A stretch of DNA of 46,932 bases from Octopus bimaculoides (taxonomy: Eukaryota), in contig NC_068984.1 in the NCBI RefSeq assembly GCF_001194135.2, positions 91,106,204 to 91,153,135 of the forward strand, given 5' to 3'. A program made the translations under genes and the position numbers. Positions 1 through 46,932 of this stretch are shown in pieces. The notes below the pieces were generated by a model. The model saw only the letters and a list, made by a program, of their open reading frames with translations. It was not told the DNA's origin and did not search any database. Within the stretch, counting starts at the first letter, position 1, and each line of letters starts with the position of its first letter.

Positions 1-1135
1 TTACTGAGGCACGGTCTTGCACAGACACTGCATGTCAGTGTCATAGGAAGACCCTTGCCATCTGGAAGTGCAACAACAATGCCCTTCCTGACATCCCTCC
101 TTAATTTCTCATGTGCAATTCGTGATATCTCAAAAATAGTTGTCCCCTCATGCATAATCCTTCTCCACCTGCCACAGTCAGTAGCTATGCCTTCCCATGT
201 GTTAGGAGAGATGTTGGCATCTCTCAAGGAAACCTTCAGCAAGTCTTTATATCTCTTTTTTGGTTTATGTGGAGGTCGTTCTCCTTAAGCTAACTCTCCA
301 GAAAAGAGTTGTTTTGGCATCCTTGAATCTTTCATCTTGACCAGATGACCACTCCATCTGAGCCTTTGCTTCAATGCAAAAGCTTCTACGCTTTCACACC
401 GAGAGCTTTCCAATATCTCAAGATCACTGATGCGGTCCTCCCACTTAATGCGATAGATCCGTCTGAGACACATCTGATGGAAACGTTCCAGTTGTTTAAG
501 GTGGTATCGATATGTGACCCAGGTCTTGCAGGCCGAAAGAAGAGAAGAGAGTACACACGCCTTGTACACCTTTATCTTTGTCTTCCTGCATATGTCTTGC
601 CGACCCCAGAAACGTCTTTCTAGCCTTCCGAAAGCATCACTTGCTTTCCTAATACTATATGGAATTTCATTGTCCAAATTGTCACATCTATTAACAGTGC
701 TTCCCAGGTAGACAAACTGATCGACTACACCAAGTCTTCTACCATACACATAGATATTTGGTTCAATATACTGCTTACCAGGGGCAGGTTGGTACATGAC
801 AACAGTTTTCTTGAGATTGACTGTCATTCCTAAGGCAGTGCAAGCATCAGAGAATGCATTCAAAATGTGTTGCATATCAATCTCTGTGTGCACTACTAGA
901 TCACAATCATCTGCATACAAAAGGTCTCTTATGATAGAGGTAAATACTTTTGTTTTTGCAGCAAAGCGTCTGATATTAAATATGCTGCCAGAGGTTTGAT
1001 AATAGATGTAAACACCATATCTGCAGTTTCTGAATGCAATACAGAAAACCATCGCAAAATATATGGCGAATAGAGTCGGTGCCAGAATATCCCCTTGCTT
1101 CACTCCATTTTGTATTGAAATGGGCTCCGACATTT
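1..1135 (-). mobile_element. 5'-truncated RTE-clade LINE (RT domain and C-terminus), one premature stop
   Basis: ORF 285..1133 has RT motifs GVKQGDILAPTLF, LYADD, FVYLGS and RLRWSGH. After the TAA at 287-285 the same frame continues (GERPPHKPKKRYKDLLK...CSVCARPCLS) to the window edge, typical of an RTE C-terminus. Confidence 0.9.
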
Positions 1136-1146
1136 TATCTCTAATA

Positions 1147-1303
1147 TTAACCCTATTTTTGTTTTTGTTTCTATTTCACTTTTGTTTTTACCGCTTACTG
1201 TATATTTGTATGGTGGAAGATTTTAATTCAAAACTTACAAAAACAAGACAATTGTACTCAGAGCCAGAGCCAGTTTCAGCCAGATTGGTAGCGAAAGGGT
1301 TAA
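1147..1303. mobile_element. Short piggyBac-like non-autonomous element remnant
   Basis: TTAA (1147-1150), then CCCT...AGGG, then TTAA (1300-1303). TTAA flanks with CCC/GGG termini are the piggyBac signature. TIR match is very short. Confidence 0.4.
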
Positions 1304-2833
1304 AATTAAAACAGTAACAACATGCTGAAAACTATGAAATATTATTGCAATACAAAGATACTGTAAGAAAATTTGTATGCCAAAACGTAAAGGTCAATAA
1401 TCAATGCTACATATTCACACACATATACACAAAAAGATAAGAAAATTACATGACTAATTTATTTTTTAAAAAAATCACATGTAAGAGTAAAATGAAATTT
1501 TATTTGTTCATTATTTCAGGTAGAATCTTCATTGTTCGAGAGATGATTTTCTTTTATCTGTACTGATTAAATAGATGAGTGATAAAACAAAACAATGTGA
1601 CAGCATTCTGCAATGAATGCAGAGATTAAAGACAAATTAAGGATAAATTAAATTGAAATCCTAGATAAAACTTGGTCAGACAATTTTTGTAAGGACATCT
1701 GAATAATTTGTCAAGGCACTTGTACTCCGCCATTTAGAAACCTGGAAATTAAAAAATAAAAGTTAGATTTCTAGAAATGGAAGAGTAAAATTTAAAACAT
1801 TTGTGTTTTGTTTCACCACTTTCAATTTCATTTAGTGTTTTTTTCACAGGCTCTAGAAATTTATAAGTTTTCCAGCCTTAGAAAATTTACCATTAAAACC
1901 CATGTAATTTGCATAGATGATTTTCAGGATAAAAATTGTTAAAAAAAGCTTCTACTCGTGTATAATTAGCACCCAAAAGTTTTCACAATTGCCAATATGG
2001 CCAGAGGAAAAAGGTTTTCAATTTAGTTGTATTTAGCATACTTACTTATGATTGGATTTTATTAGATTTTCATTAAATAAAAATAATTTCTGTTTAATAG
2101 GTATCACATTAAGAGCTATTAAATTACAAAGTGTTATTTATAATAAACTAATTTACATTTCTTGCCCACAAGAGATTATGTCCGATCTTTAGCATACTAC
2201 TGTAAGTCTTCTCAAATCACAATCACAAGAAGTGTTGCTGATAAGAATTATCAACAAAAACAAAGCTAATAAATACATACAGGTGTTGTAGATTAAGTGT
2301 AATTATCAATAAACATCACTTGGATGACACTTTACTCAACCAAGTCAAATAAGTAAAATATTGCCTGGACCTTGATTACCAGCATGAATGTCAGATATTA
2401 AAAAGTAGTTAACCATTTAATGGTTTTAGTAAATTTACACAGAAAAGGTAAGCATAAATAAAAGTCAACTTCATTATACTTAAGCCTCTATTTTTTCTGT
2501 AAAAACTGATTCTGACATTAAATGAGTCAACTTCCAGTACAAATGTTTACGTTTTGTATGCCTATTTTCAAGAAAAAAATTTCTAAAAAAATTCTGGAAG
2601 CGATCTACTCATGTAATTTATGCATCCCTAAAGTTTATTTTAGTTTTCTGGGGAAAAAAATGCATAAATTACATGGGTTTTTATGGTATACTAATTGAAA
2701 AGATGTCTTTTTTTTTTCTGAGTTAGAAAGACAAACGAACGGCATGACAATTAGCAAAAGAGATCAATTCAAGTAACCCTTCAATCATAAAACATCTTCA
2801 TGAACGGGGAAAAGGTACTCAACTTGGTTAAAA

Positions 2834-2920
2834 TTAATGATTAGAAACTGAAACTACATATTCGATAGTAATAAGCAGATGTGCTTCAAGAGGAAACAGC
2901 TGGGATTTATCCTTAAATAC
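2834..2920 (-). CDS. ABHD13: Putative ABHD13 terminal exon 7
   Basis: Acceptor tgtgtgtag|GTA in phase 0 gives VFKDKSQLFPLEAHLLITIEYVVSVSNH then TAA. The pyrimidine tract is weak and homology support is limited. Confidence 0.5.
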   Translation of the reverse strand, partial: VFKDKSQLFPLEAHLLITIEYVVSVSNH

Positions 2921-5900
2921 CTACACACATAGACACATATATGTATAAACACATATGTGCATATATATATACATAAAAGATAAACAAGAGTGAAAAAACT
3001 ACAGAAGGCTTGTGTTACATTGTTAAAGTATATTTTTAAATCGTTATGTCAGAAAAATGTTATAAAATTTTGAGTATATAAACATTGTATTTGGAGAAAT
3101 AACCGGTTTCGTGTTTTCTTTACAAATTTCTTTACCTGTATCGTAACATGTCTTTGCTCCAGTGTATAAAAGCGAGTTCTAGATAGGAGAAGGTAATCAG
3201 GGATTTTTTCCGGTATAAGGGAGATAATCGAAATGTTGGAGCTGATAGATTTTGATTAATTTAACATGATTTGGTTTAGAAGGAATAGAATGTTAGGTTT
3301 TGTTCTATATTTTTTTCTCTCAGTAAGGTGAATTTCCTTATTTAAAAGTGTTAGCAATGGTTAAGTTTTGGCTTATATTTTTCAATGAAGAAGGTTTCCT
3401 TATTTAATCTAATTTGTGTTGGTGTTCCAATGGCACAGTGATAGAATGGAAAGATTATAAATTGTGGTAGCATTTGTTTTGCGCATTTCTCAATATGTTC
3501 ACTAAAGGGTATCATTCTGTATTCTGGGAATGCAATCTGCTGTTGNNNNNNNNNNNNNNNNNNNNNNNNNNNNNNNNNNNNNNNNNNNNNNNNNNNNNNN
3601 NNNNNNNNNNNNNNNNNNNNNNNNNNNNNNNNNNNNNNNNNNNNNNNNNNNNNNNNNNNNNNNNNNNNNNNNNNNNNNNNNNNNNNNNNNNNNNNNNNNN
3701 NNNNNNNNNNNNNNNNNNNNNNNNNNNNNNNNNNNNNNNNNNNNNNNNNNNNNNATAAGGTTTTCTGAGGCACAAGTCAGATTTGATTTTGAATTTTTGT
3801 CCCTCTTTGAAAAGGAATTCTGATCCTTCTAGAAGGTTTGGGCATGTTGCGCAATTTGGTTGACCATTTCGAGCGTGGCCGTTGCCAGTACCTCCTAACT
3901 GGCCTTCATGCCAGTGGCACGTAAAAGCACCCACTACACTCTCTGAGTGGTTGGCGTTAGGAAGGGCATCCAGCTGTAGAAACTCTGCCAAATCAGATTG
4001 GAGCCTGGTGTAGCCATCTGGTTCACCAGTTCTCAGTCAAATCGTCCAACCCATGCTAGCATGGAAAGCGGACGCTAGCATGGAAAGCGGACGCTAGCAT
4101 GGAAAGCGGACGTTAAACGATGATGATGATGACATGTGCATATATGGGTACAGGATGTCACCAACAGTAAACAACATGAAATACGAAAACAAATGAGTTC
4201 AATATGCAAACAACGAGAGAAAATAAAACGGTATGTTCTTGGATGGAATGTTTGATCAGAGATCTCTTCACTCAGAGCTTACCTGTGGTTACACAACAAC
4301 AATGCATCAAATCTATTAAAAGGAAGGAAATTGCTTACTTCTGCTATGAAATTTAAAATACATTCATAATAGCCAGGACACAGCCAGGTTTCATTGTGGG
4401 TTCCATTGTCAAACAGAGCCATCCTCTTCAAAGGTGAATTCACAGTAGACTGTATAATATTAAATAATGATATTTCATTAACTCAAGAATAATCAGTAAC
4501 TGAAAGATTTTTAAACAATTTATCATCATCTTTATGGAAGACAACAACAGTCACTGTTGTGTGGGGCTAAGATCTTAAAGACACAAGTTTGTAATCTGGT
4601 TTAATTCCTGCCTGGAACTGATTTCACTTAATTACTACTATTGGGGAAAGTGTAAGCGCCAAAAGAAACTATATGCCCCAATGGAATAAAGTTTCTGGTG
4701 GAGGTTGTGTGTTTGCACACACCCTCCCTTTTTTTCATTTCTTCGGGTTCTATGTCTTCAATATTGGAGATTAAAATTTTGCTAAAACAACATGATTTCA
4801 AAATTTTTATTTCCTTCTCTCCACCCATTCTTGCTTTCCAAAGGCACAAAACTCCCAAAGGTAGTTTTCTATGCTGAATTGCATCAGGGCAGGACGAACC
4901 ATGGTGGCCAGAGGGCATGATATAGGGATGTGCTAAAGAGACATATGAAGAACCCTGGCATCTCCCTAGGCACCTGGGAGGAGAAGGCCCTGCAGCACAA
5001 TGAATGACACTGATTGCTGAAGCACACAATTCCAGCCATTGAGGAGAATAGTAGAGATAATATGAAAGAGATGATTTCTGTAGAGAACAGTCAATGTTGA
5101 TCTACAACAGACAGCCAATGGTGACAATGTCACAGTGTTTATATGAAATTATGGGATGTCTCTGGTTAGTATTGCAAAAAATTTCATTTTCTAAGGAACA
5201 ATTTACTTTTACTATTTTACAATGGTAAACTGTATGTTAACCATGTGTGTGTGTGGGGGGGGGAATCTGTGTAAATTTTATGTAGAATTGTGCTGGGATG
5301 GAATATGGATAATGACTAAACTTGGAGTACTTTGTTGGGTTTAATCTAATGAATGAAAAACAAGACCAAATTTCTAGGTACATTTCTGTCGGTAATTATG
5401 TGTTTTTTCTCAGATGTACACACACACAGAGGTTTGTTGTGGCTCAACATGGTTCAATACAATTGTGACAACGTAAAATTTTAGTACAAATTATTTGCTA
5501 GTTCTATATAAACACAACATGAAAATAATTTGTGGCTTGGCATTAAATTGAAATAGTTGAGATTTAGGAAGAGAAAAGAAAAAATCATCAGAAAGCTCCA
5601 TTTGGAAGTGGATTAAAAGATCCTGATCTTAGATAAAATATTGGGTCATCCCATAAATAATGCGGTTTTTTATACTTCTTTTTATTTTTCAAAATTAGAT
5701 AAAGTTCATTTTTAATCTAAAATATACTCTCCTTCATTTTCTACAATGCCCTTCTATCTATCTGGTAGACTTGCAAGGACCCTCTTTCAAAATTCGTTAG
5801 TCTGTGATGAAATATTCTCTTCCACTATTGTTCTGACTTTGTCTACAGAATTCGAAGACTACAGAATAAATGATAATCAGATGGGGCAATGTCTGGTGAA

Positions 5901-7994
5901 TATGGTGGGTGGGGCATTGTTTTCCATTCAAACTGCTCCACCCTTTGAAATGTTATTCTCGCTGTATGTAGCTGAGCATTATCTTGAAACCAAAGATGGT
6001 CATTTTTCTTCTAGTGCTGACTTGAATGACCAAATCCAATTGGATTTAGTTGAATGATCAAATCCAAGCTTCTCTGCTAGTTCCTCAACAGTTATGATGG
6101 GATTTTATTCCACCAGGGTTTGCAGGACATCCTCGTTGAGCTCTACAGATCTTCCAGGACAAGGCTCATCTTCTAGGCTGTAGATCTGGCTCAGAGTTTC
6201 TGGAATCACAGTTGAGACTGGCTTATGCTTTATTGTCTGATCCCTATATACTGCATTAAGATTCCTCGCACTTTGCGTTGTGTTGTTGCCTTTATTGAAC
6301 TCATAAAGCAAAATATGCCAAATATGCTCCTTTGTCACTTCCATTATAGCTTTGAAAAAATAACTGTTAAAATCGAATTGCACTCTTGAAAACTTGCACT
6401 AAAAATAAGGACAAGGTAAAATTACTACCTGCTTATAAAGCAAGTTGATGCTGGTAGTTCATCCTATCCCCCTCTGACTTTTAGTTCATGCAACTGAAAA
6501 AAACTGCATTACTTATGGGATGACACAATAAATAAATAGAATCTCTCAAAATTTGAGGCTTTTACTAAAATTAAAATTAATTTTTTTTCAGAAATTGTAC
6601 AAAATAAATAAAGCCCCTCAAAGTTTGAAGATTATAGTGGGCTATTATATCGTTTATCTTTCATAAATCCTACAACAGAATTATAAAATGAAAATGATGC
6701 AAGGAAAAAATATTTTCCAGAGATTTAGCTGTTATTTCCAGCATATGAAGTTTTCTGATGAGGACTTGATATTTTTTTGTCTGTTGTTTCATGCAGAAAT
6801 CTATGCATGAGCAAATGAATATATCCAATACGTAAAATGTTTGGAGTTTTCTGCCTTTGGAAAACGGGAAGGGTTGGGGAGGGATGACATAGGATGTTTT
6901 GTAAGAAAATTTGAAATTTAAAAAAACAAATTTTTCCAGATTTGTAATCTCCATATTTTTCTATGTGTATTTAAAAAAGCAATTCAAAAGTGGTGAAAAA
7001 TGAAATAACAAATGGGGTGAGGAAGGAGGAAATGAAAATTCTGAAAACATGCCTTTTTGGCAAAATCATAATCTCTGATACTGAAAACAGAAATCTGAAG
7101 AGATTTTTGAAATAAAAAATGAAAATGGGGGTGGGGTCAGGGTGAAAACACCTGACCTCCAACAAATTCCCATTATAAGACAAAAAGAATGAAGTCAATA
7201 AATTAAAGAATTAGTAGAGTAGTGTTAGCTGAAAATTTAATAAGCCGAGTGCTAAGCAGATGTACATGACACATGATGACAAGGAGAGATTAAACTCTTT
7301 GAAATATTTTATCTTAATAAAAATTAATAAAATTCATAATCAGAAAATTTTTCTCTCAGAACTCATCTAGAAAATTTAGGCATTGCAACTTCCCATCTCC
7401 TAATAAATCTTGAATTTCTTGCCTATATAAAAAATGGCTGCATGGTAAGAAGTTTGCTTCCCAATTACATGGCTCTGGGTTCAGTCTTGTGAGTAGATTT
7501 GGTAGACGGAAACTGAAAGAAGCCCACTGTGTGTGTGTGTGTGTGTGTCTTTGTGCCTATGTTTGTCCTCCAACACCTCTTGGCAACTGGTGTTGGTTTG
7601 TTTATCTCAGCAAAAGAAGCTGATAGAATAAATACCAGGCTTAAAAAAAAAAACTGGGGTTGATTCACTCAACTAAAACTCTTCAAGGCTGTAGTCTAAT
7701 GACTGAAACAAGTAAAAGATTATTTTATCCTACCAAGTCTGTAATGCTAATGAATACTCTTTACTCTCTCTCTCTTTTACTCTTTTAATTGCTTCAGTCA
7801 TTTGACTGCGGCCATGCTGGAGCACCGCCTTTAGTCGAGCAAATCGACCCTAGGACTTATTCTTTGGAAGCCTAGTACTTATTCTATCGATCTCTTTTGC
7901 CAAACCGTTAAGTTACGGGGACGTAAACACACCAGCATCGGTTGTCAAGCGATGTTGGGGGGACAAACATAGACACACAAGCACCCACACACAC

Positions 7995-8028
<34 letters not shown>

Positions 8029-11000
8029 GACGGGCTTCTTTCAGTTTCCATTTACCAAATCCACTCACAAGGCTTTGGTCGGCCCGAGGCTATAGTAGAA
8101 GACACTTGCCCAAGGTGCCATGCAGTGGAACTGAACCCGGAACCATGTGGTTGGTAAGCAAGCTACTTACCACACAGCCACTCAGAATTTATCCTAATAT
8201 TACATCAATAATACTTTTAAACTGATGAAAAAGCTGTGAAATTAATCCAACCCAAGAACAACTGATCAAACGAAAGTTTTCAGTAGATTTCGGAATTGAG
8301 CAGGAAATAGACCAAATTAAAAATAAAGTATTCAATGGCTTTCCAAAGAAGCATGGTGTTTGTTTATCTCAAAAACCAACTAAACAATGGATTGCAAACA
8401 TTTCCAGCAAAAATCTTACCTCAAACAACATCTTCATCATTCGTGGCGGAATAAGATTATCAGTTAGTCCTGATAAATACATGACTGGAACCGTGATCTT
8501 TGGTACACGTTTTATGGAGGGAAACTGTGAATATAAGCAAAAAGACAGTAATATAAACTTTTACAAACTTATCTAATTACAAAAGTGGTGGTAGAGGAAG
8601 TCATATATTCTGTATATTGTCAAAATATTAACTGAAGCTACAGTCCAAATTGCTACAGAATAATTTTGAACTGGTACTCCACAATTTGTTCACAAAAAGA
8701 AAGGTAAATATTAGAATCCAAGGAAATTAGTCATGATCTGTATAGATGAAAGAAATATTTACATTGTTATGGAGTGTGAAATGTGAATTCTTTAATTAGA
8801 ACTGTTTACAATCAAAAACTAAAATCAATAATAACTTGCACATATTTTTCAATCATATATACATATATATTGAATTGAAAAGCTCTCTATTTAAAAAATT
8901 ACACTGGTTTGCAACAACTTTGTTTTTCTAAATGTTCAAGGCAGTTCAAAGTTAATTTTGGAGGGAAGAATATTTCAGTGATATTTAATGTATTTTACTG
9001 CTTGTGACTGCCGAGTGCAAGAATGATTACATCTGAGTAGTAAAAAATGCCAATTTTAAAATAAATTTTAATTAAAAAAATCTAATTTTCATAAATGTAA
9101 ACATAATGTAGTATTTAAATGTAGGTGAAAAGGGCTAGATCTCCCTATAAAATAGCTAAAATGACTATACTAGCTACTACACTACACTATAACTGTAATG
9201 TCCATTCTACTAACATACACATTTCATATGCACTATATTGCTAAAATATAGTGCATACCCTTTAGAGGGTAGTGTTGGAAGGTTACAAAACTTTGTTGGA
9301 AACAAAAGTATTCCTTGTTTTCACTGTCTTTCTGCAGAAAGCAGACTACTTGAGATGTATAAGTAGTATAATAGTGTACATCAGTGAATGCAAGGGAATG
9401 AGTTGAATATGATATGTTGATTGTTCAACATTTCACATAAGCACAAGCAAGTCATGACAGTTGTTGAACATTGCACTTGAGTCTGAGTGAGTTGAAACAA
9501 GTAGCTGGTCATCAAAAGTACTGGAAAATGTGTGCAAGAAAAATTAATTACACTGTTTTGCTGATGTAATATGAAAGGATGTTACATGTTGGAGGGAAAA
9601 GGTGTAATAAGCTAGAGATGGAAAATACTTATAATAGAGGTAGATCAAGGAAAACTTGAATAAAAACAGTAGGGTCAAGGTGAAAAGACATTGTATATTG
9701 AAGATTCTTTCAATCCATATCAAAAATGAAAGTAAAAAAAGTGATGCTTTGATCATAGTGTTGGTGATCTTTCAAACTAGTAAAGTAAAATATCGCAAAC
9801 TGTTAATATCAACTAACACAAAACAGATTATTTTTAATATAACAAAAACTTATTTCATGAACCAAAAAATTTTAATTTCATAACACTAAAGATGGTGAAT
9901 CTTTCAAAAAACAAAAAAAATTAAAAGTAATTTTAAATGAACTTTCAACATAACATGCATAGAATCAGGTATTTTAGAACAGGGATTTTCAACTTTCCAC
10001 ATTTTATATTCAATATTGTAAAATTTCTTTTATTAATGAAGTGTGTTTGTTATGAACAAAAAAGTGATTTGCATTAAGGAGGATTAATGGCAACAGCATA
10101 TATAAAAAAAAAAAACTTACTTGATTTTTAAAGCACCAATATGGTAAAAGCCCAATTATAGGTATGCCAATAACAACAGCTCCAATTTCTGGCAGTGATG
10201 TAAAAGTATTCTCTATAAATACTGAGTGTATATGTTGGCTGTAGTAAGGATGAGAAGCAAGATATATAGCTACGGCACCTCCAAGTGAACGTCCAAAAAC
10301 TACAATTTTATCTCGTGATATCTGTGAATGTCTTAAAAGAAAGTCCATAGCAACTTCAGCATCTTGATATAAACCTTCAAAAAAAAAAAAAAAAAAATTT
10401 TAAATGAACTTTCAACATATGCATGCATATGACTATACATATATACATTATCATCATCATTTAACATTCGATTTTCCATGCTTGCATGGGTTAGACAGAA
10501 TTTTTTAAAGTAGATTTTGAATAACAGGCTACCTACCTCAATGTCAATCCTTGCCTTTTCCAAGTAAGATTATATTATCCTATCACCAGGCATGTTTTCA
10601 CTGAAGACTGAAAATGAGGACCACCGCTTACATGGCAGTGACACTCATTTACAACTATCATGTGATGTCAAGTCAAGCAGACAGTAATACATACATCTAT
10701 ACACACACACAAGTGATTTGTGACATGTTGGCATTATTGTAATGTGTTGTATTATTTGGTGAAAGTGTCAGAAAAAGTACATTAGAAAATGACTTGCAGA
10801 ACTGAGCATGCAATGTTTTATAGGCCTCTTCTTCAGCCTAAGCTAACTGGAGAGAAATAAAGATAACAGTGTTTTACATCCTCAGTATTTGAGAGACTGG
10901 CAGCAACTGATAGTGAACACAAGATGTGAGCTTGCATAGTAGGAGAGGGAAGCTGGATAAGAGAAGGAGAAACAGAGAGGTGGAAAAAGGAAGTGTATGA

Positions 11001-14000
11001 TTGTGAGGTGGATGGGATAATTGAAGTAAGATGGGAACTGAAAGATAAAAATGGGATTACTGAACTAAGAAGTGTAGAAATAGAAAGCAAAATAATGTTT
11101 TAAACCTGTTAGTGACATGGTACCAAGTTCGAATATGGAACATTTTTCCTTCCATTTCCTTGAGTGTGTGGATCCATGATGTGCAGAGATGCTTCACACT
11201 GATAAATGGGTAATCTAATGGCCAGTTTGTGTTGAAGCAGGTGGCAACAGGTTGGTGTGGCCTACATAGTTGTGCACTTCAAATTTGCTCCCAAGTGCAA
11301 TTGATGAGGTGAAAACCTATTTCCCCAATTGAAAGTATGATGCAATACATGGCACTACATTTACAACATTACAACCATCATTAGGTTCAGGTCACAGAAT
11401 CACATTACTGAAAATTTCTCATCAAACTTTGTAGCAAGATAATAAAGGAGGATAAAGTAAGAAGAGATGAACAGATTTATATATGTGAAAAGGTGGTAGT
11501 AAAGAGAGTAACAGAGCAGACACTATAGAGGGAGGGAGTATGAAAATGAACAGAAGTAAAGAAGAGGATTGGTATCAAGGGCATTTGAGAAAGGGAGGTA
11601 CAGAATGGAAAAGTGACAAGGTGGGTTCCGTGGCAGGAGTCTAGGGTTATCTTATAATGATGCATATAGATGGGAGATGTGAGGAAAAAAAAAAGGAAGA
11701 GAGAAATCTTGAGAGAGTCATTGAAAGAAAGATAGAAGTAAGATTCATCGGGTTAGACCAGAAGGTAGGAGATGAGTAGAGGGGTGCATGTTGAGGATGT
11801 TGAGGAGGAGAAGCTGTGAGCAGCAGACAGAGAAAAACAAAAAAACAAAAACAAGACAAAAGATGGAGGGGCAGTGGGTGAGAGCAGTGAAAGACTAGAG
11901 GCTACTATAGAGTTATATTGATAGGTAGAGAGATAAGATCAGAGCAAGTGTATGTTTGTATGTGATGTACTTATATACATATACATGTATGTAAGTATGT
12001 ATTGGTCAATTGGCAAAGACATTCAAAAGCAACAGGAAAAATTTTTGATATTGAAGGAAACACTAAATTACTCCATATACCAAGTAGTTTCCAGTTAATC
12101 TTTCTCAGGAACATACACACCAAAATGCCCATGCATACACATACATTTAAGAAAACTTACCCATTTCTGATGGTGATCCTTGACTCTTTCCATAACCCCT
12201 ATATTCAACCATGAGAACATTACAACCAAGACTAGTATATAACCCATATGCATTCATCAAACTGAAAGAAAAATTACATTATATATTATATATTTTAATA
12301 AATACTAGATAAATACACACACACACACACATATATATATATATCATCATCATCATTATCGTTTAACGTCTGTTTTCCATGCTGGCATGGGTTGGACGGT
12401 TTGACTGAGGTCTGGAGAGCAAGGAGCTGCACCAGGCTCCAATCTAATCTGGCAAAGTTTCTACAGCTGGATGCATTTCCTAATGCCAGCCACTCCAAGA
12501 GTGTAGTGGGTGCTTTTTATGTACCACCAGCACAGGAGTCAGTCAGGTGAGCCTGGAATTGATCACGTTCAGATGGAGCTTTTTGTGCCACAGGCACGGG
12601 AGCCAGTCAGGGGACACTGGCATCGACCACATTAAGATGACGCATTTTACATGCCACCGGAACGAGAGCCAGTCAGGGGGCACTGTCTAAAGCTATGATT
12701 TTGGGTTTTCTTGACTCAACAGGTCTTCTCAAGCAAATCATATCACTGGACATGCAACACTGGCATCGGCCATGGATGCGATCTCACTTTAGTTGCTGGG
12801 TCTTCTCAATCACAACATATCTCCAAAGGTCTCTGTCTCTTGTCATTGCCTCTGTGAGGCCCAATGTTCGAAAGTCATGCATCACCACCTCTTCCACAGG
12901 TTCCTTCAACAGTTAGGGTGTGGCACTTCCTCACACAGCTGTCCTCATCCATACTTAACACATGACCATACCAGCGCAGTCATCTCTCTTGTACACCACA
13001 TTTGATGCTTCCTATGTTAAACTTTTCTTCTGTGAGGCCCAATGTCTGAAGATCCTTTCTCAAATAAATATAGATCAATAAAATATGTACCACACTGAAA
13101 AGACAGTGAAAGTGCTTGGCTCAGTGGTTAAAGCTTCACTCATCTGTAGTAATGAGTCACAATGTCACTGGTGCCAAGCTGTATTGGCCTTTGCCTTTCC
13201 TTTGGATAACATCAGTGACATGGAGAAGGGAAGCTGGTATGCATGGGTAACTGCTGGTCTTCCATAAACAACCTTACCTAAACTTGTGCCTTGGGGGAAC
13301 TTTCTAGGTGCAATCCCATGGTCATTTATGACCAAAGGGAGTCTTTACCTTTTTACACCGAAAATAAGTACTGGGGAAGATATGATAGGCTAGAAAACTC
13401 TTGAAGACAGTGACTCATCATGGTCACAGTCAAATAATTGAAAACAGGAAAAGAATACAAAAAAAAGAATGAAGGAATATAAAATCCAGATTACCCCTAT
13501 TCATCTCTCGTGTCTTTTGATTATTTGCAAAGAATCATTATTCTAAACAATTATTTTCAATTATGCTAGCTAAAAATTAAAAAATGGAAAATTTACTTAT
13601 CTGTAACACCTAATTTATTGCATTTTGCTCAAGCTAAATTCAATGTCAATTATAATATAATACCCACTTTTATAGCTGAAAATTAGAAATATAATTTATC
13701 TTCTTAAATATTTAATGATATTAAATTAAAAATTTAAATTTTTACTACATTCTCTTACTAAATTTAAACTGTGTACCATAAATAGTGTTTCTTCACATCC
13801 ATACTAATCAAATGATTGTATACTGAAGATTTATTTTTTTATACTGCTAGCATACATTGGTAATGTAACTCTGAACTGTAATATTTTACATTAAATAATC
13901 TCTTTTAGATAATATAGTGTATAACCATACACCACCTGTGTACTAATAGGCTGAATAATTGCTATGTATTTACTATAAAGACATCCAGTGAATACACTTC

Positions 14001-17000
14001 ACTGCCTTCAGCAATGAAATGTTACATTAATTATTAGAGGTGGTGGGGGAATACTGCTTATAGTTTCTTCATATTCAAAGGTTTGTAGTTGCATTTATTC
14101 TTTTTTTTTTTTACTGCCCACCAGTTTTGACCCAAGTATTTTCTTTTAAATTTCTTGTGTAATGCACAAAAAATACATATAATGACTATCTATATGATTT
14201 GCATAATATTAATATTTGCTAATATTTTGAAAATTATTTTAAATAGTAATAATTTTATTGAAAAAGTGATTTCTAACCACTTTTTACATTCACTAAATAC
14301 TTGAAAAGAATCCAAGTAAGTCTACTGCCTTTTTGAAAGTCTTAACTGAGATAATAAAAATGAAACAAACAACAATTCAAAAATCTAACTAGCTTAGATA
14401 CGTGTGTAATATTGTAATGAATTAATAAAAATATTTATATACCGGTGACCAATGTTTCCAGCATTTCCATGGAAAAATATCACAGTAGGGGCAGTCACAG
14501 AAGAATAGCTGGGTTGTTTGATAAGTACTACATGTATACTGGTACCATCTTTGGTCTGAAGATAGCTGCTTTCAAATGGCAGTTTAAGCAAGCTCGGCAT
14601 ATCAACATAGATTCTGGCATTTCGTGGTTGTTGAGGATAATAAATTAACATGTCCTGCCCATGATACAACAAGCCTGAAAAAAAAAAAGAAAAAATTGAA
14701 TTTTTATAAAAATGATTTATTATTGAAAAGATTTTTGAAAATAATTTAATGTGTTCACACAGCATTTCTCACATTCCCACTTACTGTGTATTGTAGGCAT
14801 CATAAGTCTACCATTCTAAAATAAATAAATAAACCTCTTCATGAAGGCTTGGCATCTCTTCCATTAAGTTTTTGTTTGAATTAATATCTCAAAACAACTT
14901 TTTTATAATATAACCATATATGAAGTAAAAAAGTGATAATTTCATGCTCTCAGTGTGTTTAAATCCAAAAAGATATCAAATTATGGTTGAAGATCTTCTT
15001 AAACAGTATTTCTGCTTCCATGTGATTACTAATTATACATACACCCCATGAAACATCTAAAAGGAATCTAATAAATGAATAGAGAGATATCTAATAAATG
15101 AAGTACCCATATGCAATCTAATAACCCTACAGATACCACCACTTAAATAAAAATATTCTCTTCTTAATGCAAAGGAAAAATTTCAGCAGACAATAATGTT
15201 TTTGCACATAGAAACCTAATAACTTCTTTCAAACATACATGTCTAATTGTTTAGTAAATCAACCAAGTGATTAACATGAACTTGTTTTGTTGAATCTGGT
15301 GTGATAAAAAATTCAAATCAGCCTAAGCAAAATCTAAATACTGACTTATTAGAAAGATGTAGTCAGTCCAGCTTTTAATCATCTCTTGAAATCTATGATT
15401 ATGAAAACACAAACATACATGGTATATACATTATTAGATAAATGGAAATGAACTAATAAATATCATTATTATCACTGGTATATTGTTACTTTCCATGCTG
15501 GAATGGGTTCAATATGGTAATATGTCTTATCTCCACTCTTGTTGATCCTATATTATCTCATCCTAAAGATCCAACCTCTTCAGATCTGGCCTCACTACCT
15601 CCTGTTTGTCTGGCTTTTTCTTTACCTCATGTATCTTTTCTTCTGCCATATATATCTTAGCACACAATATCTTTACTTTATATTTATTTTTTATTTTGCT
15701 GAGCAGATTTCATCTGTTCACATTATCCATCAATACCAATAAAGCCAGCTCTCCTACTTATATCACTTGTTACCTTTTATGCCTCACTACTTTTTTACTC
15801 CTTGCCATTTCACTTTAACAATACATATCCAACAGATCATACTTAACTTAAACCATATTTTGTGCATTTTAATGCCAGAACCTCTTACATATAAGCTTTA
15901 GAACTTGTCTTTGAACAGAGCGAAACAGATAAATAATGATGTGTTTTAGGCAGGTACAAGTTGCCTCCCACACATTTTTCCCTTGATCACTCTTCTGTGC
16001 TACCTGTTACTGTTTCCTCTCCTCTGAAACACTTTCCTGTTGACTCACCCCTATATGTCTATGACCATGTTTTTTCTCTTTCACCATATTTTTCTCTGTT
16101 TCCCCACACACTCTTTTAACTTACCTACCCACTACTTACCTGTCAACCTGCCTCTTTCTTTCATCTGTCCCCAATCTATTATATTAAATAGTGAACATCT
16201 AGCATGAACATTCAGATGTTATTTTTGACCACATTAAAAAAAAAAAAAAAAATCCATCTACTAGACAAGTAAATTTCCAGTTACCAACATTCTACTAACC
16301 ACTTTTTCACCAACGATCTATGTTCTCTCAACATCTTATGCTACTACAACAGCCTTTGAGACTTTCAATGTGATAACTGTATGGCAGGTAGCCTGAATCA
16401 ACCAGCAAAGGAATATTAAACTTGCTCATAACTGTTTTTCATTCATGTTAGTAGATGAGCTAAAATGGATAAGGCAGATGCATTCACTAAAATTTGAAGA
16501 TTTTATCATTATTAAAAGTAAACAATGTTAGAGATTATCAGAATTATAGAGATTATCAACATCCACTGAAATGTTAAGATTTTATGGTTGTAAAAGTGAA
16601 CAATATCAGAGACAATTAGAATATACCATACTTGCAAATTCAGTTTGTTTTGTATTCAAATAAGCAATTGAATTAACAGATGGAATATTTTTTTGACAAT
16701 CTTAGTTCAGTTTAGAGTCACTTGAATCTGAGAAAGGATAATGTACAGAGAACTAGAATGAGATATCTGAACTCATTCACACATGAAAAATGTTGGTCTT
16801 AAAACATGACACAAGATTAAAGCTCTCAGTACTCCTCCTGTCAAGCTGATTTGCCTGAATTTCCAACTTAATTTGATATACAAACTATATATAGACATCC
16901 AAATATAGGAGCAATTAAAAGGAAAGCTTCATCGATCATTTACAATCAAGTAGATAATAACTAATCTTTGGCTGGTTTTAAAACATCAATCAATCACCAG

Positions 17001-18951
17001 TGAAAATTTATAAGAAGCTGATTAATGGCATTACCTGGCTTCACAATTACCAGCAAACTGAAAACAACAAAACCTATGTAGTACATATGTAGTTCAATAA
17101 TAATTTTGGATCAACTCAACCTAGCTATAAATTCCATATATTAACAATATTTCTATTGTCTTTACAATTACCTTCAAAGGTCAATGAAATCATTTGAAAT
17201 TAGTTGTTACAAAAGTAATAATTTAACAGTAATATTAGTGTATTAATATCAGTATATTTCTGTCAAAGCTGAACTGAATTCTATTGAGAAATAAGATTCA
17301 AATGATCAATCAGTAACCATTTTGTTTAATTATAATTGTTAATTAAACAATTACACATGAAAGGTCCTATTTTCAATTATATGATTAATAATAGATAACC
17401 AAAACATGAGATTAATTCTACTTGACAAAATTCATATAAAAACAGTAGTACAAGGACAGACTGTAAATTTCATAGGTTGGCTATGAAGGAGTGATGCTAT
17501 AGCTGTGAAATCTTGTATGCATTAATTTCAACTCCCCTTATTAAGAACTGCATCTTTTCAGGTAAACTGACATCTGAATGTTCAAAGAAAACTTCAAAAG
17601 TAACTAATACTGACTTCTCTTAAAAATCAACAAAATTTGGTATTGCAATGTTATCAAGTACCTGCAGTAAAAGAGTTTAGCCTCTAAGGACATTCATGCT
17701 GACATGGTTGCTACATCAGGGGATGACACTCCAGCTCTATCAACAGTGCAAAAGTGGGAACAGAGAGTCTTGAAGACAACCCAAGGTCTGGACATCCTGC
17801 AACTACCATGACTGAAGAAAACATTGATCATGTTCACCACATGGAGGTGGATGAGATGATTGACTATAAATCAAATAGCCAATGCTATTAGCATATTCCT
17901 TGAGAAAGTTGAGAATATTCTGCACAATGAACTTGACATGACAAAGTTTTCTGTTCGGTGGGTGCCATGTCTTCCGACACCTGATTAAAAGTACACCAGG
18001 CTGATTATATCACAGGAAAATTTGATATTGTTTGAGGCAGATCCAGCTGGTTTCCTTAAATATTTCCTAACCCAGAGTGGATGTTGGCTTCATCATCTTG
18101 AGCTACAGACAAAGAAACAATCCATGCAGTGGAAACAGCCCTCCACACTTGCTCCAAAGAAGGCTAAGGTCATTTCATCTGCAAGGAAGGTCATGACCTC
18201 AACTTTTTGAGATGCAAAAGGCAACGTGTTCAGTGACTATCTTCAGAAGGGCCACACCATTAATGGAGAGTAGTATGCCAACTTGCTGCTGAGGCAGTTA
18301 CAAAAAGCTATCAAGACTAAACACCCAGGAAAACTGACGAAAGGGGGTTTGTTTCATCAGAACAATGCTCCAGCATACAAGTCTTTCTGAGTACATTTAG
18401 TAAATGGAAACTGAAAGAAGACTATCATATATGTGTATGTGTGTCTGTGTTTGTTTTTCCACTGCCACTTGACAACTGGTGTTGATGTGTTTACGTCCCT
18501 GTAACTTGACAGTTCAGCAAAGGAGACTGATAGAGTAGGTACCAGGCTTAAACTATAAGTACTAGAAAATTCTTCAAGGCAGTGCCCCAGAATGGCTGCA
18601 GTCTAATGACTGAAACAAGTAAAAAATGGAAAAAATGTAATCCTTAATCCATGTGAAGCCAGAAAGCCACAACAGGTTAAAAAAAAAATGTATCTAGTAA
18701 TTTATGTATGTATACATGCATGCATATCTTTATCTTTTATTTTTTGCTTGTTTCAGTCATCGGAATGCGGCCATGCTGGGGCACAGCTTTGAAGGGTTTA
18801 GTCAAACATATCAACTTCTGCAGTAATTTTTTTAAAGTCTGGTACTTATTCTATTGTTCTCTTCTGCCAAACCTCTAAATTACAGGGACATAAACAAACC
18901 AACACCTGTTGTAATGTGGTAGGAGGATAAACACACACAAAGCTATGTATG

Positions 18952-18990
<39 letters not shown>

Positions 18991-21900
18991 GACAAATCTC
19001 CATAGTGTTTCTGTCTACCAATTTCACTCACAAGGCATTCATAAGTCCAGAGTAAGAATTGAAGATGATTGGCTAAGGTGCTGGCAGAAGAACTGACCTA
19101 AAACCACATTGTTGCAAAGCAAACTTCTCAACCACACAGCCATACCTGCACCTATATACATACATATATATATAATGAATAATAGAAAAGAAAGGGGAAA
19201 AGACAAGTACAGCTAAATGCTTCTATTTTTAGAGCTTTTTGTAGCATCCCTGAATTCAAAAAGCATATTTATAGTAGATATATCCTTGACAACAAATTAT
19301 ACTTCCATCCTTGGTAACTTTCTGAAGACCAATTTCAAAAGACTATCAGTCTCTCAGATTGATAATTATTTATATTGGAACAAACAGTGTCGTCAAGTTT
19401 CTGTATAGCCTCCACAAGAACATAAAAATTATGCCATACAATCTGTTTGTGATAAAATAGTGTTAGGAATATAGTTCATTAGTACCCAACAGAATGTTTG
19501 TTATTTAGTATTATTTAATATCTGATAATTTACAGTTGCTAAATCTGACATAATGAAAGACTTAAGTTTGATAGTTTATTGATTCTTCCCAATATATTTT
19601 TTCATCCTTGACTATGTTTTTACTGATTTAACTTGTGATAGATTTTGCATGTAATCTATATTGATTACTTTTTTGTATTCTCTTTGTTTGCTATTTCATC
19701 TGCTTTATTGTTTCCATTAATATCTGTATGGGCTGGTATCCAAATCATAGTTAATGGTTTGTTATTTTCTTATAAATAATTATCCCTTTTAACAGAATAC
19801 ACTCCTACATTTTAATCTGACCTCTTTTTCGTTATTGAAATAATTCTAAGTTTGTTAAATGGCAATGAAAAGAAATACAGTTTCCAATAGTAATTCTTTA
19901 GCAAAATCTTTAAGTGATCATGTCGCACCAACTGCCTCATATAATTGTAAAATTGTGATATAGTTTTATGCAAATGTTTTTATTATTGCTTTGAAAATTT
20001 GAAGTAGCACCACACCTACTCCACTGTCTGATGTGACCAATGTGTGTAGTTGACCCACTTATCAAAATAGTCTAACTGAGCAATATTATGGTATTGTTTT
20101 GATATTTTTTAATGTTATTTTGAAAGATTTTAACTGTTCTGTCTGAGAAGTGAACCAAGTTTCATACAGCTTACTCTTCTGTTTAAACTGCTCAGCACTT
20201 CCTAGATGCATCTATCAACATTGAGTAGGGGTTAATCTTGTTTCTTGATCTATCTTAAGCAACTCAATATATTTCTCCGTTTGAATGGAGAATTTTTCAA
20301 TAGCTTGAGGATGGATTGCACTTGTATCCCTCTTATCCAGCTGCCATACAAAAACTGAGCATCAATAAACTCCCTTATACAATCTCAAATATTTATATGT
20401 TCAACAGCAGAATTTCTGAGATAATTAGTGTGCCATGTTGAGATCATATTTTGGACCATTTTGGTTTAACAAACTCAATCTGATTTTTTAGAAAATTTCA
20501 ATACAAATATAGTCTTTCATACTAATTAGAAAAATCATATCCCCTTTTTCTATTTTTATTTATTTTGAAAAATCAATAAGACAGTTACAAACCTTTCAAG
20601 ACTGAAATTTTGCACTTTACAAATCCAACACGTCCAATCTGAACATGAAAGAAATTGGAATTCCTCTATGTTCCCAGAGCACCATATTAAAACTATACAA
20701 TTTTAAACCAGCATAAGCAATCAAGAGGAGACTTCCCTAAATTTCACCTTACTGTCTTATGTATGTATGAGCCAATGATAGCTAGGCATCAGAGAAACAG
20801 TAGCCAAACCTCCCTCAAATCCCTCTCCCTACTGCCATGTGTATGTATGAGCCAACAAGATCTCTACATGGTAGCTAGATATGTTGATGGCTGTATTAAT
20901 AGTTTAGAGGTGTTGGGAGTATTGTGTGTGTGTGTGTGTAACATACCACCACCACTACCACCTCTTAATCATCATCACAGCCACTACATAGTAGTAGTAG
21001 TAGGAGGAGGAGGAAGATAGATGCTTTTTGTTATTGTCTAACTCCATATCATTTCTCATCCAGTAGTGATTTGAGAGATGTTCCTCTACTATTCTAGCAA
21101 GTTGATCAAACAGCTTTCATTTTTAAGACAGCAGGCTGTAATTTGAGGGAAATTTAGCTGCTATTTTTTTTTTATTATTAATTTCTCTCAAAGATGGCTG
21201 TGGTTTTTGTAATTAGCATTTCTTCATCTCAGTAGAAAAAAAAAGTATCTGGTAAGCCAAAAAGATCCCATTTTTCCCCCTACCAAATACATAAGATGTA
21301 TTTCCAGTTTCAAATTTGAATGTAATCAGATACTGAGAATTTTGTAATGTTAATAGTTGATTTATTAGATATATTTCATCACACTGATAATTGATAAAGT
21401 CTGGGCTATAGTACTTTGTTTTGGCTGAATCAGACTGTTGACCATTTCCATTTGCCCATTTTATTGCAGTTGTTAGACCTAACATGGTTATTAATAATAC
21501 TAGATTCCACACTCATCTCTTAACTTGCAATGACCTCTCTGGATTCTCATCACTCTCATCTCTTTCTCCATCTCATGTCAACTTCTTCCTACATTTCCCA
21601 CTCCCATAATGTAGGATAACATTGAATCCTCTTCTACATAACCCCCACCGTCCTTCTTCTCTGTTCCCCATTATCTTTTCCATATGGCATCCAGCTATAG
21701 AAACCCTGCCAAAATGGAAATATCAAAGAACAATGCTGCCCACTGTTGCATTGGGTCTTATCAACTTAAACCAGAATGGAAGGTTGATGCAAAACGATGG
21801 TGATAAATTGAGATCATCAACAAAATTTGGCATTTTCATAATTCTGTTTAAAGAACTATATAGATCTGTTGCATAGAATAAAAATATAATGGGTGAAATT

Positions 21901-24795
21901 AGAGAACCTTACTGGAGATCCTGAAGAAGATATATAATTTGGGTTTAATATCATCGAAAATAAGTCATGTTCTAATGGATAAGAAAACTAATAACCAAAT
22001 TGCAAAGATTGTTGAAGATTTTAAACTGATATCCCTTTTTAAGTAGAATGTCATGGACCATGACGTAAGCTCCTTTTAAAGCTAGGGAGATCAAAGTGAA
22101 TTTTCAGAAAATATTCTGTTTCAAGTAAGATAATCAGTTAGTCATAATTTTTACCAACATTTTACATAGATTAGTACAGATCAAGATATGATCAATATAA
22201 TCTGATTGAATTGTAGTTATCATTATCAGATTTTGGTATTATTAAGAAAAAAAATTTCCATATCTGGGAAATGTTAAAATATAATTATATGATTAAATAA
22301 GTTAAGTACTCTTTCTTGTATTACATCCCATGTTTTGTCTGATCCTGTAGCAGATTCCTCATGTAATTCCTCATTAGTTGCTAATATTCATGTTTAATTA
22401 TAAGGTGGAATGAGTCTATGTAAAGATTGAAAGAAGCAATTATTTTGTTTTTAATATTTGCTAAGAAAAATTGGCCAAAACAAAATGTTTCTGCAAAAAA
22501 AGCAACTTCTGAGGAATCTGAGACTATCATTATTGTGATCTTGTAATGATTCTTGATTTACTTTTGAGTAGTTTAATATAGACTCTTTAGATACACTTTA
22601 TTAGCTTGTTTTAAATTCTTTTTTGTTGCTTGTAACATTAGATAGGTCATTATCAAAATCTGTTGGTGGCCTTTCCATTTTTTTAATGATTAGTTCATCT
22701 TATTAAAGTGAAATCTATGCTTATTAACCTTAAAAGAAATGAACTTGGTTTTTCTTCCTTGTCTGTACCTTTGCAAAAATTTTTTTAAAAAGATTCCACC
22801 TTTAATGTTAGAGTTATGTATGTATGTATGTATATATATATATATATATATATATAATCAAAATAATTAATTTATTTTAAGCTAGAAATTAATAATTTGC
22901 ATTAAAGGTTAAAACGGCAAACCATATATATAGATTTTAAAATAATACGAGAAACAAATTATCTCTTAAGAAAACATGTTAAAGTCTTTCCTCGTGTTTC
23001 ACAATGAAATCAAAAGTATCTATATAATATGAACATCAGAAACAACTACACCCACGTCAAACTAATAATTTAAACTTTAAGTCAGGGTACTTGATTCCAC
23101 GCGAAAAATTCGAGTTTTCCTGCAAATACTGGGATGTCATTCGCGTTGTGTAATGTATCTCGGTAGATATATCGAAACTCGGCAATTTCTACTTTACTTG
23201 CGAGAATCAATCAATCTGCCTGACCGTAATTGTTATATACAAGTGCAATTCAGTCGTTGAAAGTTGGAAATATGTATTAGTTACAGAGTAACAACTTTCA
23301 GAAAATAAAGAAGTAACCTTAAAAGTTATGAAATTAAGCGAGTGACACAAATCTCGTGAAAATAAATACAAAACAAAATGAGATTTTTTTCTTTTTCTTT
23401 CTAAGCTTGATAATGATTTTAAGCTATTTATATGCAAAAATCAATAAATGGCAGCTGTTCAGATGTGTGACTTACTGCTAACAGAGATCAACGAAATCAT
23501 TTTTATATGCAATTATGTTACATAGTTAAAAGTAGGTTGGGGCTCAATAATCTTACAAATAAGAACCCTACCATAAATCACCAAAGGATTTATATTAAAT
23601 AATTGATATAATTGATAGTGCCCTTCCGACTATAATAGTAGATGTAACGACAAACGGAGATTTGGATACGTACTTTAAGTGATTAAGCAAACTGGTGATC
23701 TAAATCTGTGATTTGATCTGTTGTTTTGGGGGATATTATGCAAGTAGGCAGCCATACTAATGTGAAAGTAAAAGGATTTATCATGGTAAAACATTATTAT
23801 ATGAAAGCATAAACTGTAAAGTTTATCAAGTGCTGCAATAAATAATTAGTAATTTCAAAATGAAACTAATTATTAAAACAGTTGGCGATGTTTCTTGATC
23901 AAAACAGAAAGAGTTGATTTTCGGAGGATATTCTGAAGGGGAAAGGTTGGACTCATCTTAGACAAGAAAGGAATTAGATGAGATAATCACTATTCTTTGC
24001 TTTTATAAGGTGGTAACGGATTTTGCTTGTTTCCTTCTTGAGTAACATGTGTGTGTGTGTGTGTAAGTGACAGAGAGAGAGAGAATATAGTGTAATCAAT
24101 ATCCAGACATAAGTTCGAAATGTAAATCGAAGTATCTGAGAGGGAATAAACGGAATCGCTACTTAAGGTCTGTGAAACACTGAACTGTCAAATAACGGAA
24201 GTTGCGTTTAGGTAGCAAATACCATTACTACTATAGAAGAAGTAAACAACACCCGAATTAAGTGTGCGTGCATACACACGTGTGTGCAGACACACATACA
24301 CAGGAAATATTTCTCGTTATGTCATCTTCAGTTTTCCAAAACAGTAAAATAGTAGGGGTTTTTTTCCTAATTAGGACAGAAAAATTAAGTGATTATATAA
24401 AGCGCATGGTCGACTTAATACGTGTTAAATTTTAAAATCAGATATAAAATTTGATAATTGATTTACTTACCAAGAGAAGCTATGATTACGAGAAGCAAAG
24501 TAATAAGTCCACCGTAGAACCAGAATATTAAGAATATTATGAACAAAGCTGTAGTACAGATACTCCAGAATTTAACAACCAGTTTGAAGAGAAACAGGAG
24601 TATAAGTTTCATGTGGCCGAAACGACCCGCCCGTACTCCTAAATTATTTGTCCGCGATGTTAACCCAGAACTAGAACTGCCATCTGAGCAGGCACTCCCA
24701 AGACTGTCCAAATTCGGATTGCATCCTGATGTGGTTGACGATGATGCTGAAGAACTTGAGGGTTTTATCTCTCTTATTTTTAGTTTTACACTCAT
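2834..24795 (-). CDS. ABHD13: ABHD13-type alpha/beta hydrolase gene, 7 coding exons (last one tentative), about 404 aa
   Basis: Exons 24795-24471, 14674-14443, 12261-12161, 10374-10121, 8524-8420 and 4449-4339 splice in frame (phases 1,2,1,0,0,0) with GT-AG ends. Motifs: N-terminal TM segment, FHGNAGNIGHR, EYRGYGKS, GRSLGGAVA (Ser), SGLTDNLIPP (Asp), GTHNETW (His). Confidence 0.92.
2960..3869 (-). mobile_element. Penelope-like element 3' part (Zn linker, GIY-YIG endonuclease C-terminus, 3' flank), spans an N gap
   Basis: GQPNCATCPNLLEGSEF, frameshifted CASENLI, and QQQIAFPEYRMIPFSEHIEKC...FIIFPFY...KETFFIEKYKPKLN match the PLE linker and GIY-YIG pattern. The left boundary is approximate. Confidence 0.78.
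3546..3754. other. Assembly gap (N run)
   Basis: Run of N. Confidence 1.
3870..4132 (+). mobile_element. RTE-type LINE 3' UTR fragment ending in a (GAT)n tail
   Basis: Contains GGTTGGCGTTAGGAAGGGCATCCAGC and ends GTTAAACGATGATGATGATGA. The same sequence occurs inverted at 12344-12520, where it is attached to an RTE C-terminal coding remnant. Confidence 0.72.
4339..4449 (-). CDS. ABHD13: ABHD13 coding exon 6 (catalytic His; not in ORF track)
   Basis: Acceptor ttatacag|TCT. Encodes STVNSPLKRMALFDNGTHNETWLCPGYYECILNFIAE. Donor GAA|GTAAGC. 111 nt. Confidence 0.92.
4870..5150 (+). mobile_element. Decayed RTE LINE C-terminal fragment
   Basis: Plus-strand translation ELHQGRTNHGGQRA*YRDVLKRHMKNPGISLGTWEEKA parallels the C-terminus of the element at 1-290. 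Confidence 0.55.
5641..6528 (-). mobile_element. Internally deleted mariner transposon with both TIRs
   Basis: About 30-bp TIRs (TTGGGTCATCCCATAAATAATGCGGTTTTT; 3 mismatches between ends), with TA on both sides. N-terminal HTH (MEVTKEHIWHILLYEFNKG...LEDEP.PGR) and C-terminal QDNA...HPPYSPDIAPSDY are present. The first catalytic Asp region is missing. Confidence 0.9.
7435..7720 (+). mobile_element. tRNA-derived SINE copy A (decayed, internal deletions)
   Basis: Homologous in inverted orientation to 7760-8182 (shared GGAAACTGAAAGAAGCCC and GACTGAAACAAGTAAAAG segments). Confidence 0.8.
7760..8182 (-). mobile_element. tRNA-derived SINE copy B (full length, CpGs retained)
   Basis: Minus-strand head TGGCTGTGTGG (A-box-like) and GGTTCAGTTCC (B-box-like), internal (TA/CA)n tract, and purine-rich AAAAGAG tail. 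Further copies at 7435, 18395 and 18725. Confidence 0.88.
8420..8524 (-). CDS. ABHD13: ABHD13 coding exon 5 (catalytic Asp; not in ORF track)
   Basis: Acceptor attcacag|TTT. Encodes FPSIKRVPKITVPVMYLSGLTDNLIPPRMMKMLFE. Donor GAG|GTAAGA. 105 nt. Confidence 0.93.
10121..10374 (-). CDS. ABHD13: ABHD13 coding exon 4 (nucleophile elbow)
   Basis: Acceptor poly-T gaag|GT. Encodes GLYQDAEVAMDFL...FGRSLGGAVAIYLA...ENTFTSLP...LPYWCFKNQ. Donor CAA|GTAAGT. 254 nt. Confidence 0.94.
11100..11390 (-). mobile_element. Possible decayed GIY-YIG/Penelope fragment
   Basis: Degenerate C..C..Y.IGE.G...GH....SV-like translation on the minus strand, flanked by purine-rich low-complexity sequence. Confidence 0.38.
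12161..12261 (-). CDS. ABHD13: ABHD13 coding exon 3 (not in ORF track)
   Basis: Acceptor ttctttcag|T. Encodes LMNAYGLYTSLGCNVLMVEYRGYGKSQGSPSEMG. Donor G|GTAAGT. Its 101 nt fit the phases of both neighbours. Confidence 0.93.
12344..13065 (-). mobile_element. RTE LINE 3' end (C-terminal coding remnant, 3' UTR, (GAT)n tail)
   Basis: Minus-strand RLRWYGHVLSMDEDSCVRKCHTLTVEGTCGRG motif, followed by a 3' UTR homologous to 3870-4132. Confidence 0.8.
13105..13356 (+). mobile_element. SINE-like element (second family), B box not evident
   Basis: A-box-like TGGCTCAGTGG at 13117-13127 and a CTTTAC-type tail. Family assignment rests on recall of similar mollusc repeats. Confidence 0.5.
14443..14674 (-). 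CDS. ABHD13: ABHD13 coding exon 2
   Basis: Acceptor tttttcag|GC. Encodes GLLYHGQDMLIYYPQQP...TKDG...PTVIFFHGNAGNIGHR. Donor CG|GTATAT. 232 nt. Confidence 0.93.
17455..18385 (+). mobile_element. Mariner transposase pseudogene, 3'-truncated
   Basis: Degenerate LEDNPRSGHP, SVRWVPCL (WVPxxL-like), QSMQWK...APKKAKV...KVMTSTF*DAKG and FHQNNAPAYK. Ends at SINE copy C. Confidence 0.85.
18395..18626 (+). mobile_element. SINE copy C (5'-truncated)
   Basis: Shares GGAAACTGAAAGAAG...GCAGTCTAATGACTGAAACAAGTAAAA with copies A and B. Confidence 0.78.
18725..19150 (-). mobile_element. SINE copy D (decayed, near full length)
   Basis: Collinear with copy B from TTTCAGTCAT...GCGGCCATGCTGG to AACCACACAGCCA. 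Confidence 0.8.
21200..22700 (-). mobile_element. Possible heavily decayed Penelope-like element
   Basis: Minus-strand KGISLKSSTIFAIWLLVF near 22040-21980 resembles the PLE RT motif KG.AMG....P.FA.L. No intact ORF, and boundaries are rough. Confidence 0.33.
24471..24795 (-). CDS. ABHD13: ABHD13 coding exon 1 (Ser-rich N-terminus and transmembrane anchor)
   Basis: ATG at 24795 is preceded by an in-frame TGA. Hydrophobic FWFYGGLITLLLVIIASLG resembles the ABHD13 anchor. Donor G|GTAAGT at 24470. 325 nt. Confidence 0.88.
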
Positions 24796-25568
24796 CTTCC
24801 CCTCACAATGTTGTGAGGGTCACGTCCTGAAATGGACAGCTAATGGTGATATAGATCAGAGTAGAATCACAGTAGGTGATAAGGTCTCGGAAATAATTTT
24901 CAACTGTTTTTCAAACAGGAAATGTGCACAGAGGGAATCCACTGGAAGTTATCAGATTGACTATAGCCAAAAAATTTTCGTTGACAATGTTTAATGAAGT
25001 CTGTTGTAGTTGGTAACGATTTTTGTGTTGTTGGTAAAGCTGCTGCTTCGGGATGTAATTTTTGTGAGGCCCCTCTTTATGATGGTAAAAGTAACGCTGG
25101 TATTGCCTGCATTGGAGGCGAACCTTCGACATTGTTTGACCAGATAAGCAGCAGTATAGATTATCCACAATGTTCAATCACAAATAAAATCTGAAATATT
25201 GATATCCCAAACCATACAGGTCTTCTTGTTCTTTTCCTTTTAGGTTTTCTTTGGTTTTTATGAAATTTTTACACCATAAATATTAAATATGACAAAAAAA
25301 TTGTTATTGCTCTATTTTAAATATAACGCGGTATATTATCCAGAAAATATACAATCGAAACGCACGTCATTTTTGTGTGCAGTCTGTACACTAACGAAAT
25401 AAAATCTGCTTGAATCGTGGCAGCGTTTTAAAGCCATGTAATGTGAGTTACCTCCCGTTGACAGTAGTTATAAAATATGTTCACGCTAGGGGCGCTGACA
25501 ATTGATAGTCAATGAATGTTTTTTCCATTTCATGTTGTTTATTGTTGTCATTTATGATGCAGTTGTGT

Positions 25569-25960
25569 GGAGGCGCAATGGGTCCAGTGGTTAGGGCAGT
25601 AGACTTGTGGTCGTAGGATCGCGGTTTCGATTCCTACACCAGGCGTTGTGAGTGTTTATTGAACGAAAACGCCTAAAGTCTCACGAGGCTCTGGCAGGGG
25701 GTGGGCGAACCCTGCTGTATTTTTTTCCCACAACTTTCTCTCACTCTTTCTTCCTATTTCTGATGTACCTGTATTTCAAAGGGTCAGCCTTGTCACACTT
25801 TGTGTTACTCTGAATCTCCCCGAGAACTGCGTTGAGGGTACACGTGTCTGTGTAGTGCTCAGCCACTTACACGTTAATTTCACGAGCAGGCTGTTCCGTT
25901 GATCGTAACCGACGGAGTTGTAGTCGTCAGCATTGTTGTTTACTCCCCCAGGTCAGACCT
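25569..25960 (+). mobile_element. tRNA-headed SINE (third family)
   Basis: A-box-like GGTCCAGTGG (to 25590) and B box GGTTTCGATTCC (25623-25634), followed by a long non-tRNA body. Confidence 0.75.
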
Positions 25961-26649
25961 GAACTTCTTCCGCTGTTATAATTTCATTTTCCTCTCGGAT
26001 GATTTTCTTTCCCGAAATATACTAGACCAAAGTGTACACCTGTCCACTGCTCATTTTTAACCAAGAATTCTCAATACCCGTGAGGCAAAGACACTTTTGG
26101 CACCTCCACGCAAACTCACACTCCTGCCTGTATCATTTTGACTCGTTTTGAGGGTTGCGGGGTCATGCTTAGGCGTAAGTCAGGAGTTCACTATGTAAAG
26201 AAAAATGTTTTAGCTATAAGCTCCCAGTGATTCGTTGAGAATATTGTGTATTGCTTAAATATGTGATTAAGAATGGATGCTTTTCCCCCCAATATTGATT
26301 GTACGTCTTGAAATAGACCAGTTCTGGTGCTATACATTCCACTATGATTCCAGTATTGCTGATGAGCATTCTACAAGATTTTGTTCAGAGTATTAAACTT
26401 TTTCTCTTTATTTCTAAGGTCATAAACCCTTCTACTTCCATTCTGTCATTGGTATGCTCATACTCAAGTGTGCGGTGTGCCCATCTGGATGCCTTCCTTT
26501 CAGATTGCTATGGTGTTTTTCTTTCTTTCTAAACATGGCCAGCATACTCTACAAATTTTGAGAATAAGTTTTAGTTTTACTTGTTTTTAATGAGGAACCT
26601 CATAATAATATTAAAAAATTTATAGCATTTTGTTTACTATTAAAGTATT

Positions 26650-27480
26650 ATGGAAGTAAGATGACGCCAAAACATTTACGCTGATTAACTCTGTTTAGGT
26701 TTATACAACGAAGCTTTATGGGTAGATATGCTCTTGGAAACTAATTATGGATACTGCACATTTAGAGGAATTTCATTTACCAAATATTGAATCAAACTTT
26801 TAACACTATAGAGAATAGGAATTGGTGCTGGTATTTATAAGTTTATTCATTAGCATCATCTGCAAAATGTCTTAGTGAAGAGATAACTTTAGAGAAGTCA
26901 TGTATAATAGAAAGGTCCTAGAATAGAACCTTCAGGTACAACTGATTTAAAACCTTTCACCAATATCTGTAGCATTCTAGCATTTACTAACAAGGCTTCT
27001 ATCTATGCTGTCATCTTGTTGATCTGATAGGAATTACATTTGTATATTAGCTTACTAAAATATACTGCCCCAAAAGTTTTTGCAAATACGAATATCCTTG
27101 TCCCACCTTTCTTGTAGACCTTATACTGTTTTTTAAAAGGTGGAGTTGCAGGCTATGTCATGCTCTCAACCTATACTGACAACCGTCAATCATTTTATTA
27201 AAATCCATATGGTTTCTGATGCTCCTTATAGCTATATATTTAGCTGTTTTAAAGATGATTGATGTAATCAGTTTTGGGTATCAGACTGATTTTTGTTTCC
27301 GTAAGTATGATTGATGTTAATTTTACACCAGTCAAAAGGAACACTTGTGGTGTCCAGTGAATGTTGTAATTTTAAGTAAAATAATAAACTTTGAACTCAG
27401 TTTAGTAAATAGACTACTCCAAAATGGCACCTTGTGATAAATCAAAACTTTGTGGGTAGCCCCATGAAAATGGGTTTAAC
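26650..27480 (-). mobile_element. Decayed CR1/L2-type LINE RT remnant
   Basis: Minus-strand VPEGSILGPF and HFADDA motifs near 26940-26860, with upstream P.DW and F.KAF-like remnants. Confidence 0.6.
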
Positions 27481-28369
27481 TAATTAACTTAGTTTTTCGT
27501 GATTCTCTATGTAATGATACAACACTATTCTTCCTTTGGCTTATGTAACTATCCAACTTTATAATCACTGAGATAAGATGCAGGCTTCCAATTTCAACCT
27601 GGTTGTACAGTGATATCAGGTACTACTGTTTAGATAAAGTGGTGGCATTCAAAATTGCTTCATGCAGCAGAGTAGATACTACCACAGGTTCAGTTACATG
27701 GAGATGTATGTCATGTGGCAGAAGTGAAAGTACAGAGCCATGCACATGTGAGTGTTGTATATAAGAGGATTCACAATCTTTTGAAAATCTATGGTCTACA
27801 GACCTAAGAAGCTTTCTCTGTTGTTTAACACAAGGATGTACCTGGTCAACATGTCTAGGTCATCCCCTCAGTTACAGGCATGGAAAATGAAACTAGGCCG
27901 TTTACCAAGAATGCATTTTCCTTATCAGCCATATTTCCTAACTGTCACCAATACTAATGGTTAAGTCTCTCACATACCTTAACCCCTTTTGAGCATTCAT
28001 GATCTCCAGGATATGGTGATTAGATTGAGTAAAGCCAGGTTTAACTAAGTCTGAAGCACTCTGTAATTTATGATTTATTAATAGTTCCATAAGAAACTCA
28101 TCAGTAGTAGAGTGGAGTGTAACTTAATGAAGAAATAGAAAAGGATTTACTTGAGTCTCAGTAGTTTCATGACTTTAAATTGACAATTTTTTGAGAACTG
28201 CTTTGAAAGTTTTAGATGACAGATGATAGGGTGCAGTGATTACATATTGTTTGCTATTTAATGACATAAGCTTCTAAAATCCATGACTTGTAAAAGCAGA
28301 ACCACAGAGTGAGCTGCAAAAGAAAGATCTAAGTTCTTCAATGGTTTCTAGAGAGGTTGAAATGCCTAG

Positions 28370-29090
28370 AGGGATAGCATTTACACCCATCAAAAGCATT
28401 TTCCCCAAAATGACCCCACATTCTCTATATGTAAACAGATTTATTGTCAAGAAGGCTAAACTCAGGGATGTAATGGATTATTGACAACATATTGGCATTT
28501 ATTTTAGTCTTCTTGTCCTTATCATCCCTTACAACTGGTAATATCAGAGAAGTTCACTTAGAAATTTACAGGCTAATAAATATCTCCTTGTGCTAATCTG
28601 TCAAGCTCAATTCCTTCTTTCAGGACGATATCCTTTAATATACCTTTACTAAATATCTCACAAAACTTGTTTGTTAGAGCAGTCAATTTTTGTTACATGA
28701 CTACATCTGCATTGCTCATATGCAAAATGCTGAATAGTTTCTCCCACTTCAGTTAGAGATATTGTAGCTGATTTTAATCCAGCAGTGTCAATCCTTCTCC
28801 AGGGATGATCATAAGCACTAAGTCCTTTTCCTGGCTTTTATATCTAATGGCTACCTCAACAGTTCTGAGTGAAGTGACAGTTTCACTAGTATAAGTGCAA
28901 AGATTGGTGGTATTTGACTGGATTTGTAATGCTCTGATGGGCCATTGCTGTTAGTTGAGGGATAATTTTACTAATTACTGTCAGAGATGCTCCAATATCA
29001 ACTTCAATCGTCATAGTAAATCTATTAACACAGACATTAGTTATCATAGGATCAATATGGTGCTCCCCTACTTTATACATGAAGGACTAG
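28370..29090 (-). mobile_element. Decayed Gypsy-type protease and RT-start remnant
   Basis: ORF 28886..29080 has TIEVDIGASLTVIS (aspartic protease D-[TS]-G-like). Downstream ELDRL..G...PV resembles the start of Gypsy RT. Confidence 0.55.
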
Positions 29091-30118
29091 TTATGTTTAG
29101 GTTTTGAGCAATGAGCCCTGTGTTTTTATATTAAAAACATTCCTTATCTCAGAAAGCACAAATACTGGGAATATGTTGATCATCACATTGCTTTATGTTT
29201 TTAAATAGGTTAGTGGGAATTGCTAGAATTATCAGTGTCAGACAAAATGCCTACAGTTTATAGATATGTCTCTTTACACTCACAGTTCAATTCCTGTTGA
29301 AACCAACTTTGACAATTTTCTCTTCTTATAAAAGATCTTGAATGTGAAATAATTAAAGTAGAAGACTAAGACTTTATTTTAAGTTGAGAACAAGAATCCA
29401 TAGAGCTGGAGCTAAACTCTTTAAATTGAGGAAAGCTAAATCTTCTAGATAAGATGCTGAGTCAACATCACATGTTTTATTGTGTGAGAGGAATGTATTA
29501 GCCATGATATTTAGTGCTGTATACTTAGTCATTGAAAACCTTGGCTATAGATATAATTCTGAGCTAATGACAACATTGAGACGGCTCAAATCAATATACC
29601 TGAGTATTAAGGTATGAATCTATTTATGTGTATGTGCCTCAAAGTTAATTAGCTGACAAAGATAACTTATTGAGAAAAAAAAACATTATTATTATTACTA
29701 CAGGTTTTTAAGTAATGATTTTGTGTGACCAGTTTTCAATGGACAGATATTCTGTTTAAAATTAGGAGTTCATAAACATACAAAAAAGTGATGATATATA
29801 ATCAATAATTTTAATACAACTGACACCAATATCTCTCAGCTAGGATTGAAGGTTCTCAATTATTTGGAAAGACTGAGAACTAAAGAAATATGCTTAATGA
29901 CCTGAAAGAAAACTTGGCAAAGCCAGAAAAAATGATGTGAGACAAACCAAATCACTTGATGTTATTTTGGTAACTATTTTCCTGTTAATAATAATAAATA
30001 GATTTTATCATTTCATTAATTTGTCCTTCTAAATTATTACACACACATATGCACACGCAAAGAGAGAGAGAGAGAGAGTAATATTTGCAGAAAAAATATC
30101 AGTCTATCCAACTAAGTT

Positions 30119-30210
30119 ATATAGTAATCCCTTGACTATCGTGGGTGTTACTCTCCAAAAGCCCCTGCGATAGGTGAAAATCCGTGAAGTAGAAACAGTA
30201 CTGTATGGTA
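30119..30210 (+). mobile_element. Possible Tigger/pogo-type terminus fragment
   Basis: TA followed by (T)AGTAATCCCTTGACTATCGTGGG, similar to CAGTAxxCCCT termini. The other end was not found. Confidence 0.35.
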
Positions 30211-30985
30211 TATTTTAATTATTTTTATAATTTGTATATATTTATTTTATTATAAATGCAAATCAACACCATGGAGGAATTGACACAAGCTTAAATGATA
30301 AACCACGATATGGCAAGAGATTGCTGTATCATCATTTAATAGAGATTACTATGATAGGTACATAGAACCTAAAATAAGAGTTAAACTAAGCTTCTCAGGT
30401 CTTGGTGATGTAAATGAGTTTATTCCTTAAATCAGTGAAGAGCTAGCATAACAGTTTGTCAATAAGAGTTCAAAAGAAAAATAATTAGAAAAATTATTTC
30501 AGGTAAAGTCCTCCAACAGGTAATTTCTGGATGACAGCTACATGAATTAGCAATAAACTTTGGTATGTGAAACAGTTTTATTAAAAACATTATTTAAAAG
30601 ATATCCTGTGATACTCAGAACAATGATATTCTTAATCAAAACATTTAAACATAATAAGCATCTTGCTTCAGTATAATACATTCAAAGAGATTAAATTCAT
30701 GAACAATTTCTATAAAAACAAAGTACAATTCAACAGAGATATAATAAAAAATATAATTTTGAAAAACAAAATATATGAAAATTCTCTTTAATCATTCAAC
30801 AGTTTTCTTACATTGACTAAGTTCTTTAGTACACTAAAACAAAAGTATTTGATAGTGCAGTCAATAGACTGTTAATATTCATTGGTCACCAATTTTCACT
30901 TTAAAGCTCAACATAGAATGTTGGGATACAATCTGTCTATGACGAAGATTGGGTTCTTGGTTAAGCCAATTTTAATTAATTTTTG

Positions 30986-31120
30986 TGTTATGCAAATAAC
31001 GTTGATATAAAGAGCATGCACATTTGACAAGAAGAGAAAGAGAGAGAATGGCCATTCGGAATAACGTACAGGACTATGACTAAAAATTAGTTTCTTTGAA
31101 CCAGAATTTACTGGATGACA
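30986..31120 (+). repeat. 5' LTR (135 bp)
   Basis: Direct repeat of 34622-34761, about 90% identical by manual alignment. TATAAA near 31005. Confidence 0.92.
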
Positions 31121-31201
31121 ATCAAAGAAACTAATTTCTGAAAATACACAATTGGGAAAAGTTGCAGAGCAGTCTATACAGAAAGAAATTTGTGAAAAGA
31201 C

Positions 31202-34200
31202 ATGAATGATATGGAAAGATACTTGAAACCTGACAGATTGAATGTAGACCCAAATTCTACAAATGCTGATAAAACTTTTAATCACTGGTATAGAACTTTA
31301 AACAACTTTATAGATTCACTACCAGGGCAGGAAGGTAGGATTAACTATGTGGAATCGAACGTACACAAATTCATCAGTGAAGCTAAGAACTATGAACAAG
31401 CTGTGAATACACTAAAGAGTGTGTAGATTAAACCAAAGAACATCGTAATGGCACGCCATCTTTTAGCCACAAGAAAACAGAAACCAGGTGAATCTCTAGA
31501 CCAGTTCTTAAACGAATTCAAAATATTAGTGAAAGACTGTGACTTTGTTGCAGTGAGTGCTGAACAGTACCAGTCTGAAATGATTTGAGATGCATTTATA
31601 AATGGGCTCACTTCGAATCAAATATGATAAAGACTATTAGAAAACAAAAGCTTCGACCTCAGTACAGCTTATGATCAAGCAAGTTCACTAGATGTGGTGC
31701 AACAGAGTTCCAGTGTCTTTCTAAACTCTGAGGGTGCTAACTTCAGTCCAACTTCACCCATTGTAGCTAAGCCAATAGATTCTCAAAAGCAGGAAGGAAA
31801 ATACTCTGCCGTGACCCAAAAAGGAGACCCCTTGCAATGTTAGTTTTGTGGCTATTCCAAACACCCACGGACTCACTGCCCTGCGCAGAAAGCAGTCTGT
31901 CACAAATACCAAAAAATAAGGCATTTTGGAAAACTATGTAGGGGCAACGCAGCAACTGTAACACAGGAGGATGGTAAATATGATTTGCCATTGGCAGTAT
32001 CAGCATCAGCAGGTTCACTCTTCCGAGTAACCTCCATGGTTATACTGAACAATAGCTATAAAGCCGAAGCATTAATTGATAGTGGTAGCACTGACAAGAG
32101 CTTCATCAGTGAGAAGCTAGTGAACACACTCAACATTAAGACGGTCAAATTGAAGAACGTCATTGGTATGGCTTTTGCATCTCTTTCTGCGGAATCCAAG
32201 GGATATTGCACTGTTTCACTAACCCTGAATAATCAGAAATACAACCATGTGAAACTGTACGTGCTCAGAAACTTGTGCACTGACTTAATTCTGGGTACTG
32301 ACTTCCAAGAACGGCATGAAATTATTACCAAACAATACGGAGGACAGAGACCACCATTAACATTTACTATGAAAACTGATCCTTCAAAGCTATTCGCTCA
32401 TCTCAGAGAGGACTGTAAACCTATCACAGCCAAATCGTGAAAATACTTGGAATGTGATCAAGAGTTCATCAGGACAGAAGTACACTGCTTAGCAGATGTG
32501 ATTATTGAACCTAGTAACTTCCCTTGGAGATTGCAGGAGTTAGTTGTTCAAGAAAAAAAAAAGTCGAAGAATGGTGATTGACTACTCAGAGACGATTAAC
32601 AAATATACACAGCTTGATGCCTACCCACTTCCTAAAATTGATGAGTTAGTGAACACTATTGCCAAGTATAAAGTCTATAATACTATAGACTTACATTCAG
32701 CATACCATCAGATTCCTCTATCAGAGAAAGACCATCAATTCACTGCCTTTGAAGCTGATGATAAATTATGGCATTATACTAGGATGTCATTTGGAGTAAC
32801 TAATAGCAGCGCATGTTTCCAATGTATAATGGACGACTTCATGAGTAAATACAAGCTGCAAGATACGTTCCCATTCATAGACAATTTAATCATATGTAGG
32901 AAAGATCAAAATGACCATGATAAAAATTTAGAAAAATTTGAAGTGGCAGCAAAAAGTGAAGGGCTTACCATGAATGAAGACAAATGCGTTTACTCAACAA
33001 CAACTCTTGACTTTCTTGGATACCGTATCTCACACAATACCCTCAGCCCTGACCCAGAAAGGCTTGCTCCACTCCTCAATCTTCCTACACCATCTAACCA
33101 GAAATCATTAAAATATATAGACAAAATATATCCTCTAAATAACATATTAAAATTTCCTCTAAACAGCCAACAAGTAAAAGCGTTTGAGTCATTAAAGGTA
33201 GAACTAGCCAATGCTGCCATTCAAGTAATAGAGGAGAACATTCCGTTTACTGTTGAGACAGATGTTTCAGATTTTGCCATATCTGCGACACTAAATCAAG
33301 ATGGAAGACCAGCCGCATTCCATTCTCGCACACTGTAAGGTAGTGAATAGTACCACTCCTCAGTTGAAAAGGAAGAAAAGCAATTATCAAATCAATTCAT
33401 CATTGGAGACACTTTCTTTTAGGTAGACATTTTACATTAATTACTGATCAACGTTCTGTTGCATTCATGTATAATTATAAAGTGACGAGCAAAATTAAAA
33501 ATGCTCCAGATGCATTCACAAAGGTATGCTGTTCAGCAATTAGTTCACATTCACTTTGTGAGTTACATGCAGCACTGTGCCATCTTGGTGTAGTACGCCT
33601 TCATCATTTCGTCCACAGTAGAAATCTTCCATATTCGTTAGAGAATGTGAAACAAATATATAGGAATTGCTCTATATGTCAAGAAGTGAAACCACAATAT
33701 TATAAACCAAACTCAGTTAACTTAATTAAGGCCACACAGCCCTTCAAGTGAATTTCCATCGATTTCAGAGGTCTGATTCCTTCCACGAAGCATCCTTATC
33801 TCCTAACAATGGTTGACGAATATTCTCGGTTTCTGTTTGGTTATCCAGTATCTGACACATCAGCTCAGACTGTAATAAAGTGTATTACAGACTTGTTCTC
33901 AGTTTTTGGTATGCCCAGTTATGTACATTCAGATCATGGAACTGCCTTTATGTCTACAAGATTGAGAGAATGGCTCCTCAGTAAGGGCATTGCAATGAGA
34001 AGGACGACACCATAAATCCCACTGGGAACAGTCAAGTAGAAAGATATAAAGGTATTATTTGGAAGTCAGTACTACTCTCTTTGAAAACCCATGCCCTTCT
34101 AGTATCTTCATGGGAAACAGTTCTTTCAGATGCATTGCATTCAATCAGATCTCTACTTTGTACATCCACTAATGCCACTCCTCATGAACGTCTTTTTAAC

Positions 34201-34584
34201 TATCAAAGACGTTCAGCAACAGGAACATCTATGCCAACATGGCTTCTTAACCCAGGACCTGCGCTTGTTCAAAGGAACAATTGTACTAACAAGTATGACC
34301 CTATCGAGGACCAAGTTAATTTAATCGAAGCCAACCCCCAATACACTCACGTCCGTTACCCAGATGATCACGAAACCACAGTATCTACAAAACAATTGGC
34401 ATCACCAGGGAAGATTAACCCAACTGATAACCTAACCCAAACATTTGTCCCTCAAGAGCCAGACAGAGAGCCAACTGAAATTTCTCCTCCTTCTAGAGAT
34501 AACTGTCAAGAACAAAAAGAAGAATCCCCTCAGCTGCGTCGATCACAAAGGATTTGGAAAGCCCCGGAAAGGTTTGATTTATGA
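31202..34584 (+). pseudogene. gag-pol pseudogene (in-frame gag-protease; several stops and frameshifts)
   Basis: MERYLKPDRLNVDP gag; C*FCGYSKHPRTHC knuckle; ALIDSGS protease; RMVIDY, IDLHSAYHQI, FGVTNS and FIDNL RT; ETDVSDFAI RNase H; H..LCH...C..C, VDEYSRF and HSDHG integrase; ends RRSQRIWKAPERFDL. Confidence 0.93.
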
Positions 34585-34621
34585 TTTTTTGTTTTTCCTT
34601 CTTTTTCTAGGAGGGAGTGAA

Positions 34622-34761
34622 TGTTATGCAAATAACGTTGATATAAAGAGCATGCGCATTTGGCAGGAAGAGGAAGAGAGAGAACGGCCATTCGGAATAA
34701 CATTCAGGACTATGGCTAAAAATTAGTTTCTTTGACCAAGATTTACTGGTTATACATGACA
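34622..34761 (+). repeat. 3' LTR (140 bp)
   Basis: Preceded by the PPT and followed by TSD TTTTG. Confidence 0.92.
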
Positions 34762-34839
34762 TTTTGTAAATGAAATTTTCAGCCATAGTTTTGAAAAAGA
34801 CAAGCTCTGACAGACTGACTTAGCTTTAAAGCCTTCAGT

Positions 34840-36230
34840 GGTGAAACTACAATTCATCAACCATCACAGGGCATCTATATGGTTATGGGCAAAAATTTCC
34901 CCAATGACATTTCAAAATGGATAATATAAATGATTAATTACAGAGAATAAAATTCATCTGACAAAATATGACATTAATATGGCATTTACAAACAAATATC
35001 AATACAATGGGAATGTACAAACTTACACAAATTTGGCCCTGGCCTTCCTAAAAGCTTAAATATAAGAATAATCTAGACTAAAGTATGGCATTAATTTCCA
35101 TAAATATCTGTGGGACTTTGGAAATGTTATTTAGATAACTGGCTCAACTTGTGGTCTTGACCAACTAAATGATTTCAAAACCCTAATCAATAACATAACA
35201 TTTCATTTCATTCTGGAATCTAGTTAAAATCTGCTACATTTCCTGGATATTTTAATAATCGAAAGAGACACAAACATTGAAACCAATAATTACTATGAAA
35301 CCAATAAATACTATGACTCTAAACAAAACTTAAAATTTACTTTATGCCTCCTAAAACATGCCAAAACAAATATGCCATTTAATCTTGCATGAAGAATGTG
35401 TTCAATTATTTTGAATTTTGAAACTCAGAATAATAGACTCTAAGAATTAAAAATATATTGCTTAAAAGACAATACCCAACAATATTGATTTGTAACAGAA
35501 TAGAACATGCCAAACAAATGCATATTCAAGAATTACAAACAACAAAGCACAATTCAGATATTCCCAACAATCTGCCTTATATTATAACATACAACCCAAG
35601 AAATACGGATACATACATCATAAGCCAATAAAACATTCCATTACTGAGGCAAAATCCTAGAATTAAAAGGCACTCAGAATACACAAAATAATTAAAGGCA
35701 AAAGATCACAATAATCCCTAAAAAAATTGATTGCCATCACCAAAATACACACGTAAAACACAGCTGCCAAAGTCAAAAAGTATGGTCATCCTAGCTGAAA
35801 CCTGCATTAATCTAATAGAAAACACATCATATAAATTTAGATTAAAACAATACCAGTTTGTCAAAAAATTTAATTTATGCAGTTAAATGTAATTGATGTT
35901 ACAAAGATTACATGGAACAAATCAAACTATGGTTGAGAAATAGAAAGACTATTTATCATCAACAAATATGGGACAGATCCTACTAAGTGAACATGTACAC
36001 TTATGTGCAATAGACAAATCCCCAAAATTCAGAGTCTTCCTCCTTTCTGTCAAAACTACAGATCTAATGCAGACAAAAGGAAAACATGTTTCAAAAAGTA
36101 CAACGGAAGATTGGATAAACTACAACAACATATTGCAAAGATGCATTCACCAACATTTAAATCAATGATTCTCAATGTGCTCCCTGGGGCATTTGTAGCC
36201 ATAAAAAATTGAAGCCATTTCAGATCTACA
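34840..36230 (+). mobile_element. Decayed Penelope-like element (RT C-terminal half to GIY-YIG)
   Basis: Degenerate FLD, MPFNLA*RMCSII, PYI.TYNP and QQIW...LLSEHVHLC...PKF motifs parallel the PLE copies at 3351-3540 and 40773-42165. Confidence 0.6.
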
Positions 36231-36531
36231 CAGTATTGTTTGATAATAAAGATACTGTTAATAATAATAATTTATAAGAAGACAGAATAATAATAAGAAA
36301 ACAAAATTTAATAATTATTCCATAAGAATCAATAATGTATAATATATAATCAATAATATATTACAATCAATAATTACATAATTTAAATTTTACACTCACA
36401 ACAGTTTCATAATAAATTTGATATTTTTAATAGATCACTACACAATATTGTTTAATAATAAATTTGATACTTTTAATTTATAGAAATAAAGTATTTATTA
36501 TTTTTATCTTTTTTTAAGATCAGTTGTAATA

Positions 36532-38497
36532 ATGTCTGAACCAACTGCTAAAAAGGCAAAACTGAGGAACTACAAAGAAGATTTTATCATGTTTGGTTTT
36601 GTATCTGTAGACTCAAAACCTATGTGTCTTGAATGTGAAACTATCATGACAAATCATTCCATGAAGAAAGTTAAGCTGGAACAGCACCAGAAATTAAGGC
36701 AAAGGTAGACTAAAAAGAAAATACAGCGAATCAAACTACCTGACTTTGTAAAGAAGATAAATACTGAAAAAGCAAAGATACTCAAACCAAGTTATTTGGT
36801 CTCTGAAAATTATTGCCAAGGTTGCAGCATCTCAGATTTATGGCGAGAAACTTGTCAAGCCTGCTATGATAGCTTGTGCAAATGAAGTTCTGGGAAAAGA
36901 TGCTGCATCTACTCTCAAATAACACAATTACAAGAAGACAGGATGAAATGTCTAATTTTGTTGAGGAGAAGATTGTGGAAACTCTCTAAAAGACAAATTT
37001 TTCTATCCAGGTTGATGATAGCACAATTCATAACCAAGCTATCCTTCTGGTCTATGTCAGATTCATCCATGAAGATGATATAAGGAAAGAAATGTTATTC
37101 ATAAAAGTTTATCTGAAACAACTAATGGAGAAGATATATTCAATGAAGTAATGCAGTATTTTAATGATAAAAATATTCCATTGACTAATTTGATCAACAT
37201 TGCATCAGATGGAGCTGCAGCCATGACTGGAAAAGTGAAAGGCTTTGTTTCTAGAATGAAATCAGTTGCTCATCACATTTTTTATATACATTGCATTATC
37301 CACAGACAGCATTTGGTTGCTAAGAATATTGGAGGACACATGGAAGAAGTACTCAACACTGCCATACATGCAATCAACTTTATCCAATCAAACTCAGTGA
37401 ATAATAGATATTTTATGCAATCCTGTGAAAATGAAGATTTTAAAACCCTATTGCTTCACACAGAAGATGGTTGTCAAAAGGCCTGAGCCTTGAAAGACTA
37501 GTGAATTTGTGGGAACCATTAATCAACTTTCTCATGTTCAAGAAGCAAGCTGATACAGCTAAGAAAATTTTAGTAAGACTTTCTGAGTTTAAATCAAAAA
37601 TATTCTACTTGAGTGATATTTTTAAAACAGTGAATCTGCTTAACGTAGAGCTGCAAGGTAGAAAATCAGTTTTGGTCACCTGTTCTCAGAAGATAAAAGG
37701 GTATATGGGGAAATTAAAATTTTTGGAAAAAAACAGTTTGAAAAAAAAATTTGGCATCATTTCAAAATTTTAACACTACTGTTCCTACATCAGAATGCAT
37801 TGCTGTGTGCATTGTCCATCTTGAAGATCTTCATGTAGACTTTGAGAGAAGATACAATGATTTATTAAAGATGGATTATCCACTCTGGTTTGTAGACCTA
37901 GAAAATTATGAGCCAGGAGATGAAAATTTTGAGTTGACTGAAATGTTGTTGGATTTGAAAGAGAATATGAATCTGAGAAGAAGAGTTGAAAAAGAAAGTG
38001 TCTTTGCCTACATATCGATAAAGGAATCACACCCAAATATGTTTCGACATGCAGAAGCAAGCACCATTTCTTTCCCACAACATGGATGGTGGAATCTGCA
38101 TTTTCAGCTGTTGTAGATATTTTAAGTAGAAAAAGAAATAAATTAGATGTCAACAGCAGAGGAACTATCAGACTAAATGAGTTCATTAAAATTGATTATG
38201 ATATCTTCTGTCAGAAACACTAATATCAAGCTAGTCACTAGCTGAATGAACTAAAAATGAATGACTTTAAGAAAAATGATTTTGATATCTTGTGTTTATC
38301 TTTGTTTACTAAAATAAATTTTAAATTTTATCTTTTGATTGCTAAAATAAATTTTAAAGTGTAAATAGACTATTTTGTCTTTTCATTAAGTATTTTAGTG
38401 TGAAAATAGAATAGCATAAAGTAAAAGTAGAAGTGGTCCCTAGAAATTTTTTCAAGTAAAAAATGGTCCCTGGACTGAAAAAGGTTGGGAGTCACTG
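36532..38497 (+). mobile_element. hAT (Buster/Charlie-type) transposon fossil with 3' TIR; 5' end not found
   Basis: BED-like YKEDFIMFGF...PMCLEC...SMKKVKLEQH; FSIQVDDS; ASDGAAAMTG; HCIIHRQHL; LLLHTE; C-terminal ESAFSAV and QASH*. Terminus AAAAAGGTTGGGAGTCACTG is followed by ATCTAAAT (nnnTAnnn site). Confidence 0.87.
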
Positions 38498-39099
38498 ATC
38501 TAAATCACCAAGACATTATACACTTGTTGATATCACTCAGACAGAAATACAAGAACAATCATACAACAAATAATTAACTTACTACCTCTTGCAAGCAAGC
38601 AATCCATTTCTCTATTTACAACTATTTTGACAAGCTGTTTTTAATACTGTCACAAGACATGTTCACTGGGTTAACACAGACTTGACTTTTAGCACAATTA
38701 TTATTCCTGCTGTCACATGACCTAACACAGACATGGCATGCAGTTTTTGTTCATACGGACATGTGACACATTCCTTGAACACAGTTGTAAATTTTGATGC
38801 AATTATTGTTCATGCAGTCACATGTCTCTAATTCATGAACATCTCAAAGAAATAAATGCTATAGCTGATCTCAGCCTATAAAATTATACTGTGGAGAAAG
38901 GATGAGTGACTGGAAGGGAGAGGGAGTTATGTCATAAAGGAACCAGAAGGGGGTTGACGTGATGTCACATCACGAAGTGACAAGAAGATAACATCTTTCA
39001 GGAAAACGGCCTCTTTTTATGGAGTCTGTGGTGAAGTCAAGTCATGTGCTAGGAGTGGTCATAGTGTAGTAGTCCTTGTTGGTAAGTAGTTACAACTTC

Positions 39100-39290
39100 A
39101 CTCAGAACTGTTAAGGTAGCCGTTAGATATAAAAGCCAGAAAAAGGACTTAGTCATTATGGTCATTGCTGGAGAAGGACCAACACAGCTGGATTAAAATC
39201 AGCTACAATACCTCTAACTGATTTGGGAGAAACTATTTAGCATTTTGCATATGAACAATGCATAAGTAGTCATGCAACATGTGGTTACTA
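39100..39290 (+). repeat. Dispersed fragment homologous (inverted) to 28690-28880
   Basis: Shared ACTTCACTCAGAACTGTT.AGGTAGCC.TTAGATATAAAAGCCAG and CTGGATTAAAATCAGCTACAAT segments. Confidence 0.75.
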
Positions 39291-39419
39291 CTGTGAGGTC
39301 TGGCTGATTTTCCCATGGTCTGACACCTGGAGGGATTGTTACTGATTGAAACTTGAGGTAAGAGCATGTTTTCCAGGGTCTACCCCTTCCACATGTTCCC
39401 TCTACAATTAGAGATCAAC

Positions 39420-39422
39420 ACC

Positions 39423-39474
<52 letters not shown>

Positions 39475-42433
39475 AAAAAATAATAAGGTACTCAGATATC
39501 TGGATGGTTGTACATTTACAGATTTTTATTAATATGTCACGTGTTTTATGAATAATAGCGCTTGCACCTATTCTTGTAGGTTCTTCAAAATATGATTTCA
39601 TTTCAGAGAATATCTCTTCTAATAGTATTATTGAATGTGTAGGGACAGAGAGAGATATATAGGATAGTAAAGGAGGGTGAGGAATGGAGGAAAAGGTGAG
39701 AGAGTGTGTGTGTGTGAGTGTTTTTATGTGTGTGAGTGTTTTTGTGTTGGTGTGTGTGTGTATGTGTGTGTGTGTGTGCGCACGTGTGTGTGTGTGTGCC
39801 TGTGTATCTGAAAGGAGTGTCAATGGAAAAGAGAAGGAAAGAAAGAAGGAAGAAAGGAAGAAGGAATTGTGTTTACATCTATACAACTGGTTAGTTAAAA
39901 AAAGGTAGGAGACAATTATGAAAACCAAGTTAATTGGGTTCAATTCTAGTTGGCACAAAAATGTCCCACTATATATGGGTTTCTTGCTGTTCTTAGGTTC
40001 TGTTGTTCCAAAGTTGAATAATGATCAAGAATAATGAAATATTGTGATGAATCAATGAGTGAGGTATCTAAATATTGGTAAGTTCATTTTGTCATAGGCA
40101 TGAATCAAAAATAAATATAAAATATAGCATTTCTGTAGTCATTTACCAATATAAATTGGCAAATGGTACCATTGTTTTAGATACTGAAATAACAAGTTCT
40201 AAAATAGTTTTGGATTCACTTTTAGGATCAAATCCGTTATGGAAAAAATACAAATAAATATAATTACAAAGATAGAGAAAGTATATGTAAAGGTATGAAA
40301 ATACAAAGATAGTGAAGTATGTGAAAGGATGAAAATTGTTGGTGAAATATAAAAAAAATTACAGTTTACTTCACAAATTTGGTTCTTCATCCAATACAAA
40401 TCATTACAGAAATAGTGATATTTCACCAGTCACAGCTATACACACACACACACATATACAAATACATACATATATATATACATATATATAAATACATACA
40501 TACTCACACACGCACATATACACATACATACATACACACACATATATATATATGCATACACACACATATATATATTTTTTTTCAAGAGGAATAAAGATAA
40601 GGAACAATTCTTTACAAAAATGAAGATATTAGGATGGGCAATAATGTACAAGGGAAAATGTCTTGTGGAGGAGCTCAATGAAACAGATATGCATACAATT
40701 TCTTGTACATTGTGAGGACATTATTTTACAGACTAAGTCAATAGTTCTAGATAGGTTGTGATTTTCATGTTTTCAGCCATTCAGTTTGGGTGAGAATTTT
40801 GTTATGAAGTATTTCTCCATATTTTTCCTGAAGGAGGTGTCGTTCCTTGGGCGTTTATAGAAGGGAAAGATCTTAAATTTTCCTTCTCCACATGCTTCTA
40901 AGTGTTTACTCAGTANNNNNNNNNNNNNNNNNNNNNNNNNNNNNNNNNNNNNNNNNNNNNNNNNNNNNNNNNNNNNNNNNNNNNNNNNNNNNNNNNNNNN
41001 NNNNNNNNNNNNNNNNNNNNNNNNNNNNNNNNNNNNNNNNNNNNNNNNNNNNNNNNNNNNNNNNNNNNNNNNNNNNNNNNNNNNNNNNNNNNNNNNNNNN
41101 NNNNNNNNNNNNNNNNNNNNNNNNNNNNNNNNNNNNNNNNNNNNNNNNNNNNNNNNNNNNNNNNNNNNNNNNNNNNNNNNNNNNNNNNNNNNNNNNNNNN
41201 NNNNNNNNNNNNNNNNNNNNNNNNNNNNNNNNNNNNNNNNNNNNNNNNNNNNNNNNNNNNNNNNNNNNNNNNNNNNNNNNNNNNNNNNNNNNGGGGTTAC
41301 TGCAGGTTCCACATCTACCATCTCCACACTCTTTTACGAAGAATTCGGTTTTATTCTCTGATGAGAATTTTGCTCTTGTCAGTTGTTTTTTCAGGTTTTT
41401 CTCTTGGCGTTTACTGTTTTTTATGCAATAATTGTTTAATAGGTTTCCCATTTTGGGGCTTTATAGGACTATTGGTAAGTTTGAATGTATAATTTGAAAC
41501 ATGTTGGTAACTCCAGGGTTGTGTGTGTTTATGAAAGGGATGATGTTTGCTTTGTTTTTCTTTTTTGGAGTTCTGAGTTGTGTGATGTCCAGTTTCATTG
41601 TTCTTGAGATTGCGTCTTTTATTAAGGTGAGTGGGTATTTTTGTTCTAGTTGGAAGTTTTTAAGTTCATCTAGTCTTATTTGGCATGTCTGTGAGTCGGT
41701 CACTAAGCTGCATATGCGTCTTGCCATACTATATGGAATATTTCTTTTTATGTGGGATGGGTGGCAGGAGTAGAAATTTAAATATTGGTGTGTGTCGGTT
41801 TTTTTGTAGTAGATGTCTGTTGTGACAATGGAGTTGTGTATCTTGATGTTGATATCTAGTAAGGGAAGTTTGTTGTAGTTGGTATCTATTGTGAAGTGGA
41901 TAGATGGGTGAAGTGTGTTGAGGACATTGTGGAATGTTCATAGATCGTCTGATCTGTTCCAAAAGATGAAACAGTCATTGAGGTAGCATTTCCACTTTTT
42001 TCTTGATGTCTTCTTTGAAGTTGTGTTCGAAGATGTTACCTATTTCATTGTATAGTTTGTTCTCAGGGAAACCTATCACTAGGTTGGCATATGAAGGTGC
42101 AAATTTCGTACCCATAGCCATGCCCTTTACTGTCGGTATGACTTGTTGTTAAATGAGAATGTGTTCTCTTCAGATATACAGGCACACACACACACACGCA
42201 CACGCACGCGCACACACACACACACACACACACACCAACACAAAACACTCACACACACACACTCTCTCACTTTTTCCTCCATTCCTCACCCTCCTTTACT
42301 ATCCTATATATCTCTCTCTGTCCCTACACATTCAATAATACTATTAGAAGAGATATTCTCTGAAGTGAAATCATATTTTGAAGAACCTACAAGAATAGGT
42401 GCAAGCGCTAATATTTATAAAACATGTGACATA
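39420..42433 (-). mobile_element. 5'-truncated Penelope-like retroelement with inverted terminal duplication
   Basis: RT (ENTFSFNNKSYRQ, AMGTKFAPSYANL, LLDI, IPYSMARRI), linker CGDGRCGTC, and GIY-YIG C-terminus FKIFPFY...EKYFITKFSPKLN (42165 to 40773). 39533-39812 is repeated inverted at 42169-42433. Confidence 0.82.
40916..41292. other. Assembly gap (N run)
   Basis: Run of N. Confidence 1.
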
Positions 42434-43134
42434 NNNNNNNNNNNNNNNNNNNNNNNNNNNNNNNNNNNNNNNNNNNNNNNNNNNNNNNNNNNNNNNNNNN
42501 NNNNNNNNNNNNNNNNNNNNNNNNNNNNNNNNNNNNNNNNNNNNNNNNNNNNNNNNNNNNNNNNNNNNNNNNNNNNNNNNNNNNNNNNNNNNNNNNNNNN
42601 NNNNNNNNNNNNNNNNNNNNNNNNNNNNNNNNNNNNNNNNNNNNNNNNNNNNNNNNNNNNNNNNNNNNNNNNNNNNNNNNNNNNNNNNNNNNNNNNNNNN
42701 NNNNNNNNNNNNNNNNNNNNNNNNNNNNNNNNNNNNNNNNNNNNNNNNNNNNNNNNNNNNNNNNNNNNNNNNNNNNNNNNNNNNNNNNNNNNNNNNNNNN
42801 NNNNNNNNNNNNNNNNNNNNNNNNNNNNNNNNNNNNNNNNNNNNNNNNNNNNNNNNNNNNNNNNNNNNNNNNNNNNNNNNNNNNNNNNNNNNNNNNNNNN
42901 NNNNNNNNNNNNNNNNNNNNNNNNNNNNNNNNNNNNNNNNNNNNNNNNNNNNNNNNNNNNNNNNNNNNNNNNNNNNNNNNNNNNNNNNNNNNNNNNNNNN
43001 NNNNNNNNNNNNNNNNNNNNNNNNNNNNNNNNNNNNNNNNNNNNNNNNNNNNNNNNNNNNNNNNNNNNNNNNNNNNNNNNNNNNNNNNNNNNNNNNNNNN
43101 NNNNNNNNNNNNNNNNNNNNNNNNNNNNNNNNNN
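42434..43134. other. Assembly gap (N run)
   Basis: Run of N. Confidence 1.
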
Positions 43135-43949
43135 ATATATATATATAACATATTTTATTTTATAAACCAAGGCAAATAACCCATTCACCTCTGGAAGGGT
43201 TCCTTATATATAGCCAAGGGAAAATAACCCATTCATTTTCCTAAATTATTTGGTAAAAATGAAATTGAGTATCCTTATTTCTTAGTATTTGAACTGTTAG
43301 AGTTATTTTTGCAATTTATCCAATACAACCCTTAAACAAGTAAACAGTATTTTCCTAAACAATAGATCCACTTATTTCGGTTAGTGATTTATTCACAAAT
43401 ATACCAACACTAGTGCTCCTGAGGGTAAAATTCTCTGGGAACACACAAAAGCCCTTTTCAGAGTTATTTTGTTTGTATGTAGTTTTTTTACATACTTCAC
43501 TGAAGCTCAGCTTTAAAATTTTCTGAATTGCTACAATGCAACAATTTCCAGTGAAGCAATATTTTTTTACCTAACAGCAGACTGTCAGCATCTTTTTCAA
43601 CAAATTTATAGGGAATTATTGTGTATGTGTGAGTGTGTGTGTATGTGTGTGTGTGCATGTGCATTCCTGCAGCTAGGTATATGAAGTTTTGCATAGGATA
43701 CATCTTCAAGGATAATATCATTGGCTATATGACTTTTATGACACTTGCTATAAACACAGGCAATTTATTTATCTATCTACTTATCTACCCTCTACCTACC
43801 TACTTACCTACTCTTAGACTTCTTTCTTCCTCATCGCTATGGCTTCTACAGAACCAAATCCACTTGATATTTACTCTCCATTCCTCAGAACTTCAGTGAA
43901 AGCAATGTTGTTGCATTTAACATCAACAAAGCTTTTGGTTATGTCTGGC

Positions 43950-44520
43950 ACAAGAACTATCAACTCATTTGAGCACCCCATGTCTACATCCTTCTCTTAT
44001 TTCTTGAGCTGGAAGTTTATTGTCAAACAGCATCACATTGATAGTGGATTGACAAAATCTTTAGAACACCACAGAAAATGCCTGATATCTAGTTACAACC
44101 TATTTTGTTCTGAGTTCATACACCATCAAGGTCAACTTGATTGGTGCTTATTTTATTGATCATTTGAAGTCAATAAAATAAATACCATTCTAGTATTGGG
44201 GTTAATTCATATTCCTATGAAGCATTCCAGATGTGACTGTAATTATAATAGAACACAAGATATTTCAGCATGTGCCAACAAAACTCTTTCCAATTGCCAC
44301 TCCATCTGCAGAAGTGGTCCTAAAAGTTTCATTATATCACATACTTTTCTGTATATTAAAGACTTGCTTACTGTTACTTCTAAGAGTGCATTTTTGTATA
44401 GATGAGACTAATTTAACTAATACTTAACTTTCAAACCTAAACACTATACCCAGACATGTATTTCTTCCATGGAAAACATTTTTCAATAAGGGTATGATAA
44501 CCTAGTATCTTTTAACAATG
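43950..44520 (+). mobile_element. Very decayed CR1/L2-type RT remnant
   Basis: SG..KSFII...FLYI.DL and FLY.DETNL-like remnants near 44310-44420. Confidence 0.38.
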
Positions 44521-45834
44521 ACATACAACAGATTTGCATTTTCAACTTACATTACAATCATCTAATATATTTGCTCAATTGTTAAAGCAGCAAATTTCTA
44601 TGTTCTATTTTCAAAAGTTTAATCACCCATTTCTTGTTTTCCATTTTTAAATGATGTCTATATCTGTATCATCTCAATCTTATAAATAACAATTAATATC
44701 ATACTGACAAGCCTTATATATAAAATGAAAATAAAAAATTTCCTCAACATAGAAATAAAAGCCAAAAATTCAAATACTTTCCCCATTGACTTGTTGTTAC
44801 ATGGCAACTGAGGAAGATAAATTTTCTTAGACTGGTCAAAATGAGTTACCAAGATATAGAACTATTGATTTTTTGAATAAAAAAGAAAACAAGCAGATAT
44901 CAAGACTGAACGTTTTTAGTTATAGAGGAGTAGAAGTATGTATTAATGATAAAATATATTCTATTGATATGGTAACTCCAAAGAAATAAGGGAAAGATAG
45001 TGTGACTGCATGAAATGAACTAGAAACTACAACTGCTTGCCAAATTTAGACCAAAGAACAGAGTGATAATGATTAATACTTTTTGGCAAAATCTGTAATG
45101 TCTTAATTGATTCATTGAAATGATCAGTTTTAATCACTCAAATATTAACCCAGCCACATATGTTAATACTTGAAAAATATTTTGTTTAACTGATTTTGTT
45201 GTCTTATATCTTTCTTTTCACTAATATGATTGCTGACTTAACTATAGGGGTAGATACTAAACTGGTATTACAGAAAATAAAACCAACAACACAATCACTC
45301 CTATGTGCATACACACCTCAACAAAAACAAACAAACAAACCTTGTCTTCCAATTAGATGACCACCCTCTGTCTGGAAAACAATATAAAAACAATTTCTTA
45401 TATAACTTTTAACTGAATCCAGCCAGCGGGCAGGTCATGCTGGGGCACTAATTTGTATTATGGACTTCCTACTCTTTATAACTTTCTATGAGATATTTAT
45501 ATAGTCTATACTAGCTGAGTATCCCACCCTTGCCAGACAATTTTCACAATAGAATGCCTTGGCAGACTTTCAGAATAGCACACCTACTTAAGCTGGCTTT
45601 TCTTCATTTTGTCAGGGTTTGTCAATTTTTTTTCACCATACACTTGCAAATGACGGGGGATCTTTTTATCAAAGAGGAATTTTTGAATATTTATGAATCC
45701 TCCCACCACTTTCTGGACCAATTTTGTCTAACCTTTTTTTGCACTACACACTTAAAAATAATAGGAGATGCCTTTTTGGTGAAAAAGAATATTGAAAATT
45801 TATGAATTATTTCACCCAACTCAATACTAATTTT

Positions 45835-46590
45835 GGCCAGTTTGTTTTACTCTGAGTGAGAGGCCCTTTGTCACCAGCAGAGATAATAGCTCTCTAAACT
45901 TTGCCCAGGCTATTCTTATTCTAGCAACTGCACTTTCAGTGCACTCTCCCCCGCTACTGACTTAGTCACCTAGGTAACGGAAGCTATCAACTGCTTCTAG
46001 TTTTTCTCCCTCTAATGTGGCAGAAGTTGTTTTCTGCACATTTTCAGTGTTTATTGCTCCTCAACATCTGCCACATACAAAAACTAAATTCCTAGTTAAC
46101 CTTCCTTTGATATTGCTGCACCTCTTATGTGTCCATAGCTTACACTGGGTACATCTTATAGAGTTTTTACCTACGCCTTTTCTACAGATTGAGCAGGGTC
46201 ATCTACCTGAAGGGGTTTGTATTTTGTCTACCTTCCTACTTATTAGGATTTTGGTTTTAGCTAGGTTGACTCTAAGGCCCTTCGATTCTAGTCCTTGCTT
46301 CCACACCTGAAACTTCTCCTCTAGTTCTGATAGTGACTCAGCAATTAGGGCAAGGTCATCAGCATAGAGGAGTTCCCAGGAGTGTCCTGTCTTGAATTCC
46401 TGTGTTATTGCCTGGAGGACTATGATAAATAGGAGGGGGCTGAGGACTGAACCTTGGTGGATTCCTACCTCTACCTGGAATTCCTCACTGTACTCGTTGC
46501 CAACCCTCACCTTACTGACAGCATCCTTGTAGATGGCTTGCACAGCACTCATTAATCATTCATCTATCCCAAGTTTCCTCATTGATCACC
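45835..46590 (-). mobile_element. RTE LINE RT fragment, minus strand (with stops)
   Basis: ORF 46199..46552 has GIHQGSVLSPLLF and LLYADDLALI. It continues through a Cys-rich insert and SFRYLGD to RIAWAKFREL. Confidence 0.9.
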
Positions 46591-46600
46591 TCATTGATCA

Positions 46601-46932
46601 CCTCTGTACCTGGCTTTCGTTGACATGGAGAAAGCCTTTGACAGGGTCCCCCGATCCCTTATCTGGTGGTCAATGAGGAAACTTGGGATAGAAGAATGGT
46701 TAGTGAGAGCTGTGCGAGCCATGTACAGAGATGCTGCCAGTAAGGTGAGGGTTGGAAATGAGTACAGCAATGAATTCCGGGTAGAGGTAGGGGTCCACCA
46801 AGGTTCCGTCCTCAGCCCCCTATTATTTACCATAGTCCTCCAGGCAATCACAGAGGAGTTCAAGACAGGCTGCCCCTGGGAGCTCCTCTATGCTGATGAC
46901 CTTGCCCTAATTGCGGAGTCACTATCAGAACT
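46601..46932 (+). mobile_element. RTE LINE RT fragment, plus strand, open to the window end
   Basis: Uninterrupted frame from 46601: PLYLAFVDMEKAFDRVP...GVHQGSVLSPLLF...LLYADDLALIAESLSE. Confidence 0.9.

What the first reader, a model, noticed from the sequence alone, without database searches (positions are those of the whole stretch)
31084..31137. Gypsy element with a self-complementary primer-binding site: candidate tRNA-independent self-priming outside the chromoviruses
Seen: the 5' LTR ends ...TGACA at 31120 and no TGG-type tRNA PBS follows. Instead 31122-31137 (TCAAAGAAACTAATTT) is the exact reverse complement of LTR positions 31084-31099 (AAATTAGTTTCTTTGA). The same 16-mer is unchanged in the 3' LTR (34720-34735), while the LTRs differ about 10% elsewhere. 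The 3' end of the LTR 16-mer would pair 1 nt outside the LTR edge, where a primer 3'-OH must sit. A small CCAG/CTGG stem lies in the 22-nt loop. Known: S. pombe Tf1 and Tf1/sushi-type chromoviruses self-prime via LTR-PBS pairing and RNase H cleavage. Inference: this element uses a similar mechanism. I see no chromodomain (integrase ends RRSQRIWKAPERFDL), and the duplex is longer than Tf1's 11 nt, so it could be a separate self-priming lineage. I cannot tell whether this family is already described.
Basis: partly seen in the sequence, partly recalled or inferred. Interest (0 to 1): 0.82.

Follow-up and report, generated by a model that had tools for sequence, protein, structure and literature searches.

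The report
Self-complementary primer site in octopus retrotransposon
A dead Gypsy-type retrotransposon in an octopus genome has, in place of the usual tRNA docking site, 16 bases that exactly mirror part of its own terminal repeat, and about 28 related families in molluscs, sea anemones and nematodes have the same layout, so this animal-wide group very probably starts copying itself with its own RNA.

Summary
31084-31099 is the exact reverse complement of 31122-31137. None of 200 simulated windows held a 16-nt hairpin arm pair like this.

LTR boundaries are fixed by a 5-bp target-site duplication (TTTTG). The complement starts exactly 1 nt after the 5' LTR's terminal CA and is absent after the 3' LTR.

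The element (30986-34761) is an old, dead Ty3/Gypsy copy in an octopus genome. It carries 10 stops and at least 3 frameshifts.

The decisive evidence is comparative:
- I recovered about 28 related families. Named hosts are Octopus vulgaris, Mytilus edulis, Actinostola and Trichuris suis; the rest come from metagenome contigs.
- All are compact (~4 kb) elements without a chromodomain.
- In every family the 11-19 nt after the LTR end are a perfect Watson-Crick complement of that family's own LTR, although the sequences differ between families.
- All 17 tested pairs covary, and the inner 12 pairs contain no G-U.

The best explanation is Tf1-like self-priming of reverse transcription. The architecture differs from Tf1: one long hairpin instead of Tf1's three-duplex "pretzel". 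In most families the primer arm ends at an AATAAA/ATTAAA hexamer, so it probably lies in R rather than U5.

The transcription start and RNase H cleavage are inferred, not shown. I found no published description of this in the searchable library.

The parts
30981..30985 (.). Target-site duplication, left copy (TTTTG)
   Evidence: Identical 5-mer directly after the 3' LTR at 34762-34766 (direct reading).
30986..31120 (+). 5' LTR (135 nt, TGTT...GACA)
   Evidence: Direct repeat with 34622-34761, 91-93% identity. It aligns with the LTRs of Octopus vulgaris copies. It lacks 6 nt of the loop that the other copies have.
31084..31099 (+). LTR arm, the putative self-primer (AAATTAGTTTCTTTGA)
   Evidence: Perfect complement of 31122-31137. 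No change in 6 octopus LTRs, against about 4% differences from the majority base in the other LTR columns of the same six. The homologous arm is present and covaries in about 28 families.
31101..31114 (+). Small stem-loop next to the arm (CCAG ... CTGG)
   Evidence: Present in the minimum-energy fold. A similar RCCN...NGGY stem follows the arm in many families, but it is not significant against shuffled loops.
31121..31121 (+). Single spacer base (A) between the LTR's terminal CA and the primer-binding site
   Evidence: Direct reading. The spacer is a single base in nearly all relatives, usually A; it is G in L068 and two bases in L053 and the Mytilus copy L088.
31122..31137 (+). Primer-binding site complementary to the element's own LTR (TCAAAGAAACTAATTT)
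   Evidence: No other of 3440 internal positions gives more than 9 nt of complementarity to the LTR. Unchanged in all 4 octopus 5' junctions.
31202..34584 (+). gag-pol coding region, broken. Domain bounds: gag 31211-32017, protease 32018-32386, RT 32387-33116, RNase H 33117-33532, integrase 33533-34584.
   Evidence: Pfam finds aspartic protease, RVT_1, RT_RNaseH, Integrase_H2C2 and rve, and no chromodomain. Against the intact relative L014 there are 10 in-frame stops (gag 5, RT 1, RNase H 2, integrase 2), at least 3 frameshifts (one each in RT, RNase H, integrase) and 4 deletions of 5 aa or more (gag 2, RT 1, RNase H 1).
34609..34621 (+). Polypurine tract region (AGGAGGGAGTGAA) directly before the 3' LTR
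   Evidence: Direct reading. Relatives have the same ...GGGGTGAA|TG arrangement.
34622..34761 (+). 3' LTR (140 nt), followed by the target-site duplication and not by the complement
34720..34735 (+). Copy of the 16-nt arm in the 3' LTR
   Evidence: Exact match.
34762..34766 (.). Target-site duplication, right copy (TTTTG)
   Evidence: Direct reading.

Best explanation
The inverted repeat is the primer/primer-binding-site pair of a decayed Ty3/Gypsy LTR retrotransposon (30986-34761). The element belongs to a widespread animal clade of compact elements: about 4 kb long, a gag-pol of about 1200 aa, LTRs of 100-300 bp, a 5-bp target duplication and no chromodomain. This clade has no tRNA-type primer-binding site.

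Proposed mechanism (inferred):
1. In the genomic RNA, an LTR-derived segment folds back onto the complementary 11-19 nt that begin 1 nt after the LTR end. In most families this arm ends in AAUAAA or AUUAAA followed by GCC or ACC.
2. The element's RNase H nicks the RNA at the loop-side edge of the duplex, as shown for Tf1.
3. The new 3'-OH is extended through the spacer, U5 and the distal part of R to give minus-strand strong-stop DNA.
4. When the plus strand later copies the primer, the primer-binding site is rewritten from the arm. This would keep the two perfectly Watson-Crick complementary.

Shown here: the complementarity, its fixed position at the LTR edge, its covariation across families and phyla, and the lack of a chromodomain.

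Inferred: that the arm and the site lie on one RNA, the cleavage, and the extension.
For: 1. Position. LTR ends are fixed by 5-bp target duplications in the window and in L014-L017, L023, L025, L030, L033, L046 and L068. In every case the complement starts 1 nt after the terminal CA. The distance from the arm to the LTR end varies from 21 to 79 nt. Minus-strand synthesis defines the U5 edge, so an anchor on this side is what a primer site predicts.

2. Specificity. In 25 of 27 elements with LTR pairs, the post-LTR sequence is an 11-19 nt perfect complement of the LTR. None of about 3500 other internal positions per element reaches that length; the null maximum is 8-13. The other two were assembly artefacts.

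3. Covariation (18 sequences):
- 93.5% of cells are paired, against 61% in shuffles (0 of 500 shuffles reach the observed value).
- All 17 pairs have changes on both sides.
- The covariation score is 0.81 against 0.20.
- Slid registers give 34-50% pairing.
- The inner 12 pairs are 100% Watson-Crick, with no G-U.

4. Breadth. Further families turned up in short contigs and in named hosts: Mytilus edulis, Actinostola sp. and Trichuris suis. One more came from a Logan contig. The trait is present in 10 of 12 RT clusters sampled.

5. Young, intact copies keep it. L014 has 100% identical LTRs, a single 1213-aa reading frame and a 19-nt duplex. Mismatches appear only in decayed copies: L003, L013, L026, L033, L057 and the 5' LTR of L090.

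6. Within octopus copies, arm plus site show 1 difference in 175 cells against a 5.6% background (P = 5e-4).

7. No TGG-type site follows any of these LTRs.

8. Precedent. In Tf1 the first 11 bases pair with the primer-binding site and RNase H cuts between bases 11 and 12 (PMC7175516). The self-primer lies in R (PMC5341516).
Against: - There is no transcript evidence. The transcription start is unknown. No TATA-like motif lies about 30 nt upstream of the arm in any family. The window's TATAAAG at 31006-31012 is 78 nt upstream of the arm.
- If the RNA starts well upstream of the arm, the primer would carry a 5' tail. That complicates plus-strand transfer, a problem Tf1 avoids.
- Tf1's three-duplex pretzel is not seen. 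The sequence after the site shows no excess complementarity to the loop, and in many relatives gag starts within 0-15 nt of the site.
- The arm overlaps a canonical poly(A) hexamer in 17 of 28 families, so the hairpin could have, or also have, a different role.
- Host tRNAs could not be compared, because no tRNA genes were found in any sequence held.
- My detection looked for perfect runs, which slightly favours Watson-Crick-only stems.
Confidence: 0.78

Rival explanations
1. The hairpin is a regulatory or structural RNA element and not the primer. For example, it could hide the 5' copy of the poly(A) signal by pairing it with sequence found only downstream of the 5' LTR. It could also be a packaging or dimerisation signal. 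Reverse transcription would then be primed by something not yet recognised.
For: The arm's last six bases are AATAAA or ATTAAA in 17 of 28 families, and one-off variants (GTTAAA, GATAAA, TTAAAA) in 6 more. A GT-rich stretch often follows in the loop, for example in Trichuris L090 and in L091. The partner sequence exists only at the 5' end of the RNA. No transcription-start evidence places the arm at the RNA's 5' end.
Against: Families whose arm has no poly(A)-like hexamer keep a perfect duplex: the octopus element (CTTTGA), L005, L045, L053 and L054. A purely structural stem should tolerate G-U pairs, and none occurs in the inner 12 pairs. It would also have no reason to begin exactly 1 nt after the LTR end in every family. 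No alternative primer-binding site is visible, and many relatives have only 0-15 nt between this site and the gag start. The two roles are compatible, so occlusion may be an added function and not a replacement.
Confidence: 0.14
2. The post-LTR sequence binds a host RNA primer, such as a tRNA, a tRNA half, a mitochondrial tRNA or another small RNA. On this view the match to the LTR is secondary.
For: Host tRNA sets were not available, so the direct comparison was not made. Internal or half-tRNA priming is known in Ty1/copia lineages (PMC6317226).
Against: The site differs in sequence in about 28 families and in each case matches that family's own LTR exactly. None begins with TGG. The sequences are AT-rich and unlike cytoplasmic tRNAs. 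Rfam finds no known RNA family at 30900-31300. A host RNA would have to co-vary with each family's LTR.
Confidence: 0.03
3. The match is a chance inverted repeat, or an LTR-internal hairpin produced by a mis-set LTR boundary.
For: The window is AT-rich (64% A+T) and holds one other 16-nt inverted repeat.
Against: None of 200 simulations reached 16 nt. The target-site duplication fixes the LTR end at 31120, and the 3' LTR is not followed by the complement. The feature recurs with covariation in many families.
Confidence: 0.01

Closest known systems
Tf1/Tf2 of Schizosaccharomyces pombe and the Tf1/sushi group of chromoviruses (self-primed reverse transcription)
   Same: There is no tRNA-type primer-binding site. 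The site lies next to the 5' LTR's terminal CA and is complementary to an LTR-derived (R) segment of the element's own RNA. Both belong to the Ty3/Gypsy superfamily (PMC7175516, PMC5341516, PMC4600332, bioRxiv 10.1101/2022.12.06.519325).
   Different: - No chromodomain.
- The duplex is 11-19 nt, against 11 nt in Tf1.
- The structure is one long hairpin with a small adjacent stem, not the three-duplex pretzel.
- The arm ends at a poly(A)-like hexamer followed by GCC or ACC.
- Whether the arm is the first bases of the mRNA is unknown.
- The hosts are animals of several phyla, and the elements are only about 4 kb.
- The phylogenetic relation to Tf1/sushi was not tested.
Predicted self-priming in the plant Tcn1 chromovirus clade and the Ty1/copia TAR lineage (Houba, Osr-1)
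   Same: These were also inferred from sequence: no tRNA site, and complementarity between the LTR and the post-LTR sequence (PMC6317226). They show that self-priming has been proposed outside chromoviruses.
   Different: They belong to a different superfamily (copia) or carry a chromodomain (Tcn1), and their hosts are plants. I made no sequence comparison with them.
Conserved Hairpin Site of fungal GalEa (Ty1/copia) elements
   Same: A conserved hairpin sits at the position of the primer-binding site in elements that lack a tRNA site (PMC5445492).
   Different: In GalEa both arms lie downstream of the LTR. They are 9 nt long with a conserved mismatch and a palindromic first arm, and no LTR complement was found. 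Here one arm is inside the LTR.
Mag lineage of Gypsy elements (SURL / C-clade; Steamer-like elements of bivalves)
   Same: These are compact elements of marine invertebrates with a single reading frame and short LTRs. The LTR termini here (TGTNGTG... and ...AYANAACA-like) resemble the Mag A and Mag C motifs tabulated in PMC3601003. The C-clade is the most abundant Gypsy clade in molluscs (PMC6238403).
   Different: A Steamer-like element of Mytilus chilensis is reported with a tRNA-Asn site, 4.76 kb and a 4134-nt reading frame (PMC11046912). Membership of the present clade in Mag, or in Cigr-1 or a MolGy clade, was not tested, because no reference sequences were available.
Retroviral U5-IR and U5-leader stems
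   Same: Pairing between LTR sequence and sequence around the primer-binding site that supports initiation (cited in PMC5445492 and PMC3601003).
   Different: In retroviruses these stems flank a tRNA-binding site. Here the paired sequence itself occupies the position of the primer-binding site.

Membership tests
Ty3/Gypsy (Metaviridae) LTR retrotransposon | Two LTRs with TG...CA ends, a short target-site duplication and a polypurine tract before the 3' LTR | tested here: met
   LTRs at 30986-31120 and 34622-34761. TTTTG duplication on both sides. AGGAGGGAG tract at 34609.
Ty3/Gypsy (Metaviridae) LTR retrotransposon | Domain order protease - RT - RNase H - integrase | tested here: met
   Pfam hits in this order in the window's reading-frame fragments and in intact relatives. 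The best solved-structure match is the Ty3 Gag-Pol polyprotein, E = 2e-63.
Self-priming LTR retrotransposons (Tf1-type mechanism) | No tRNA-complementary (TGG...) site next to the 5' LTR | tested here: met
   Direct reading of the window and of about 28 families. Host tRNA sets were not available for a direct comparison.
Self-priming LTR retrotransposons (Tf1-type mechanism) | [quoted passage not shown] | tested here: met
   A 16-nt perfect complement in the window and 11-19 nt in relatives. It covaries.
Self-priming LTR retrotransposons (Tf1-type mechanism) | The self-primer is the extreme 5' end of the mRNA (the first 11 bases in Tf1) | tested here: inconclusive
   No TATA-like motif at about -30 from the arm in any family. 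No transcript data. One Logan contig gave no end information.
Self-priming LTR retrotransposons (Tf1-type mechanism) | RNase H of the element cleaves the RNA duplex to release the primer | not testable with these tools
   This is a biochemical property. The only support is the conserved duplex edge (...AAA | GCC or ACC) seen.
Tf1/sushi group of chromoviruses | Chromodomain at the C-terminus of integrase | tested here: not met
   No chromodomain hit in the window's 167-aa integrase C-terminal reading frame at E of 0.1 or less. None in the intact polyproteins of L014, L017 and L011 at E of 0.01 or less.
Tf1/sushi group of chromoviruses | Three-duplex 'pretzel' RNA structure around the primer/site duplex | tested here: not met
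   Minimum-energy folds give one long stem with small local hairpins. The 14 nt after the site are no more complementary to the loop than control windows are. The leader is often 0-15 nt long.
Tf1/sushi group of chromoviruses | RT/integrase phylogeny places the element inside the group | not tested
   No Tf1, sushi or other named reference sequences could be obtained with the tools.
Mag lineage (A, B and C clades; SURL, Steamer-like) | RT/RNase H/integrase phylogeny with reference elements | not tested
   There are only indirect leads: LTR length and terminal motifs similar to those tabulated in PMC3601003, and a Steamer-like element reported with a tRNA site (PMC11046912).

The most novel reading that the evidence does not exclude
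A chromodomain-less, compact Gypsy clade spread across animal phyla (molluscs, cnidarians, nematodes and others) uses a form of self-priming that arose separately from Tf1/sushi. The primer would be an R-region segment whose 3' end is the poly(A) hexamer itself. One hairpin would then both prime reverse transcription and mask the 5' poly(A) signal. This has not been described before.
Probability: 0.35. Interest if true: 0.72.

Novelty: new variant of a known kind. Interest (0 to 1): 0.62.

Why it matters
Self-priming of reverse transcription has been demonstrated only for Tf1. Otherwise it has been inferred for Tf1/sushi chromoviruses and a few plant lineages.

- A large, animal-wide Gypsy clade with the same logic but a simpler structure would show that independence from tRNA primers is common in animal genomes.
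- Such elements would escape host controls aimed at tRNA primer-binding sites. The dependence of LTR elements on tRNA makes them targets of 3' tRNA fragments (PMC7472051).
- To my knowledge, annotation pipelines that require a tRNA-type site would report these elements as lacking one.
- The many families give a natural covariation data set for the rule that the site is rewritten from the primer in each cycle.
- The overlap with the poly(A) hexamer offers a testable link between priming and control of polyadenylation at the 5' LTR.

Tried and rejected
- **Viral contig collection:** scanned with an RT alignment; no relatives found.
- **tRNA genes:** none in the window or in 35 loci, so the tRNA comparison could not be made.
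- **Rfam:** only sub-threshold chance hits at the site.
- **Bacterial-type promoter and terminator scan:** uninformative.
- **TATA-like motifs upstream of the arm:** no conserved motif, so no estimate of the transcription start.
- **Transcript ends from a Logan contig (L091):** the contig is a collapsed genomic-type assembly and shows neither end.
- **Tf1-like third duplex:** complementarity equals the null.
- **Small stem next to the arm:** recurrent (GCCT...AGGT, ACCAG...CTGGT, GCCTAT...GTAGGC) but not significant against shuffled loops. I report it as suggestive only.
- **L006 and L007, the closest non-octopus relatives after L005:**
  - L006 shows only 7 nt of complementarity and a partly replaced 5' LTR.
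  - L007 has no recognisable 5' LTR.
- **About 20 more distant or degraded loci:** no hairpin and no definable LTR, so they say nothing about other site types.
- **Naming the clade (Mag, Cigr-1, MolGy):** failed.
  - No reference sequences were obtainable.
  - The supplements of PMC6238403 hold no sequences.
  - A search for Cigr-1 found only that paper.
- **Original Tf1 papers and the Tf1 review:** not held.
- **Imperfect inverted repeat between the 3' LTR and its flank (34703-34724 and 34774-34795):** E = 0.3, treated as chance.

Full report
**1. The observation**

The window holds AAATTAGTTTCTTTGA at 31084-31099 and its exact reverse complement TCAAAGAAACTAATTT at 31122-31137, separated by 22 nt (pair I21). 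The same 16-mer stands in the second LTR at 34720-34735.

None of 200 first-order Markov simulations of the window contained any perfect 16-nt inverted repeat with a loop of 60 nt or less. For 14-nt repeats the figure was 4 of 200. As RNA, 31070-31150 folds into this stem with a small CCAG/CTGG stem in the loop, at -19.4 kcal/mol and z = -5.3.

**2. The element**

- A direct repeat, 30986-31108 with 34622-34744 at 91% identity, marks the LTRs.
- Read to their ends, the 5' LTR is 30986-31120 and the 3' LTR is 34622-34761. Both begin TGTT and end GACA.
- Both are flanked by the same 5-mer, TTTTG, at 30981-30985 and 34762-34766.
- A purine tract (AGGAGGGAG) lies just before the 3' LTR.
- Pfam finds an aspartic protease, RVT_1, RT_RNaseH, the integrase zinc domain and the rve core in that order, and no chromodomain.
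- Against an intact relative the coding region has 10 in-frame stops, at least 3 frameshifts and 4 deletions of 5 aa or more, spread over gag, RT, RNase H and integrase.
- With about 8% LTR divergence this is an old, dead copy.
- The host is an octopus. The closest proteins are Octopus vulgaris predictions. Four O. vulgaris loci carry copies 77-90% identical in DNA.

**3. Is the complement inside or outside the LTR?**

It is outside. The 3' LTR is followed by the target duplication and unrelated sequence, while the 5' LTR is followed by one A and then the complement.

Three O. vulgaris 5' junctions (L001, L004, L003) read ...ACTGGTnATACAT(G/T/A)ACA | A | TCAAAGAAACTAATTTCT, differing only at the third-from-last LTR base. 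Their 3' LTRs end at the same CA. The window's 5' LTR has lost 6 nt of the loop.

**4. Relatives and covariation**

*How the relatives were found*
- An RT search gave relatives at 60-64% identity in marine metagenome contigs.
- A scan of metagenome contigs gave 80 loci at 40-51% identity.
- Self-comparison found LTR pairs about 3.8-4.0 kb apart in 27 loci.

*Position and specificity*
- In 25 of the 27, the sequence starting 1 nt after the terminal CA is an 11-19 nt perfect complement of a segment 21-79 nt upstream in the same LTR.
- None of about 3500 other internal positions per element does as well.
- The remaining two were assembly artefacts.
- Five-bp target duplications confirm the LTR ends in at least ten of these loci.

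*The sequences differ between families*

| Locus | LTR arm | Post-LTR complement |
|---|---|---|
| L005 | TAGCTCTTTAGA | TCTAAAGAGCTA |
| L014 | TTCTAAGCTGTTAAAA | TTTTAACAGCTTAGAA |
| L017 | ATTTCTAGTCGAATAAA | TTTATTCGACTAGAAAT |

L025 (CAAGTTTATTAAA) and L028 (CAAGTTGATTAAA) differ by one change, which is compensated in the post-LTR sequence.

*Further families*
- Ten more families appear in short contigs and one in a Logan contig.
- Named hosts carry the same layout: Mytilus edulis (L088), Actinostola sp. (L089) and Trichuris suis (L090).

*Pair counts*

I aligned 18 sequences in a fixed register: 17 nt of arm, 6 nt after it, 7 nt before the site and 17 nt of site.

| Measure | Observed | Control |
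|---|---|---|
| Cells paired | 93.5% | 61% in shuffles (0 of 500 reach the observed value) |
| Pairs with changes on both sides | 17 of 17 | mean 12.2 in shuffles |
| Covariation score | 0.81 | 0.20 |
| Cells paired with partner slid 1-3 columns | - | 34-50% |

The inner 12 pairs are Watson-Crick in every sequence, with no G-U.

*Distribution and age*
- The trait is found in 10 of 12 RT clusters of the sample.
- Copies with 99-100% identical LTRs and intact reading frames keep it.
- Mismatches occur only in decayed copies.
- Among octopus copies the arm and the site show 1 difference in 175 cells against a 5.6% background (P = 5e-4).

**5. What it most likely does**

Three features point to priming and not to a mere RNA structure.

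- **Anchoring.** The duplex is anchored on the site side, always 1 nt from the LTR edge, while the arm's distance to the edge varies threefold. Minus-strand synthesis creates the U5 edge, so this is where a primer's 3'-OH must sit.
- **No G-U pairs.** A stem selected only for structure should tolerate G-U. A site rewritten from its primer in each cycle would stay exactly complementary. This is established knowledge for tRNA-primed elements and is applied here by analogy.
- **No alternative site.** There is no other candidate site, and in many relatives gag starts 0-15 nt after this one.

The mechanism shown for Tf1 fits. [quoted passage not shown] The self-primer lies in R (PMC5341516).

**6. 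How it differs from Tf1**

- Intact relatives have no chromodomain. The best solved-structure relative is Ty3.
- Tf1 needs a three-duplex pretzel (bioRxiv 10.1101/2022.12.06.519325). Here the folds show one long stem with small local hairpins, and the sequence after the site has no excess complementarity to the loop.
- In 17 of 28 families the arm ends in AATAAA or ATTAAA followed by GCC or ACC, often with a GT-rich stretch later in the loop.
  - It also suggests the hairpin could mask the 5' copy of the poly(A) signal.
  - That cannot be its only role, because the octopus family and four others lack such a hexamer and still keep a perfect duplex.
- A small stem directly after the arm recurs in many families but is not statistically supported.

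**7. What is not shown**

- The transcription start is unknown, and there is no conserved TATA-like motif about 30 nt upstream of the arm.
- Cleavage and extension are inferred.
- Host tRNAs could not be compared, although a host primer is hard to reconcile with family-specific covariation.
- The clade's name is open. LTR length and terminal motifs recall the Mag lineage (PMC3601003). However, a Steamer-like element is reported with a tRNA site (PMC11046912), and no reference sequences were available for a tree.

**8. Novelty**

Self-priming is known for Tf1/sushi chromoviruses. It has been predicted for the plant Tcn1 and Ty1/copia TAR lineages (PMC6317226). Fungal GalEa elements have a different hairpin at the same position (PMC5445492).

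Four literature searches found no description of a chromodomain-less animal Gypsy clade with an LTR-complementary site. The large survey of mollusc LTR elements does not discuss primer-binding sites. The library lacks most subscription journals and Repbase notes, so prior description cannot be excluded.

I rate it a new variant of a known kind.

Noticed in passing
window 2610-2625 and 2660-2675: A second perfect 16-nt inverted repeat (CATGTAATTTATGCAT / ATGCATAAATTACATG) with a 34-nt loop. It is the only other one of this length in the window. Its nature is unknown.
   Followed up: no
window 7487-7945 and 18385-18912: Two direct copies of a repeat, 75-79% identical, containing ...TTTCAGTCATTTGACTGCGGCCATGCTGGAGCACCGCCTT... 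They look like copies of an interspersed SINE-like element (families D5-D7).
   Followed up: no
window 3546-3754, 40916-41292, 42434-43134: Three runs of N (assembly gaps).
   Followed up: no
window 36532-38116 (+): A string of short reading frames (58-121 aa). From my own knowledge they resemble remnants of a hAT-type transposase, but Pfam gave no significant hit.
   Followed up: partly
window 28886-29080 (-): A 64-aa reading frame with a DIGAS motif that resembles a retroelement aspartic protease. It may be a remnant of another retroelement on the minus strand. Pfam was negative.
   Followed up: partly
window 34703-34724 and 34774-34795: An imperfect inverted repeat (19 of 22) between the 3' LTR and the flank 12 nt beyond it. 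BLAST E = 0.3, so it is probably chance.
   Followed up: partly
window 30515-30536: A 22-nt stretch 77% identical to the last 22 nt of the LTR (AACAGGTAATTTCTGGATGACA). It lies 450 nt upstream of the element (D13). It may be chance or a relic.
   Followed up: no
L089 1-2801 and 6767-7404 (Actinostola sp.): The related element, whose two LTRs are 100% identical, sits inside a tandem array with a period of about 53 nt. The array continues on both sides of it.
   Followed up: no
L088 4684-5347 / 6090-6752 (Mytilus edulis); L090 4609-6156 / 6317-7866 (Trichuris suis): Both related elements carry large internal direct duplications, 666 nt and 1.55 kb at 98% identity, within the pol region.
   Followed up: no
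L050 414-441 and 457-484: A 28-nt perfect inverted repeat (CCAGGGGGGCACAAATGCCCATTTTGTC) upstream of the RT of a related element. It is unlike the clade's usual hairpin.
   Followed up: no
L014, L017, L025, L028 and others: In many relatives the gag start codon follows the primer-binding site within 0-15 nt, or overlaps it as in L014. The 5' leader is then almost entirely the site itself.
   Followed up: partly
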